Below, in pieces: positions 1 through 64,000 of a stretch of DNA of 64,000 bases. Both the position numbers and the translations under genes were made by a program. Location of the stretch: positions 286,866 through 350,865 of the forward strand of contig CP011209.1 of assembly GCA_001029635.1 (NCBI GenBank), in the 5' to 3' direction. The notes below the pieces were generated by a model, which saw only the letters and a program-made list of their open reading frames with translations, had not been told where the DNA came from and ran no database searches. Every line of letters starts with the position of its first letter. The stretch's first letter is position 1. This DNA comes from Candidatus Wolfebacteria bacterium GW2011_GWB1_47_1 (GTDB taxonomy: Bacteria; Patescibacteriota; Minisyncoccia; UBA6257; UBA9933).

Positions 1-1
1 G

Positions 2-1078
2 GCTGTTGTTTGGGAAACTGATTTTGAAGATGTGGCTGACTGGTCTGCACCTAGGATATCAAATGGTTTTCCTAATACTTGGACGGGCAATCCATCAAGA
101 ACCCTAGATCCCCCCAAAAAGATGAATGGGCAGTGGTTGCACCCCAGTTCATGGGTCAGAACTTCGCCTTCAACTCTTGCAGTTTCTCAAGGCCCAATGG
201 CTACTATTGGAGCGGGACAAGGTAGAGAAAGCTCAAGAGGTTTGACTTACAATTTTGAATCAGGCAAGGGTAATCCTACATATAGTACCGGGTGGGCTGG
301 AGGCAGTCCTCTTACGATGTACTTCGGCGAAGCGGGATATCCTGAGCTTTGGGTGGAGATGTGGGTGAAATATCCAAGTGATATGGATTGGTGGGATGGG
401 TCTGATATTAATTATTCCGGTATAACGAAGGCTTTTTATATTGCCAGGTTTAATGGCGAGTTGACCGTTTCAACATCCTTGGCGGATGATCATTCGGTTG
501 AGACTAGGCCTACACACCCTGCGTGGCTGCCACATATGGGAAGCTTTTATTCTAGCAGGCCTTATTTTATGCAGTATTACAACCGTTCGCAAACTTCAAA
601 TGGAACTCCTGAAGTTTATGATGAAACCGTGGATGCTTGGTACAATAATAGCAGTTATTATCCTTATCAGAATATTCTCTTAAATAATCGTTATACGTAC
701 GCACTACCCTCCAGTAATCCTACCGTTGATACTATCAGAATGGATGGACAATGGCATAAATATACCTATCATGTAAAAATGAATTCCGCACCAGGCGTAG
801 CAGATGGAATTCAAGAGGTTAGTTTGGATGACGTGCGCATGTTTCGCAAGACAAACATGGCATTCATCTTGGATGGTGGTAGTGTTGAAAATGGTTGGAA
901 CTATATTGAATTAATGGACAATCATCATGTAGCTTCGCATATGTACACTGAAAATGTCAGTTACCCCGTGCAAATCGATGATGTGGTGATAAGCACAAAT
1001 TACATCGGTCCAGATTATATAGTGGGCGGGGTTGATATGATTGCTCCTGCCGCACCAACTGGATTAGGGGTGGAATAA
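2..1078 (+). CDS. Secreted beta-jelly-roll family protein carrying the C-terminal APAAPTGLGVE tag (5' partial; the gene starts upstream of the window)
   Basis: Frame is open from nt 2 (AVVWETDFEDVADWS...) and is near-identical to the start of paralog 8653..9768. Ends ...GGVDMIAPAAPTGLGVE*. The last 38 nt lie in a 167-bp block identical to 9741..9897. Confidence 0.7.
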   Translation, partial: AVVWETDFEDVADWSAPRISNGFPNTWTGNPSRTLDPPKKMNGQWLHPSSWVRTSPSTLAVSQGPMATIGAGQGRESSRGLTYNFESGKGNPTYSTGWAGGSPLTMYFGEAGYPELWVEMWVKYPSDMDWWDGSDINYSGITKAFYIARFNGELTVSTSLADDHSVETRPTHPAWLPHMGSFYSSRPYFMQYYNRSQTSNGTPEVYDETVDAWYNNSSYYPYQNILLNNRYTYALPSSNPTVDTIRMDGQWHKYTYHVKMNSAPGVADGIQEVSLDDVRMFRKTNMAFILDGGSVENGWNYIELMDNHHVASHMYTENVSYPVQIDDVVISTNYIGPDYIVGGVDMIAPAAPTGLGVE

Positions 1079-1207
1079 TTGGATGGGCGTTAAAATAGGT
1101 GTCCAGATAGACGCCTTAATTATGCAAAAACAAATTCTTAAAATCTTTTTCTTTAGCGCGATATTTTTTGCAGTGCCTAATTCTTCCCAGGCCACGATTA
1201 TTTTTGA
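1041..1207 (+). repeat. 167-bp segment 100% identical to 9741-9897 (tag codons, stop, 4-bp spacer, signal-peptide codons of the next gene)
   Basis: Direct comparison shows identity at an offset of 8700 nt. Divergence resumes at 1208 / 9898. Confidence 0.85.
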
Positions 1208-1842
1208 GGATGATTTTGATGCGCAAGCGGATTGGCAACCAACTTGTTTGGTTTGCGGTAAAAATGAGGATGGATATAATGGCGGAGGCGACTTGTCGGG
1301 GACACCTATTAATTGGAGTTATTGGAGAAATGATGAATATTGGAATCCTGCGACTGGAGATCCGACCAAACAGCCGACTTTGAAAATCTCAACCGATCAA
1401 TATAGTGGTCAAGGTGGAAAATCTTTGCAAGTTTGGAATGAATCCAACAATGGACATAGTGGCGACGGTTGGGGAGCTGACGGCCAATTGGCTAAATATC
1501 TTGGCGGTGAATTTGATGATATTTTTCTGCAAATGAAAATAAAAATGTCGCCAACTTTTCAATTTAAACGGAATCATTAAATTTTGGCAAAATGGCAACC
1601 TTCTGTATGAGAGAAATGATATCGAGTGGGTTGGCGCTCAGGGTCAGGTTGGCGTGGGTTGGAATATGGTTTCATTGGGTGGTAATGCTTTCAATCTTTT
1701 TTCTGATACGGCAAATAAAGCTGAGCAATGGTATGCACTGGATGACGTGGTAGTGAGCACGGAATATCTGGGACCTGGTTATGTTATTGGAAGTTTGGAT
1801 GCAACAGCTCCTGCCTCGCCAACAGGACTGAGTGTGGAATAA
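1083..1842 (+). pseudogene. Short frameshifted member of the secreted tag family
   Basis: Frame 0 encodes a signal peptide plus ATIIFEDDFDAQADW (1083..1580). Frame +1 continues ...NGIIKFWQNGNLLYERNDIEWVGAQ... and ends ATAPASPTGLSVE* (..1842). A single-base indel near 1560-1575 is inferred. The probable true ATG is 1122. Confidence 0.55.
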
Positions 1843-1908
1843 AAAAGTTCATAAGGTTTATAAAGTTTATGAAGTTCGTAAGGCAGAATACAAAATACGA
1901 TATACGAA

Positions 1909-3012
1909 ATGCTAACAAAAATGCAAAAACAAATTTTCAAAATCTTTTTCTTTCTTGCAGTATTTTTTATGCTGCCTAATTTTTCCCAGGCCGCAATTAT
2001 TTTTGAGGATAATTTTGATTCTCGAGACGATTGGAGCGTGCCCTATAATGATCTGGATCAGACTTGCAATAGGGAGGTGGGATGTACCGATGTTCCTGAC
2101 GGGTATTATGGTTATTATATTTCGCATTCAGTGATAACTCCCGCGACAGGAAACGGTTTGCATCTTGATAATATCAATAAAAGAGGTAATTCCGGCAAGG
2201 GTGTTACTTTTTGGGATCAAACTGATGGAACTGGCAATTGGGCGTCTGGAATGCAAATAGGTCTGGATTTTCCGCCACAAAATGAAATATACGTTCAGTA
2301 TTGGATCAAGATGCAACCGAATTATTCATATTACAAAGGAACCTATGCATCAATGCTGCGTAAAATGAATCACATTAGTCATTATTTATATAATGGTAAG
2401 CCGTTCACATTTTTCAGCGACGGAGGTTTTTTCCCAACAACCGTAAATCAAATCAGGTTTGCCAATGCAGGCAATGCGAATATTCAGAATTTCTTTTTTA
2501 TCCGGCCTGACCCGAGTTATAGCGGAACGCAGCCAGTTCCAATTATAACCAGAGGGATAAAGGACAGCACCAATACTGGGATATATAATTATTTTGATCT
2601 GCCTTCGGATGGACTGCCGATAGGAAATTGGGAGGGAACCGGCACCGAATATAATTCCCTGGGTATGTTTGCTGACGGGCAATGGCATTTGCTGGGATAT
2701 TATTTGAAAAACAACAGTGCGCCAGGAGTAGCTGATGGAACATATAAATTCTGGTATGACGGTAATATTCAGATTGATGCGACTGGCTTCATGTTTAGAG
2801 AAGCGTCTTCGACCTTGCCGGATGATATTTGGAACTTCTTGCACATCGGCGGGAATGCAATCAATCCATTTTTGGGAGCAGGAATTTCAGGTGAGCAGTG
2901 GTATGCAGTTGATGACGTGGCAGTGAGCACGGAATATTTAGGACCCGATTATATTATTGGAAGTTTGGATGCAACAGCTCCGGCCTCGCCAAGTGGATTG
3001 AGTGTGGAATGA
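1909..3012 (+). CDS. Secreted tag-family protein (jelly-roll/lectin-like core)
   Basis: Signal peptide MQKQIFKIFFFLAVFFMLPNFSQA, then AIIFEDNFD. Conserved WH..Y..KNNSAPGVADG and C-terminal tag ATAPASPSGLSVE*. Confidence 0.75.
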   Translation: MLTKMQKQIFKIFFFLAVFFMLPNFSQAAIIFEDNFDSRDDWSVPYNDLDQTCNREVGCTDVPDGYYGYYISHSVITPATGNGLHLDNINKRGNSGKGVTFWDQTDGTGNWASGMQIGLDFPPQNEIYVQYWIKMQPNYSYYKGTYASMLRKMNHISHYLYNGKPFTFFSDGGFFPTTVNQIRFANAGNANIQNFFFIRPDPSYSGTQPVPIITRGIKDSTNTGIYNYFDLPSDGLPIGNWEGTGTEYNSLGMFADGQWHLLGYYLKNNSAPGVADGTYKFWYDGNIQIDATGFMFREASSTLPDDIWNFLHIGGNAINPFLGAGISGEQWYAVDDVAVSTEYLGPDYIIGSLDATAPASPSGLSVE

Positions 3013-3064
3013 CTCAAGTATAAAGTATTTGGTATTATGTATGATGTATAAATACAAAAGATGT
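3013..3064 (+). repeat. Conserved 3'UTR element of the tag family (copy after gene 3)
   Basis: ctcaagtataaagtatttggtattatgtatgatgtataaatacaaaagatgt. Near-identical copies at 5213-5264 and 10853-10906, and a divergent one at 12063-12118. Confidence 0.7.
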
Positions 3065-3261
3065 AGAATATATAAAAGTTTATAAGGTAGGATGCAAAAT
3101 ACAAAGATACAAGATACGGAATACTTGATAATAAATACCGGGTTCAAAATATCACTAAAAAGTGGTATAATTGAACATATAGAAATTGATTTGTTACTTA
3201 ACATGTTACGTAACTCGTCTTAACTAAAGTCGTGCCAAGGCAGGCATGCTACGTAACAAAA

Positions 3262-5181
3262 ATGCAAAAACAAATACTAAAATTATTATTCCTGTCGGTA
3301 TTTTTTTTAATGCCACTTTTTGTCAGTGCTGATGTCAACACGATTATTCCTGATCCTGCCAATGTGACTGCATGCGGCACGCTTAATCAAGCCGGCGCAA
3401 CTTATGTTTTGCAGAATGATGTCAGTTCCGAAGGGAGCTGCTTTGCGATTGTGGCCAGTGGAATAACTCTGGATCTGAACGGTCATACTGTGACTTATGA
3501 CAATGGAACGCCGATAAATATTATGAATGGAAGCTTTGAGGATGAATTGGCTGGGTCTTGGGACACGGTTAATGCGCAAAATTTCTTGAGGTCTGCTGGA
3601 ACATATGTCAGTCCGGTTTCTGTGTATGCTGGATCGTACGCGCTAAAAGCTATTACTCCGACTCCGGATCAAGTCGTTACTTCACTTGGCACGGTGACGC
3701 TGGCTCCAAATACGCGCTATAGTCTGTCGGGAATGGTCTACAATCGGGTCAGTGACAACATCTTAATGTCAATTGAATTTACCGACACCATGAAAGCTAT
3801 CCAGACTGGAATCACGGATAGGGGATTTCAATATATAACATATGAATTCGTAACTGGAGACAGTGAAGAGACATACAATATTGCATTAAAAGTGACGGGC
3901 GCCGCCGCGGTCGGCACGGGCGCGGTTTATTTTGATGATATCAAGATTCAGCGCAATCGATTGGCAGGAGTTATGGTTGGTCCTGTGGAATGGCGAGTTG
4001 CATGGCAATCGCGCGGGTTTGATATAAAGAATTATGGAGGCGCTAATAATACCACAGTTAAGGACGGCAGCATAATACAAGGCAGTGGAAAAAGTGACTG
4101 GTCACACGCCTTAGCGAGCGAAAGCAACAGCGTTTCCGGTCACACATTCAGCGGACTGAATATCACAACAAACGGCGCAAATTCCTCAGCTATTTTGATG
4201 GATAGTTTGCAGAATGGAGAAATAAAATACAATACTTTGGCTGCTAATATGCCTGCGATTAAGTCAAGAGATCAACTGGATGGAGCTGTTTTGAGAGCGG
4301 ATGGATATAATAGTTTTATACACGATAATGTCATCACAAATGGTGTTCAAGGTGGCATTTTGGCTGGCACTGCGGTCGGTCAACTTCCGCAAGAAATTTA
4401 TAACAACAACATCACTCTGCAAGGAAGATATACTAATGGTTTTGCGATTTCTGGGAATAAAAGCATTATAAGAAATAATACTATTAATTGCGGAAGCGGT
4501 AATAATTCTTGTCGAGGCATCTTTATCGGGTCTGAATCCGAAGTATTCGATAATATTGTAGAAGTTCAAGATATACCCCGCAATCAGGAATACAATGGTT
4601 GTCAGGGGTATGGAACATATGGCATTCAGATGGAGTCTGCTGAAAACAGCGATGTTTATGGAAATGTCGTTACGGCAAATTCGCCAAATGAATGCCCTGC
4701 CACTGCTTTTCGCGCCAACCCGCAAGACGGATCAATAGCTTCTATCAATAATTTGATTCATCACAATACTTTCATTGCCTATGCTTCGGGTAGTGCCAGG
4801 GCAACGTCCCTTAAGTTATCAGGTTGTGATAACTCGATGATTTCAATTTATAGCAACACCTTCAGAACAAACAGGCGATGGATTTATGCTGAATTTGATG
4901 GCATGGTCGATGGATTGCGCTTGGTTAACAACAGATGGGAGACTTTCGGATCAATTGATGAGCCTTTTTACCCGTTTGAAAATTTTGTGTGGGATGGAAG
5001 TTTCGTTAAGGATATGGTGTTTGAAAATAATGTTTATGGGGCGGGAGATAAAGAAAGATTTGAATCTGAATTTTTTAGAAAAACTACTGTTTGGCCGGAA
5101 ATAGAAACCCTTTCGAATTTCTCTGTCATATTTTCAGATGTGACAGCGCCAGCCTCGCCAACAGGTCTCGGCGTAATGTAA
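3262..5181 (+). CDS. Secreted tag-family protein with a CBM4/9-like module and parallel beta-helix repeats
   Basis: ORF track 3232..5181; the family signal peptide MQKQILKLLFL begins at 3262. NGSFEDELAGSWD is CBM-like. Repeated N.IT.N.I beta-helix motifs. Tail DVTAPASPTGLGVM*. Confidence 0.7.
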   Translation: MQKQILKLLFLSVFFLMPLFVSADVNTIIPDPANVTACGTLNQAGATYVLQNDVSSEGSCFAIVASGITLDLNGHTVTYDNGTPINIMNGSFEDELAGSWDTVNAQNFLRSAGTYVSPVSVYAGSYALKAITPTPDQVVTSLGTVTLAPNTRYSLSGMVYNRVSDNILMSIEFTDTMKAIQTGITDRGFQYITYEFVTGDSEETYNIALKVTGAAAVGTGAVYFDDIKIQRNRLAGVMVGPVEWRVAWQSRGFDIKNYGGANNTTVKDGSIIQGSGKSDWSHALASESNSVSGHTFSGLNITTNGANSSAILMDSLQNGEIKYNTLAANMPAIKSRDQLDGAVLRADGYNSFIHDNVITNGVQGGILAGTAVGQLPQEIYNNNITLQGRYTNGFAISGNKSIIRNNTINCGSGNNSCRGIFIGSESEVFDNIVEVQDIPRNQEYNGCQGYGTYGIQMESAENSDVYGNVVTANSPNECPATAFRANPQDGSIASINNLIHHNTFIAYASGSARATSLKLSGCDNSMISIYSNTFRTNRRWIYAEFDGMVDGLRLVNNRWETFGSIDEPFYPFENFVWDGSFVKDMVFENNVYGAGDKERFESEFFRKTTVWPEIETLSNFSVIFSDVTAPASPTGLGVM

Positions 5182-5212
5182 ATGAAGACGGAGCGGGCTG
5201 AGTGTGGAATGA

Positions 5213-5264
5213 CTCAAGTATAAAGTATTTAGTATTGTGTATAATGTATAAGTACAAAAGATGT
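5213..5264 (+). repeat. Conserved 3'UTR element (copy after gene 4), preceded by a vestigial second tag
   Basis: 5195-5212 gggctgagtgtggaatga (GLSVE*) is identical to the end of gene 3, out of frame and 13 nt after the real stop. Confidence 0.7.
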
Positions 5265-5331
5265 AAAATGCAATAAAAGCTTAAGAAGCTTAATACAAGA
5301 TACTAAATACAAGATACGAAATACTAACAAA

Positions 5332-6885
5332 ATGCAAAAACAAATTCTAAAATTTTTCTTCCTACTTGCAATATTTTTCTTGCTACCAAATTTTGCAAGT
5401 GCAGCTGATTTTCATATTGGGACAGGGCAACCATACGCAACTATTGGTTCCTTCGCGTGGTCTTCATTGGTCGCAGGAGATACAGTTTATATCCATGCCA
5501 GGGATAATCAGGAACCATATTACGAACATTTATATGTAAGTGCGGCATTGCAAGGAACCGAGCAGAATCCAATCAATATAATTGGTGTCAATGATGGATC
5601 AGGAAATCAGCCAATTCTCGATGGTAGAAATTCCACAACAGGTCCCAATTTTGATGCTTATGGTGATTCACAATACCATTCTCGGTTGGGTATTGTTTTT
5701 TTTGGTCCCAGTGAAACAGCAGGGTATGGTTCAGCGCCGCAATGGATAACGTTATCAAATATTAAAATTCAAAATTATAGAAATGTTTCTACTACTGATG
5801 AGATTGGGGTGACGACAAATGATGTTAGCGGCAGTTGTGTTTATTTGCAAGGAGGACAACAAATAACATTGGACAAATTAACGATCACGGGATGCGCCGA
5901 TGGTATTTTTGGCAAAGATAACGATTTTCCTGTTAGGTATATAACACTACAAAATTCATCTATTTATGATAATGGTGTTGTTGATGATTATCTTTATCAT
6001 AATATTTATACCGAAGTTAAATATCTGACAATGCAGTATAATCATTTTGGACCTACTGTTAATGGTTCTCCTGGAAACAACATTAAGGATAGAAGTGTGG
6101 GTTTCGTATTTCGTTATAATTGGGTTGACGGTGGAGCGCACCTTTTGGATATTGTGGAATGTCAAGATAACTGCGCAAATCATACTTCTGATCCTGCCTG
6201 GGATGACGTTTTTGTCTACGGTAACATCTTTTATGCTGGTCCTGGCTCTGCCTCTCAACTTTTTCATCTCGGAACAGGTGATACTGGAGCCTTAGCATCT
6301 TCTTGGCGCAAAAATTTATATTTTTATAATAATACTATTGATTATGAGAGAAATCAGAGCGACGTGTATTATATGAACATATTCCAACTTAGTGGAGATC
6401 AGCAAACTGTTTATTTTGACAATAATATATTTTTTGCGCAGCCGGAAACGGTTGGCCAGGCGCACTCTGACGTGTATTTGCAATACGATGGTTCAGCTGC
6501 TCCGTCTGCATATGGCAATATGATTATTGGAAAAAACTGGATTTCTCCTGATTGGAGTGTGACCAAGCCAGGTGTCACGCCAACTGGTATTATTTCTGGA
6601 GCGTTAAATATAATTTCACCGGCTGGAAATGATCCGTATTTTATTGATTCCGCTACGGGTGATTATCACCTCATGTCATCCTCTGGTGCAATTGGTGTTG
6701 CAAGTTCTTTACCAGCCTTGATTAGTTCAGGAAATGCGCTTGGGTATGATTTTACACCAGTAAAACAATACATAAACCATCAATTATTTGAAAATAGACT
6801 AAACATTTCAGATCTGGGCGCTTATCAATATGCTATTGATGATATTGTTGCCCCTGCCGCGCCAATGGGATTGGGTGTGATATAG
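5332..6885 (+). CDS. Secreted tag-family protein with a right-handed beta-helix (pectate-lyase-like fold)
   Basis: Signal peptide MQKQILKFFFLLAIFFLLPNFASA. NIKIQNY, TITGCADGIF and LQNSSIYDNG beta-helix repeats. Tail DDIVAPAAPMGLGVI*. Confidence 0.7.
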   Translation: MQKQILKFFFLLAIFFLLPNFASAADFHIGTGQPYATIGSFAWSSLVAGDTVYIHARDNQEPYYEHLYVSAALQGTEQNPINIIGVNDGSGNQPILDGRNSTTGPNFDAYGDSQYHSRLGIVFFGPSETAGYGSAPQWITLSNIKIQNYRNVSTTDEIGVTTNDVSGSCVYLQGGQQITLDKLTITGCADGIFGKDNDFPVRYITLQNSSIYDNGVVDDYLYHNIYTEVKYLTMQYNHFGPTVNGSPGNNIKDRSVGFVFRYNWVDGGAHLLDIVECQDNCANHTSDPAWDDVFVYGNIFYAGPGSASQLFHLGTGDTGALASSWRKNLYFYNNTIDYERNQSDVYYMNIFQLSGDQQTVYFDNNIFFAQPETVGQAHSDVYLQYDGSAAPSAYGNMIIGKNWISPDWSVTKPGVTPTGIISGALNIISPAGNDPYFIDSATGDYHLMSSSGAIGVASSLPALISSGNALGYDFTPVKQYINHQLFENRLNISDLGAYQYAIDDIVAPAAPMGLGVI

Positions 6886-6926
6886 GTAGGTGAGTATTTA
6901 AATAAGTATTTAGATTTATTATTGAG

Positions 6927-8648
6927 ATGCAAAATAAAAACTTAAAATTATATCTTTTCCTTGCGATATTCTTCTTGTTGCCTAATTTTGCGAATGCATT
7001 TGGTAATCCGGTGAGTTTTTATAATATCCAACCGTATACAAAAGGCACAAGTTCGAATTTCCCATTGTATCCAAAATCAACAGCACTGGAGCCGCAAAAG
7101 GGTCAATGTGTTTATGATGAAAATTATGGCAGTGAAGTTTGCAAAGTTGCTGATACCTCTGAATTTACAGTTGGGCAAATAGGGGATGCGGTCAGGCCTC
7201 CCTATAGTCGCTGGAGAATAGATAGTAGCGATGGAAGCAAATATTTCTTGCTTAAGGATGGTGAAACTCCCGCCGGCAGTGGAAAAGGTCAGACGGTTAT
7301 TTTTAATTCTGCGGATGATTCGATTCATAAGATAATAACTGAAATAAATAGTGGTGAGCCGCGCGAACTTCGTTGGGACTATTCAGGCACCAAGCAGAAT
7401 TCTATGTATTATGTTTCTGGATGCACCTTTTATGAATATGATATTGTTTCAGGTTTAAGTACTATTGTGCACAATTTTGGAAATGATTTTGCAAATTGTG
7501 GGAGAATTTTAAACGACGTGGAAGGCGATTCGTCCAGTGATTCCCGCTATTGGGCGTTTATGATTCAGAATCCTTATGATGGCAGTAAATATCCTATGCG
7601 TGCGATTGTTACTTATGACAAGCAAACCGATTCTATTTTAGGAACTTTGGATTATGCAGCCTATGCCGCAGCTGGGGGCACTTCAGAAAGTATGCCCACC
7701 CCTAATATGGTGGATATTTCACCGTTAGGAAATAAGGTTGTTTTGTTGAATGGGCGCTCATGGGGAGCGGTTGTGACAATTACTGGACCTTGGACAGATG
7801 AAGGTGTTGGAGTTTGGAGTTCTCCATATCAGTCCCTTACTAACGGAAATAATGCTTTTAATTGGGTTAAGGTCGATGGCGTTATATTGACTAGTAAAAC
7901 TCCTATAGATGGTGATAGACAATGGACGCGCGTAAGTGCTGAGAATAAATTGTATGTGAGATTGACTGGCGGAGAGAGTCCTGCTTCGCATAGCATCACA
8001 CTGGAATATGGGAAACGTCCTAATGATTTGAATTCAATTTTTGATGGTCCTCATGCTTTTGCTTTTGATTTTTCTAGTCCGGTGAAAGTTTGCAACGACG
8101 AAACTCACGGTGGATGGGCTTTTGATTTGAATGGTAATGAAGTGTATGTCTGTCAAGTCAATAATGGAAATTGGGCAAACGCTGATGGAGACACTATTGC
8201 TTATACTGATATTTTAACTGGGCAAACGAATACTATCATGTATCATAGCGACATTGGATGGGACGTAGGAGGATGGCACTTTGGTAGATTTTACAATAGT
8301 AACATACGTGGTTGGGTGTATATGACAAGTTATAGCAACAGTGATACAAGTTTAAGTTGGATGCGCAATCAGGCGTTTATGCTGGAGCTAAAACCATTCG
8401 CAGAACACCCCAGAGTTTGGCGCATTGCAGATACGCACAATAATTATCCTGGAGCTGCTGCTTATAAGCGTGAAGCATTTTCGCCGATAACACGTGATGG
8501 TTTGAAGATTTATTGGGGCTCGGATTGGCCTGGAGGTAATGGAACAGTGGATACATATTCAGTGCGTCTTCCTGATAATTGGTGGAATGTTCTTAATGGA
8601 AATGATGAAATTGCACCCGCTGCGCCAAGTGGTTTAGCAGTTCAATAA
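6927..8648 (+). CDS. Secreted tag-family protein with a large unknown core
   Basis: Signal peptide MQNKNLKLYLFLAIFFLLPNFANA. Tail DEIAPAAPSGLAVQ*. Confidence 0.65.
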   Translation: MQNKNLKLYLFLAIFFLLPNFANAFGNPVSFYNIQPYTKGTSSNFPLYPKSTALEPQKGQCVYDENYGSEVCKVADTSEFTVGQIGDAVRPPYSRWRIDSSDGSKYFLLKDGETPAGSGKGQTVIFNSADDSIHKIITEINSGEPRELRWDYSGTKQNSMYYVSGCTFYEYDIVSGLSTIVHNFGNDFANCGRILNDVEGDSSSDSRYWAFMIQNPYDGSKYPMRAIVTYDKQTDSILGTLDYAAYAAAGGTSESMPTPNMVDISPLGNKVVLLNGRSWGAVVTITGPWTDEGVGVWSSPYQSLTNGNNAFNWVKVDGVILTSKTPIDGDRQWTRVSAENKLYVRLTGGESPASHSITLEYGKRPNDLNSIFDGPHAFAFDFSSPVKVCNDETHGGWAFDLNGNEVYVCQVNNGNWANADGDTIAYTDILTGQTNTIMYHSDIGWDVGGWHFGRFYNSNIRGWVYMTSYSNSDTSLSWMRNQAFMLELKPFAEHPRVWRIADTHNNYPGAAAYKREAFSPITRDGLKIYWGSDWPGGNGTVDTYSVRLPDNWWNVLNGNDEIAPAAPSGLAVQ

Positions 8649-8652
8649 AATT

Positions 8653-9768
8653 ATGAAATATAAATACTGCAAAACTTTTTTCTTGGCGGCAATATTTTTC
8701 ATGCTGCCTAATTTTGCAAATGCGGCTGTTGTTTGGGAAACTGATTTTGAAGATGCGGCTGACTGGTCTGCGGTGAGACCGTCTCCTTCGGGAATATCCT
8801 TTCCGAATTCTTGGACGCTAAAGCCGGGAGGGCCAAGCGTGGAACCTCCCAAGAAAAATGACGGTTCCTGGCTTCATCCCAATAGTTGGAGCAGAATTGC
8901 GCCTTCGGTCCTTACGAATAACATTACCCCTATGGCAACTATTGGATCCGGACAGGGCAAAGACAATTCCAGGGGCATGACATACAACGTGGAAGTTTCC
9001 GGTGTTTCTGGTACTTGGAGTGGCGGAAGCCCGCTCACGATGTATTTGGGAGCTGATGGATATCCTGAGCTGTATGTTTCCATGTGGGTAAAATATGATT
9101 CAGAGTTCACTTGGCTACCTGCTAGCCCAGCTAGCGGTTCCCAGCAAAAATTAGTTTATATTTCCAGGCTTAATGTGCCGATAAGCGCTACTGCCGATGC
9201 TGATAACCATTCCAACGGACCGCTACATCCGTCCTGGCTTCCGCATTGGTATAATTATATTTCAGTTTCTCCGTACTATGCCTTTTATATGAACAGGTCA
9301 CAGCAATCCAATGGTTCCTTAGTGTCATATGATCAAACCAAGGACATGTGGTCAATACATCCTTCCTATTACCCGCTCAATGCTCCATTTAAATGGCCGG
9401 AATCCAACCCTCATATTGTGAGTGTGCAATCCGACGGGTGGTGGCACCATTACGAATATCACATTAAAATGAATTCCGCTCCCGGCGTAGCTGATGGCGT
9501 GCAGGAAGTTTGGTTGGATGGCATCAAGAGGTTTTCCAAAAGTGACATGCCTTTTGTACTGGATGGAGGAAGCACTGCAACCGGATGGAACTATGTGGAA
9601 CTTTTTGATAATACCAATATTCTTTCCCATCCTGCATCTGAAAATGTGACGTATCCTATATATATCGATGATGTAGCGATCGGCACCACGTATGCCGGTC
9701 AAAACTATGTTATTGGAGGTATTGATGTGATTGCTCCTGCCGCACCAACTGGATTAGGGGTGGAATAA
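8653..9768 (+). CDS. Secreted tag-family protein (jelly-roll), full-length paralog of the partial gene at the window start
   Basis: Signal peptide MKYKYCKTFFLAAIFFMLPNFANA plus AVVWETDFEDAADW. Tail IDVIAPAAPTGLGVE*. Sits 4 bp after the previous gene. Confidence 0.75.
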   Translation: MKYKYCKTFFLAAIFFMLPNFANAAVVWETDFEDAADWSAVRPSPSGISFPNSWTLKPGGPSVEPPKKNDGSWLHPNSWSRIAPSVLTNNITPMATIGSGQGKDNSRGMTYNVEVSGVSGTWSGGSPLTMYLGADGYPELYVSMWVKYDSEFTWLPASPASGSQQKLVYISRLNVPISATADADNHSNGPLHPSWLPHWYNYISVSPYYAFYMNRSQQSNGSLVSYDQTKDMWSIHPSYYPLNAPFKWPESNPHIVSVQSDGWWHHYEYHIKMNSAPGVADGVQEVWLDGIKRFSKSDMPFVLDGGSTATGWNYVELFDNTNILSHPASENVTYPIYIDDVAIGTTYAGQNYVIGGIDVIAPAAPTGLGVE

Positions 9769-9811
9769 TTGGATGGGCGTTAAAATAGGTGTCCAGATAG
9801 ACGCCTTAATT

Positions 9812-10852
9812 ATGCAAAAACAAATTCTTAAAATCTTTTTCTTTAGCGCGATATTTTTTGCAGTGCCTAATTCTTCCCAGGCCACGATTATTTTTGAAGA
9901 TAACTTCGATGATTCTCCTGATTGGCAGTCGCAGCAAACTGTTGCCAAATCTGTTGGTGGGAATGATCGGGCATGGCCAGCGACTTATGTCGATGCCTGC
10001 TCAAGCGCGTGTCCCCCTCAAAGATGGACGGCTTACAGAGCGAGTGCTTCTTATTTTACTGATACTCCCGGCAATGACACGTATGTTCTCAATACAGATG
10101 GTGCTCGTGGCGGCAGTGGAAAAGGCATCACGCTTAATGTTGAATCAACTGGCAGCTATGGCGATTGGGCGGGCGGATCTCTTGATTTGTCCTTAGGCTC
10201 AGTTGGATACCAAGAACTTTTTGTGAAGTACTGGCTTAAGTATGATTCAAATTGGCTTTGGACAAATCCTGGCAATACTCAACACGGTCAGCAAAAATTG
10301 ATCCGAATTTCCAGGTTTAGCGGAGACATAAATGATTATAATAATCATAATCCACAAATGTTTTTCACACCCACAGAAAATGGCCCTTCTTGGATGCCAG
10401 ATTGGTATTATAATAAGTCCTTCCCCCCAGCTTCATTTTTTTCAAGTGAGTTTTTTAACACTCAGGCGAATGGCTCAATAGGATACGGGCCGACTCAGAC
10501 ATTTGCATCACTCGTTTGGCCGTCTGACGGCGGGTGGCATAGCTATGAATTCAGGACAAAAATGAATAGTGCACCTGGTGCTGCGAATGGCGAATGGGAA
10601 ATCTGGATTGACGGTCAAAGCACCCCGGACAAGCATCAAGTGAAAACAGATGTTCTCTGGGTTGATTCAAATGGTTCAGTAACTCAAGGTTGGAATTATT
10701 TGATGTTTTTGGATAATATCACCGTGGCTCCTGCGCCACTCTCAGAAAAGAAAGAAATGCAGATATATATGGATGATGTGGTAGTGAGCACGACGCGGTT
10801 ATCTGCTGACATCATTGCTCCTGTCGCACCGAGTGGATTGAATGTGGAATAA
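9812..10852 (+). CDS. Secreted tag-family protein (jelly-roll)
   Basis: ORF track 9773..10852; the signal peptide MQKQILKIFFFSAIFFAVPNSSQA starts at 9812. Its 5' end is DNA-identical to gene 1122... Tail ADIIAPVAPSGLNVE*. Confidence 0.75.
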   Translation: MQKQILKIFFFSAIFFAVPNSSQATIIFEDNFDDSPDWQSQQTVAKSVGGNDRAWPATYVDACSSACPPQRWTAYRASASYFTDTPGNDTYVLNTDGARGGSGKGITLNVESTGSYGDWAGGSLDLSLGSVGYQELFVKYWLKYDSNWLWTNPGNTQHGQQKLIRISRFSGDINDYNNHNPQMFFTPTENGPSWMPDWYYNKSFPPASFFSSEFFNTQANGSIGYGPTQTFASLVWPSDGGWHSYEFRTKMNSAPGAANGEWEIWIDGQSTPDKHQVKTDVLWVDSNGSVTQGWNYLMFLDNITVAPAPLSEKKEMQIYMDDVVVSTTRLSADIIAPVAPSGLNVE

Positions 10853-10906
10853 CTCAAGTATAAAGTATTTGGTATTACGTATGATGTATAAATACAAAAA
10901 GATGTG
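10853..10906 (+). repeat. Conserved 3'UTR element (copy after gene 8)
   Basis: ctcaagtataaagtatttggtattacgtatgatgtataaatacaaaaagatgt. Confidence 0.7.
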
Positions 10907-11000
10907 AAATACATAAAAGTTTATAAAGTTCGTAATGTTTATAAAGCAGAATACTAAATACTAAATACGAAATACTAATAAAAAGTGGTATAATTAAGAA

Positions 11001-12062
11001 ATGATAAAACAAATGCTGAAAACTTTTCTTTTTCTCGCGATGTTTTTCTTGCTGCCAAATTTTTCCCAGGCCGCAATTATCTTTGAGGATAATTTCAATG
11101 ATTCTCCCGATTGGCAATCGGCTGAGTCTTATCCGAGCACGAATGCCGGCTGGCCAAACACCTGGAAGGATAAACCAGGTGGTCCAAGTCAGCCCCCTCC
11201 GCAAAACTGGACGGCGTACAGTGCAGCTATCCCAAGATGGGACAGGGGTCCAACTTGGAAATTAGATGCTAGTGGTGCTCGAAATTCCGGAAAGGGTATC
11301 ACTTTTGCAGTTGAGGCTGTGCATACCTGGGCGGGCGGTGGTCTGGATTTATATCTGGGAAACGTTGGATATCAAGAATTATATGTACGGGGATATTACA
11401 AATATGATCCAGTAACTTTTCATTGGCCGACTATAAACAATGAAGGCATTAATAACGGGAATTATCATAAGATTGCCAGGATTTCCAGATATCAACTGGA
11501 GCCATCCTTGGTAAATAATCCGCAGCAATTTTTAGCTCCCAGTTATCAGGCGCCAACTTTCTATCCTGAGGTTGCAGTAAACACGGGCACTGGTTATCAA
11601 AATCCGCCAGATCTCAATGCTGTCCATTTTCTTGGCGCGCGCGTTTTTGATCCTGGCGCTGGCGATGCTTCGGCGGAAGATGTTTATACTCTGCCAATGC
11701 CATCGGATGGTGGTTGGCATAGTTATGAATTTAGGGTAAAGATGAACAGCGCGCCGGGCGTTGCGGATGGCGAATGGGAGGTGTGGGTTGATGATGGCGT
11801 AAATCCTTACCAGCATCATAAGCGGACTGGGCTTGCTTGGATCGGCGCCGATTCAGTAAATGGCCTTTCTCCTGGTTGGAACTGGGTTAATGCTTTGGAT
11901 AATATAACCATAAATCAAACAGGAACCATCTACGAGAACACGGAGATGAAAATATTTCTAGATGATTTTGTGATCAGTGATTCTTTTATTGGTAAGGATT
12001 ATGTGATTGGCACTGCTGATATTACCGCACCTGCCGCACCGACAGGATTAGGGGTGACGTAA
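11001..12062 (+). CDS. Secreted tag-family protein (jelly-roll)
   Basis: Signal peptide plus AIIFEDNFNDSPDWQSAE. WHSYEFRVKMNSAPGVADGEWEVWVDDG. Tail DITAPAAPTGLGVT*. An extended -10 box TGGTATAAT lies at 10985-10993. Confidence 0.75.
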   Translation: MIKQMLKTFLFLAMFFLLPNFSQAAIIFEDNFNDSPDWQSAESYPSTNAGWPNTWKDKPGGPSQPPPQNWTAYSAAIPRWDRGPTWKLDASGARNSGKGITFAVEAVHTWAGGGLDLYLGNVGYQELYVRGYYKYDPVTFHWPTINNEGINNGNYHKIARISRYQLEPSLVNNPQQFLAPSYQAPTFYPEVAVNTGTGYQNPPDLNAVHFLGARVFDPGAGDASAEDVYTLPMPSDGGWHSYEFRVKMNSAPGVADGEWEVWVDDGVNPYQHHKRTGLAWIGADSVNGLSPGWNWVNALDNITINQTGTIYENTEMKIFLDDFVISDSFIGKDYVIGTADITAPAAPTGLGVT

Positions 12063-12150
12063 ATTCATGTATAACGTATTTGGTATTATGTATGAAGTAT
12101 GAATAATATAAAATTCAAGATTTAAATACCTATTTAATACCCAACTAAAA

Positions 12151-13287
12151 ATGCCAAAGCAAACACTAAAAGCTTTTCTTTTTCTAGCGATGTTTTTCTT
12201 GTTGCCTAATTTTTCCCAGGCCGCAATTATTTTTGAGGATAATTTCAATGATTCTCCCGATTGGCAATCGGCCGAATCAAACCCCGGTGATAATGTGGAC
12301 TGGTTCAGTTCTTCTTGGATACGCAATCCATCTGGCCCACCGGAACCTCCCATGCAAAATTGGACTTCATATCGGACAGAAATTCCATTGGGTAACTCAG
12401 TGAAAAGATATATTTTAAGTGAAGAAGGGAAACGTGGAATAAGCGGAAAAGGGGTAACTTATAATGTGGAGAGCAGCGGGACGTGGTCGGGAGGTGGTCT
12501 GGATCTTTATCTTGGAAATACTGGATATCAGGAAATTTTTGTACGCTTTTATTTGCGTTATGATCCCGCGACTTGGGTGTGGGCACTGCGTGAAACTGGT
12601 TTAAATGGGGAAAAGCAGAAACTCATACGCATCTCGAGGTTAAAGGATGAGCCTACGGCCCAAACTGCATGGAATCCTCAGTTGTTTGACACTGCAGCGT
12701 CAGGTGGACATCAGATGCCAGTTTTATATCCGGATGTCAAAGAAAATAACGGCGCTGGTTATAATACCCCATCTGTAAATGGCTTGTATGGTTTGTATCT
12801 TGAATATACCAGGCGCTTTGATCCTGAATATGGAAGCGAATCCCCATCTGAAACAAGATCATTCCCCATGCCGTCTTTAGGATTGAAAAATTTTGTTCCT
12901 CCGACTTCAGGAACTGATTCAAGTACGGATTATTATAAAACTGATGGAGATTGGCATTCCTACGAATTCCGCGTGAAAATGAATAGCGCGCCAGGGGTGG
13001 CTGATGGAGAATGGGAAACTTGGGTTGATGGTGGGGAAAATCCTGCCCAGCATACATTAAAAATCGGAGTAGCTTGGGTTTCATCTGGAGGATCAGTAAG
13101 TCCAGGATGGAACTGGTTTACAGTGCTTGATAATGTGAATACAGCTACCGGTCTGCCAAACGGTACGATTATGAAGATGTACATGGATGATTTTGTAGTC
13201 AGTGATTCCTTTATTGGTAAAGATTATATCATCGGTACAGCTGATATCACCGCACCTGCAGCACCGACAGGGTTGGAGGTAATATAA
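12151..13287 (+). CDS. Secreted tag-family protein (jelly-roll)
   Basis: Close paralog of 11001..12062. Tail DITAPAAPTGLEVI*. Confidence 0.75.
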   Translation: MPKQTLKAFLFLAMFFLLPNFSQAAIIFEDNFNDSPDWQSAESNPGDNVDWFSSSWIRNPSGPPEPPMQNWTSYRTEIPLGNSVKRYILSEEGKRGISGKGVTYNVESSGTWSGGGLDLYLGNTGYQEIFVRFYLRYDPATWVWALRETGLNGEKQKLIRISRLKDEPTAQTAWNPQLFDTAASGGHQMPVLYPDVKENNGAGYNTPSVNGLYGLYLEYTRRFDPEYGSESPSETRSFPMPSLGLKNFVPPTSGTDSSTDYYKTDGDWHSYEFRVKMNSAPGVADGEWETWVDGGENPAQHTLKIGVAWVSSGGSVSPGWNWFTVLDNVNTATGLPNGTIMKMYMDDFVVSDSFIGKDYIIGTADITAPAAPTGLEVI

Positions 13288-13330
13288 TTAGATGGGTATT
13301 TAAATAAGTATCCAGATAGACGCCTTAATT

Positions 13331-14491
13331 ATGCGAAAACAAATTTTAAAATCAATTTTATTTCTGGGTACTTTTTTAATGCTGCCTAATTCTTCCCAGG
13401 CTGCGATTATTTTTGAGGATAATTTTGACGACACTCCCAATTGGCAATCGCAGCAGCTTACTTTCGGAGGCGGAGGGATCGCTTGGGGCACGCCAACTTT
13501 CCAGGGAACTTGCATTGGATATTGTCCGCCGCAAAATTGGACTTCATATCGTACTTCGCAATCTCTCTGGACGCCAAATGCTAGAGATACGTATCTTATC
13601 GATTCAAGCGGATCGCGCACAGTTAATGGTAAGGGTTTGACATATAACGTGGAGTCTAGTGGTGAATGGGGAACTTGGGCTGGCGGAGGAATTGATAAAT
13701 ATCTCGGCGTCACCGGTTATCCCGAGCTTTATGTTAGATTCTGGCTGAAGGAGTCGGCTGAATTTTGTTGGGGATCGGAAGCGTTAAATCTCAATGCCAT
13801 GGGAAAGTTAATAAGAATCAGCGCACTAAGACGGGATCCAACTAGTAATCCGAACATTTTCAATCCGCAACTCTATCCTTCATCCGATGTAAGCCCAACG
13901 CTGATTGGGAATGCATATCGCCGATTTCAGCCAAATTATGGCGTGCCTGCTCAATTCGATATGGAAGAAAGATATGCGCCTAATTATGAATATGGACCAC
14001 AGTGCACGTTTGGTCCGCAACCTTCCTCTTGCGCATCGGAAGCTCCCAGCGCGATAACTTTTCCGCATGACAATTCTGGGTATTGCGGCGATGACCAATG
14101 GCATAGCTATGAATATTATGTGAAACTTAATTCAGCCTTGGATGCGACCGATGGAATTTATAAAGCTTGGCTGGATGGAACTTTGGTGGCGCAAAAAAGT
14201 AATATTCCTTGGGTAAAATCCGGCACTGATACTAATGGCACTGCGATGACGTTGGATACTGGTTGGAATTGGGTGATGATCGCTGACAATATCGATTCAA
14301 CCGCTTACGCTAAATCTGACAACGTTGAGATGTCTAGATATATAGACGATGTGGTTATGTATACGCCGATGAACGGTTCTGAAATGGCGTGTGGTGGGGC
14401 ATGTATTGCCGGACGACTGCCGCTAACCTATTTACAATCAGGGCTTGATAGTACCCCTCCCTCCGCCCCGACAGGGCTTAGCATAGAATAG
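13331..14491 (+). CDS. Secreted tag-family protein (jelly-roll), the most divergent tag
   Basis: Signal peptide MRKQILKSILFLGTFLMLPNSSQA. Tail GLDSTPPSAPTGLSIE*. Confidence 0.7.
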   Translation: MRKQILKSILFLGTFLMLPNSSQAAIIFEDNFDDTPNWQSQQLTFGGGGIAWGTPTFQGTCIGYCPPQNWTSYRTSQSLWTPNARDTYLIDSSGSRTVNGKGLTYNVESSGEWGTWAGGGIDKYLGVTGYPELYVRFWLKESAEFCWGSEALNLNAMGKLIRISALRRDPTSNPNIFNPQLYPSSDVSPTLIGNAYRRFQPNYGVPAQFDMEERYAPNYEYGPQCTFGPQPSSCASEAPSAITFPHDNSGYCGDDQWHSYEYYVKLNSALDATDGIYKAWLDGTLVAQKSNIPWVKSGTDTNGTAMTLDTGWNWVMIADNIDSTAYAKSDNVEMSRYIDDVVMYTPMNGSEMACGGACIAGRLPLTYLQSGLDSTPPSAPTGLSIE

Positions 14492-14670
14492 GGGTTATAT
14501 GGTATACTTATCCCAAATCCTATATCAAGGAAAACAAAGACCCACGTGTGTATGGCTCTGAATGGTTGCTTCTGAATCGTGGCGAGTTGACTGGCAAAAC
14601 CGACCTAAGAAATCTACTATGTATAGTTGATTTAGGGTCGGTTTTTACATTATATGAACATAAAAAATAA

Positions 14671-15033
14671 ATGAATATACGATCAAAAAAAACAAGGATA
14701 TATCTAGTGGCGATTATGCTCGCGGTAGCTCTGACGGCACTGATCATGACAAACAGGAATGCATCCCGGGAGGAGGGGGGTGAAGCAATATTATCATGGA
14801 ATGCAAATAAGGAAACTGATGTGATAGGGTATCGAGTTTACTACGGAACGGAAAAGCGTACGGGGGAGTGTCCCCTGGGAGGGTATGCGGATAAGATAGA
14901 TGTGGGGAATAGGACGACACATACGGTGACGAATTTGGAAAAAGGAAAGCGATATTATTTCTCTACGACATCATATAATAAAGGAGGAAAGGAAAGCTGC
15001 TTCTCTCAGGAAGTAAGTAAAGAAATAAAATGA
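14671..15033 (+). CDS. Small membrane-anchored protein consisting of one Fn3 domain that lacks the A-strand
   Basis: N-terminal TM or signal anchor, then AILSWNANKETDVIGYRVYYG...GKRYYFSTTSYNKGG. This is a fibronectin-III domain starting at the B-strand. Confidence 0.6.
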   Translation: MNIRSKKTRIYLVAIMLAVALTALIMTNRNASREEGGEAILSWNANKETDVIGYRVYYGTEKRTGECPLGGYADKIDVGNRTTHTVTNLEKGKRYYFSTTSYNKGGKESCFSQEVSKEIK

Positions 15034-15078
15034 TCGTGGGCGGGATCAATAATACAAACACTATAAAACGCAATACAT

Positions 15079-16785
15079 ATGAACAAAAAAGCATTTATCG
15101 GTTTACTGACGTTCGTTTTGGGAATGATGGCAGTATCCCATGCGCATGCCGGAACGGCAACACTTACATGGAATGCCAATAACGAGTCGGATCTGTCCGG
15201 GTATAAGGTCTATTATGACACTACGTCTCATTCCGGGAATTGTCCAAGCGGGTTTGGGCTAAATGTAGTCAGTGTCGGCAATGTAACGACGCACACGTTC
15301 AATAATCTTACGGATGGACAAACATATTACTTTCAGGTAACGGCAATCGATACATCGAGCAATGAGAGTACATGCTCGGCGCAGGTGTCAAAGGTGATTG
15401 CCGCAACGGACACTACCACACCAATAACCACCGCATCGCCACTCGGCGGATCATACGCATCTGCGCAAACGGTGACGATGTCGGTCAACGAAACAGCAAC
15501 CGTTTACTACACGCTTGATGGTTCAACCCCAACGATTGCCTCAACGCAGTACACGGGTCCTATATCGATCACATCGACAAAGACACTCAAATATTTCGCA
15601 AAAGATACGGCAGGGAATAGTGAGGCAGTGAAGACACAGGCATATACGATCACAATTCCGGACACTACCGCACCAATAACCACCGCATCACCACTCGGCG
15701 GATCATACGCATCTGCGCAAACGGTGACGATGTCGGTCAACGAAACAGCAACCGTTTACTACACGCTCGACGGGACAACTCCGACCGTTGCTTCAACACA
15801 GTACACGGGTCCTGTATCGATCACATCGACAAAGACGCTCAAATATTTCGCAAAAGATACCGCAGGGAACAGCGAGGCAATAAAATCACAGACGTATGTT
15901 ATTACGATCGTATCGAGTGACACTACTGTGCCGTCGGTCCCGGAAAATCTTACGGCAACGCCGATCGCTCCAACGCTGATCAATCTCGCATGGAGCGCGA
16001 GTACGGACGATGTGGGAGTGACGCACTATAAAGTCTATCGCCATGATGTGGAAATCGCGACAGTAACCGGGTTAGCCTATTCGGATGAAGGACTCAGTCT
16101 TTCGACAGTGTATCGATATAGGATAGCCGCAGTTGACGCAGCCCTAAACACATCCGCTCGCTCAAATGAGGTAAGCGCGACAACGAGTGCGCTTCCGGTA
16201 GCCGCATCGGGAGGAGGATCATCGAGTGGTGGTGGGGGAGGAGGCGGAGGATCGTCAGCGAGTGTGACCCAATCACAACCTACGACCCCTGTACTATCTG
16301 GTACGACGCAACAAGCTACGACTACTGCGACACCCGTTGTTACTGTGATAACGACGGGATCTCAACAGGGAACGACGGTAACTGCCGGAAGCGGGGGAGG
16401 GCAATACTCCCAGTTCGGCGCATATGTAACAAGAAAGCATCTTGTGTACGGATCGCGAGGGGAAGACGTAAAAAAGCTCCAGGAGTTTCTTAGGGTAGAT
16501 GGATACCTTAAGGAAAGCGCAACCGGCTATTACGGAAAGGCGACACAAGCCGCCATTCAAAAGTTTCAACAAGAGCACGCAATCGCTGGACCGGGAAAGG
16601 ATGGATATGGTGAGGTGGGCATAAAAACACGTTCAGTCATGAATCAGCATTTAAATGGATCGGTAGCGGGGGTCGCAACGGCTACCGATACACAGGAGTT
16701 GTTAAAAAAGCAGATCGCGCTTTTGCAGCAAAAAGTCATCGAGCTACTCAAGCAGTTGGCTGAGATGCAAAAGAAGAGTCTATGA
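15079..16785 (+). CDS. Cell-wall-associated scaffold protein: signal peptide, Fn3 lacking A-strand, 2x 84-aa chitobiase-C-like repeats, complete Fn3, G/S/T-rich linker, peptidoglycan-binding domain, coiled coil
   Basis: MNKKAFIGLLTFVLGMMAVSHAHA|GTATLTWNAN... is Fn3 from the B-strand. TQYTGPISITSTKTLKYFAKDTAGNSE occurs twice. The second Fn3 has a full A-strand (DTTVPSVPENLTAT). PG_binding_1-like (GSRGEDVKKLQEFLRVDGYL..GYYGKATQAAIQKFQ). C-terminal heptad coiled coil. Confidence 0.7.
   Translation: MNKKAFIGLLTFVLGMMAVSHAHAGTATLTWNANNESDLSGYKVYYDTTSHSGNCPSGFGLNVVSVGNVTTHTFNNLTDGQTYYFQVTAIDTSSNESTCSAQVSKVIAATDTTTPITTASPLGGSYASAQTVTMSVNETATVYYTLDGSTPTIASTQYTGPISITSTKTLKYFAKDTAGNSEAVKTQAYTITIPDTTAPITTASPLGGSYASAQTVTMSVNETATVYYTLDGTTPTVASTQYTGPVSITSTKTLKYFAKDTAGNSEAIKSQTYVITIVSSDTTVPSVPENLTATPIAPTLINLAWSASTDDVGVTHYKVYRHDVEIATVTGLAYSDEGLSLSTVYRYRIAAVDAALNTSARSNEVSATTSALPVAASGGGSSSGGGGGGGGSSASVTQSQPTTPVLSGTTQQATTTATPVVTVITTGSQQGTTVTAGSGGGQYSQFGAYVTRKHLVYGSRGEDVKKLQEFLRVDGYLKESATGYYGKATQAAIQKFQQEHAIAGPGKDGYGEVGIKTRSVMNQHLNGSVAGVATATDTQELLKKQIALLQQKVIELLKQLAEMQKKSL
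15409..15912 (+). repeat. Near-identical tandem 252-bp direct repeat inside the scaffold gene (two 84-aa domain copies)
   Basis: 15409-15660 and 15661-15912 differ by only a few nucleotides. Confidence 0.8.
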
Positions 16786-16824
16786 TAAAAAAATGCACCG
16801 GCTCAAAGCCGGTGCATTTTTTTA
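16786..16824. terminator. Bidirectional rho-independent terminator
   Basis: A-run, hairpin tgcaccggc-tcaaa-gccggtgca, then T-run. Sits between convergent genes. Confidence 0.7.
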
Positions 16825-16825
16825 T

Positions 16826-18082
16826 TTATTGTGCCTTGGTGATCTTGATTTGGATGCTCTCAGGATCGGTCTTGGCGATATCGATGTTTGATGGATGCTT
16901 GATGTCTTCCTTGTGGATGATGACACGGTGCCACCCCGGTTTCATGCCCGACACATCGGCGGATGCCTTGAGATCTCCTGGTGTAAGCGTGCTTAGCTCA
17001 TTACTCCTCCCGGAGAAGGTAACAACGACTTCTTCGGGGACGGACTCGGAGATCACATATTCCTTGGGGGCGTTGGTAAATTCGATTGGCACGACGAACT
17101 TTCGCTGGGTTATGGATGTCTGGGATGTGAAGAATGCCCAGATGACGAACGCTATCCCGAACGCGGTCAAAAGCGTGGTAAAGTTTTGTTGAAACCAACG
17201 GGTATAGTTGGAGATATGCTTCTTGGGAAACTTCTCTTCATAAAAGTCGCGCAGCAACCGCTCAAGGTCTTCGTCTGCTCTAAGCGCTCTAAGTTGCTTA
17301 TTGCGCCCGATGGAGATGGTCCCGCGCTCTTCGGATACGACAAGGGTAAGTGCATCGCACGACTCGGAAAGGCCGAGTGCTGCGCGATGACGGGTGCCAA
17401 ACTTCTTCACTGCTTCTATGTTTTCGGCCAGCGGAAGGTGGACGGAAAACTTTTTGACCTTATCTCCGTCGATGACGATGGCGCCGTCGTGTCCTGGAGT
17501 TGACTCATCGAACAAGGAGAGGAGAAGTGCCTCGGATACCTTGCCATTGAGAATAACACCACCCTCAAGAAAGCGGTCAACATTTTCCCGGCCGGGAAAT
17601 ACAATAAGGGTTCCAGTTCTTGTCTCGGAAAACCTTTTGGTCATTGCCGCAATCAGCTTGATTGTGGAATCAGTCGCGGGGAGCATGGTGCGTTTAATGC
17701 CGAGAACCCCAACAAGTTCAAAGAAGCGGCGTAGCTCGCGCTGGAAGACGATGGCCAGAATAACGAGGAACATGCTAAAGAATGCCTGGAACACAGTCTG
17801 GGTGAGTGGCAGATTGAGTAATGTGCTGATGCCGTACAGCGCAGTCAACAGCAATACGCCAATGATGATTGGCAATGATTTTGTCTTGCGAAAGAGCACG
17901 ATGATCCCGTAGATGAGGGAGGTGATAACGACAATGTCGAGAATGTTTTGAACGACAAATGCCGCGCGAATGGTATCGACGAAGGTCGATGTGAGTAAGG
18001 TGAACATGAGAACGATGGGCGACCATAGTAAGCTGCGACATGGATTGCGACGGTGTACTAAGAGGTACAGGCCTAAATGCAT
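16826..18082 (-). CDS. cdaA: Diadenylate cyclase CdaA fused to a YbbR/CdaR-like C-terminal domain
   Basis: 3 TM helices plus a DAC domain (HDGAIVI, TRHRAALGLSE). Second TM plus YbbR-like region (VPIEFTNAPKEYVISESVPEEVVVTFSG). The true start may be the internal Met at about 18004. Confidence 0.8.
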   Translation of the reverse strand: MHLGLYLLVHRRNPCRSLLWSPIVLMFTLLTSTFVDTIRAAFVVQNILDIVVITSLIYGIIVLFRKTKSLPIIIGVLLLTALYGISTLLNLPLTQTVFQAFFSMFLVILAIVFQRELRRFFELVGVLGIKRTMLPATDSTIKLIAAMTKRFSETRTGTLIVFPGRENVDRFLEGGVILNGKVSEALLLSLFDESTPGHDGAIVIDGDKVKKFSVHLPLAENIEAVKKFGTRHRAALGLSESCDALTLVVSEERGTISIGRNKQLRALRADEDLERLLRDFYEEKFPKKHISNYTRWFQQNFTTLLTAFGIAFVIWAFFTSQTSITQRKFVVPIEFTNAPKEYVISESVPEEVVVTFSGRSNELSTLTPGDLKASADVSGMKPGWHRVIIHKEDIKHPSNIDIAKTDPESIQIKITKAQ

Positions 18083-18196
18083 GACCGTTTAGATGGGCCA
18101 ATTAGAATGAAAAATAAAAAAACACGGTGAGCGTGTTCTTCGGGTGGATTCCGCCCGTTTCATGCAATATACACAAATATGGTATAATAGTCAAAT

Positions 18197-18610
18197 ATGA
18201 AGAAATATACGGTGATGGGTCATCCTGCCGAGCTGCGCATACAGGTCTTGGGAGATACAATAGAACATGTATTTATGAACGCGGCAGACGCCATGGCGGA
18301 TATTATGGCGCGCGATCGTTACGCGAGCGTTTCTTCGACGGAGCGTGTCAGTACGAAATCGGTGGATAGAGATGCGGCATTGGTGGATTTTTTAAACGAA
18401 CTATTGGCGCAAAGCCACGTTGAGCGGTCGGTGCATATCCCGGAATCCGTGGTAATTACGGAAGAAAATAAAACGGTAAAAGTAGAAGCGATTATGCGAC
18501 GGTATCTTGTCCGTGCATTCGATGAGGATATCAAAGCGGTAACACACCAGGATGTGCGTATTGAGCATAGGGAAGGAAAATGGAGAACAACCCTTGTATT
18601 TGATATTTAA
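18197..18610 (+). CDS. Archease-family protein
   Basis: MKKYTVMGHPAELRIQVLGDTIEHVFMNAADAMADIM matches the archease N-terminal signature. Extended -10 box TGGTATAAT at 18178-18186. Confidence 0.55.
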   Translation: MKKYTVMGHPAELRIQVLGDTIEHVFMNAADAMADIMARDRYASVSSTERVSTKSVDRDAALVDFLNELLAQSHVERSVHIPESVVITEENKTVKVEAIMRRYLVRAFDEDIKAVTHQDVRIEHREGKWRTTLVFDI

Positions 18611-18713
18611 TAATGGACAAAATACAGTGTAAAAACTGAGTGATGTATTATGGGAAACAAAAAACGAAATAGGAAAAATGAAAAAAAGCCCCGCATGTGC
18701 GGGGCTAGAGGAG

Positions 18714-19019
18714 CTAGTCATCGTCATCCCGATCCGCCCAGTGGCGGGGGTTGGGGATAGACCCATCTTCCTTGCGGAAGTGGGTAGTAGAACGACCTTC
18801 GTCCAGGGGAGGAGTTTCGGGGCAATATATACAGTGATGCGCAGTATGGATTTCCCGCCCATACTTGACCATTCGCGCAAAGTCGGGCTTTGGAATGTAT
18901 CCGCCTGACGTTGCCGTCTTTTGTAGTCGTCCGTCGATTAAGCGGAGCGTGATGCTCCGTTTTCCGTAGAAGACCTTTACGCAGATACCCCCTGCGTCAT
19001 GGGTGATGCGTGAATCCAT
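18714..19019 (-). CDS. Hypothetical Cys/His-containing small protein
   Basis: 101-aa ORF with a terminator hairpin downstream (18680-18705). No recognisable family. Confidence 0.35.
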   Translation of the reverse strand: MDSRITHDAGGICVKVFYGKRSITLRLIDGRLQKTATSGGYIPKPDFARMVKYGREIHTAHHCIYCPETPPLDEGRSTTHFRKEDGSIPNPRHWADRDDDD

Positions 19020-19021
19020 GC

Positions 19022-19387
19022 TTACCTCCTTTCACTGCGTCGCGCTGTGAGAATATCATAATCGACTGAGCAGTTGGTCTTTTCGAGGGTTGTCTGGGAG
19101 TCCTCTGCGCGCCACTTAAGCAGCGTTCCAAGACAGAGGAGTGATAGTCCGACCCAAAGCGCGTCGTATCGGACGCCCACCATGGTGCGGATCCAACTGT
19201 CATCGATTGTTGCAACGGTTACGGGGGTAACCGAACAGCTCATTATGTACATGGTCCCAAGGATCATGCACACGACCCCGATCCCGGCTAAGAGTAGCCC
19301 GAGGCAATAGTGGAAGTTGTTGCGATTTTCTGCTCGCCGCGCCCAGTTGCGCTCTGCTTTTACGATACAATGCATAGCACTCTCCAT
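19022..19387 (-). CDS. Hypothetical small membrane protein
   Basis: Two to three hydrophobic helices. Sits adjacent to and on the same strand as 18714..19019. Confidence 0.35.
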   Translation of the reverse strand: MESAMHCIVKAERNWARRAENRNNFHYCLGLLLAGIGVVCMILGTMYIMSCSVTPVTVATIDDSWIRTMVGVRYDALWVGLSLLCLGTLLKWRAEDSQTTLEKTNCSVDYDILTARRSERR

Positions 19388-19511
19388 ATAGATTTATTAA
19401 ATACTCTGAAATTATTGTACACCTTTTCATCACTATTGTCAATAGATATAATTTGTGGTGTAGTATGGCGGAAAAGCTGAAAAATACAGTATTTTAATCT
19501 ATACTAAAGGA

Positions 19512-20063
19512 ATGATAGAGCACTACACAGAGGCCTTCGTGCTGGACAGGGAGGATTTTAAGGAGCATGACGGCATAGTTCATCTCTATACTGAAGAGTT
19601 GGGTAAGGTGTCGGCGCGAGCGCGGGGGCTAAAGAAAATATTGTCGAAATCAAGCGCACATCTGGAGCCGCTTAATTTTGTTCGGGTAAGACTAATGAGC
19701 ATGAAGAGCGGATACTATCAGATTATCGACGTTATGCCGCATGACACGATCTCGGTACGGGAAAAGAAGAAGGATGTGCGGCGCTGTAGCGTGCTGCTCG
19801 CCATGGCAGAGTTCATTCGGAAGATGACGTATGAATTGCACCCGGATGAGTATCTCTGGGATGTAATGAAGCGACTCGCGGGGGCGGAGGCCGACGAGGG
19901 GGAAATGTACCGGGCGCTCTTGAAGGCATTTGGGTTTGATCCGCAATACGCAACATGTACGGTATGCCAACATCCGGAAGTGAGTCATTTTCTGCACGAT
20001 GATCATGGATTCTATTGTCGTCACTGTGCTTCAAAAATGTCCGCAAATGCGATAGTATTATAA
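19512..20063 (+). CDS. recO: DNA repair protein RecO (compact form)
   Basis: N-terminal OB-fold pattern (IVHLYTEELGKVSARARG...LEPLNFV). C-terminal Cys4 zinc motif CTVCQH...CRHC. Confidence 0.55.
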   Translation: MIEHYTEAFVLDREDFKEHDGIVHLYTEELGKVSARARGLKKILSKSSAHLEPLNFVRVRLMSMKSGYYQIIDVMPHDTISVREKKKDVRRCSVLLAMAEFIRKMTYELHPDEYLWDVMKRLAGAEADEGEMYRALLKAFGFDPQYATCTVCQHPEVSHFLHDDHGFYCRHCASKMSANAIVL

Positions 20064-20068
20064 TATAT

Positions 20069-21892
20069 ATGTCACTGGAAGAACTTGAGAAAAAATTATA
20101 CGGCATCGACCGCAAGGACGATGGAGAAGATCGGGTAGCACCGCAGGTAAAGCACCAAGAAGAACCGAGTGTTCAGACCACATGGGGAGATGATCTGGCG
20201 GGAGAAGATGTGGTTGCGAAAAAAATGGGGAAGGGAACAAGGGCGTTCATTATCAGCTCGATTTTTTTGCTGTTGGGAATTGGAGGAGTTTCGTATTACT
20301 ACATTTCGGAATATTACAAAACGAAGGATCTTCTTTTTGCGGCGCAGACCGAGGATAGCGTTCTGATCGCGCATCCGTTCGAAATAACCGTCGATGTTGA
20401 GAATAGATCGCAGGCGATATTACGTGAGGCAAAGATATTCATAAAGCTTCCGGATGGAGTTATTGGAATAGGAAATGACACGGAACGACAGACGATTGAA
20501 GAAGCGATCGGAGACATGGATCCGGGAGAGGTTCTGGAAAAGACCTACTCCGTAGTGGTTGTAAAGGATGCTGAGTCGACAAAAAAGCTTGACGTAAATT
20601 TTTCGTATCTGCCGCAAAATATCAATACACGCTTTGAGCGGGAAGAAACATTGGAAGTGCATGTGGGAGAGCCGGCAATAGCGCTTGATTTTACGACGCC
20701 ACAAAATGTCTTTAGTACGGAAAACTTTGATATTGGCATGCGCTACCGCAACATTTCCGACATGGAATTTAAGGACGTTGTAGTAAAATTAATCATGCCT
20801 GACAAGGTTGCCCTAAAAAGTGCCTCCCGAGAGCCGGACAGTGGCACCACCTTATGGAAGATAGATGCATTAGCTTCGCAGACAGAACAGATAATAGCGG
20901 TAAAAGCGGCCTTTGAAGGGGCAAATCAGGAATTTTTTGAATTAAGATCACAGGTGGTGGTTTTAGTGAATGGCAAAGAGTACGTGATCAACGAAAAGAC
21001 GGCAAATCTGGGGATAGCGGCATCGCCCTTGAGTCTGGATATCGTTGCGAATAGCAACCCGTCCTACATCGCACGGCCGGCAGAGGCAATTACCTATACG
21101 TTAAAATATAGGAACAATACGGATGTTGCATTAAGCGATGTCATCATGAAGGCGAAGATCAAGGGCGAGATGTTTGACCTCGCGACAGTGCAGAGCCGTG
21201 GGTCGTTTGATTCAGTCACAAACACGCTCATGTGGAACGCATCGGGTGTGCCGGAGTTGAAGCTGATCGAACCGGGGAGAGAGGGGTCGGTGGACTTTGT
21301 CATACAGACCAAAGGTGCGTATCCGATAAAACGAATGTTCGATAAAAACTTTACACTTAAGGTTGATGGGGAGATTAATTCACCGACGGTTCCTTATAAT
21401 GTTGCAAGTGATAAAACGATCGGATTTGCAAGCAATGAAACAAAGGTGAGCGGGAGTATTGGGATTGAAGCGAGAGTTGCGCAGACCTTGGGAGCGCAAG
21501 TTCCAGAGGTAAACAAGCCATTGAAGTATACGGTCACGATGACGATTAAAAACTACGCTACCGATATGCGCGACGTAAGGATAACAAGTTCATTGCAACC
21601 AGGAGTTAGGTGGACTGGAGTTGTAAAGAGCAATAGCGGGGCAGTGCCGACCTATAACGATCGGACAGGCGAGATCAATTGGACAATCGACAAGATTATT
21701 GCGACAAAGGGGGTAATCGGGACGCCTACGGAAGCAACCTTCCAGGTCGAAATAACGCCAAACGTGACGCAGATAGGAGGATCGATCGAAGTGACAAAAG
21801 ATATTAATCTAGTGGCAACGGATGACTTTACCGGTCAAACGGTCTATCAGAATACAAAGGGTCTGCAGGTGGCGGGAGTCATAAAACAATAG
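20069..21892 (+). CDS. Hypothetical large membrane-anchored, beta-rich extracytoplasmic protein
   Basis: ORF track 20015..21892; ATG at 20069. A single TM (AFIISSIFLLLGIGGVSYYYI) is followed by ~520 aa of repetitive beta-strand-like sequence. Confidence 0.5.
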   Translation: MSLEELEKKLYGIDRKDDGEDRVAPQVKHQEEPSVQTTWGDDLAGEDVVAKKMGKGTRAFIISSIFLLLGIGGVSYYYISEYYKTKDLLFAAQTEDSVLIAHPFEITVDVENRSQAILREAKIFIKLPDGVIGIGNDTERQTIEEAIGDMDPGEVLEKTYSVVVVKDAESTKKLDVNFSYLPQNINTRFEREETLEVHVGEPAIALDFTTPQNVFSTENFDIGMRYRNISDMEFKDVVVKLIMPDKVALKSASREPDSGTTLWKIDALASQTEQIIAVKAAFEGANQEFFELRSQVVVLVNGKEYVINEKTANLGIAASPLSLDIVANSNPSYIARPAEAITYTLKYRNNTDVALSDVIMKAKIKGEMFDLATVQSRGSFDSVTNTLMWNASGVPELKLIEPGREGSVDFVIQTKGAYPIKRMFDKNFTLKVDGEINSPTVPYNVASDKTIGFASNETKVSGSIGIEARVAQTLGAQVPEVNKPLKYTVTMTIKNYATDMRDVRITSSLQPGVRWTGVVKSNSGAVPTYNDRTGEINWTIDKIIATKGVIGTPTEATFQVEITPNVTQIGGSIEVTKDINLVATDDFTGQTVYQNTKGLQVAGVIKQ

Positions 21893-21947
21893 AGCTGATA
21901 GGCTCGCCGGTATGGACAAGACCATACAATGGCTGATATAAATAACC

Positions 21948-23345
21948 ATGGAAAAGAAAGAGAATGTAATCGAAAAGCTGGTGTCCTTGGCGAAACGCAG
22001 GGGGTTTATATTCCCGTCCTCGGAGATCTACGGAGGATTTGCCGCGATCTACGATTACGGCCATTATGGTATTCTGCTGAAGAATAACATTCAACAGGCA
22101 TGGTGGAAGGAAATGGTTCAATTGCGTGATGACGTACTGGGGCTCGATAGTGCTATTTTTATGCACCCGACGACCTGGGTGGCGTCAGGCCATGTGGGAG
22201 GATTTGATGACCCGCAGGTGGATTGTCGCAAGTGTAAGGCACGCATGCGCGCAGATCATATGCTCGAAGCATTCGACATCAATGCGGATAAGGCACCGAT
22301 CGACTTCATCAATAAAGAGCTGGATAAGCTGCGGGAAGCGGGAAAGCTGAAGTGTATTAACTGTGGCTCGACCGACCTGACGCCGGCGAAACAGTTTTCG
22401 TTGATGGTAAAGTCAAACATCGGTTCGCCGACGGACGCACTTTCGGAAGACAATGTGGTATATCTCCGTCCGGAAACATGCGGAGGCATCTATCTCGAAT
22501 ACAAGAATACGATGGACTCGCTCCATCCAAGTTTGCCGTTTGGTATTGCGCAGGTAGGTAAGGCGTTTCGTAATGAGATCGTCGCACGCCAGTTCATATT
22601 CCGTACTCGAGAATTTGAGCAAATGGAAATGCAGTATTTCCTGCACCCGCGTGATATGGAGACGAGCTATAAAATGTGGCAACAGACCCGATGGGATTGG
22701 TACCTCAAGTATGGCATCCCTGTAGACAAGTTGCGCTGGTACAAGCACGAAAAGTTGGCTCACTACGCATCGGAAGCATACGACATCGAATTCAATTTTC
22801 GTTCATTGGGCGGATTCAAAGAAGTCGAGGGTATTCATGCGCGCGGAGACTGGGATCTTTCGCAGCACTCTAAGTATTCGGGCGTGACGCTTGATTACTT
22901 CGATCAGGAGCGTAATGAGCGCTTTGTGCCGCACATCATGGAAACGTCGACCGGGCTTAATCGCCAGTTGTTGATGTTCCTCGATAACGCATACACCGAA
23001 GAAGCGGTGGGCGAGGGCGAGATCCGCACCGTGCTCAAGTTCGACAAGCGCTTGGCGCCGATCAAGATCGCCGTCTTTCCGTTGTTAAAGAATCGACCGG
23101 AGCTGGTCGAAAAGGCAAATGCACTCTATAAGGCATTGCGCGAAGATTGGATGGTCGAGTTCGACGACAGCGGCAACATCGGCAAGCGATACCGCCGACA
23201 GGACGAGATCGGGACCCCGTATTGCATTACCGTGGACTTCGATTCATTAGAAGATGATACTGTCACCGTTCGCGACCGCGATACAATGGAGCAGAAGCGC
23301 ATCAAGATCGACGAGCTAAAACCATTCTTCAAGGAGAATCTGTAA
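21948..23345 (+). CDS. glyQS: Glycine--tRNA ligase (class II, alpha2 dimer type)
   Basis: Full-length class II aaRS motifs and a C-terminal anticodon-binding domain. Typical GlyRS N-terminus FIFPSSEIYGG. Confidence 0.9.
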   Translation: MEKKENVIEKLVSLAKRRGFIFPSSEIYGGFAAIYDYGHYGILLKNNIQQAWWKEMVQLRDDVLGLDSAIFMHPTTWVASGHVGGFDDPQVDCRKCKARMRADHMLEAFDINADKAPIDFINKELDKLREAGKLKCINCGSTDLTPAKQFSLMVKSNIGSPTDALSEDNVVYLRPETCGGIYLEYKNTMDSLHPSLPFGIAQVGKAFRNEIVARQFIFRTREFEQMEMQYFLHPRDMETSYKMWQQTRWDWYLKYGIPVDKLRWYKHEKLAHYASEAYDIEFNFRSLGGFKEVEGIHARGDWDLSQHSKYSGVTLDYFDQERNERFVPHIMETSTGLNRQLLMFLDNAYTEEAVGEGEIRTVLKFDKRLAPIKIAVFPLLKNRPELVEKANALYKALREDWMVEFDDSGNIGKRYRRQDEIGTPYCITVDFDSLEDDTVTVRDRDTMEQKRIKIDELKPFFKENL

Positions 23346-23357
23346 GGTTTGGAAAAG

Positions 23358-23390
23358 AAAAAAGCCCCGCATCTGCGGGGCTTTTTTTGA
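23358..23390 (+). terminator. Rho-independent terminator after glyQS
   Basis: gccccgca-tct-gcggggc followed by T7. Confidence 0.7.
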
Positions 23391-23400
23391 GTCTGTGGTG

Positions 23401-23438
23401 TTTTACTTTTATCTGACGGTCGTCAGATAAAAGTAAAA
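23401..23438. promoter_or_regulatory. 38-bp near-perfect AT-rich palindrome (candidate operator)
   Basis: ttttacttttatctgacg-gt-cgtcagataaaagtaaaa. 18-bp arms with a 2-bp spacer. Confidence 0.5.
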
Positions 23439-23572
23439 TATAAGACGCAATGAATGATTGCAGGTAAAGCCCCTGCTCTTGCGAACAAGAGCTTTTTGAC
23501 AGCAATAGGGGAGCGTGATAGGGTGGCGATAGATATAATTAATAAGAGAATAGGGGAAAACGGAGGTTACAT

Positions 23573-24322
23573 ATGCCACCAAAAGTGTCTGATTTTTTGC
23601 AGGGAGTGCGTAACTGTCCGCCCGAGATCATTCCGTGGCAGTGCGGTAACTGCTCCGTGATGGATAGGCGAAACGATCAGTATCGTGATTCACTCAAGCC
23701 GCGATGCGCAGAACCGAACTTCAGGGGGAATGCGGTACTCAAGGGAGTGAATGACAAAGGTGGGTTTGATCATGAAAACATTCGGATTGCCCTGAATCCC
23801 TCGTTTGCGCCGCCGTTCTACTGCGTATGCGGAAAGAGCACGGTAATGGTCACATTTATGCAGATAGACAAATGGCACTTCCCGCAGATGAAGTTGTCAT
23901 GCACATGTGGCAGAAGTAAGACAATCATCGTGAATACGAAGAACACTGACCTTGCTGGTCCGTGGATTGGGATGCATTCGCGACGAGACGAATTTGACCT
24001 TGATCCGGATGTAAATGCGCGGTACGGACAGGCATTGTCGTGCCGGTGTGGAAGAAAGCGTCTGCGCGTATACTATGAGCGCGGCGGGGTGGCGTTTTTT
24101 CCACGAGAAGGAGAAACGATCGTGCTGTATTGTAGTCGATGTCGGCAATGGAAGAAGATCATCATCGGCACCGACATTGACGCATCGGATCCATGGCTTT
24201 GCGCGGAGATGCAAGAACGGAGAGTAGAAATCATCGTGCGAATCTCAGCCGACATGTGTCCCGACGTACGGAAGCCAGGAGAAGGAGAGACGGTATTCGT
24301 TGTCCCGCTGGTAGAAAAATGA
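23573..24322 (+). CDS. Hypothetical Cys-rich protein with repeated C-x-C-G / C-x2-C modules
   Basis: Four or five repeats, each about 40 aa, carrying CxCG..CxxC-like pairs. No family recognised. Confidence 0.4.
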   Translation: MPPKVSDFLQGVRNCPPEIIPWQCGNCSVMDRRNDQYRDSLKPRCAEPNFRGNAVLKGVNDKGGFDHENIRIALNPSFAPPFYCVCGKSTVMVTFMQIDKWHFPQMKLSCTCGRSKTIIVNTKNTDLAGPWIGMHSRRDEFDLDPDVNARYGQALSCRCGRKRLRVYYERGGVAFFPREGETIVLYCSRCRQWKKIIIGTDIDASDPWLCAEMQERRVEIIVRISADMCPDVRKPGEGETVFVVPLVEK

Positions 24323-24452
24323 TAGAAATATTGCACAGCCCCGGATTTCCGGGGCTTTTTCATTATGTACGTCATCCGATGACGTACACATGATTCACGT
24401 CACATACCTACTGCAAAAAGTGAGGGCGTGCGTATATTAAATAGGAGATGTT

Positions 24453-24890
24453 TTGATAAATGTCCTAACGGGGTATACTATAGCTATGGAGCTCGACCGC
24501 ACAATATTCAAAGCCTACGACATTCGAGGTAAATATCCGGAGCAGATCAATACGGAGGCGGTAAAAAAGGCTATTCCGGCGATCGTGCGGGCAATAGGAG
24601 CGGGAAGTGGGGTAAAAACCCTCATTTTGGGACATGATGCCCGATTGAGCTCACCTGAGCTCTATCAAGCCTGTAGGGAGGCCCTGGGGGCTGAAAAGGA
24701 TATCCAGGTGGTGCCAGTGGGTCTAATCACAACGCCAATGCTCTATTTTTTGGTAAATACGCACAAAGCTGCGGGAGGCATTACGGTAACCGCTTCGCAT
24801 AATCCAAAAGAGTATAACGGGCTCAAGATGGTCCGAGAGCAAGCGATCCCAGTAAGCGGGAAGGATGTGTTGAAAGAATTATATCAATAA
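24453..24890 (+). CDS. Phosphohexomutase (PGM/PMM) domain-I-only protein, probably a truncated fragment
   Basis: Active-site GITVTASHNPKEYNGLK is present. The ORF stops after about 145 aa and an unrelated gene follows. Confidence 0.5.
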   Translation: MINVLTGYTIAMELDRTIFKAYDIRGKYPEQINTEAVKKAIPAIVRAIGAGSGVKTLILGHDARLSSPELYQACREALGAEKDIQVVPVGLITTPMLYFLVNTHKAAGGITVTASHNPKEYNGLKMVREQAIPVSGKDVLKELYQ

Positions 24891-24899
24891 AATCCATAT

Positions 24900-25676
24900 A
24901 TGGAATCAATACCAGGAAAAAGTGAAAAAGGAGAAAGCAACGAAGAAAAATTTGAAAGACTTTCTCGGTTGGTTGAGCAAACAGACTTAACGCAGTTCGC
25001 AGAAGAAAATGAAAGGGGGTTAATGCAACGGGCGGAGCAGTCCGCAATTGCGTTGATCAGGCAGTCGGAGGGTGATCCACACATTTTTTTAACCTTATTA
25101 AAAAGTTTTGACCCAGAATTGGAAGTTATTAGAGATTCTGCATTCATGGAGGCGGTAAAAGAAATAAGCGGGTTTGCGGGTGCAGCGTTTATAGAGAAGA
25201 AGACGATCGAAAAAGTGAAGGAGATTCTGCAAACAATACTGGAACATTTACGGTTGGGGAATGCGGAAGGTCTGAGCGAGGATTTAAAGAAGCCAGTAGA
25301 GAAATTTTTAAAGTCGCCAAAAGGAATAGATTATTTTATTGATAAATTTCAAGCAGGGCTAGACCAGTTGGAGGGTTTAAAAATCGCCATAGTGTTTCCT
25401 ACGGAGAGCAAAGAGAATATACGGTTGCTATATCATGAAGGGATCCATGCAGTCCAGGATGCGGTCGGATTTTACCCGACAAGAATGATGAAGGCGACGA
25501 TGGTGGCAAAAGATTCGAAAGAGTATATGCGGCTAAAATATTTACTCGAACTGCAAGATAATAAAGTGATAATCGAGGCGCAAAAGAGCGGGCTGATCAA
25601 AATATCAGAAAGAGGTATATTAACCGAGCTGGAAGCATTTCGGCTAAATTTAGACGAAATAAAAAAGAATTTGTAA
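24900..25676 (+). CDS. Hypothetical acidic protein
   Basis: 258-aa ORF with no recognisable motif. Confidence 0.35.
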   Translation: MESIPGKSEKGESNEEKFERLSRLVEQTDLTQFAEENERGLMQRAEQSAIALIRQSEGDPHIFLTLLKSFDPELEVIRDSAFMEAVKEISGFAGAAFIEKKTIEKVKEILQTILEHLRLGNAEGLSEDLKKPVEKFLKSPKGIDYFIDKFQAGLDQLEGLKIAIVFPTESKENIRLLYHEGIHAVQDAVGFYPTRMMKATMVAKDSKEYMRLKYLLELQDNKVIIEAQKSGLIKISERGILTELEAFRLNLDEIKKNL

Positions 25677-25680
25677 GCTA

Positions 25681-26370
25681 ATGAAGGAGTTTTATAAGAA
25701 AATAGAAAAAGATTTTACTCAATTAATTGGGACGAATAACCTATTTCAGGCGTACCTTTTTTTCGGAGAAGATGAGGAGGCGATTATGGAATTTTCCCGC
25801 AGGCTCGCGCATGCGTTGGAATATAAAACATTTGAGACGGATGAAAAGTTCCTAAATGATTTTGTCGAAGTGCATCCGCTGGAAAAGGAGAGTATTGGTA
25901 TTAACGAGGTGAGAACTGTTCAAAGATTCCTCTATCAAAAGCCGACAGTCTCATCTCGTCGCATGGTTGTGCTCTATCCGGCTGACACAATAACGGACGA
26001 GGGGCAAAGCGCCCTGCTAAAGATAATCGAAGAGCCACCTAGGGATGCGTTGATTATCCTCATTGCACATGCGGCGGACAATGTGCTTCCGACAATAGCA
26101 TCGCGCGTGCACGAAGTGTATTTCGCGATGGAAGGATCAAAAATAGAAGCGGGAGACTTTTTCTCCGAAACGCTCGGGGGATTACGAAAGAATCTCGAAA
26201 AGAACAGTGCGCTTGCGCACGAGATCATTCGGAGAAAGATGGCATTGGATCGGTATAATTTGAACAAACCACTACAGATGCGTCTTTTGGAAGGCTATGC
26301 CGAGCAATATGGAATCGCAAAGAAGGCAAAAGAAGTTGTTAAAAAAAGAATCACGAGGAAAAGCAGTTAA
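25681..26370 (+). CDS. holB: DNA polymerase III delta-prime-like subunit
   Basis: QSALLKIIEEPP and LPTIASRVHEVYF motifs typical of clamp-loader delta'. Confidence 0.6.
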   Translation: MKEFYKKIEKDFTQLIGTNNLFQAYLFFGEDEEAIMEFSRRLAHALEYKTFETDEKFLNDFVEVHPLEKESIGINEVRTVQRFLYQKPTVSSRRMVVLYPADTITDEGQSALLKIIEEPPRDALIILIAHAADNVLPTIASRVHEVYFAMEGSKIEAGDFFSETLGGLRKNLEKNSALAHEIIRRKMALDRYNLNKPLQMRLLEGYAEQYGIAKKAKEVVKKRITRKSS

Positions 26371-26424
26371 GAAAAAAGCGGCACACCCGAGGGTGTGCCA
26401 TTGTGCGCCGTAGAATGACGACGG

Positions 26425-27399
26425 CTACTGTTCGATGTTGGCGATTGCGCGCAACTGATCCGTACGACCAGCGAGGATGCTGTTGATCATATACCGCTGG
26501 TCGCCATTGTTAAGATCGATGAGTATATCCAGGAGTTGTGGTGTTGAGAGATGCGCGTACCTTCTGGAAAGAAGGAGGTTGAACCAGTTGACCGCATCGG
26601 ATTGCCCCCGTTGTTCTGCGCATCTCAGCCAGTACTCGATCGTTGCGATCGAAAGGGGACACTGCTCGAGTTTTTGGAGACAGGCCTTCCGTGTCCCCTC
26701 GAACTCAGTCTCGGTTAGAAGAATTAAAAACGTTTCGCCGGCTGATATATGAGTGGCGTCGATAAACGTAACTTCTCGCAACTCAGCACCCTCAATCGTA
26801 CGGAAGAAGCTACGAAGGACGTCCACGGCGAGATCTTCGATCTGTGCGGCAGCTACTGCAAAGATGAGCTTCGTATCCATAATTACGGTTTCAGTGATCA
26901 ACTCATGGAGTTGTTCAACCGGGATCGGGTGGCAGACGATTGCCGCGGCAATTTCTTGCCCGTAGCCGTTGCATAGATGTGATTGAAACAGATTGATCAG
27001 AAGTGGCTGATGTCTTTGATCCTGCGCCAGGTGGCAGAGTACATGCGTTACTACTTCGGCACTTGCTTTCTCGAGGAACGCGCAGAGGTTATTTTGGCTA
27101 AAGTCTTTGTGCCGTAGGAGTGCGTCACCGAGTAGGTCCCCGTGATCAAAGTAGTGGGTTTTCGGAAGAATGACGAAGAGAGCTCGAAGTGTAAAGTCCT
27201 TGTGGTGGACGAACACATTAAGCCCGCGGCGCAATGCCGTTGCATCGGTGATCCTGTCGAGGACGAATAGGAGATCGTCAATGGAAGAGATCCTCCTGAG
27301 CGTTGCGCAGAATTGCGCGCGGTTGAGATTACGCCCATTGACGAGTACCGCCAATGCCATATACTTCTGCCTAGCCTGCTGGTCCATAGATCCTCCCAT
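26425..27399 (-). CDS. Hypothetical helical-repeat protein
   Basis: 324-aa Leu-rich ORF. No family recognised. Confidence 0.35.
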   Translation of the reverse strand: MGGSMDQQARQKYMALAVLVNGRNLNRAQFCATLRRISSIDDLLFVLDRITDATALRRGLNVFVHHKDFTLRALFVILPKTHYFDHGDLLGDALLRHKDFSQNNLCAFLEKASAEVVTHVLCHLAQDQRHQPLLINLFQSHLCNGYGQEIAAAIVCHPIPVEQLHELITETVIMDTKLIFAVAAAQIEDLAVDVLRSFFRTIEGAELREVTFIDATHISAGETFLILLTETEFEGTRKACLQKLEQCPLSIATIEYWLRCAEQRGQSDAVNWFNLLLSRRYAHLSTPQLLDILIDLNNGDQRYMINSILAGRTDQLRAIANIEQ

Positions 27400-27565
27400 A
27401 AATAGTTATGATGTGTTGTGAATGCTTCTGACTTAGTAGTACATTAATGTAAGATATTTGTCAAAGAAAATAAATCGCATGCGCTTTGATTTTTCCCCAA
27501 AACAACGCTATTATGGAGGAAATAAATACGGTATATTAGTAATTAGAAATTAGGCATTAGAAATT

Positions 27566-28120
27566 TTGGACATGGATATTATCAAGGAATTGGAACAAAA
27601 AATGACAAGTCTAGTGGAATTTCTTCGACAGGAGCTGATGGGTGTGAGATCGAACCGACCATCTCCGCGGCTCGTGGAAGATATTCCGGTCGAGGTATAT
27701 GGGCAACGCATGACCGTTCGCCAGGTGGGAGCAATTAGTATTCAGCCGCCAAGCTCGATCCTGATCTCGGTATGGGATAAAGATGTGGTTAATACCGTCG
27801 CCAAGGCGATCGAATCGTCTAATTTGAATGTGGTAGCCAATACGGATGGAACAACGATCCGCATCAACCTGCCGGCACTCACTGATGAGCGTCGTCAGCA
27901 GATCATTAAGATGGTCAAGAAGGAGGTTGAAGAAGCGAAGATAAAGGTTCGATCGCTGCGTGATGACGAGAATAAGCGCGTTGCACGCGAGGCGGAAGAG
28001 GGTAATCTGACGGAAGACGAGAAGTTTAAGCTCAAAGAGCAGATCCAGGAGGTTGTCGATCGAGGGAATAAGGAACTTGATCAATTACTCGAAAAGAAGA
28101 TCGTTGAGATCAACGAATGA
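27566..28120 (+). CDS. frr: Ribosome recycling factor
   Basis: Full-length RRF signature (VRSNRPSP..LVEDIPVEVYG...ISVWDKD...). Confidence 0.9.
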   Translation: MDMDIIKELEQKMTSLVEFLRQELMGVRSNRPSPRLVEDIPVEVYGQRMTVRQVGAISIQPPSSILISVWDKDVVNTVAKAIESSNLNVVANTDGTTIRINLPALTDERRQQIIKMVKKEVEEAKIKVRSLRDDENKRVAREAEEGNLTEDEKFKLKEQIQEVVDRGNKELDQLLEKKIVEINE

Positions 28121-28173
28121 CAATGGACGGGCACATGCCCGTCTCTTGGTTTATACACTAACACCTACATACC

Positions 28174-29205
28174 ATGCTGAGCGCAATAACTATCATTATC
28201 TTTCTTTCAATACTCATTCTCATTCATGAGCTAGGGCACTTTTTGCTCGCAAAACGATTTGGATTATTTGTGGGGGAATTTGGCCTGGGGTTGCCACCGC
28301 GCGCGTGGGGAAAGAAAATTGGTGAGACCATGTATAGTATTAACTGGCTACCGTTTGGGGGATACGTCAAAATAGCAGGGGAAGATGGCGATGATGAGGT
28401 TGATAAAAAGGTTCCTCATGATCGCATCTTCTATAATATTGCCCCATGGAAGCGATTTCTTATTCTGGTAGGAGGAGTGGGGGTAAATTTTCTGTTCGGA
28501 TGGATGCTATTGTCGATCGTGTTTATGATCGGGGTGAAGCCGGGAGTATTCATCAGTCAGGTGCAGGAGGGTGGTCCGGCAAGCGTTGCGGGGCTACAGA
28601 AAAACGACCGATTGGTTGAATTTACAAAATCAGATGAGTTTGTATCGTATGCGAAGATCCACGCGGGAGAGGCGATCACACTGAGAGTTGCCCGCGGTGA
28701 TGGCGAGATAGAGTTGCAGATGACCCCGCGGAAGGATCCTCCGGCGGGGCAAGGGCCGCTGGGAGTCGTGCTGGGAGAGGCAATGGGGCGCCAACAATTG
28801 GGACTTATAGCAGCAGCAAAAGAGGGATTTATCGAATCAATTGATATTGTCAAAGGGACGTTCAAGGGGATTAGTTCCCTGATTGGTGCGACGTTTGTTG
28901 GGAAGGGAAGTTTGGAAGGAGTCGCCGGACCGATCGGCATCGTAAAGATAACAGTGGATGCGAGCGAGGCAGGATTCATCTATGTTCTGAGTCTCATGGC
29001 CTTGATCTCGATTAATTTGGCGGCATTTAACATTTTGCCGTTCCCGGCGCTTGATGGCGGACGAGTGCTATTTCTTATAATTGAAAAGATAAAGGGATCG
29101 CCATTGCCAAAAAAGTTCGAGCAATACGCAAATGGCATTGGCTTACTGCTGCTCTTGGGACTGATTCTTGTGGTGAGTGTAAAAGACGTGATTAGAATTT
29201 TTTGA
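28174..29205 (+). CDS. rseP: Site-2 protease / RseP-family zinc metalloprotease (M50)
   Basis: HELGHF HExxH motif within a TM helix, PDZ domain, and LPFPALDGGRVLF. Confidence 0.85.
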   Translation: MLSAITIIIFLSILILIHELGHFLLAKRFGLFVGEFGLGLPPRAWGKKIGETMYSINWLPFGGYVKIAGEDGDDEVDKKVPHDRIFYNIAPWKRFLILVGGVGVNFLFGWMLLSIVFMIGVKPGVFISQVQEGGPASVAGLQKNDRLVEFTKSDEFVSYAKIHAGEAITLRVARGDGEIELQMTPRKDPPAGQGPLGVVLGEAMGRQQLGLIAAAKEGFIESIDIVKGTFKGISSLIGATFVGKGSLEGVAGPIGIVKITVDASEAGFIYVLSLMALISINLAAFNILPFPALDGGRVLFLIIEKIKGSPLPKKFEQYANGIGLLLLLGLILVVSVKDVIRIF

Positions 29206-29232
29206 TAAAAATCCCCGATTGATCGGGGATTT

Positions 29233-30156
29233 TTATTGCACCGTAAAAACAGGAAATGATTCACGGGGTTTGCGAATAACAAAGAGATAGTCTTCAATGC
29301 GAGTAAGCGCCGGCCCTCCATCGACAAAGGTAAGAAAGCGCGAGATTGATTGGAGATTTCCTTGTGCAACGAAAGAAACCGAGCCATCATGTGCATTACG
29401 CGCATGCCCTGTGAGTTGATAGCGTTCGGCAAGTTCTTGTATGAAATAGCGGAAGCCAACACCTTGTACCGCGCCGACAAATGTCCCGGCGACTTCGAGC
29501 GTATGCTCGAGATCGTCGGGAGAAAGCGCATCGTCGGCCAAATAGCCATTAATACGGGTACGTTTGAGTGCAGTAAGATGTGCGCCGGTACCTAGGAGAG
29601 TCCCTAGGTCATTGCCGAAGGTCCGAATATAGTAGCCCGACGACACGGCAAGGCGAATGACGAGCCGCGGGTAATCGTAGGAGATAATTGCATAGTCATG
29701 GAGCGCGACTGTTTTTGCGCGCGACACGGCAAGTGCGAGAGCTTCTTCTTTGGTTGCTATGTCGCGTAGGCGCTTACCGAATATTTTTTTGGCGGAATAG
29801 ACGGGTGGTACCTGAGTGCGTTCTCCGACGAAGTTGGCTTCGATTGCTGTCGTGATTTTTTCGAGCGAGGGCTGATACTCGGATGACGATCGGGTAATCG
29901 TACCGGTATGGTCAAAGGTGTCGGTTGATGCGCCAAGTTCAATCGTCGTAATATATTCCTTGGTGCTGGCGGTGAGGAGCGTGTGGAGCTTTCGGGTAAA
30001 TTTTCTGCCAACAGCAACGACCATGAGTCCTTCGGCAAATGGATCGAGCGTACCGGCATGGCCAAGCTTGGGGGCATTAAGCGTACGTTTAAGAAACCCA
30101 AGAATATGTTTGTTAGTCCATCCGATGGGTTTGAAGAAGAGAAATATGCCCTGCAT
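29233..30156 (-). CDS. truB: tRNA pseudouridine-55 synthase TruB fused to a C-terminal acylphosphatase-like domain
   Basis: GHAGTLDPFAEGLMVV catalytic motif. C-terminal VQGVGFRYF...GHARNAHDGSV is an acylphosphatase signature. Confidence 0.75.
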   Translation of the reverse strand: MQGIFLFFKPIGWTNKHILGFLKRTLNAPKLGHAGTLDPFAEGLMVVAVGRKFTRKLHTLLTASTKEYITTIELGASTDTFDHTGTITRSSSEYQPSLEKITTAIEANFVGERTQVPPVYSAKKIFGKRLRDIATKEEALALAVSRAKTVALHDYAIISYDYPRLVIRLAVSSGYYIRTFGNDLGTLLGTGAHLTALKRTRINGYLADDALSPDDLEHTLEVAGTFVGAVQGVGFRYFIQELAERYQLTGHARNAHDGSVSFVAQGNLQSISRFLTFVDGGPALTRIEDYLFVIRKPRESFPVFTVQ

Positions 30157-30216
30157 AGGGAAAGGATAATGAATTACGCGAACGAAATAAAGAGGTACTG
30201 CAGTCGGGGTACCTTG

Positions 30217-31485
30217 TTATTGAGCGAAGGAAGAAATAAGCTCGATGGATGAATAGGCTATGCCTCCTGCGAAGATGACAAGTAGGGTATCGATAATAAA
30301 TGGGGGTATATCATTGATGATGGAATAAACGCGATCAGGGATATAGATATTGGAGAATTTTACACTGGGAACGCTGACTTGAATGGCCTTCTTCCATGCG
30401 AGAATGATGAGGATACCCCAAATACTAAATAGAATTCCTCCTACTGCGCTGATGATCGCAATAAAATCCTGGAAGCCAAGCACATAGAGAATGAGTGGCG
30501 CGCCCGCGACAAGAAGAAACGAAGCGCTGGATGGGATACTCCACTCATACTCGAAGAGTCGGTGCAGATCGCGACCAATGGCGGCATAGGAATCCCAGAG
30601 GGAGACGATACCTAGAATGCTGATTACGAGCAGAATGGGGAACGGTGCGACATCAACAAGTCCCGAAACGGAGTCTGGCGATACCATGCGGGACATACCC
30701 CACACGGCAAGCACAAAAAGGAGATAAAAGAAGGCAGGGATGAGTGATCCGACGACAACGGCTTTTTTCATGCGATTAAATGGTACCGCTTCCTTGCGGA
30801 CATAGGCGATTAATGGGGGGATTGCCGAGAATCCAAGAAAGGAGAAAAGAACGGGTCCAAACGGTATGAGCCCCGCATTGAAGTTAAAAAGAGGGAATGC
30901 TGCTGTATTGAACGGAACGGATGAGCCCCAATAGAGAAAGATCGCTCCAATGGCTATTAGTGTAATGGTAGTGGTCATCGCGTCGAAAAGAGCGGTATGC
31001 TTGATATTGATAAAGATGACCGCAGTGGAAAGCGCCCAGAAAAAAAGAAGCGCAACAAGCGAAGATAGGCTCGGCGCAAGGATATGGGAAAAACCTATTG
31101 AAAGAATGAGATAAGCGGTAAGGGTAAAGAGAAGTGTGATGGTGACTAATATACTTGAAAAACGCCCGAGCGTATTACCAAGATATTGGCGGATGTATCC
31201 AGGAAATTGATGGCGGGTTTCGCGTGTGCGCAGTACGATATCCGCATAGATCAAATGGATAAGCGCGGCAACGATGCCAAAAAATCCAAGATAGAGTACC
31301 GCAATAACAAGTCCCGCCTGCTGGAATACAAACGGCAGCGCGAACATACCTGCGCCAATGATACTAGCAATGAGAAACCCGGCAGGGAAAACGGAATGTT
31401 TAAGGAAGTTGATCATGGCAATTAGTAAGCTGTATATGTATAGAGTATACCGCATTCGAGGCACTGAGAAAACAAAAACAGCCAT
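30217..31485 (-). CDS. Polytopic membrane transporter, probably an amino-acid permease (APC-like)
   Basis: About 11 TM helices. The start may be the internal Met (MINFLKHS) at about 31416. Confidence 0.45.
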   Translation of the reverse strand: MAVFVFSVPRMRYTLYIYSLLIAMINFLKHSVFPAGFLIASIIGAGMFALPFVFQQAGLVIAVLYLGFFGIVAALIHLIYADIVLRTRETRHQFPGYIRQYLGNTLGRFSSILVTITLLFTLTAYLILSIGFSHILAPSLSSLVALLFFWALSTAVIFINIKHTALFDAMTTTITLIAIGAIFLYWGSSVPFNTAAFPLFNFNAGLIPFGPVLFSFLGFSAIPPLIAYVRKEAVPFNRMKKAVVVGSLIPAFFYLLFVLAVWGMSRMVSPDSVSGLVDVAPFPILLVISILGIVSLWDSYAAIGRDLHRLFEYEWSIPSSASFLLVAGAPLILYVLGFQDFIAIISAVGGILFSIWGILIILAWKKAIQVSVPSVKFSNIYIPDRVYSIINDIPPFIIDTLLVIFAGGIAYSSIELISSFAQ

Positions 31486-31513
31486 TAATGGCTGTTTTTG
31501 TTACGAATACACC

Positions 31514-32128
31514 TTAGCGATTTAATGTATGACTTTCATGCGTCTGCTTTTTATCTTCGTCGATAATGGCACACAACTTATCGAGCAATTCCTTTGGGCT
31601 TGACGAGAAGACGATCTTATTTTTCATTTCTTCCGCACGATGTGACTTCTCAATCATCATACGCAGGACTTCGTCTGTTTCCCAATCTCCTTCAAGGATA
31701 CCAATTGGCTTGCTGTCTTCAAAGGCGATGGTGAATTCGTTCATGGTTCCCATGCGACCGCATCCGATGATAACGGCATCACATGAGCGGGTTAGGATCA
31801 GGTTGCGTCCGCTGTAATGGAATCCTGTGTAGACGATCATATCATGGTGGTCGGTCGGCAGATTAAATCGGTCGATGTGTTCCTTCTCGGTGGACGCAGG
31901 GGAGAACCCAAGGACGAATCCGCCCTCAAGCTTTGCACCTTTAGCTGCCCAGTACGGAAATCCGGTCGTCGCCCCGGTAACACAGACACCATTGTGACGG
32001 GTGATCTCTCGACCGACCTCTTCTCCGAGTTGGAATGCATTTTCGCCACAGTGTCTAGTTTCGGCAGCTCCGGAAACGCAAATCTTGTAGGCGAGGTTAG
32101 TATGGCATACTTGGGATTCATTGATCAT
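31514..32128 (-). CDS. LOG/SLOG-family Rossmann-fold protein (TIGR00725-like)
   Basis: KICVSGAAE...GATTG..YWAAKGA...DAVIIGCGRMGT pattern. Confidence 0.5.
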   Translation of the reverse strand: MINESQVCHTNLAYKICVSGAAETRHCGENAFQLGEEVGREITRHNGVCVTGATTGFPYWAAKGAKLEGGFVLGFSPASTEKEHIDRFNLPTDHHDMIVYTGFHYSGRNLILTRSCDAVIIGCGRMGTMNEFTIAFEDSKPIGILEGDWETDEVLRMMIEKSHRAEEMKNKIVFSSSPKELLDKLCAIIDEDKKQTHESHTLNR

Positions 32129-32232
32129 ATATTTTTTGGAACATGCGGGGCTGGCGAACTACTGCGTTGCGGATCCGCGTCTTGTATTTCGCTCAACCGT
32201 GCAAGTTCCTTGGCAGATATTAGTAGTTATAA

Positions 32233-33327
32233 TTATTTAAAAAGTGAAACCTTGATAGAAAGCTTCTTCCAACGGGGGCTCCGTAGAGCAGCTTCACGGG
32301 TAAGTATACCACGTTTTGCTCCGACGTGCTCGACGACCGAAGCACTGTTGGCGGCTGCGATTCGGATGGCTTCGCGGATATCTGCTTCGGTAAAATTGGT
32401 GAATCGGCGGCTCTTTTGTGTATGGATTAGACTGCTGACGAAACCGCTTCCATAAGCGTCTCCGGCACCAGTGGCATCGGTTACGAGCTTTTTGGGGAAT
32501 ACGGCGCAGTCATAGCGTCGTTCACGGTCAAGGACGAATGCGCCGGAAGCACCATCGGTAATAACGATGATGCCGGGGCATGCACTGTGGAGCGCAGAAA
32601 GGATGCCATCGATGTGGTCATAGGGAAGCCTGGTCATGACGGATGCTTCCTCCCTATTCACAATAAGGACATCAATTTTTGAAAGGAGCTGCTTAAGCCC
32701 CTTAAGACCCTTTTCAACGACGTGTTTGGAGGGGTTGAGTGCGATCAACGTACCTTGTTTTGAAAGTCTATTGGCTGCGTGGAGTATGGTCGGATAGGGG
32801 ATATTACCGGGGACGATATAGGCCCAGTGGCTTTGTGTAAGCGCTCCGTCTATATCTGCAGGCTTTAGCTTATCAGATGCACCACGGTGTGTGAGAATGG
32901 TGCGTTCTCCCGCAATGGGAACAAGAATGACAGAGTATGCGGTTGCGAGTGCTTTGTCGGTGATGATGCGTGAAGTGATGTGTTCTGTCTTGCACTCGGC
33001 AAGGATGCGCGCCCCGCCATCATCGGCGCCGATTTTGCCTATCGTGCAAACCTTGAGACCCATGCGGGCAAAGGTGGCTGCGGTATTAGTTGCACCTCCT
33101 CCGGTGGCAAAGATGGGTTTGTCGATCTCTACTTTTGCGCCGGGCATAAAGCAGGTCGCATCGCCGTCAAGGAATCCAAGTTTCTTAAGGTGCTTGGGGT
33201 CGTGGACGTTGGTAAAGAGCGGACTTTTGATGAACACGTCTCGTGTTGCGGTACCGATGGTAATGATGTCATACATGCCTCTATTATAACCTACAACCGA
33301 TAACCTACAACCTAGAACAAAATACAA
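32233..33327 (-). CDS. PfkB-family carbohydrate/nucleoside kinase
   Basis: DIITIGTATRD, GGGATNTAATFARMG and DATGAGDAYGSGF motifs. The probable start is MYDIITIG at about 33276. Confidence 0.75.
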   Translation of the reverse strand: MYFVLGCRLSVVGYNRGMYDIITIGTATRDVFIKSPLFTNVHDPKHLKKLGFLDGDATCFMPGAKVEIDKPIFATGGGATNTAATFARMGLKVCTIGKIGADDGGARILAECKTEHITSRIITDKALATAYSVILVPIAGERTILTHRGASDKLKPADIDGALTQSHWAYIVPGNIPYPTILHAANRLSKQGTLIALNPSKHVVEKGLKGLKQLLSKIDVLIVNREEASVMTRLPYDHIDGILSALHSACPGIIVITDGASGAFVLDRERRYDCAVFPKKLVTDATGAGDAYGSGFVSSLIHTQKSRRFTNFTEADIREAIRIAAANSASVVEHVGAKRGILTREAALRSPRWKKLSIKVSLFK

Positions 33328-33353
33328 AAAACCCGCATTGCTGCGGGGCTGTG

Positions 33354-33737
33354 TTATGAATAGAAACAGGGTGGATGGTCACCACCACGACCATTTCCGC
33401 CAATCTCGCAGCAGGGCCCCATTTCCTCGAGGCATGTTGCGATGCGGCTGACCACTACATAAAGTTCAGAATTGGATTCCTCAAACGGGCCGGCGAGTAT
33501 CCAGTTTGCTTGTAGAAAAAGGTCTACGATAGGCCAAGCCTGTAAGGGCGTAAGTTCGGAGGGTGTGCGAAGTACGGCGTAATGATTGTTACCTAGAAAT
33601 AAAAACCTACCATTCCTAGTAACACTAATCTTGATACAATCGTCTTCTTTGCGGATACAAATAATATCCCCGCATTCAAAGCCGACCGTTCTTGGCGTCT
33701 CATTCCCGCTAGTGCCTGTGTCTATGAGCTTAAGCAT
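33354..33737 (-). CDS. Hypothetical protein
   Basis: 127-aa ORF flanked by terminator hairpins. Confidence 0.3.
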   Translation of the reverse strand: MLKLIDTGTSGNETPRTVGFECGDIICIRKEDDCIKISVTRNGRFLFLGNNHYAVLRTPSELTPLQAWPIVDLFLQANWILAGPFEESNSELYVVVSRIATCLEEMGPCCEIGGNGRGGDHPPCFYS

Positions 33738-33838
33738 CGTTCGCCTCCTTTTTGCATAGATACTGATTATAATAACTAATTTTCCTATAGCATGAACAAT
33801 ATAATGCTGTCAATTTAAATAAAAAATAACCTTAAAGG

Positions 33839-34831
33839 TTATTTTTTACGTTCAATAACTTTCCTTACCGCATCCTTGATGGCGTCCTTGTCGAGCTTAT
33901 ATTTCTTGAGTAGTTCAGCGGGTTTGCCGCTTTCGCCAAATATATCGTGCATGCCCACGAATTCGATCGGGGTGGGCTGGTGTTTTGCTAAACACTCGGC
34001 AACCGCTCCACCAAGACCGCCGATGATACTGTGCTCTTCGACGGTCACGACTGCGCCGTATTTCTTGGCGAGCGCCGCGATCTTCTTTTCATCGAGTGGC
34101 TTGATGGTGTGGCTGTTCAATACCACGGTGCCGATCTTTTCCTTTTCCAGTTCCTGGGCGGCGAGCAGCGCCTGGTAGAGGATGGGGCCGCACCCGATGA
34201 TGACGACCTGCGGCTTCTTCGATTCCCAGAGCTCGTACGCCTTACCGGGAACGAAGTTGGTCTGTTCCGTGGTTATGATCGAGGATTTTTCGCGCGTAAA
34301 GCGGAGATACATCGGACCCCAAATATGGGAAGCGGCAACCGTCGCCTTATGTGCTTCGATGAAATCAACTGGGACGATAACCTTCATATTTGGCATGGCG
34401 CGCATGGTGGCGATATCTTCGATCGCCTGATGTGTTGCACCATCGGGGCCGGTCGAGATGCCTGCATGATGCCCGGCTATTTTTACGTTGGCATCGTTGT
34501 AGGCTATGGTAGTGCGGATTTGTTCCCAATTACGCCCTGGTGAGAATACTGCATATGAAGCTGCGAAGGGGATCTTGTTTGAAACGCCCAACCCGGCGGC
34601 GATAGTGATCATGTTCTGCTCGGCAACGCCACACTCAAAGAACCGGCTTGGATATTTGGCGGCGAACGCCTCGCACCGGGTAGATTCTTTCAGGTCGGCT
34701 GAAAGTGCGACTACATCGGGATTGGTTTCGCCGAGCTGTAATAGCCCGGTGCCGAACCCATCCCGGGTCGGCTTCATTTCAACATCAGATGCAAATGTAT
34801 TTTCGAGAATATGATTGTCTGCGGATAACAT
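33839..34831 (-). CDS. Transketolase C-terminal subunit of a split transketolase
   Basis: Pyrimidine-binding and C-terminal domains (FECGVAEQNMITIAAGL...GPDGATHQAIEDIA). No N-terminal subunit is encoded nearby. Confidence 0.8.
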   Translation of the reverse strand: MLSADNHILENTFASDVEMKPTRDGFGTGLLQLGETNPDVVALSADLKESTRCEAFAAKYPSRFFECGVAEQNMITIAAGLGVSNKIPFAASYAVFSPGRNWEQIRTTIAYNDANVKIAGHHAGISTGPDGATHQAIEDIATMRAMPNMKVIVPVDFIEAHKATVAASHIWGPMYLRFTREKSSIITTEQTNFVPGKAYELWESKKPQVVIIGCGPILYQALLAAQELEKEKIGTVVLNSHTIKPLDEKKIAALAKKYGAVVTVEEHSIIGGLGGAVAECLAKHQPTPIEFVGMHDIFGESGKPAELLKKYKLDKDAIKDAVRKVIERKK

Positions 34832-34863
34832 ATGTATATAGTATATAAGACAAGTGGCTAGTT

Positions 34864-34988
34864 GTCATTCCGACTCCGCAGTACTATCATTCCGGCCCAC
34901 GATCCAGAATCTCGTTGCCTATCCACGAGATCCTGAATCCGCCAGTTGGCGGATCAGGATGACAAAGGAGTGGCATTTAGAATGACAC
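34864..34988. repeat. MITE/REP-like element cluster with GTCATTCC...GGAATGACA termini
   Basis: gtcattccgactccgc...ggatcaggatgacaaagg...gaatgacacc. Shares termini and internal hairpins with copies at 38557, 40489 and 54718. Confidence 0.55.
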
Positions 34989-35066
34989 CATAAAAACCGC
35001 TTACGCGGTTTTTATGGTGAGTCGAATATTGATCTGTGATCTATGAACTATTGACCGTGAACCGTA

Positions 35067-36428
35067 TTACAGTGTTATCTTCAATCCATACGCTGGGATG
35101 ACCGCATCAAGGGCGAATTCATCGCGAAGCTTTTGCGCAAATGGTTCCATCTGATCCATGTCGCCGTGGACAAGAAAGACCTTTTTAAGCGATCGGCGCA
35201 TAGGGGATATCCATTGTAAGAGGAGCGGTTGGTCTGCATGCGCAGAGTAGCCCGAGATAGTCGCCATCTTGCAGCGGACGGGGATTTCTTCTCCCATGAT
35301 ACGAACAACTTTCGCGCCATCAAGGATCGCGCGTCCCATGGTTCCCTGCGCCTGATACCCGATGAACAGAATGGTCGTGTTCGGGTCGGGGAGATAGCGG
35401 AGCTCGTGATGCAGGATGCGACCGCCGTTGGACATGCCGGAACCGGCGATAATGATCTTCGGCATGGGCGCATCGTTGATCGCTTTCGATTGCTCGGTAG
35501 TAAGAGTAAAGTGTAAGCGGGGAAAATCAAAAAATTCCTTACCCGCAGTGGCTTCCTTTATCGCTTCTTCGTCGAAGTAGTTTGAGTCCTGGGAATATTT
35601 CTTATATATGGCGGTAAGTTTGATGGCAAGCGGACTGTCGACGTAGACAGGGGCTTCAGGGACTCGGCCATTTTCAACGAGGGTATCCATCTCGTAAAGC
35701 AATTCTTGGGTGCGCTCCATGGCAAAGGCAGGAATAAGGAGAGCACCTTTGAGTTGCATGGCATCTTCGATGACGTCCTCGAGGCGGTCCTTACGGCTTG
35801 CCGGGTCATCGTGGACACGGTCGCCATAGGTGGTTTCTACCAGAAGGTAATCTATGTCTTCAACCTGCTCTGTATCCTTTACGAGTGGAGCGGGTTGGTT
35901 GCCAAGATCTCCAGAGAAGGCGATCCGCTTACCGGTTTCCTTTTCTGTTACGACAATAAATGCAGATCCGAGAATATGTCCGGCATCGAAGTATTCAATC
36001 TCAAAATCCTTAAGGTGAATTTTTTCATGATACGCAACTTCCTTCCACAACTTCATGGAGTGGTTGATATCGTCGAGGCTGTAGATCGGGTCGATATGCT
36101 GTTCAAGCGCGTCGCGACGGAGAAGGTGTTCCGAGTCAATGAGGAGCTGCTCCGCAAAATCCTTAGTGGGTGCGGTTGAATGGATTGTACCGCGAAAACC
36201 GTCCTTGTAGAGCTTAGGTATCTTCCCGGTATGGTCGATGTGGGCGTGGGTAATGAATACGGCATCGATCGCCGTTGCATCGAAGGGGAATGGCTGATAA
36301 TTTTCAGGATTGACGAAGCGTCCGCCTTGTAAAAGGCCGCAATCGATCAGGATTTTAGTATTGGCGGTCTCGAGAAGAAAATTAGATCCAGTAACCTCTT
36401 GAGATGCTCCAAAAAATGTAAGTTCCAT
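35067..36428 (-). CDS. Beta-CASP metallo-beta-lactamase-fold ribonuclease (RNase J-like)
   Basis: HAHIDHTG MBL motif, plus beta-CASP and RMMBL C-terminal region. Confidence 0.75.
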   Translation of the reverse strand: MELTFFGASQEVTGSNFLLETANTKILIDCGLLQGGRFVNPENYQPFPFDATAIDAVFITHAHIDHTGKIPKLYKDGFRGTIHSTAPTKDFAEQLLIDSEHLLRRDALEQHIDPIYSLDDINHSMKLWKEVAYHEKIHLKDFEIEYFDAGHILGSAFIVVTEKETGKRIAFSGDLGNQPAPLVKDTEQVEDIDYLLVETTYGDRVHDDPASRKDRLEDVIEDAMQLKGALLIPAFAMERTQELLYEMDTLVENGRVPEAPVYVDSPLAIKLTAIYKKYSQDSNYFDEEAIKEATAGKEFFDFPRLHFTLTTEQSKAINDAPMPKIIIAGSGMSNGGRILHHELRYLPDPNTTILFIGYQAQGTMGRAILDGAKVVRIMGEEIPVRCKMATISGYSAHADQPLLLQWISPMRRSLKKVFLVHGDMDQMEPFAQKLRDEFALDAVIPAYGLKITL

Positions 36429-36659
36429 GGCAGTAATGTTAGATTGATTACTATACAGTATACCCCGTTAGAAACGTTACGCCAACGCTAACAGTGATTT
36501 TACTAAGGGCAAGTTAATGCGCAGTACAATAGGGAGGATATATAGTTAAAGTTTCCGACGGACATAGCGGGAAACAGAGGAAAAGGAGAGGATTGACATA
36601 GATAAATGAACGGGTTATGGTACGAATAGTTATTTTCACTGCGCGGTAAGGAGGTAGGT

Positions 36660-37346
36660 ATGAAGGGAGTGGTATTGGCATACGGCAAAGGCGAGACGCA
36701 GCAATATGCAGCGGCGCGAAGACGCGAAGCGATCGACAAGATGATCGCTGTTACGAGTGCTCATGTGGATCTGCTGATACAGGTCGGATTGGTCAAGGCA
36801 TGTGCGACGAATGAGGCCGAATTTGTCCGGCATATCGGCTTGCTGCGACTCGGCGCAATGGAGCTTGATCTGCGGATCGAGCGACGGTATATTCCGGCGG
36901 TGATCATGATCCCTAACGCTCGAGTGTCGTTACAGCAAAAGCTGATGATGCTTGGAGTCGAAGAGGTCGTAAACATCGACGGCGAGCAGAAAGGGATCAA
37001 GACTCTCGAACCGTACGCAGCGATCAATGTGACGCTGAAGAAGGTGGATAAGTCGGAGATCCTTACGGGAATAAATGGTCGGTTTGCGGGCGTCTTCCCA
37101 CGGATGGAGACTATGTCGCTCTCAGAGGTGGTCATGCTCGCGACCTATTACCCGGCGCTGTTTGACGGATTTGCTACGGTCATCACCGATCCGGAAATGG
37201 AGTCCGTGTTTGTCCTGGAGGGTAGCCGCGAAGAAAAAAGTGACAGAACCTGCTTTACGGTGACAGAAGGGAGTCGAAGGGATCTGAGCTGGATGACCTG
37301 GAAGAAGTACCAGGTACCGCTCTGCGAAGTGCGTGTCGGCAGGTAA
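36660..37346 (+). CDS. Hypothetical protein
   Basis: 228-aa ORF with no family signature. Confidence 0.35.
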   Translation: MKGVVLAYGKGETQQYAAARRREAIDKMIAVTSAHVDLLIQVGLVKACATNEAEFVRHIGLLRLGAMELDLRIERRYIPAVIMIPNARVSLQQKLMMLGVEEVVNIDGEQKGIKTLEPYAAINVTLKKVDKSEILTGINGRFAGVFPRMETMSLSEVVMLATYYPALFDGFATVITDPEMESVFVLEGSREEKSDRTCFTVTEGSRRDLSWMTWKKYQVPLCEVRVGR

Positions 37347-37378
37347 AAGACAGGCGGGTCATATGGCCCGCTTTTTTG

Positions 37379-37407
37379 TTGACGAGGGGTGGGCGGGGGT
37401 GTATAAA
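37379..37407 (+). promoter_or_regulatory. Sigma70-like promoter fused to the preceding terminator T-run
   Basis: TTGACG-17-TATAAA immediately after hairpin gggtcatatggcccgc. Confidence 0.5.
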
Positions 37408-37447
37408 TAAGGCAGTTGTTTAAGGATATTTATGAAAGGAGCCTGAT

Positions 37448-38011
37448 ATGGCGCGGATACGGAAGGTGGTAGAAGATTTTCCCGAATTATTTTCTTCGGG
37501 AGATATTGTACTGCTATCACCGATGCTGTATGCATCGGTGGTGAGCTGTATCAATCGAAGGATTGGCAAGGACCTGAAAAAGATAACGGCATCCTATCTG
37601 ACAGAGCTGTGTCGGCATCATGCGCAAGGGAATGCTTCAATTGTACTGCCGCTTGGTATGTGCACGAAAGCAATGCTCAAAGCTGATCCAGAGCTGACGC
37701 TGGAGGCGCGCGATGTAGACGGTTCATTCGTCACGGTCGGGCTGGGGTTTTCTCTGACCGGGGAAATAGCTCGGCTTAACGCATTTTTTGCCGAGGTTAT
37801 CCGGGATTTTGATCTGGAGCGTCGTGTTGAAGCGGTTGAGGGCCAGATGCAGATAGTCGTGCAGCTCGGGGGAGGAGATGTTCCGAATCTTGACCCGCGG
37901 GGCATTACGGATCGTCATCGCAGGAGGTCGTATTGCTGCGCCCGCGAGGTGAAGCAACTCGAAGAAGAGAAATGGTTTCTCGACGAGTGCGCTCGCAGGA
38001 TGGGAAGATAG
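37448..38011 (+). CDS. Hypothetical protein
   Basis: 187-aa ORF downstream of the promoter at 37379. Confidence 0.35.
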   Translation: MARIRKVVEDFPELFSSGDIVLLSPMLYASVVSCINRRIGKDLKKITASYLTELCRHHAQGNASIVLPLGMCTKAMLKADPELTLEARDVDGSFVTVGLGFSLTGEIARLNAFFAEVIRDFDLERRVEAVEGQMQIVVQLGGGDVPNLDPRGITDRHRRRSYCCAREVKQLEEEKWFLDECARRMGR

Positions 38012-38121
38012 TCCCGGATCGAATTTCCGGGACTTTTTTGCCCCTATTGACAAATATCTGAATTACTATATAGTGAAGAAGCTTTGCTTTGACAAGGAAG
38101 AGAGGAGTGTGTTATAGCCTC

Positions 38122-38149
38122 TTGACAAATAAAATTTATCTGTTATAAT
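38122..38149 (+). promoter_or_regulatory. Near-consensus sigma70 promoter with extended -10
   Basis: TTGACA-16 nt-TGTTATAAT. Two weaker TTGACA boxes lie upstream at 38048 and 38089. Confidence 0.65.
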
Positions 38150-38155
38150 ATATTT

Positions 38156-38398
38156 ATAACAGTGAAACATCGGTGGCTTGCACTGAGCTTGCCGAAGTGG
38201 AAGAAAGACTATTTGGTTCTGTGGGTTCTTAAGGAATTTCTCTTAGGCTTAGGATGTTCTGGTTTCGGCTGGGGCACTCCTCGGAGAAATTCTAAATTTC
38301 TTACTGGTGTAAGATTTCAAAAATTTTTACACCCACAGAACCAAGGAGTGTTTCTCCGGTGAAAGTAACCAAAACCCCCGCGTAAGCGGGGGTTTTGG
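38156..38398 (+). ncRNA. Candidate ~240-nt structured small RNA (rod-like, class unknown)
   Basis: Begins just after the consensus promoter. Long-range 14-bp pairing ttggttctgtgggt / acccacagaaccaa and inner pairing ggaatttctc / gagaaattcc. Ends with intrinsic terminator cccccgc-gtaa-gcggggg-TTTT at 38375-38398. The overlapping 66-aa ORF is unconvincing. Confidence 0.45.
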
Positions 38399-38556
38399 TT
38401 AAATGGTATCTGCGAACTATAAAAATGGCGGACTAAATGGCTGATGAAAATTCCCTGGGAGCGAAAATTCGAGGTCTCGGCAGGTAGGCAGGCAGGGGTT
38501 TGGTTTCGTAAGGAATTTTGAGTCCATTCGCCACTTTTATTTCGGTTCGCGATTTC

Positions 38557-38716
38557 GCCCTTGGCATTGTTAACGATCCGTCAGCAGGAGGAGGATATGC
38601 AACGGGCCGGGCTGTCGGATTCGATTTTTCCGACACGAATTCGACGGACATACTTTTTATAAAAAATAAGTTATTTTAAAAAAAGAAGTGGATTCCCGCC
38701 TCCGCGGGGATGACAA
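38557..38716. repeat. MITE/REP-like element copy
   Basis: ccct(t/c)ggc.ttg.ta..gatccgtcag...gcaacg.gccggg is shared with 54744-54795. Ends ggattcccgcctccgcggggatgaca. Confidence 0.5.
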
Positions 38717-38737
38717 GTGCGAAGCGAAATATAAACT

Positions 38738-38775
38738 AAAACGCGCGGTCCTATTAATAGGACCGCGCGTTTTTC
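38738..38775 (-). terminator. Rho-independent terminator downstream of pilB
   Basis: gcgcggtcc-tattaat-aggaccgcgc with flanking A and T runs. Confidence 0.65.
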
Positions 38776-38798
38776 GTACCTCTTCCATATTCCATTTT

Positions 38799-40481
38799 TC
38801 ATATTTCGTTTTTCGAGTCCGTTGGCCATTCGATCGGGCCGGTCACCCCCTCGACTTCATCAAACGTGGTCATGCCAGCGATGACCTTGAGAATGCCGTC
38901 CTCCTGCATGGTTGTCATGCCGTTTTCTCGGGCAAACTTGAGGAAGGTCTGTTCGCCTGCCATATTCGCGATCAATTCTTCAAGTCCAGGTTGCTTAGTA
39001 AAGAGCTCGTAGATGGCGACGCGCCCCTTGTATCCGGTATTGTTGCAGACATCGCATCCGATGGGAGCGAATAGAGTCGGCGTGTTATAAGTTGCGCGGT
39101 TGACGCGAGTGGGGAGCGCGGCGACAAACTGGTCAAACTTGCTCTTCAGATCGGCATCGAGCGGCATTGGTGTCTTGCAGTTAGTGCAGAGGCGGCGGAT
39201 GAGTCGTTGCGCGATGACGAGCGTAAGTGCCGGTCCGATGGACTGCGGCTTCACGTTTAGATCGAGCAAGCGGGGGACGGCTCCCGCGGCAGAGTTGGTA
39301 TGCAGTGTCGAGAAGACCAAATGTCCGGTGAGGGCCGCTTGGATGGCGATCTCTGCGGTTTCCTGGTCGCGTATTTCTCCGACCAGAATAACGTCAGGGT
39401 CTTGGCGCATTAATGAGCGAAGACCATTGGCAAAGGTGTATCCGCTTGCATTGTTGATCTGCGTCTGCTCGATTCCCTCGAGGTGATATTCGATTGGATC
39501 TTCAATGGTGATGATCTTTTCGGTCGGGTCCGCCTTTGCGCCGAGAAACGTATAGAGCGTGGTCGTCTTACCGGATCCGGTAGGCCCGGTATTGAGAATC
39601 ATGCCATTGGGACGGTTAAGCTCGACATTGATGATCGCAAGGTCGTCCTCGCGCAACCCAAGCTGCGGGAGCGTGATCTTGATCGCATCAGGGTCGAGTA
39701 GGCGCATAACGGCGACTTCGCCAAACTGGGCAGGGGCGATGGCAACGCGGACCTCGACATCTTTCTGGGGAAAGCGGATGGTGAAGCGGCCATCCTGCGC
39801 TTCCTTGGTAACGTTTAGTTTCAAACTTGAAAGAAGTTTGATGCGGGTCAGGAGAAACGGATAAAAATCCTTCGTAAAGGTAAAAATATCATGGAGATTA
39901 CCATCGATGCGTAGGCGTAGCTTTCCATCATGTTCACTTGGCTCAAGATGGATGTCAGATGCACGGGTGCCCATGGCACCGCGAGAAATGATCTCAAGCA
40001 CTTCGCCTGCCTTACTGGGGGAGAACTCTTCTTCGCTAAGAACTTCTTTGAGACCAGCGATTGAATTGAGTCGATCAGCGAGTTCGATGACGCGCTGTTC
40101 GATCTGCACCTTGCCAGTGATCTTCTCGGTTTCCTTTGCGACATAGCGATAATAGCTCAAGGCATAGTCCATACTGGATGGACTGACGATATAATCGGTA
40201 ACGGTATATCCCTTTGCAACAAGGTCATCCAGTGCTTGCTTTGTTTTTGCGCGGGTCGGATCCAGAGTGACAACGGCGAGCTGGTTCACCTTGCGCTCGA
40301 TGGCAGCAACAGATGCTTCGCGGGCAGTCGTTTCGGGAATCACCGAAAGAGCCTCGATATTGATCGGGGTTTTTGTAAGGGTTATATACTTTTTATTGAG
40401 CGCAACGGCACGATGCTGCGCTTCGCGCTCCTGCGCTTCCTTTTTGATGCGATCTAACTTTTGGGTTAATGTTTCTTCCAT
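38799..40481 (-). CDS. pilB: Type II/IV secretion system ATPase (PilB/GspE family)
   Basis: N-terminal GSPII_E_N region, Walker A GPTGSGKTTTLY, and the Asp/His boxes of secretion ATPases. Confidence 0.9.
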   Translation of the reverse strand: MEETLTQKLDRIKKEAQEREAQHRAVALNKKYITLTKTPINIEALSVIPETTAREASVAAIERKVNQLAVVTLDPTRAKTKQALDDLVAKGYTVTDYIVSPSSMDYALSYYRYVAKETEKITGKVQIEQRVIELADRLNSIAGLKEVLSEEEFSPSKAGEVLEIISRGAMGTRASDIHLEPSEHDGKLRLRIDGNLHDIFTFTKDFYPFLLTRIKLLSSLKLNVTKEAQDGRFTIRFPQKDVEVRVAIAPAQFGEVAVMRLLDPDAIKITLPQLGLREDDLAIINVELNRPNGMILNTGPTGSGKTTTLYTFLGAKADPTEKIITIEDPIEYHLEGIEQTQINNASGYTFANGLRSLMRQDPDVILVGEIRDQETAEIAIQAALTGHLVFSTLHTNSAAGAVPRLLDLNVKPQSIGPALTLVIAQRLIRRLCTNCKTPMPLDADLKSKFDQFVAALPTRVNRATYNTPTLFAPIGCDVCNNTGYKGRVAIYELFTKQPGLEELIANMAGEQTFLKFARENGMTTMQEDGILKVIAGMTTFDEVEGVTGPIEWPTDSKNEI

Positions 40482-40488
40482 ATTTGGT

Positions 40489-40516
40489 TTGTCATTCCCG
40501 CCTCCGCGAGAATGAC
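40489..40516. repeat. Minimal REP-like hairpin copy
   Basis: gtcattcccgcctccgcgagaatgacac, the same motif as at 38694-38716. Confidence 0.55.
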
Positions 40517-40678
40517 ACTGCGTTGCTTGTATTATAGAGAATTTTGAGATTTCTTACGAGCCCCGTTAGAGACATCTATATATCTAAAATAAATTTTATT
40601 CTATAAGTATATGTAATGGAGGTTTATAACGGGGGGGCGAGGGCAATCAAAAAAGCCCTTGTGGACTTTTTGTGATGT

Positions 40679-40963
40679 TTACATTTCCTGCGTTTCGCGC
40701 GGGATTCTCGTGGAACCTTCCGGTTCGACGATTTTAAGATTTACGCGTGCGTGGTTTTTGACACCCACGATGCGAAGGAGGGAGCGGATCGCTTTTGCGG
40801 TGGATCCTTGTCGTCCGACGATCTGACCCATGTCGAGCGGGTTTACTCGCAAACTAAGGAGTACCCCCATCTCATCGACCTTGCGCTCGACTACTACCTC
40901 TTCAGGGTGATCGACGATTGACTTGACGAGAAACTCGAGGAATGCCTGGTCTTTTTCTTCCAT
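40679..40963 (-). CDS. KH-domain RNA-binding protein (YlqC/KhpA-like)
   Basis: IVGRQGSTAKAIRSL KH GxxG motif. Conserved position downstream of rpsP. Confidence 0.75.
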   Translation of the reverse strand: MEEKDQAFLEFLVKSIVDHPEEVVVERKVDEMGVLLSLRVNPLDMGQIVGRQGSTAKAIRSLLRIVGVKNHARVNLKIVEPEGSTRIPRETQEM

Positions 40964-41100
40964 GTCTCTGATTGCTGTTCGTATGCTACGTTCGTGCTAT
41001 GCGACCTTTGAATTTTAAATATGGTATAAGTATACGGATTATCGAAAAATATTACAATAAAAAATCCTCCGCGCTGGGCGGAGGATTTTTTAAATGGAAA

Positions 41101-41556
41101 TTATTCAGTAGGAGCTTCTTCGGCTGCTTCAACTGGTGCGTCTTCTACAGCTTCTTGTGCTGCGGCTGCAGCCTCTGCTTCGGCAGCTTTGGCAGCCTTG
41201 GCTTCTTCTGAGGCCTTTGCTTCAGCTTCGGCCTTGGCCTTTGCTGCAGCTTCAGCTGCCTTGCGCGGAGCATCTAATGCTTCCTGATGTGCCTTGATAT
41301 CGTGTGAGGACTTTTTCTTGCCCTTAATAACGCCATCCTTCACAAAGATGTTGTGTACGGTGTCGGTCGGCTGGGCTCCTACACTGATCCAATAGGCTGC
41401 ACGCTCCTTGTTTACGGAATGCGCTTTATCGCGCGGATTCCAGAATCCAAGGTCTTCAACATATTTCCCACCCATTTTTGATCGCTTTTCTGCGACTACG
41501 ATGCGGAAGGTCGGCTGGTGCTTCTTCCCGATTCGATTTAACTTTATTGCTAACAT
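41101..41556 (-). CDS. rpsP: 30S ribosomal protein S16 with an Ala/Glu/Lys-rich C-terminal extension
   Basis: MLAIKLNRIGKKHQPTFRIVVAEKRSKMGGKYVEDLGFWNP. The ORF track extends to 41700 but the S16 start is the Met at 41556. Confidence 0.85.
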   Translation of the reverse strand: MLAIKLNRIGKKHQPTFRIVVAEKRSKMGGKYVEDLGFWNPRDKAHSVNKERAAYWISVGAQPTDTVHNIFVKDGVIKGKKKSSHDIKAHQEALDAPRKAAEAAAKAKAEAEAKASEEAKAAKAAEAEAAAAAQEAVEDAPVEAAEEAPTE

Positions 41557-41684
41557 AGTTGTAGTAGAATACTGAATAACCGGAAAAAATGCAAGGGCTA
41601 GGCGATATAATTGACCAAAAGCAAAGAATGTGGTAATTATGAATACAGCACGCAAAAACATGAACAAAAAGGGAGGTCGGTAGT

Positions 41685-42047
41685 ATGGTACGAGAAACAA
41701 TTTTAGTGGTAAGTGGAAAAAGTGAGATGGTCACAGGCGTGATCACGGCGCTAGGATGCAATGAGATTAATACGGCAGCCAATAGGGCGATTCGGGTAGT
41801 TGAGCGTTTCATTGGTGAGTTCGGACAGGGGATCCCTGTTGCTATCGTACATGAGGAGAATCCGGATACCGTGAGTGTACTTGCGGACAGGCTAAAGCGC
41901 GTCTGCGGCAGTACGCATGTCATCGTGATGTCGTCGAGGATTGGGTATCCGACTCGCGACGCCGATCGAGAATACGATGCGATCATCCCGTATAGCGAGG
42001 GGGCCTTGAGGGATATAGTAGAGTCCTTCCTGGATATAAAGGGGTAA
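41685..42047 (+). CDS. Small CheY-like receiver-domain-only protein (paralog 1; acceptor Asp apparently replaced)
   Basis: Flavodoxin-like beta-alpha pattern ILVVSGKSEM...VAIVHEENPD. SD AGGGAGG upstream. Confidence 0.35.
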   Translation: MVRETILVVSGKSEMVTGVITALGCNEINTAANRAIRVVERFIGEFGQGIPVAIVHEENPDTVSVLADRLKRVCGSTHVIVMSSRIGYPTRDADREYDAIIPYSEGALRDIVESFLDIKG

Positions 42048-42144
42048 TGATACGGCGGGCTTTAGCCCGCTTTTTTGTTGACTAAGTATTTGAATGTGTG
42101 GTATTCCTAAGGCAGCTATTATTGTTACGAATAAAGGAGGGGCT

Positions 42145-42510
42145 ATGCGAGCGAGTGTTCTGGTTGTCGGGGATGAAATCGTAAAGACGGGGGAAGGCGA
42201 GTTGTTTCACTGCCTTGCGGGGGATGCGTTCGAGCGGGTGTATCATGTTGGCTTTATAGATGCGTTCGAGCAGTACCGGGAGACAGCCGAGGACGGCTGG
42301 AGTATGGTCATCATCGACGGCGGTCTGAATGAAAATATTATGCAGCTGATGAATCAACTGCGCGATGTGAATGCAGACCAGCAGATCGTCGTGGTTGACA
42401 AAGGGTTCGCAGAGATCGTTGAGTTCTCTCGCGCAGGCATTATCGTCCCGCGTGATGGGGAGATCCTGTCGCGTGCATTGCGGGAGCTCGGAATGGGAGC
42501 CTCGGTATAA
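42145..42510 (+). CDS. Small CheY-like receiver-domain-only protein (paralog 2)
   Basis: VLVVGDE...MVIIDGGL...IVVVDKG. SD AAAGGAGG 7 nt upstream of the ATG at 42145 (ORF track starts at 42094). Has its own terminator-promoter module. Confidence 0.4.
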   Translation: MRASVLVVGDEIVKTGEGELFHCLAGDAFERVYHVGFIDAFEQYRETAEDGWSMVIIDGGLNENIMQLMNQLRDVNADQQIVVVDKGFAEIVEFSRAGIIVPRDGEILSRALRELGMGASV

Positions 42511-42578
42511 TCGACTAGTAGGAAACCCTCGGTGGGTATACAAAAACGCCGGTCCAAGACCGGCGCTTTTTTTATTTG

Positions 42579-44780
42579 TCATACGACTTCGGGAGACCCG
42601 AACTGTACGGAGAGGAGTTTTGACGTGCCATCCTCATTCATGGTGACGCCATAGAGCACGTCGGCAACTTCCATGATCGTGCGGTTGTGGGTCACGACGA
42701 TGAATTGTACCTTGTGCGCGAACTCCTTGATGAGATGAGCGAACCGTTCGGAGTTTCGTTCATCGAGTGGCGCGTCAATCTCATCGAGTACAAGAAATGG
42801 GGGAGGGCTGACGGATATGAGCGCAAAAAGCGCTGCGATCGAGACGAGACTCTTCTCTCCTCCCGAAAGGACATCAAGACTATTGATGCGCTTTTTTGGA
42901 AGGGATAGCTCGATCTCGATGCCTGCCTGGAGCGGCTCGTCATTCTGTCGAGATTCCTCCAGTTCGGATACTTCCCCGCTCAGTTCTTCGACGATATGCT
43001 CGATGCTGTGCGTTTTGATCTTCATCTTCGCCGATCCGCCACCGAACATCAAACGGAAGAAATGATTAAACTGGTCGTTAATGTCCTTGAACGCATTGTT
43101 GAATTTTCCGCTTACATCGCGCTTGAGTTCTTCGACAAGTTCGGCAAGGTCGACGGATGCCTTCTCAAGATCGGCCGACTGGGTGGTTAGGTGTGTATGA
43201 TGTGCTTCTACCTCATTTGCCTCGGTGATAAGCGTTTCATCAACGTCTCCGATCGAAAGCAGTTCTGCACGAAGGCGGAATATCTGACGCTCCAAGTCTA
43301 AAAGATCCTGGTCGCTGAGTCCTTCGGTCGCGATAAGCATATCAAACTGTGATTCGGCGCGATCGTTGCGGATCCATTCCGATCGAAGATCATCGAGACG
43401 GATAGACAACTTTTCGTTTTCAAAGGCGAGGTGTTGGATGCGACTTTCGATGGCCCGGATTTCTTCCCGTTTTATTTCCTTGCGTCCGAAGGCTTCGCGG
43501 AAGCGACTGTTAAAATCTTCCAGTCCCTGTGAAAGGGATTCCTGTGTAGAGCGGACTGTGGCTAATTGCTCGTCGAGTTCGGCGAGTGACGTAAGGAGGG
43601 TTGTCTTTTCGCGTTCGATCTCTTCTTGTGCCGCGGAATAATCGGGCTTGGGAAGGTCGAGTTTCGGGGGATTGAGATAGGATTCGATCTTCGCAATAAC
43701 TGATTTAATGGTTTGGGAAAGATGGGCAGAATCTTCAGAATCGGCGCTGGTATCGAGTGCGTGCTTGATCTGGCGGATGAGGGCGAGCATCTCGTCCTTG
43801 CGATAGACTACGCCCTGATCGGATGTCGTATCGGTTGAGAATTCAAGCTTTGCTTCAAGGCGCGCAATGTCCTTTTGTAGCTGAAATCGCTTAGTAAGTA
43901 ATTCGGTTTCCTGCGCCTTGAGCGCTGATGTTTCCGTGTGCTGATCCTTAGTTGATTCGATTGTTGTGAGTGTATGCTCGAGTTCGGTCAATTCGTGTTG
44001 CTTTGCGCCGATACTATTCTGGAGATCGTGCAGTACGGAATTGTTCTGCCGCAGTGCGAATTTGAGAGCAATGGTTTTGGTTCCAAAGTACGTATTCTCG
44101 GACGCGATGAGCTCGTCCTGTTTTTGGTCACGGGTCTGGTACTTTGCGACCTGCCGCTTGAGCATGCGCAGACGGGGAGTGACTTCCTCGATCATGATCC
44201 GGACCTTTTCAAGATTATTAGCCGTATTCTTGAGCTTGCGCTCTGCCTCGAGCTTCTTGAGCTGATATTCCTTAAGTCCGAGAATCTCTTCGATCATAAA
44301 TCGGCGCTCCTGGGGAGTGGCACGGACAAAAAGATCACTCGATCCTTGATTGATGATAGTGAGTCCACGGGTGCCGAGACGCGCGCGGGCAAAGAAATCG
44401 ATGATATCCTTTGCGCGAACATCGGATTTGTTCAATGCGTAGGTCGAGTTGCCGTCGCGGGAGATTTCCCGACTGACGGATACTTCGTCAAAGTCGAGCG
44501 GAAAGAATTTCTCGCTGTTGTCGAAGTTGATGCTGACCTGTGCTATTCCGGAGCGTGCACGTTTTGGGGTGCCGGCGAAGATAAGATCCTCCGCTTTGGC
44601 TCCGCGAAGATTCTTCGCTTCCCGTTCGCCAAGGATCCACCGGATCGCATCGATGACGTTTGACTTGCCACTTCCGTTCGGTCCGACGATGGCAGTAATG
44701 CCGCCGGGGAATTCCAATACGGTCTTTTGTGCAAACGATTTAAATCCATTCAGTTCAAGTGATTTCAATAACATATCCAT
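42579..44780 (-). CDS. smc: SMC-family chromosome segregation ATPase (compact, 733 aa)
   Basis: N-terminus FKSFAQKTVLEFPGGITAIVGPNGSGKSNVIDAIRWILGE. C-terminal LSGGEKSLVSIAALFALI signature plus Walker B LVLDEIDAPLD. Long coiled coils. Confidence 0.75.
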   Translation of the reverse strand: MDMLLKSLELNGFKSFAQKTVLEFPGGITAIVGPNGSGKSNVIDAIRWILGEREAKNLRGAKAEDLIFAGTPKRARSGIAQVSINFDNSEKFFPLDFDEVSVSREISRDGNSTYALNKSDVRAKDIIDFFARARLGTRGLTIINQGSSDLFVRATPQERRFMIEEILGLKEYQLKKLEAERKLKNTANNLEKVRIMIEEVTPRLRMLKRQVAKYQTRDQKQDELIASENTYFGTKTIALKFALRQNNSVLHDLQNSIGAKQHELTELEHTLTTIESTKDQHTETSALKAQETELLTKRFQLQKDIARLEAKLEFSTDTTSDQGVVYRKDEMLALIRQIKHALDTSADSEDSAHLSQTIKSVIAKIESYLNPPKLDLPKPDYSAAQEEIEREKTTLLTSLAELDEQLATVRSTQESLSQGLEDFNSRFREAFGRKEIKREEIRAIESRIQHLAFENEKLSIRLDDLRSEWIRNDRAESQFDMLIATEGLSDQDLLDLERQIFRLRAELLSIGDVDETLITEANEVEAHHTHLTTQSADLEKASVDLAELVEELKRDVSGKFNNAFKDINDQFNHFFRLMFGGGSAKMKIKTHSIEHIVEELSGEVSELEESRQNDEPLQAGIEIELSLPKKRINSLDVLSGGEKSLVSIAALFALISVSPPPFLVLDEIDAPLDERNSERFAHLIKEFAHKVQFIVVTHNRTIMEVADVLYGVTMNEDGTSKLLSVQFGSPEVV

Positions 44781-44976
44781 TCAAGAATACCAGGGAAAGG
44801 GGGATAAGGAAATAGGAAAATGAGCAAATGCTTGACTGAGTTGATAAATCGTTGCATACTACTGGCAGAATAATTTATCAATTGAGGAGAAGCTATTCGG
44901 TCGCGAAGTACGAGCGGGTATGCCATACATCGGGCTTCGATGGGTCGCCAAACTAAATAGAAAGGAGCTACATATG

Positions 44977-45315
44977 CAAACCAGTACCACATTGGACGGG
45001 TTCAGTATCGTAGTCGGCGGAGAGATTGCGGGAACGTTGTACTTCCTCGGCGTTGAGGTAGTAAGCGGCGCATACAACTTCCTGCTCTGTTCGAATGGGG
45101 AGGTGGACGGGCTCACGTATATTTGCGAGGGTGCTTTTGATGAGGTTGTTCGCCTTGTCGATCACCGGGGTGGCTCCGGGAATGTCTTTATCGGGAAGCG
45201 GGTCATCGGACGGAACCTCGGCCTTGAGGTGTTCGACGAGCAGATGCGGTTTGCAGGTGAGCTCGTCAGGCACCTGGAACACAAGATCGAAGCGCAGCAG
45301 CCCAAAAAGAAGTGA
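44977..45315 (+). CDS. Hypothetical protein
   Basis: SD AAAGGAGC plus ATG at 44977 (ORF track starts at 44920). Ends at the bidirectional terminator. Confidence 0.35.
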   Translation, partial: QTSTTLDGFSIVVGGEIAGTLYFLGVEVVSGAYNFLLCSNGEVDGLTYICEGAFDEVVRLVDHRGGSGNVFIGKRVIGRNLGLEVFDEQMRFAGELVRHLEHKIEAQQPKKK

Positions 45316-45329
45316 TAGGCCTTGACCTA

Positions 45330-45360
45330 CCAAAAGCCCCGTCGGCGCGACGGGGCTTTA
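45330..45360. terminator. Bidirectional terminator
   Basis: gccccgtcg-gcg-cgacggggc flanked by A4 and T3. Confidence 0.6.
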
Positions 45361-45371
45361 TCATAAGCGTA

Positions 45372-46082
45372 TTATTCGGTTTCAAACTTCTTTAATGCAT
45401 TTTTTGCGGCTTCGATCTCCGCCTCCTGCTTGGAAAATCCCTTTCCTCGGGCGGCGAATTCTTCTCCGAAGTAGACACCGATCTCGAATATCTTGTTATG
45501 GTCAGGGCCTTCTTCGCTCAGTACGACATAGCGCGGGGTCAGCTTGTATCGTTCCTGTACGATTTCCTGCAAATGACTCTTGGGATCCTTGTGTAGCTTC
45601 TTCTCGACGATCTCGTCGGAATGAGTGAGAACATGTTCGGTTATGAACGCTGCTACAGGCGTATAGCCCTGGTCGAGATAAATTGCACCGATCAATGATT
45701 CGAATGCGTTGGCGAGGATAACTTCCTTGGCGCGCGCAGTGTCCTTTGCCTCGCCGCGGGAGAGGAGGATAGATCCGTGCATCTTGATGCTATCGGCAAT
45801 ACGGGCAAGGATCTGATAATTTACGAGTGCCGCGCGGATACTGGTCAATTCTCCCTCGGGAGAGTTGGGGTAGGCATGGAACAGGTGTTCGGTCACGACG
45901 AGCTCCAATACGGCATCGCCTAAAAACTCAAGCCGTTCGTTGTGCGGAACGCCCCATTTTGGATTTTCGTTGAGATAGGAACGGTGAGTAAGAGCTTCTT
46001 TAAGGAGGTCGAGATTTTTAAATTGAATCCCGATTGTTTGCTGTAGTTTTTCAAACTGATTCATGATTAAACCATTGTTCAA
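45372..46082 (-). CDS. rnc: Ribonuclease III
   Basis: ERLEFLGDAVLELVVTEHLF RNase III signature plus a C-terminal dsRBD. Confidence 0.9.
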   Translation of the reverse strand: MNNGLIMNQFEKLQQTIGIQFKNLDLLKEALTHRSYLNENPKWGVPHNERLEFLGDAVLELVVTEHLFHAYPNSPEGELTSIRAALVNYQILARIADSIKMHGSILLSRGEAKDTARAKEVILANAFESLIGAIYLDQGYTPVAAFITEHVLTHSDEIVEKKLHKDPKSHLQEIVQERYKLTPRYVVLSEEGPDHNKIFEIGVYFGEEFAARGKGFSKQEAEIEAAKNALKKFETE

Positions 46083-46169
46083 TTACGCATTACGGATTGC
46101 GAATTGAAATTCGTAATACGTAATCCGCAATAAAGCAATAAATAATGTATTGATATTACGGTAAGTTGT

Positions 46170-46652
46170 TTACTCGGCTGCCGGATCCTGCTCGGGTGTT
46201 GACGCGGATTCCTGGACAGGGTGCATTTCTTTGAATACGGTGCCAAGTACGCCGTTGATGAACTTGCCGGAATTCGGGCCACCAAAATTCTTCGCAAGCT
46301 CGATGGCTTCGTTGATAGCAACCTTCTCGGGAATCTCGTCGTGATCAGCAAAAAGCAGTTCATATAATCCGATACGGAGTACGTTGCGATCGATGACCGG
46401 AATCTGATCAATCGGCCACTGCGGAGCTGCTCGGCGAATGATATCGTCGATCTCGGTCATGTGAGAGATGATGCCATTGATAAGCTTCCATGCAAATTCA
46501 GGCTCATCGATGCCTGCGCCGAATTCGGTAAGGTTTCGTTCGATGACCGTGGTTAATTCTTCTTTCTGTTTATAAAAATCCCATTCGTACAATGACTGTA
46601 ATATGATAGACCGAATTAAGTGTCGTGTTGCCATAAAATGTGCTATCGCCAT
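46170..46652 (-). CDS. nusB: Transcription antitermination factor NusB
   Basis: [23 protein letters not shown] and INEAIELAK motifs. The ORF track extends to 46817 but the NusB start is at about 46634-46652. Confidence 0.75.
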
Positions 46653-46829
46653 GCGCGGCCGACGAACTGCTGCGTTGAGGAGCTTCGGTACTGCGGTCGT
46701 CGTACCGGTAAGTACGCCTTTCTTGTACCGTCTCCGCGCCTTGCATTTCATTCGGCGGCACATGCCGCTGATATCTATCTCTTTAGTATAGAATAAAATT
46801 GCCGACAGCAAAAGCAATCGGCAATAATA

Positions 46830-47036
46830 TTATTTCGTTGCTTCTTTTTTGACGCGCAATCGAGGAGCCTTTACGACAGATCCCTTGTAGCTTCCGCAGT
46901 TTCCGCACATACGGTGCGGCATAACAGGGGCCTGGCAGCTCGGGCAGACTGCGATCTGGCTCGGCTTAAGGGCTAAGTGTGATCGTCGTCGTCCAACTTT
47001 TGATTTAGTGTGATGTTTTACTGGTACTCCACCCAT
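46830..47036 (-). CDS. rpmF: 50S ribosomal protein L32
   Basis: KSKVGRRRSHLAL...CPSC...CGNCGSYKG zinc-ribbon L32. Confidence 0.85.
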   Translation of the reverse strand: MGGVPVKHHTKSKVGRRRSHLALKPSQIAVCPSCQAPVMPHRMCGNCGSYKGSVVKAPRLRVKKEATK

Positions 47037-47162
47037 AGTGATTGAACTCTAGTGAATAAATGAGCCCTTAGGCCCGTATCTAGAGAATAATAGGGAAATA
47101 AAGGGCAAATGTCAAATAAAACTGCCCGCGCAAGGCGAGCAGTGAGAAAACGATAAGGAAGA

Positions 47163-47507
47163 TTACGCCCCAGTACCACTTTTGGATTCGTAGCCGGCTC
47201 CATCCAGCCTGGATAGGGAATAGAAATCGCAACGCGACTTTCCCCAGATCATGGCCCAGAATAGTGTAGTAGAGGCCCAGCCGGCAATCGTGAACACTTT
47301 GGTATTGGGCGTGGACATGGCGATGAGAAAAGTGGTCCATGCCAGTAAGAGTGGCCATTTGGGGGCTATGACCCATTGGCCATATCCCCAAGGGGAATGT
47401 CCCTCATCGCAGCCGACCTCGCAGAACCCGCGAGCGGCGAGTCGAATCAGGATCCACATACAGGAAACGACTGTTACGGTGTGTAGTAGAATGAAAACGA
47501 AGCGCAT
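47163..47507 (-). CDS. Hypothetical small membrane protein (~114 aa, 3 TM)
   Basis: SD GGAGGTAGCC plus ATG at 47507. The longer ORF-track version (to 47798) would overlap ruvB and is rejected. Confidence 0.4.
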   Translation of the reverse strand: MRFVFILLHTVTVVSCMWILIRLAARGFCEVGCDEGHSPWGYGQWVIAPKWPLLLAWTTFLIAMSTPNTKVFTIAGWASTTLFWAMIWGKSRCDFYSLSRLDGAGYESKSGTGA

Positions 47508-47600
47508 GACGGCTACCTCCTTAATACGATAGAGAAATTTCTGCTTGTACGATACGGGAGATTGACATAAAAAACAAGACTCCTGTGTGGGTGCAACTTT

Positions 47601-48638
47601 TTGTTTCCCATCTCCTATGATAGGATAAAACCAATGAACGGGAACCCGATGGAACAAAAGAAAGGAGAGCAAGATTTTCAGATCGACACGTTGTTGCGAC
47701 CGGATAATTGGGATTCCTATATAGGACAGGAGCGTATTAAGGCGAACGTGAAGATCATGATCGAGGCCGCGCAAAAGCGCGGGGAGCGACCTGATCACCT
47801 ACTCTTCTATGGCCCGCAGGGGCTAGGCAAGACGACGATCGCGAATCTGATCGCAAAGGAAATGGGTGCGCAGTTACGTATTACTTCGGGTGTAAACCTG
47901 GAAAAGACGGGAGACCTAGTGTCGACGCTTGCGAATCTCGAAGAAGGGGATATTTTGTTCGTTGATGAAGCACACCGCATCAACCGAACAATCGAGGAAA
48001 TTCTCTACCCGGCGATGGAGAGTAGAAAGCTTCATATGATGGTAGGGAAGGGGCCGGCGGCACGGCAGCTGACGCTCGACTTGCCGGCATTCACGCTGAT
48101 CGCAGCGACAACGCGCGTAAATTTGTTGTCCGCTCCGCTCCGCTCCCGTTTTGGCGCGATCTTCAGTATGGACTATTATGAGCAGGCGCATATCGAAGAG
48201 ATTATCCGTCGATCGGCGGGGATTCTCGGATTACAGATCGAAAGTGGTGCGGTTGCGTCGATTGCTCGTGCTGCGCGTTTTACGCCGCGAACGGCAAACC
48301 GGTTACTCAAGCGTGTGCGCGATTATGCCCAGGTGCACAACATGGCGACGATCGGGGAGGAGGCGGTCTACGACACGCTCGAGATGCTGGAGATCGATGA
48401 ACTTGGCCTGGAGAAATGGGATAGAAAGTTACTGGAAAGCATCATTAAGAAGTTTAAAGGAGGTCCAGTTGGTCTCAATACACTAGTTGCCATTCTAGGT
48501 GAGGATAAAGGGACGGTTGAGGAGATCTATGAACCCTTCCTTATTAAGATGGGATTGTTGCAGAAGACGCCATCAGGACGTGTGGTCACCGACGAGGCGT
48601 ATGATCATTTGAATTTAAGACAGTTTAAGGTACAATGA
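47601..48638 (+). CDS. ruvB: Holliday junction branch-migration helicase RuvB
   Basis: LRP..W..YIGQE, Walker A GPQGLGKTT, sensor and arginine finger, C-terminal winged helix. Confidence 0.9.
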   Translation: MFPISYDRIKPMNGNPMEQKKGEQDFQIDTLLRPDNWDSYIGQERIKANVKIMIEAAQKRGERPDHLLFYGPQGLGKTTIANLIAKEMGAQLRITSGVNLEKTGDLVSTLANLEEGDILFVDEAHRINRTIEEILYPAMESRKLHMMVGKGPAARQLTLDLPAFTLIAATTRVNLLSAPLRSRFGAIFSMDYYEQAHIEEIIRRSAGILGLQIESGAVASIARAARFTPRTANRLLKRVRDYAQVHNMATIGEEAVYDTLEMLEIDELGLEKWDRKLLESIIKKFKGGPVGLNTLVAILGEDKGTVEEIYEPFLIKMGLLQKTPSGRVVTDEAYDHLNLRQFKVQ

Positions 48639-48651
48639 CCACTACACGATT

Positions 48652-49389
48652 ATGAGTTATTTATTCAATACCTATCTATATATACCGTTATACAACGCAT
48701 TGATCTATCTCTACGACAAGGCGTCGTGGGGAGACTTAGGCATTGCGATCATCGTATTGACGATACTGGTCCGTATCGTACTCTATCCGTTCTTCTACAA
48801 AGGGGCGAAGGATCAGGCGATCATGCAAAAGATCGCACCGAAGCTCAAGGAGATTCAAACGAAGCTTAAGGATGACAAACAGAAGCAGGTTGAGCAGATG
48901 ATGGCGCTCTATAAGGAGCATAAGGTAAATCCGTTTTCCGCATTCTTCCTATTATTGGTAGTGCAGTTGCCGATCCTATTCGCAATGTTCAAAGTGTTTA
49001 CGACGGGGCTTAAGACAATGCCTCAGGATATTCTCTATGCATTTGTCCCACACGTTGAAACATTAAATTATTCGTTCTTGGGCATCATGGACCTTTCTCA
49101 AAAGAATATGCTCTTGATCGTATTGACCGCAGTTGCGCAATATTATCAGGCGAAGTTGACCTTGCCTAAAAGTAACAAGGCATTCAAAGATCTTGAAATG
49201 GCGGAAATGATGGGGAGGCAGATGATGTATATGGGGCCAATATTGACGGTGGTCGTATTACTCGCCATGCCATCGGCGATCGCATTGTACTGGCTGACAA
49301 CAACCTTGTTTTCTATCGGACAACAGGTCATAATCAACAAAAAGATAAACATCGTTAAGGATCATGGAAAACTCACTGTCGCTGAATGA
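48652..49389 (+). CDS. yidC: Membrane protein insertase YidC (short form)
   Basis: 5-TM Oxa1/YidC core with KLKEIQTKLKDDKQKQVEQMMALYKEHKVNP. Confidence 0.8.
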   Translation: MSYLFNTYLYIPLYNALIYLYDKASWGDLGIAIIVLTILVRIVLYPFFYKGAKDQAIMQKIAPKLKEIQTKLKDDKQKQVEQMMALYKEHKVNPFSAFFLLLVVQLPILFAMFKVFTTGLKTMPQDILYAFVPHVETLNYSFLGIMDLSQKNMLLIVLTAVAQYYQAKLTLPKSNKAFKDLEMAEMMGRQMMYMGPILTVVVLLAMPSAIALYWLTTTLFSIGQQVIINKKINIVKDHGKLTVAE

Positions 49390-49801
49390 TACAATCAAAG
49401 CATTGATCGAAAAGATGGGATTTCGGGACTACTCTGTCAGTTACGATGAAGAGAAGCGGAGATTCAGCATTCTGATCGAAGATGGAAAGTTTCTGGAAAA
49501 GAATCTGCAGGGATTTATTGCCGACCTTAACTACCTGGTAAAGTTGATCACGAAAAAGTATGACTGGGAGCCGGTGATGCTCGACGTGAACAACTATCGC
49601 CGACAGCGCGAAGATCTGATCGTCGAGCTGGCAAAGGCGGCGGCCCGCAAGGTTGCGGCAACGCAGACCGAGATATCGCTTCCGCCGATGAATGCATATG
49701 AGCGACGTTTGATCCATGCCGAGCTCGCAGAGCGTCCCGATCTCAAGACTGAAAGCAAGGGAGAAGGAAAGGAGCGCGCGGTAGTGATTAAGCCATTATG
49801 A
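49364..49801 (+). CDS. Jag/KhpB-like RNA-binding protein (KH plus R3H)
   Basis: R3H motif YERRLIHAELA. Canonical position after yidC. Confidence 0.75.
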   Translation: MENSLSLNDTIKALIEKMGFRDYSVSYDEEKRRFSILIEDGKFLEKNLQGFIADLNYLVKLITKKYDWEPVMLDVNNYRRQREDLIVELAKAAARKVAATQTEISLPPMNAYERRLIHAELAERPDLKTESKGEGKERAVVIKPL

Positions 49802-49828
49802 AAAAAAACGCCTCTGGGCGTTTTTTTG
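49801..49828 (+). terminator. Terminator whose T-run feeds into a TTGACA -35 box at 49830
   Basis: cgcc-tctg-ggcg plus T7, then GTTTGACA. Confidence 0.55.
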
Positions 49829-49899
49829 TTTGACAGGGAGGTTAGGTATGGTATTTACTGGACTCAGAACAATACAAGGTAAAACACAGGGGGTGCATA

Positions 49900-50454
49900 A
49901 TGGATACCAAGCAAAGGATATCAAATTATTCGATGCTACTGGGGATGTGCGTGGTAGGAAACTCCGGCAAGTGGCGGGATGAGGTTTGTCATCTCGATTT
50001 CGACACTGCGGTTGAGCAGTATCGGGTGTTCAAGAAGGCGGGATACAGGGATGTATCGCTGGTCCCGACCTATTTCGTGATGGATGTGTACGGGGAGTAT
50101 CACGTGGTGACCGCAGGGAACCCCATTGCAGTTGCTGAGCATCCGATTCCGGCGCGGTATTCGCGCGCCGACCTCAATCCTGGAATATCGGTATATGACT
50201 ACGACAGAGACGTACTCAAGCGGGGAATATCCTTCGTAGAAGGGCTGATTTCTGTGGCTGTTTCTTTACTCCTCTTCGGTGGATCGATTGCAGCGTTCAT
50301 GCGGATCTTGAGGTGGCTGGTAGGACCACTCGAACTGGGCTACGGACTGTTGGTTTGCGTATTGGTACTTACCGGCTTCGCCATGATTGTAAGAAGGTGG
50401 TTTTGTCTGTGTCTGCAGGTAGGGGAATGGTTCGTGGGGCATAGCGAAAAGTGA
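49900..50454 (+). CDS. Paralogous membrane-protein family member A (unknown function)
   Basis: Shares P[AS]RYSRADL.PGI.V.YDRDVLKR followed by 2 TM helices with the next two genes. Confidence 0.5.
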   Translation: MDTKQRISNYSMLLGMCVVGNSGKWRDEVCHLDFDTAVEQYRVFKKAGYRDVSLVPTYFVMDVYGEYHVVTAGNPIAVAEHPIPARYSRADLNPGISVYDYDRDVLKRGISFVEGLISVAVSLLLFGGSIAAFMRILRWLVGPLELGYGLLVCVLVLTGFAMIVRRWFCLCLQVGEWFVGHSEK

Positions 50455-50577
50455 AAGCGGGTGAACCTCGCATAAGGCAAGGGGCTATCGAAAGGCGGCC
50501 TCTTTTTTTGTTGACAAAAATAGTAAAAATATATTAGATAAGAAACAGTACTAACAAAACAGAGAAAAGGAGGATAC

Positions 50578-51399
50578 GTGAATAACATGTTGGAGGCAAA
50601 GGCTCAGGGCGGAGGCAAGGTATATTTGAATATCTCGGAAGATACATGCATGAGGTTTGGCTTCAAGCATGGTCAGCGCATTATCGATCCGCATTATGAC
50701 AAGGGTGTCGTCATGGGGGTTGCGCCTGCAGAGCCGGGAGCGTCGGATGTGCTCTGGTTCGCGTTCGACTGCGATGAAGGCGAGATTCGTTACTGGGATG
50801 AGCACGTGGATCTCGTACAGGAAGGGTTTAAGCGCATCGATCTCACAACCGAAGAAGTACTCAACGAGACGGTAGTGTGCTTTCGGGTGACTGCCACAAC
50901 GAACGGAAAGGCGGAGTCAGTGATCGTGCGCGACGTGGTGGTCGCTGCGGCACAGGGGAAGGTGTTTCTCCGGGCAGGGCATAAGGAGTTCATGACGAAT
51001 CCGGTCATGGTGCTTTTCGATAAGAGTGGTGATCGCGGCGATGTGTTCGGGGACAAGTTTATCGAGACGGCGGAGGTGCATGGTGCGCCGATTCCTTCGC
51101 GGTATTCGCGCGCCGACCTTTATCCCGGTATTACGGTTAAAGCCTACGATCGTGACGTCCTCAAGCGCAGAGTAACCTGGGTACAGGTTGTAGTCGTAAT
51201 GCTCGTTGCGCTTGTGATTATGGCAGCAGGCATGGGGATGGCGGCGGCTCTGGTGATCGTATTGAGTAGGTTCTTTGATCCGTTATTTGCTAGCCTGGGC
51301 CTGTTCGTAGCGGTTAGCATACTGCTCCTGAGTAAAAAAGATCAGACGCTAATAATGGCCTGCGGCATGTGGGTTGCGGGCATCCAGGAAGGCGATTAG
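50578..51399 (+). CDS. Paralogous membrane-protein family member B (unknown function)
   Basis: TNGKAESVIVRDVVVAAAQGKVFLRAGH...PSRYSRADLYPGITVKAYDRDVLKRR plus 2 TM. Own terminator and TTGACA promoter upstream. Confidence 0.55.
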   Translation: MNNMLEAKAQGGGKVYLNISEDTCMRFGFKHGQRIIDPHYDKGVVMGVAPAEPGASDVLWFAFDCDEGEIRYWDEHVDLVQEGFKRIDLTTEEVLNETVVCFRVTATTNGKAESVIVRDVVVAAAQGKVFLRAGHKEFMTNPVMVLFDKSGDRGDVFGDKFIETAEVHGAPIPSRYSRADLYPGITVKAYDRDVLKRRVTWVQVVVVMLVALVIMAAGMGMAAALVIVLSRFFDPLFASLGLFVAVSILLLSKKDQTLIMACGMWVAGIQEGD

Positions 51400-51519
51400 A
51401 ACGGTATGAAGCCGCGCGTACAAACGCGCGGCTTTTTTGTTGTTGACAAAAAAGCAGAAAAAAGTGTTAACTAATACCAGTTATTTAAACGCAACACAAA
51501 AATACGCACGGGAGGAGCT

Positions 51520-52119
51520 ATGGGAGAATGGTTACCGGGAGCCGCGATAGGTTCGAGTTTCGAGCATTGTTTGGAAGTATGCGCCTGTACGAACGGAAAG
51601 GCGGAACGCGTGGTGGTAATCGATGATGTGGCTGTCGCAGCCGAGCAGGGTAGGGTGTTCCTACGCGCTGGGCATACGATGTTCTATGTCGAACCGGTCA
51701 TGCTTTTCCTGAACAATTGGGGAGAGTATTTTGTGGAAACTAGCGACGGCAAGGTGGATATCGGTAGGGTTTATGAGGGAGTGGTCCCGTCTCGGTACCA
51801 CCGGGCGGATATATGGCCCGGCATCAAGGTGCGTATCTATGATCGGGATGTGCTGAAGCGTAAACGCGCAACTCAGGCAGAGAATTTCTGCGTGGTATTT
51901 CTGGAAATGGCACTCGCAGCGTTAACGGTCTTCCCGGCCGTCCAGGCCGTGATGAATGTAGGGGAGATGCTTCACGTGGGAATCGGAGCGAGGAGCCTCA
52001 TGGTCGTTGCGATCGGAATGCTTATGCGCAAGCCCGCATTGCGCTGGATGGAAGATGTCGACAGGAGAGTAGAAAGGTTCATGGGCATCCCCTCGATCGA
52101 AGAGTGGAAAGCCAACTAA
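51520..52119 (+). CDS. Paralogous membrane-protein family member C (unknown function)
   Basis: TNGKAERVVVIDDVAVAAEQGRVFLRAGH...PSRYHRADIWPGIKVRIYDRDVLKRK plus 2 TM. Confidence 0.55.
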   Translation: MGEWLPGAAIGSSFEHCLEVCACTNGKAERVVVIDDVAVAAEQGRVFLRAGHTMFYVEPVMLFLNNWGEYFVETSDGKVDIGRVYEGVVPSRYHRADIWPGIKVRIYDRDVLKRKRATQAENFCVVFLEMALAALTVFPAVQAVMNVGEMLHVGIGARSLMVVAIGMLMRKPALRWMEDVDRRVERFMGIPSIEEWKAN

Positions 52120-52502
52120 AAACGACAAAAACCGGGCACCCAAGGCGCCCGGCTTTTTTGCATATGAATTTGCACCCGACTGCAAACTGTAAAAATAGAG
52201 ATCAGATAAGTGAAGAAAATTTCCCCCGTATTCTTTCGCGAGCTGTAAAAAAGCGATCAGAATGAACGCAAAAAATTCCCACAGAATCCGAGGTGCGGGG
52301 ACCCGTTGAAAAACGGGCGCACCCTCGGACTTCGTAAGAAATTTTTAAGGTTATTCCGATTTTTTATTTTGCTCGCAGGCTTTTTGGTGCTTTTTCCAGA
52401 AAAAGCACAAGAAACATTTCTTTCAAATAGAAGTGGATTTAGTCTATTTCGTAATAATTTATTTTTCTAAACCTAGAAATTTTTAAAATGCCTTACGGCA
52501 TT

Positions 52503-54722
52503 TTAAAGTTCTCCCCAGTTATCTCCAATCTCCACATTGACGGTCAAAGGAACTTTGAGTGTATAGATTGATTCGAGAACACTCTTTATTTCTTCGACAA
52601 TCTTTGGCAATCGATCAGTGTCCTTGATTTCAAACACCAATTCATCGTGAACGGTGAGGAGCATTTTTACGTCAGTACCCCAAAGATTTTCGGCGGAAAG
52701 ATATTCCTTTATCTTAACCATGGAAGACTTAATGATATCCGCTCCGACGCTTTGAATAGGGAAGTTGATGGCCATGCGCTCTGCTTCGGATTGGAGCATT
52801 TTGTTGAATGATGTGATTTCGGGAAGTGGACGTATGCGTCCGTTGATATTTTCAACAAATCCCTGCTCCCGCACCTTCGCAAGGATGGTGTCTTGCCATT
52901 GCTTGATGGTTGAGAAGTCCTTGAAATATTCATCAATGAATTGCTTAGCCTCCTTGGGCGTAAGACCACTTTGTTGGGCAAGTGCTCGTGCACCCATGCC
53001 ATAAATAACCCCAAAATTAAGTGTCTTGGCGACCTTGCGCATTGTTGGGGTCACATCATTAAGCGAGACATTATAGATCTTACTCGCGGTGATCTGATGG
53101 ATGTCGGAATTGCTCTTGAACGCGCGCATCATTTCCGGGTCTTCCGTTAATGAAGCAAGAATGCGCAACTCGATCTGAGAATAATCGAGCGAGACAAGTT
53201 TGTATCCTCTTTGCGAGACAAAGATCTCGCGCACTGAGGGAGGAATATTCTGCAGGTTCGGGTTTTCGCACGTAATGCGACCCGTTGCCGCCTTCATTTG
53301 GACGAATGTGGGATGGATTCGACCGTCGCCACCTTGTGCTACTTCTACCGAAGGGTCGGTCATGCGCTTGATCGGCTCAAGATAGGTCGATTTCAACTTG
53401 AAGAGTTCTCGATATTTAAGCAGAAGGTCGACAAACGGTACAGTATCGCGGAAGGGTTCGATCTTGTCGATATTAGTAGACTTGATCTTAAGTCCATAGT
53501 TCGTTTTAAGGATTGTAAGGATCTGCTTCGGTGAGTTTGGATTGAATACCTGTCCGGCTTCCGCATAAAGTTCTTTGGTTAGTGCGTCAATATCGCGATT
53601 GAGAACAACTTCTTTTTCCGTAAGACGGGTACGGTCGACCATGATGCCCCACTGCTTCATTTCTTCAAGAATGGGGACGAGCGGGCGCTCGACATCCTCG
53701 AGAAGCTCTTTGGAAAGCGTCTGCTGGTTGTCCAAGAAGGAGAGTTGTCCTTGAGTCTCTCGTGCATCGGGTCTTGTGCCTCGTATCGCATGTTCTCCCG
53801 GAGTGAGCCTTTTAATAATGGAATTAAATCCAAGATCCTTTAAATACGAGATGATCGTTTCGATGGGGAATTGCGTATATTCGATTTCAGAAATGTCGGT
53901 GATGGCAAGCGGCGCATCGCGGCGAATAGTCGCTAGATGTTTTGAAAGTAGAGCGATATCTTCGTGCTCGATAAGCTTTTTATAGGAAAGCATTTTTTTA
54001 TCCGTGGCGTCGGATGACTTGATTGCGGAAAAAAATGATTCAATGGTGCCGAATTGTTTAATGATGGCCAGTGCGGTAACTTCGCCAACCTTCGGAACTC
54101 CCGGAATATTGTCGGACGTATCTCCGGTTAGCCCCTTGTAGTCGACAAAAAGAGACGGAGAAAATCCATACCGTTCTTCAAATGCGATCTGATCATAGGT
54201 GATCGTCTCGCTGATGCCTTGTTTGAGCGTTTCGACGACAACCCGCTTGTCGTCGATCAGTTGGAACATATCCTTATCGCCGGTCAAGATGACGATTTGA
54301 ATATCCTTTTCATGCTTAAATAGTTCGATCGCGGTACCGATGAGATCGTCCCCCTCAAAGCCGGGAATCTCGTATGTTTTTACGCCAAAGGTGTCGAAGA
54401 GGTTGTGCGCTTCAATAATCTGTGCCACAAGTCCGTCATCGGCTTTAGGGCGGTGTGCTTTGTATTGGTCATACAACTCCTTGCGAAACGTAGGTTCCGG
54501 ACGGTCAAAGAATGCTACGGCATATTCGGGGTGTTCTTCCTTGAATATCTTGATCAGAACATTGGAAAGGCCATAGAGCGCTCCACTCGGACGCCCATCG
54601 GGCGTGGTAAGATTGGGGATGGCGTGAAATGCCCGATGGATGAGCGCATTCGCATCAATAAGCAATAACTTCTTCATGTGCATAGTATAACATAGAGTCG
54701 TCGTTCCCTCCCGTATTGTCAT
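52503..54722 (-). CDS. polA: DNA polymerase I (5'-3' exonuclease plus polymerase; no room for a full 3'-5' exonuclease domain)
   Basis: N-terminal FEN-like KKLLLIDANALIHRAF. Pol A motifs RKVAKTLNFGVIYGMGA and VHDELVFE. The probable start is MKKLL at about 54677. Confidence 0.9.
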   Translation of the reverse strand: MTIREGTTTLCYTMHMKKLLLIDANALIHRAFHAIPNLTTPDGRPSGALYGLSNVLIKIFKEEHPEYAVAFFDRPEPTFRKELYDQYKAHRPKADDGLVAQIIEAHNLFDTFGVKTYEIPGFEGDDLIGTAIELFKHEKDIQIVILTGDKDMFQLIDDKRVVVETLKQGISETITYDQIAFEERYGFSPSLFVDYKGLTGDTSDNIPGVPKVGEVTALAIIKQFGTIESFFSAIKSSDATDKKMLSYKKLIEHEDIALLSKHLATIRRDAPLAITDISEIEYTQFPIETIISYLKDLGFNSIIKRLTPGEHAIRGTRPDARETQGQLSFLDNQQTLSKELLEDVERPLVPILEEMKQWGIMVDRTRLTEKEVVLNRDIDALTKELYAEAGQVFNPNSPKQILTILKTNYGLKIKSTNIDKIEPFRDTVPFVDLLLKYRELFKLKSTYLEPIKRMTDPSVEVAQGGDGRIHPTFVQMKAATGRITCENPNLQNIPPSVREIFVSQRGYKLVSLDYSQIELRILASLTEDPEMMRAFKSNSDIHQITASKIYNVSLNDVTPTMRKVAKTLNFGVIYGMGARALAQQSGLTPKEAKQFIDEYFKDFSTIKQWQDTILAKVREQGFVENINGRIRPLPEITSFNKMLQSEAERMAINFPIQSVGADIIKSSMVKIKEYLSAENLWGTDVKMLLTVHDELVFEIKDTDRLPKIVEEIKSVLESIYTLKVPLTVNVEIGDNWGEL

Positions 54723-54918
54723 TCCAGACTTAACCCTCGGCGTTGCTAGTGATCCGTCAGACGACGGAGAGCGTGCAACGTGCCGGGATACTCGAAGTGC
54801 GTAAGGTTTCTGCGCTTCAAGTGATCCGGAATCCAGAGTCTGAACACTTAAACACCATCATTGCAGAAAACTCTGGATCCCGGCATTCGCCGGGATGACA
54901 CCAGCCCTCCTCACATTG
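54718..54918. repeat. MITE/REP-like element (~200 bp) with GTCATTCC / GGGATGACA termini
   Basis: gtcattccagac...ggatcccggcattcgccgggatgacacc. The internal segment matches 38557-38611. Confidence 0.55.
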
Positions 54919-54942
54919 TTTGGTACGTGATATACTAACAAG

Positions 54943-56208
54943 ATGAAATCAAATCGCGGATTTTCATTATTGGAAACTCTCCTATATCTCGGGATTTTTG
55001 CTATCGTAGGCGGTTCGCTGTTCGGTATCCTTACTAATGTTGTAAGGATGACGACACGGGAAATATCGGGAGATGAAATCGCGGGGCAGTTGCAGTTTAC
55101 GATAGGAACCATTACACGACTAGTACGAGAATCATCGGCAATAGAGATGGCGACAAGCACGGCGACAACGACCATTAAGCTAAGAATGACAAATAGTATG
55201 CAGGATCCCACATGCATTTCGCTGGTTGGCGGGGTATTGAAGCTTGCGCAAGGCCCCGATCCGTTTCAACCGCAAAATTGTACTGCAACGACCACGGATA
55301 TTACGACCAGTAAGGTTGTTGTAGATAGTGCGTTGTTTAAGCGCCTGGAATTTCCGGGCGGGCACGATCAGATCGCGATCGATCTGCAGATTTCCAATAC
55401 GGGAATAGGGACAAATAAGATATCACGAGCGCTGCGCTCGGGCGTTTCCCGCGCATCTGCGGCAACATTTGACGCAGACCTGCTTCCCAATGCCGATGCG
55501 GTATATGAAGTGGGGTCATCCATTCCCGGAGGAAAACGATGGAAGAACGCTGCATTTTCTGGCAACCTTACCGTTGCAGGGAATATGGGGGTTGGAGTGA
55601 CTAATCCAGGGACAAAACTGACCCTCTCGGGAGGAGACGATGCGGCTAGTACGGGAATATTGCAATTGATAACCGCAGGCGGAACAAATCTTAAGTTGGG
55701 AGGTAATACGACATATAGTTGGATACAAAGTCACGCTACGAAGCCATTGTACATCAATCAATTGGGGAATAATGTGGTTCTTAACTTAGGCGCAGGGAAT
55801 GTAGGTATTGGTACGGCGGGGCCGACGTATAAGCTACAGGTGAATGGCAATGCGGCAAATACGACCGGCGTATGGGCGGTTGCGTCGGATGAACGACTAA
55901 AGCGTGACATACTACCGATCGAAGGGGCATTGCAGATGGTCACGGCGCTGCAGGGAGTGGGATTTAATTGGAGGGACGACATAAAAAACGAGCAGTTTGG
56001 ACAGGTTATGGGCTTTATCGCGCAAGATGTCGAAAGGGTGTTGCCGCAATGGGTAAAGACCGATGCGGATGGATATAAACGCATCGAAGCAATCGGCATA
56101 GATGCATTGCTTGTAGAAGCGATCAAAGAGCAACAACAGCAGATACTGAATCAGAAAAAGGAAATAGAGGTACTTAAAGAAATGATGATGCAGATACAGA
56201 ATAGATAA
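54943..56208 (+). CDS. Type IV pilin-like (class III signal peptide) protein with a C-terminal endosialidase-type intramolecular-chaperone domain
   Basis: MKSNRGFSLLETLLYLGIFAIVGG is a prepilin leader with G|F and E5. Tail-fibre-like VGIGT..P..KL.V.G motifs. C-terminus GFIAQDVERVLPQWV...LLVEAIKEQQQQI resembles Peptidase_S74 chaperone regions. Confidence 0.6.
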   Translation: MKSNRGFSLLETLLYLGIFAIVGGSLFGILTNVVRMTTREISGDEIAGQLQFTIGTITRLVRESSAIEMATSTATTTIKLRMTNSMQDPTCISLVGGVLKLAQGPDPFQPQNCTATTTDITTSKVVVDSALFKRLEFPGGHDQIAIDLQISNTGIGTNKISRALRSGVSRASAATFDADLLPNADAVYEVGSSIPGGKRWKNAAFSGNLTVAGNMGVGVTNPGTKLTLSGGDDAASTGILQLITAGGTNLKLGGNTTYSWIQSHATKPLYINQLGNNVVLNLGAGNVGIGTAGPTYKLQVNGNAANTTGVWAVASDERLKRDILPIEGALQMVTALQGVGFNWRDDIKNEQFGQVMGFIAQDVERVLPQWVKTDADGYKRIEAIGIDALLVEAIKEQQQQILNQKKEIEVLKEMMMQIQNR

Positions 56209-56210
56209 GG

Positions 56211-56246
56211 AAAAACCCGCCCGTCAGCTGACGGGCGGGTTTTTAA
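56211..56246 (+). terminator. Rho-independent terminator
   Basis: acccgcccgtcagctgacgggcgggt plus T5. Confidence 0.7.
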
Positions 56247-56296
56247 TTATAAGAAGTAATATGATATAGTAAGGGTACTACAAGTCAAATATACAT

Positions 56297-57526
56297 ATGA
56301 AAATACATGACATTGCAATAAAAATAATCCAGGATTCGCGAGGGCAAGATACGCTCGAGGCGACGATTTCCTGGGATAATAATGGACAGGTCATGTCCGC
56401 AAGTGCAAGTGCTCCGAGTGGGAAGAGTACAGGGACACACGAAGCATTCGTACTTGAGCCATCAAAAGCATTGGCGATGTTCGATACCACCAAGCAGGAC
56501 ATTCTTACTAAGGAGTTTGCAAGTCAAAAAGAATTCGATGATTTTTTGATCGCGATCGACGGCACTGAGAACAAGGGGCGATTGGGAGGAAATCTTATTT
56601 TGGTGTTGTCGCTGGCTTTTGCGCGCATAAAGGCGCAGGAAGAGGGGAAGGAATTATTTCGCTATATCCGAGACATTAGCGGATTGGAGATCGTCGGCAA
56701 TCGCATGGTGCGATACCCGATCTTTAACGTGATCAACGGAGGAGCGCATGCAGAAAATCAGCTAGACTTCCAGGAATTTCAGGTTATTCCAATGGGAGAA
56801 GGTTTTGCAGAAGCACTGCGCGTCGGTAAGGAATTTTATGAAAAGCTAGGCGAAGCAATACGGCAGAAGTTTGGAGAAGAACATGTGACGCTGGGAGATG
56901 AAGCAGGATACTCCGCGCCATTTACAAGTAACGAAGAAGCGATTGCGCTGATGAAGTCGGTTATTGCGGCAGGAAACTTTCCATTGCGCATCGGCCTTGA
57001 TGTTGCGGCAACGGGATTCTTCCAGGACGGAGGATATATGGTAGAAGGCAGACGCCTTTCATCACAGGAGTTGTTGGGCATGTATTACGACCTGATCTAT
57101 CGATACAACATATTGTCGCTCGAGGATCCATTCGAAGAAGAGGCATTCGAGGACTTCAAGACGCTGTATCAGCGATTAAACCAAGGGAACTTGGACACGA
57201 TGCTGATAACCGATGATCTTACGACAACGAATCCAAAAAGATTCGAACATGCGATAACGGAACAGGTAGGCAATACGATTCTGGTAAAGTTGAACCAGAT
57301 TGGCTCATTGTCTGAAACATTACGTGTCGTGCGTATGGCATATAGCAATAATTGGAAGGTCATTATATCGCACCGCAGTGGCGAGACGATGGATGATTTT
57401 ATTGCCGATCTCGCAGTTGCCGTCGGTGCATGGGGATTGAAGTCTGGTGCGCCGGGCAAGTCGGAGCGATTGGTTAAGTACGAACGCGTCATTGCGATCG
57501 AAGAAAAAATAAAACAAGGAAAATAA
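56297..57526 (+). CDS. eno: Enolase
   Basis: C-terminal SHRSGETMDDFIADLAVAVGAWGLKSGAPGKSERLVKYER signature and an N-terminal enolase barrel. Confidence 0.85.
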   Translation: MKIHDIAIKIIQDSRGQDTLEATISWDNNGQVMSASASAPSGKSTGTHEAFVLEPSKALAMFDTTKQDILTKEFASQKEFDDFLIAIDGTENKGRLGGNLILVLSLAFARIKAQEEGKELFRYIRDISGLEIVGNRMVRYPIFNVINGGAHAENQLDFQEFQVIPMGEGFAEALRVGKEFYEKLGEAIRQKFGEEHVTLGDEAGYSAPFTSNEEAIALMKSVIAAGNFPLRIGLDVAATGFFQDGGYMVEGRRLSSQELLGMYYDLIYRYNILSLEDPFEEEAFEDFKTLYQRLNQGNLDTMLITDDLTTTNPKRFEHAITEQVGNTILVKLNQIGSLSETLRVVRMAYSNNWKVIISHRSGETMDDFIADLAVAVGAWGLKSGAPGKSERLVKYERVIAIEEKIKQGK

Positions 57527-57590
57527 CAAAAGAGGCGCAAGCCTCTTTTGTTATGTTTACCTAATTATTTTTGTGATATACTAAATACAT

Positions 57591-59606
57591 ATGCAGACAA
57601 AGAATATCATTCATCTGTCAGGAGTCGCAATTGCGATCATACTATCGTTGGTCATTGCGCAAGAGGGATTCGCATGGACGAGTCCAACGAGCAACCCACC
57701 GATAAGCACACCGGCAATAGCGGTATCAGGAAGCAGTGTCGGTATTGGTACTGTAAACCCGCAAGAAAAACTCGAAGTCATCGGAAACATTCGATTTCCG
57801 GATAACACTGCATGGACGCTGACCAAGCGTGCAGACAATGTACAACCCTTGATTCGCACATCTCGTACGGATAATTCTCAGGTGGGGTTATTTCAAATCA
57901 ATGGATGGGGAGACTATTCTTTTGACCGCTCACTCGGCATCGGCTATGACCTCGCAGGAGGGACTATGGGGGCAGGTAATGTATTCATTGCTGGACGACA
58001 GACGATCGGCACCGCAACGCCTGACGCAAACTATCGCCTCACCACCAGCGGTGGCGGTATTAAGGCAGAAAACAACAGCGCAACCCAGCCTGCCGGCTAT
58101 TTCAATAATGCAGGCGGAGGCCCTGCCATTACCGTCGGCACGGGAGGTCTTACGTTGGGAGGTGTGAATCGCACAACATGGGGGAGTGGAGACAATCTCG
58201 GCAACCATACCGCAACCGCTGCCTTGAATATGTCAGGCAATGATATTACCGCATTGCGTAACCTAACCCTGAGTGGGACTATGACCCCGAACGGGGTTGG
58301 ATTTGATTCGGGTCTCACCGGCGACCGTGCCTATCAGTTCGGCTATCAGGAGGGAGGCGCGTGGGCGTTCCCGTATCCTGATCTGATCTTTGGCTATCAT
58401 ACCGGTGTTAAAATCGGTGGATATTATGGCTATGGCGGAACCCGTTTTTATAACGACCATCCATCTCGCGCTGGCGCAACGGAGATCCTTTCCGTAGGCA
58501 ATGGCGACAACCACGTACGTGTTGCGAATAATCTGTATGTTACGGGCAATGTCGGCATCGGCACATCCGCGCCTGCCGTAAAGCTGCATGTGAACGGATC
58601 AGTGCGAGGCGATCAGGCTGGCGCATTGCGCATCGACAGCGGAAGCGGAGTGCTTGATATTGGCGCGATGAACGCAGGCTATGCGCATTTCCAGACCGAT
58701 CGACCCTCATTCTATTTGAATAAAACAACAGCCATAGATGGCGCATTGACCAACTATTCCAATGCGTATCATTTGGCGCAGAGCGGCGTCTCTTATTTGA
58801 ATGGCGGCAATATCGGTATCGGTACGACAGATCCAACTTCCCAAATGGCGGGAACGCAAGGTATCGGTATCTTCAAGAATAACTACCCCGCGATCGGATT
58901 CAAGAACGATTCGTCTTCATGGCTTTGGTATGCCAGTGGTGTAACATTTCGCTTGTGGAATGCCTCTGCGGGAGATTTATTGACCGCGAATACTTCCGGC
59001 AATGTTGGGATTGGTACCATAACTCCAGCGCAAAAATTAGATGTAAATGGATATATTAAAGGGTCTGGATTATGTATTGGAACCGACTGTAAGACGGCAT
59101 GGAATCAGGTAGTTGTAGTCCCCGTGGCAACTGCATCAACAACATGCATTACTCCGAATTATTGCATCACTCCGGTAACGGACATTATCTATAATCTAGC
59201 TGCGGTACCGAATACATTGCGTTCGCAAAATACACCAGGAACAACGAATGAATCGAACGTTATTTGTTTGAGTGTGAATTATTGTATCGTGGCTGCGACC
59301 AATAAGATTTACCTATTAGATGCGGCAACGAATGCAATACGCTCACAGAACACTTCCGGAACGGTCGGGAAGTCAAAAATCATTTGCCTTTCGACTAATT
59401 ATTGCGTCAGTACGGGAACGGATATTATCTATACGCTCGATGCGGTAACGAATATATTGCGTTCTCAGCCTGCTCCAGGCGTAAGCGCTACGTCACCGTT
59501 TACTTGTAGTACCGTGAATTATTGCGTCATATTAGGAACAAATAAGACGTATGTGTATGATGCGCAGGTAAACACACTGCGTTCTCAAAATACTCCCGGA
59601 ACGTAA
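57591..59606 (+). CDS. Secreted tail-fibre-like repeat protein with five C-terminal ~37-aa Cys-containing repeats
   Basis: Signal peptide, then repeated (V/I)GIGT..P..KL.VNG motifs shared with 54943..56208. C-terminal repeats C..NYC......IY.LDA.TN.LRSQNT.GT x5. Confidence 0.55.
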   Translation: MQTKNIIHLSGVAIAIILSLVIAQEGFAWTSPTSNPPISTPAIAVSGSSVGIGTVNPQEKLEVIGNIRFPDNTAWTLTKRADNVQPLIRTSRTDNSQVGLFQINGWGDYSFDRSLGIGYDLAGGTMGAGNVFIAGRQTIGTATPDANYRLTTSGGGIKAENNSATQPAGYFNNAGGGPAITVGTGGLTLGGVNRTTWGSGDNLGNHTATAALNMSGNDITALRNLTLSGTMTPNGVGFDSGLTGDRAYQFGYQEGGAWAFPYPDLIFGYHTGVKIGGYYGYGGTRFYNDHPSRAGATEILSVGNGDNHVRVANNLYVTGNVGIGTSAPAVKLHVNGSVRGDQAGALRIDSGSGVLDIGAMNAGYAHFQTDRPSFYLNKTTAIDGALTNYSNAYHLAQSGVSYLNGGNIGIGTTDPTSQMAGTQGIGIFKNNYPAIGFKNDSSSWLWYASGVTFRLWNASAGDLLTANTSGNVGIGTITPAQKLDVNGYIKGSGLCIGTDCKTAWNQVVVVPVATASTTCITPNYCITPVTDIIYNLAAVPNTLRSQNTPGTTNESNVICLSVNYCIVAATNKIYLLDAATNAIRSQNTSGTVGKSKIICLSTNYCVSTGTDIIYTLDAVTNILRSQPAPGVSATSPFTCSTVNYCVILGTNKTYVYDAQVNTLRSQNTPGT

Positions 59607-59751
59607 ATCATCGTATGTGTGAGGTTTGTTCGCGATTGGCATCAAATGGGCTTTCGCGTCGATCTGGGGCCTGGTAAGGCCCCTTGCTTTTTTTGGGCAT
59701 TTTCCGTACACTATCTGCACATTCCTTTAGTAATAAGGAATTTATTAATTT

Positions 59752-60489
59752 ATGGATAATAAAATAACCACAGAAGCAGTCGAGGGGATGACCCACACCG
59801 ACGAGATCGATGTCGACATGAACCTGATCAAGGAAATGGCCGACAATGGGTTGTTGTATGGACACAAGAAACAGCGGACTCATCCGCGTTTTAAGCAGTT
59901 CATCTACACCACTCGTAATGGTGTCGAGATCATCGACTTGGCGAAAACGTCGAAAAAGATCGACGAAGCAGTAGCGTTTTTGAACGCACAACTGAAAGAG
60001 AACAAAACCGTACTCGTGGTCGGGACTCAGGCAGCGAGCTGGGACGCGGTTGAGTCATTTGCGAAGAAATTCGACATGCCGTACGTAAAGAACGGTTGGA
60101 TCGGCGGACTCGTCACCAACTTTAAAGTCGTCGGACAGCGTTTGGACTATCTCCGCAAGGCACTTGTGTCTATTGAGAAGGGCGAATTCGACAAGTACAC
60201 TAAGAAGGAGCGCGTGACCATTAACCGAAAGATCGACAAGATGAAGATCATGTTCGAGGGAATGGACAATTTGACCAAGACCCCGGACGTCATGTTCGTC
60301 ATCGACGGTTCACTCCGCAATCACATCACTGCGATCAAGGAGGCTGCAACGTTGAAGATCCCGGTAGTTGCCATCATCGATAGTGATGACAATCCCGATC
60401 TGGTAACGTACCCGATCCCGGCAAATGACCATGCCAAGTTGAGCATCACTTGGATGTTGAACCATCTCGGCGATAGGCTTAAGGTATAA
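59752..60489 (+). CDS. rpsB: 30S ribosomal protein S2
   Basis: LLYGHKKQRTHPRFKQFIYTTRNGVEIIDL and later S2 motifs. Confidence 0.9.
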   Translation: MDNKITTEAVEGMTHTDEIDVDMNLIKEMADNGLLYGHKKQRTHPRFKQFIYTTRNGVEIIDLAKTSKKIDEAVAFLNAQLKENKTVLVVGTQAASWDAVESFAKKFDMPYVKNGWIGGLVTNFKVVGQRLDYLRKALVSIEKGEFDKYTKKERVTINRKIDKMKIMFEGMDNLTKTPDVMFVIDGSLRNHITAIKEAATLKIPVVAIIDSDDNPDLVTYPIPANDHAKLSITWMLNHLGDRLKV

Positions 60490-60495
60490 GCTAAA

Positions 60496-60620
60496 ATACG
60501 TGAGATTTGCGAACTACTTTGTTGCGGGCCCCTGCCGACTCGGTCGATGTGCAGCTAGCACACCCCCTCGTCGGCTTTCCCGCGCCGCGTATTTCATCAA
60601 ATCTCGCGTATTTTTTAAAA
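60496..60620 (+). repeat. ~125-nt GC-rich rod-like hairpin element plus T-run (copy 1), between rpsB and tsf
   Basis: Outer stem acgtgagatttg / caaatctcgcgt. Core gttgcgggcccctgccgactcggtcgatgtgca...ttcccgcgcc. Ends ttttttaaaa. A paralogous copy lies at 63136-63260. Confidence 0.55.
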
Positions 60621-60669
60621 TCGACAAAAGGTTCTATAATTAATCTATTCACATAATATTTTTACTAGT

Positions 60670-61113
60670 ATGGCAATGGAAGATATCGCAAAATTGCGTG
60701 AATTGACTGGGGCTGGCGTTGTAGAATGCAAAAAAGCATTCGATGAAGCTGAGGGTGATTTTGATCGGGCAAAGGATATTTTGTTCGAGCGCGGCATTGC
60801 CCGCGCTGAAAAGAAGAGTGATCGCGCGACTGGAGCGGGATTGTTGCAGACTTATACCCACAACGGACGTGTTTCCGTCATGGTTGAGTTGCGCTGCGAG
60901 ACCGACTTCGTCGCCCGTAATGAAAAATTCCAGGATATGGCGCATGGTATTGCGATGCACATCGCGGCTATGGCCCCGGAAACCGTCGAGGAGCTTTACG
61001 GACAGCAGTTCGTCAAGGATCCGTCCATGACCGTCGAGGAGCTCGTCAAGAGTATGATTGGCACCATCGGAGAGAACATTAAGGTGGAGAAGTTTGCTCG
61101 ATTCGAGATTTGA
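60670..61113 (+). CDS. tsf: Elongation factor Ts (short form)
   Basis: N-terminal UBA-like region LRELTGAGVVECKKAF plus the dimerisation core. Confidence 0.85.
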   Translation: MAMEDIAKLRELTGAGVVECKKAFDEAEGDFDRAKDILFERGIARAEKKSDRATGAGLLQTYTHNGRVSVMVELRCETDFVARNEKFQDMAHGIAMHIAAMAPETVEELYGQQFVKDPSMTVEELVKSMIGTIGENIKVEKFARFEI

Positions 61114-61217
61114 GCTTAGAGCCTCGAGATATGAGGACAGACAAATCCCAGCCCGTCGCATGATAGGCTGGGATTTGTTTTTACGGCAATTTTTAACGTA
61201 TAATATAGATATTAACT

Positions 61218-61673
61218 ATGTATCACTTCGTACTACAAATCATCATCATGCTCTCGCTGGGCATGTTGGTCTACATGGCTGCGCGGAAGATTCCGCAGAT
61301 ATCCGATACGGTTCCTGAAGAGAATATCGGCCATCCGAAGGGGTTCTGGCATCAGATCGAGCTTATCCTTGGTAAGTTGCCTTTAGATAAGTTTGATTTT
61401 GCGGTAAGTCAGTTTCTTGAAAAGAACATCCGAAAGATGAAGTTGTTCCTTGCGCGATTGGATAATTATTTGACGCACCATCTGGAACAGTTCAAAAAGG
61501 TTAAGCAGCGTGCACATCGTAAGCAAGAAAAGAAGTTTGCCCTATTTGAGTCTACTGAGACCTCTGAGAGACAGGAAGATCTTGTAACGACCGCTGAGCG
61601 GGAAGAAGGGCAATCTCGCTCTACTGAATCCTCCGAGACCCTTAAAAAGGAGGAATCAGGTCTTGCAAAATAA
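61218..61673 (+). CDS. Hypothetical membrane-anchored protein with a charged tail
   Basis: N-terminal TM then a Lys/Glu-rich region. 151 aa. Confidence 0.35.
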   Translation: MYHFVLQIIIMLSLGMLVYMAARKIPQISDTVPEENIGHPKGFWHQIELILGKLPLDKFDFAVSQFLEKNIRKMKLFLARLDNYLTHHLEQFKKVKQRAHRKQEKKFALFESTETSERQEDLVTTAEREEGQSRSTESSETLKKEESGLAK

Positions 61674-61700
61674 TTTCCAATAAGGCATTATTGGAAAACT

Positions 61701-61787
61701 GGGTGGGTAGTCCCGTAGGGGCCGGGAGCAGACTGTAAATCTGTCAGGCATGTACTCGCGTGAGTTCGACTCTCACCTCACCCACCA
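61701..61787 (+). tRNA. tRNA-Tyr (anticodon GTA), type II with a long variable arm and encoded CCA
   Basis: Acceptor GGGTGGG / CTCACCC. Anticodon arm gcaga-CTGTAAA-tctgt. T-arm gtgag-TTCGACT-ctcac, then A-CCA. There is one extra nucleotide between the acceptor and D stems, which needs a covariance-model check. Confidence 0.7.
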
Positions 61788-61871
61788 AAACAAAAAGCCC
61801 GAAAGGGCTTTTATTTTTAGGAGGATTTTCTAGTCTAGTTATATGATTTTAACAACTGGTTTGTTATAATA

Positions 61872-62492
61872 TTGTATATGAAAACTCTGAAAGACGAACA
61901 GCGAGAAATCGCGAGACTTTATATGGATGAGGGATATTCTATGATGCAAATCGCTCAGCAATTTAAATGTTCGGTATCCACTATTAGGTATTGGTTAGAC
62001 AAAAATAATGTTAAAAGGCGTTCTATAAACGAAGCAATAAACAATATATATAGTACGAAGTTTAATAAAGACCCTTTTTATTTAAATAAAAATCTATCTA
62101 AAAAAGATGAAGAGTTAAAAATAGCTGGCACCATGCTTTATTGGGGAGAAGGTGCAAAAACAGGGAATGCTGTTAAATTTGCTAATAGTGATCCGGAAAT
62201 GATCGTTTTATTTATAAATTTTCTTATTAAAGTTTGTGGAATTTCTCAAAATCGATTAAAGGTTTTAATGCATATATACCCTGACCATGATGAAGAGGCT
62301 CTAAAGGCTTTTTGGTCGCGAACTACACATATCCCGACGGATAGGTTTTATAAGTCCCATGTTCATATAGGGAAGATTGGGACATATAAGCGAAAATCGC
62401 CCTATGGGACGCTTGCGGTCAGTTATTCGGATAAAAAATTACTAAACATCCTTTTGTCTTGGATAGATCAATGTAAGCAAGATCTTCAATAA
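61872..62492 (+). CDS. AT-rich ORF: N-terminal HTH plus a LAGLIDADG-like motif; putative homing-endonuclease-like protein
   Basis: EQREIARLYMDEGYSMMQIAQQFKCSVSTIRYWL is a sigma-r4/HTH_23-type helix-turn-helix. GTMLYWGEGAKTG..VKFANSD resembles a single LAGLIDADG motif. Lower GC than its flanks. Confidence 0.4.
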   Translation: MYMKTLKDEQREIARLYMDEGYSMMQIAQQFKCSVSTIRYWLDKNNVKRRSINEAINNIYSTKFNKDPFYLNKNLSKKDEELKIAGTMLYWGEGAKTGNAVKFANSDPEMIVLFINFLIKVCGISQNRLKVLMHIYPDHDEEALKAFWSRTTHIPTDRFYKSHVHIGKIGTYKRKSPYGTLAVSYSDKKLLNILLSWIDQCKQDLQ

Positions 62493-62554
62493 TTGATACT
62501 TTGACAATTTTGATCAGGTATATTAAACTTGAAAAATAATTTAATGGCATTAGT

Positions 62555-62833
62555 GCCGATGTAGCTCAGTTGGTAGAGCAGCTCCATGGTGGGTCGCAAA
62601 CCCCCGCCCACTCCGATAGGAATATCGAAGTGAATCCCGAATAACGGTTAAAGTCCGCCTAAGGCGGATCAGACCGTGGCGCTCCGGCGCCCGAACGACT
62701 GACAAGGGGATCCTTACTCGTTGTAAAACGAACGGTTCAAGATACAGTCTAGCCCGTCTATAATTCGCCTTGTGCGATGAAATGAAGGTGTAAGCGAAGG
62801 AGCAGGTCGAAGGTTCGAATCCTTTCATCGGCT
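62555..62833 (+). tRNA. tRNA-Thr (anticodon GGT) interrupted by a ~206-nt group-I-like intron between positions 36 and 37
   Basis: 5' exon GCCGATGTAGCTCAGTTGGTAGAGCAGCTCCATGGT (62555-62590). 3' exon AAGGAGCAGGTCGAAGGTTCGAATCCTTTCATCGGCT (62797-62833). The two exons reconstitute perfect acceptor (GCCGATG / CATCGGC) and anticodon (GCTCC / GGAGC) stems. Confidence 0.7.
62591..62796 (+). ncRNA. Group-I-like intron in the tRNA-Thr anticodon loop
   Basis: The 5' exon ends in U and the insert ends in G (omegaG). Internal hairpins ccgcctaaggcgg and ggcgctccggcgcc. P3-like ggatc...gatcc. P7-like gactg...cagtc, with caagatacagtcta resembling the conserved S element AAGATATAGTC. Confidence 0.5.
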
Positions 62834-62845
62834 CATTTTTTGTTG

Positions 62846-62921
62846 GCCAGCATAGCTCAGTTGGTAGAGCAGTTGCTTTGTAAGCATCAGGTCGTGGGTT
62901 CGAATCCCTCTGCTGGCTCCA
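62846..62921 (+). tRNA. tRNA-Thr (anticodon TGT) with encoded CCA
   Basis: GCCAGCA-TA-GCTC-AGTTGGTA-GAGC-A-GTTGC-TTTGTAA-GCATC-AGGTC-GTGGG-TTCGAAT-CCCTC-TGCTGGC-T-CCA. Two U.U mismatches in the stems. Confidence 0.7.
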
Positions 62922-62962
62922 GGGTTGCAAAATATAAAGAACCGTGATATATAATAAAGACT

Positions 62963-63133
62963 ATGGCGAAATCAAAGCTTAAAGAACAACTGACCCGTCT
63001 GCGCTGTGCAACCTGTAAGCACGTCAATTACCATACCCGGAAGAACAAAAAGTCTGTTTCCCGGAAGATCGAACTGAACAAGTTCTGTGATTGGTGCAGG
63101 GTTCATACTACGCATAAGGAGGCACGCAAATAA
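62963..63133 (+). CDS. rpmG: 50S ribosomal protein L33
   Basis: MAKSKLKEQLTRLRCATCKHVNYHTRKNKKSVSRKIELNKFCDWCRVHTTHKEARK (56 aa; too short for the ORF track). Confidence 0.85.
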   Translation: MAKSKLKEQLTRLRCATCKHVNYHTRKNKKSVSRKIELNKFCDWCRVHTTHKEARK

Positions 63134-63135
63134 AA

Positions 63136-63260
63136 AACTCTGGTATTTTGCGAATCGCTGTGTTGCGGGGCCCTGCCGGCTTGGTCGGTGTGCAATGAGT
63201 ACACCTTCCGCGCCGGCCTTCCCGCGCCTTGCGCTTCATCAAAATACCAAAGTTTTTTAA
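63136..63260 (+). repeat. ~125-nt GC-rich rod-like hairpin element plus T-run (copy 2), after rpmG
   Basis: Outer stem ctctggtattttg / caaaataccaaag. Core gttgcggggccctgccggcttggtcggtgtgca...ttcccgcgcc. Ends ttttttaaaa. Confidence 0.55.
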
Positions 63261-63340
63261 AATATTTGTATTGCATAAACAATGCGTCATAAGTATACTG
63301 AATATGCTTTTGGCGCATTTTTTATAAGAGCGTTTATAAC

Positions 63341-63411
63341 GGGGGATTAGTTAAATGGTATAATTTCTCTCTCCAAAAGAGAAGTCGAGGGTTCGATTCC
63401 TTCATCCCCCG
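63341..63411 (+). tRNA. tRNA-Trp (anticodon CCA)
   Basis: GGGGGAT-TA-GTTA-AATGGTA-TAAT-T-TCTCT-CTCCAAA-AGAGA-AGTC-GAGGG-TTCGATT-CCTTC-ATCCCCC-G. Confidence 0.75.
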
Positions 63412-63645
63412 CAATTTAGAAAATAGACCTTATAGGGTCTATTTTCTCGTCAGGAATTATATAAAAGTCATTATGTATTTAGTAGCGGCACCCGGCTCAT
63501 TTTCTAACGGGGCCCGCACACAAGCAAAAGAGAATCCGTAATGGGTTCTTTTTGTGTCGGTATTGACATATTTATACAAATGTGGTAGTTTATATCCAGA
63601 TCATCAAATTCGTCCATTGGACGTTAAACAGCAAGGAGACTTCAT

Positions 63646-63987
63646 ATGGTAGAAAGGCAGATTAAGACGCTCATATTAGCATTCCTCTTTGCCCTGACTT
63701 CTTCTGTCTGTACCTACTTGGTTACAGACGAACTTGTTGGGGAAAAGCAATTCGCTATGGGGCTGGAAGCCGGCAAGGGGCAGCTCAAGGAAGCAATGAC
63801 CGGCGATGTCTACGAGCTGAAGATGGTAGGGGTGAAGGACGGGAAGGTCTATGATGTGGAGAGCTCATATGGCTACTCCGTTAATGGCCAGTCCGTCGTG
63901 AAACGCATCCCTACTGAGGCGGTGGTCGGCGATAATGTAGTGTGCGTACGGGCGGGTGATGAAATCCGAATCATCTCCCACCCATAG
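63646..63987 (+). CDS. Hypothetical small secreted or membrane-anchored protein
   Basis: N-terminal hydrophobic segment. 113 aa. Not SecE-like despite sitting after tRNA-Trp. Confidence 0.35.
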   Translation: MVERQIKTLILAFLFALTSSVCTYLVTDELVGEKQFAMGLEAGKGQLKEAMTGDVYELKMVGVKDGKVYDVESSYGYSVNGQSVVKRIPTEAVVGDNVVCVRAGDEIRIISHP

Positions 63988-64000
63988 GTAGCTTCCCGGC

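Follow-up and report, generated by a model that had tools for sequence, protein, structure and literature searches.

The window, by which we mean the whole stretch of 64,000 nt analysed here, carries rpsB, a short tsf, tRNA-Tyr, an open reading frame (ORF) of 204 aa, a split tRNA gene, tRNA-Thr(UGU), rpmG and tRNA-Trp, and is part of a bacterial (CPR) chromosome, not an archaeal one. The parts of the split gene and the ORF of 204 aa are located on the forward (+) strand. The split gene, a tRNA-Thr(GGU), spans positions 62555-62833, and the tRNA-Thr(UGU) gene follows 12 nt downstream. The 5' exon (GCCGATGTAGCTCAGTTGGTAGAGCAGCTCCATGGT, 62555-62590) comprises the 5' strand of the acceptor stem (GCCGATG), the D arm, the 5' strand of the anticodon stem (GCTCC) and the loop bases 32-36 (A U G G U, encoded as A-T-G-G-T). 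The 3' exon (AAGGAGCAGGTCGAAGGTTCGAATCCTTTCATCGGCT, 62797-62833) comprises A37 and A38, the 3' strand of the anticodon stem (GGAGC), the variable loop (AGGTC), the T arm, the 3' strand of the acceptor stem (CATCGGC) and the discriminator base U (encoded as T); no CCA is encoded. The insert (GGGTCGCAAA...GGTGTAAGCG, 62591-62796) is located between anticodon base U36 and A37 and is 206 nt long. In the following, it is described as a probable group I-type intron of a "divergent" class that is invisible to the Rfam model RF00028.

The automated annotation of this gene is ambiguous. ARAGORN without intron search missed the split gene and reported only tRNA-Tyr, tRNA-Thr(UGU) and tRNA-Trp in the region. 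With intron search (-i), a split tRNA with a 206-nt insert was found at 62555-62834 and named Arg(GCG), interrupted at 34/35. Since the sequences at the two junctions repeat (..AUG GU|GGG.. and ..AAG CG|AA..), a 7-nt anticodon loop is possible in three registers, and the gene could also be written as a tRNA-Arg(GCG) with an insert at 34/35 or as a tRNA-Pro(GGG) with an insert at 35/36. [quoted passage not shown] The two other registers ignore the P1 pairing of GGU with GCC, including its invariant U.G, as well as the covarying P9.0 right before G62796 (see below). In addition, the tRNA body resembles the neighboring tRNA-Thr(UGU) and an intron-less tRNA-Thr(GGU), and the same ARAGORN miscall has been documented for other Patescibacteria (Nakagawa et al., 2026; PMC13011429). 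The Arg(GCG) 34/35 register is ruled out by the boundary rules, P1 and P9.0, and a gene for either tRNA-Arg or tRNA-Pro is regarded as extremely improbable.

Joining the exons in silico yields a molecule that ARAGORN calls tRNA-Thr(ggt), with the spliced junction ...CUCCAUGGU-AAGGAG... (ligated exons ...GCUCCAUGGUAAGGAGC...). At 61 of 73 positions it agrees with a tRNA-Thr(GGU) that is encoded without an intron on a different Patescibacteria contig (L126), and the anticodon arm across the junction is the same in both. G1-C72, C2-G71 and U73 are shared with the neighboring tRNA-Thr(UGU). The ARAGORN call and the 61/73 identity bear out the original prediction, which had named tRNA-Thr with anticodon GGU as the host. 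The perfect cloverleaf with the loop A-U-G-G-U-A-A that it had proposed is confirmed, together with its coordinates, by the sequence and the ARAGORN -i output, and the insert length, predicted as about 206 nt, is exactly 206 nt. Its insertion site at 36/37 is retained as the sole register with a U before and a G at the end of the insert (U36 and G62796), in agreement with P1 and P9.0.

Comparative structure of the insert

Homologues were sought in one genome per GTDB species by scanning for tRNA-Thr 5' halves in which base 37 is not A. The scan listed at least 120 loci, and at least 30 other species-level genomes were found to contain a same-site insert of 176-230 nt in tRNA-Thr(GGU). Wherever the record title names a lineage, these genomes belong to Patescibacteria, including Saccharibacteria, Moranbacteria, Kaiserbacteria, Wolfebacteria, Vogelbacteria, Parcubacteria and others. 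The recurrence of the insert at the same site in at least 30 species and in 95 metagenome contigs (see below) is not a matter of chance. Several core blocks are invariant in the class (..GCCC.., ..CCCGAAUAACGGUUAA.., ..AGACCGU.., ..CGAACGACUGACAAGGG.., ..AGAUACAGUCUA.., ..GGUGUAAGCG), and the stretches between them vary freely in sequence and always form hairpins. The exact L33 protein also occurs in Patescibacteria assemblies such as GCA_001003425.1 and on a groundwater metagenome contig; the introns of the three loci retrieved with it are 100% identical to that of the window and are therefore uninformative for the comparison.

A MAFFT alignment of the full introns (A1) proved unreliable in the variable hairpins and was replaced by a gap-free alignment of 31 sequences and 164 columns (A2), for which the invariant blocks served as cutting points and each variable segment was trimmed to a constant number of bases from either end. 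A2 was built from sequence anchors without regard to complementarity, and the group I helices were written on it afterwards. Standard pairs occupy 94.4% of the 1457 cells defined by the 47 proposed pairs, as compared with 31-46% in a control in which the partners were slid by 1-3 columns. Two-sided changes are present at 28 of the 47 pairs, and none of 500 shuffles matched the alignment in any of five measures. The individual helices are paired at 93-100% and show two-sided changes, except for P2 (72%), whose lower score is due to its length varying relative to the fixed trimming rule. Across the intron, the three counted pairs of the anticodon stem are formed at 100%, which is no independent evidence because the exon search demanded them.

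P1 (62588-62608) is formed by the exon bases GGU (62588-62590) and the internal guide GCC (62606-62608), with a U36.G pair at the splice site. This U.G (U36.G16) and both G-C pairs are invariant in the 31 sequences, and an extension of P1, in which the intron bases GGG (62591-62593) pair with CCC (62602-62604), covaries. P2 (62610-62631) is a hairpin with a GGAA (GNRA) loop, and four of its five counted pairs change on both sides. The 5' strand of P3 (CCC, 62636-62638) pairs with its 3' strand (GGG, 62706-62708), creating a pseudoknot with P7; P3 is 98.9% paired and displays CG, UA and UG types at two of its three pairs. The adjoining domain (62644-62677) consists of P4 (62644-62649 with 62672-62677), J4/5 (AAAG), the P5 hairpin (62654-62668) and J5/4. 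P4 comprises 6 bp and is 100% paired, and all three pairs of P5 covary. P6 (62678-62691) is a hairpin of the form GGCGC-UCCG-GCGCC with G-C/A-U/C-G exchanges.

The 5' strand of P7 (62695-62701) comprises A62695, a bulged C62696 and GACUG (62697-62701) and pairs with 62745-62750 (CAGUC U). GACUG/CAGUC is invariant, and the outer A-U across the bulged C is replaced by G-C in one species (L089). The pair G62697-C62749 is presumed to bind guanosine. P8 (62709-62738) is a hairpin with the distal stem UCGUU-GUAA-AACGA, in which all four counted pairs covary, and no P7.1 or P7.2 was seen between P7 and the 3' strand of P3. J8/7 (AAGAUA) and the 3' strand of P7 (CAGUCU) together form the classical "S" element (62739-62750). 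The resemblance of one segment to this element, noted at the outset, holds, as CAAGAUACAGUCUA corresponds to gAAGAUAUAGUCu in the Rfam consensus for group I introns, and the P3/P7-like pairings noted with it are substantiated by the covariation across the 31 sequences. P9.0 (62752-62795), in which GC (62752-62753) pairs with GC (62794-62795), is arranged around P9 (62754-62788), and its two pairs are found as GC:21/AU:10 and CG:22/UA:7/UG:1. The terminal guanosine (omega-G, 62796) is invariant in the 31 sequences (column G156 of A2). Covariation is heavy in P5, P6, P8 and P9. P1 and P9.0 thus fix both splice boundaries from the intron side, independently of the exons.

No convincing complement to AAGGAG that could form P10 was seen by eye beside the guide sequence. 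[quoted passage not shown] (1993) in the account given by Nakagawa et al. (2026).

The covariation of P1-P9, P9.0 and the terminal G support the group I-like nature of the insert. One alternative would make it a non-group-I element, for example a small transposable element, or an intron of the archaeal bulge-helix-bulge type that is excised by an endonuclease protein. The anticodon loop is a site at which protein-spliced introns also occur, and no Rfam model matched the insert. Such an element would, however, have to account for a full covarying set of P1-P9 within the insert and for a bacterial genome context (rpsB, tsf and rpmG in the window; an identical locus in a Patescibacteria assembly), and we consider it extremely improbable. 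Instead, 62555-62833 is best read as a tRNA-Thr(GGU) gene interrupted between U36 and A37 by a compact, spliced group I intron of the divergent class with a length of 206 nt, to which we assign a probability of roughly 90% from sequence comparison. The steps of splicing proposed here are those of established group I chemistry, applied to the boundaries, helices, core and intact exons observed. In the folded precursor, the exon bases G34, G35 and U36 would pair with the internal guide GCC to form P1, placing a U.G wobble where cleavage occurs. The first attack, after U36, would come from a free guanosine held by the G-C pair of P7. P9.0 would then bring the terminal G206 into the same P7 site, and the freed 3'-OH of U36 would attack after G206. 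Joining of the exons would yield a normal tRNA-Thr(GGU) of 73 nt with the loop A-U-G-G-U-A-A.

Relation to RF00028 and to known introns

At the gathering score, RF00028 gave no match over the whole window, and a search of 62400-62950 with all Rfam models at E<=10 gave no match of any kind over the insert. The other tested members of the class, as well as the phage copies described below, were likewise not matched by RF00028. The original prediction had named the lack of a group I model hit, together with a lack of splicing, as a refutation of a group I intron. The lack of a model hit did occur, yet it is not a valid test for this intron class and the silence of RF00028 is no refutation, because the homologues, their comparative structure and a previous study (Nakagawa et al., 2026) show a group I architecture together with a known miss by the model. 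The RF00028 score is a criterion of detection, not of mechanism.

The differences from the canonical consensus can be located. The RF00028 consensus was read from its alignment to a tRNA-Phe(GAA) intron (L033, 94.5 bits). The R element is AACGACUGA in the window intron and AaAGACUA in RF00028, the S element is AAGAUACAGUCU as compared with AAGAUAUAGUCu, and the J3/4-P4 segment is GAAUAACGGUUAAAG as compared with gAAUUGCGGgAAAc (also given as gAAUUGCGGgAAA). The P4' strand of the window intron lines up with AAuCCGCAGC of RF00028. The GACU/AGUC core of P7 is identical in both, with a compensating switch from A-U to G-C at the end of P7. P3, however, comprises 3 bp in the window intron and 7-8 bp in the RF00028 consensus, which is a sufficient reason for the silence of the model. 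A covariance model built from the intron class itself (R1) retrieved all class members at 100-130 bits and, at E<=1, none of the canonical introns examined (those in tRNA-Phe and in clostridial tRNA-Thr(UGU), and that of L023). These results indicate a sequence family of its own that has the architecture of group I, but which cannot be linked to canonical group I introns by score.

Group I introns located at 36/37 are reportedly known from Azoarcus tRNA-Ile(CAU) and Agrobacterium tRNA-Arg(CCU) since the work of Reinhold-Hurek and Shub in 1992. They share with the window intron the site 3' of the third anticodon base, a length of about 200 nt, the lack of an ORF, a U.G in a short P1, the terminal G, and P2-P9 with GNRA loops. 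The class of the window intron differs from them in its 3-bp P3 and in its core sequence. The Azoarcus and Agrobacterium introns have been marked as subgroup IC3 (Williams, 2020; bioRxiv 10.1101/2020.01.27.920355). The same study introduced tFind together with a model for bacterial tRNA introns and extended the list of tRNA types known to be interrupted from 4 to 21.

The divergent intron class at 36/37 of Patescibacteria tRNA-Thr(GGU) was already described between 2020 and 2026 and is not new. In a survey of 95 complete Patescibacteria genomes, Thr(GGU) 36/37 introns were reported for three genomes (GCA_001029635.1, GCA_016700375.1 and GCA_030583745.1; Table 1 in Nakagawa et al., 2026), and the proposal that a tRNA-Thr host would be novel does not stand in the light of this table. 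The three introns were "not detected" with RF00028, and ARAGORN assigned two of the three to Arg(GCG) 34/35, whereas the gpI_bact_tRNA model of tFind detected them and called them correctly. They were designated as "divergent group I introns," a term attributed in that paper to Castelle et al. (2018), and their length and predicted structure were described as comparable to those of canonical introns. In the phylogenetic tree, the Patescibacteria Thr introns were located on a long branch within IA; the splicing assays of the study addressed Asn and Asp introns at 35/36 (Nakagawa et al., 2026). The window intron agrees with the published Thr introns in phylum, host tRNA, anticodon, site, boundary rule, the RF00028 miss and the ARAGORN miscall, and differs from them in nothing material. 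Judging from host, site, phylum and the behavior of the tools, it most likely belongs to the same sequence family as these three introns.

The split tRNA-Thr(GGU) is missed or misnamed by tRNAscan-type tools, ARAGORN with default settings and Rfam. The completeness and the codon-reading capacity of CPR genomes are consequently underestimated, a point already made by Nakagawa et al. (2026). The present analysis adds a covariation-backed structure of the class from 31 species that includes P9.0 and the bulge in P7, a census of copies ascertained by the intron, in which the cellular copies listed reside near-exclusively in intact tRNA-Thr(GGU) genes, and the presence of the same ribozyme class in phage genes.

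Maintenance of the split gene and its neighborhood

For the census, metagenome contigs were scanned for the intron core alone (CGAACGACTGACAA, 20-50 bases, ATACAGTC), and the exons were ignored. The search listed 121 core matches, 20 of which were too near a contig end to be scored. Among the 101 scorable copies listed, 95 are located at 36/37 of tRNA-Thr(GGU), with 20-21 of the 21 pairs of the four stems formed, and the remaining six are of the phage type. The 95 tRNA copies listed comprise 80 distinct exon pairs. The intact exons of these copies, which were selected by their introns only, argue for selection on the spliced product.

These data bear on the possibility that the locus is an insertion-inactivated tRNA pseudogene whose insert is a dead or non-splicing relic. 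Besides the missing RF00028 match, this reading could draw on the second Thr tRNA (UGU) 12 nt downstream, which might cover the ACN codons. However, the exons are intact here and in 95 of the 95 intron-ascertained tRNA copies listed (80 exon pairs), and the core is invariant and the helices show compensatory changes across many Patescibacteria lineages, both of which would have been destroyed by neutral decay. A pseudogene is thus very improbable. The perfect preservation of both halves in many lineages is regarded as strong indirect evidence for excision of the intron and for use of the resulting tRNA.

A distance of 62 nt separates the split tRNA from the upstream ORF (61878-62492), a free-standing gene for a protein of 204 aa with an N-terminal helix-turn-helix (HTH) and a putative LAGLIDADG-like domain, of which Pfam recognized the N-terminal HTH only. 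Its family comprises 134 matches with an invariant LYWGEG motif; all sources that name a lineage are CPR/Patescibacteria, and the family is annotated with generic DNA-binding labels at most. In a profile search of the fetched loci, 14 of the 31 class loci proved to carry the gene immediately before the split tRNA-Thr, often with an overlap into the start of the tRNA. The gene was also found downstream in two loci and beside a split tRNA-Phe in three, and two copies are frameshifted. Among four family members that were picked without regard to introns, two adjoin an intron-less tRNA-Thr(UGU) and two adjoin tRNA-Tyr, one of the latter being immediately followed by a split tRNA-Thr(GGU). By its sequence and positions, the ORF resembles a free-standing gene of the homing-endonuclease kind whose target would be the 5' edge of tRNA genes in this cluster. 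As the family adjoins intron-less tRNA genes, it is not an intron-specific partner, and a role of the gene in moving or retaining the intron is conceivable but unsupported. A limited literature search found no paper describing the adjacent LAGLIDADG-like gene.

An RNA of group I architecture could also depend on a protein helper for its splicing, for instance on the upstream protein acting as a maturase, as LAGLIDADG maturases exist for other group I introns. The P3 of the window intron is unusually short (3 bp) and its core diverges from RF00028, and it is on account of the short P3 that protein-assisted splicing is kept under consideration; the immediate proximity of the gene to the 5' end of the split tRNA, seen in 14 of 31 loci, would fit as well. 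On the other hand, about half of the intron loci are without the gene within the fetched locus, two copies are frameshifted, and the same gene family adjoins intron-less tRNA-Thr(UGU) and tRNA-Tyr genes. We therefore rate an obligatory protein helper as unlikely, and splicing by the group I intron as outlined above is preferred.

Further upstream, the window encodes an elongation factor Ts (60670-61113) of 147 aa, about half the usual bacterial length, which fits the reduced proteome of CPR bacteria.

Phage genes and other interrupted tRNAs

The core pattern was also found in IMG/VR, on 42 viral contigs (L255-L296), none of the copies lying inside a tRNA. R1 aligned with these copies over its full length at 30-89 bits. 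Splice sites were resolved on one contig (L278, the same contig as L142) by means of a homologous uninterrupted protein. This contig carries three intron copies within 1.5 kb (6280-6469, 6746-6935 and 7569-7752), and the same three copies are found in L294. All three are located after a U, end with a G and lie between codons (phase 0), and P1 and P9.0 can be drawn for each. Removal of the three copies converts a 41-codon stub into an ORF of 442 aa, the first 414 residues of which align without gaps and with 94% identity to the uninterrupted homologue; this homologue's family includes members with the SU10 major-capsid domain PF17236. The 3' sites of the three copies are fixed by the restoration of the ORF, and the omega position is a G in all of them. 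An ATG located 5 nt before intron 1 was considered as the start of the capsid gene and was ruled out by the N-terminus of the homologue. In a tblastn search against INPHARED phages, the capsid protein gave no match.

The restoration of the ORF is independent evidence that RNAs of this class act as introns which are mobile, precise and delimited as in group I. Judged by these copies, the class extends beyond tRNA-Thr. Multiple group I introns within a phage gene are known, for example from orf142 of Staphylococcus phage Twort. Similarly, the phage relatives of the window intron are present as three copies in one capsid gene; unlike the orf142 introns, the window copy is chromosomal and located in a tRNA, and its phage relatives are invisible to RF00028. 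No paper describing the phage copies of the class was found in a narrow literature search.

Taken together, the phage and tRNA copies suggest, tentatively and at less than even odds, an RF00028-invisible group I subclass whose P3 is minimal (3 bp), whose core (CGAACGACUGACAAGGG...AUACAGUCU) is invariant, and which resides in tRNA-Thr of Patescibacteria and also moves through protein genes of phages, with exchange between phages and CPR bacteria and an adjacent LAGLIDADG-like gene that might mobilize or retain the intron. For the phage part of this subclass, three phase-0 copies in an SU10-type capsid gene and intron-less alleles at 94% identity are at hand. If the phage link is true, it would show concretely how introns can enter the reduced CPR genomes, and ribozyme research would gain a collection of small, naturally occurring group I variants in which P3 is minimal.

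Two observations on the viral contigs may be added. From about position 7990 of L278, after residue 414 (..GNSDAL), the spliced capsid ORF differs from most homologues and continues with a tail of 28 aa that is common to one database protein (P0121). The tail may stem from a further insertion, the fourth and of a different type, or may be a genuine variant of the C-terminus. In L268, a copy of the divergent class (4423-4607) is followed about 500 nt downstream by a canonical group I intron (5099-5361), the latter matching RF00028 with 78.5 bits.

Several other interrupted tRNAs were met in the scans. In uncultured gut Clostridia/Bacilli, including Clostridium sp. CAG:492, tRNA-Thr(UGU) is split at 36/37 by a different insert of 218-243 nt (L006, L008, L009, L027-L029, L031, L039, L051, L052, L060, L063, L066, L072, L082 and L115) or 659 nt (L057). 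This insert, GGGAUAG...UAGUAGUAUG, has the boundaries U|...G and a P1 with U.G (UGU|GGGAUAG with CUAUCUUGCA), and in three tested loci a search with RF00028 at its gathering score did not find it. A tRNA-Phe(GAA) split at 33/34 (..GGACU | GGUUUUCGGUCC..) was found in L005, L024, L033, L034, L075, L083, L084 and L095. The intron of L033 matches RF00028 with 94.5 bits, whereas the similar one of L005 gave no match at the gathering score, which shows that the performance of RF00028 on bacterial tRNA introns is uneven.

Outside Patescibacteria, tRNA-Thr(GGU) genes split at 36/37 by unrelated inserts were found in a Bacillaceae MAG (L023) and in two Solirubrobacteraceae MAGs (L014 and L054). For L014 and L054, no 3' exon was found within 1.5 kb. 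The L023 insert of 218 nt looks like the Azoarcus type (..GAAGGUGUAGAGGCCAGACGG..), yet it is without an RF00028 match. Finally, contig L018 carries two identical 5' halves of a split tRNA-Thr(GGU) (5194-5222 and 5453-5481), which are 259 nt apart and followed by the same intron start. The second is cut by the contig end, and the arrangement reflects either a duplication in tandem of the split gene or an error of assembly.
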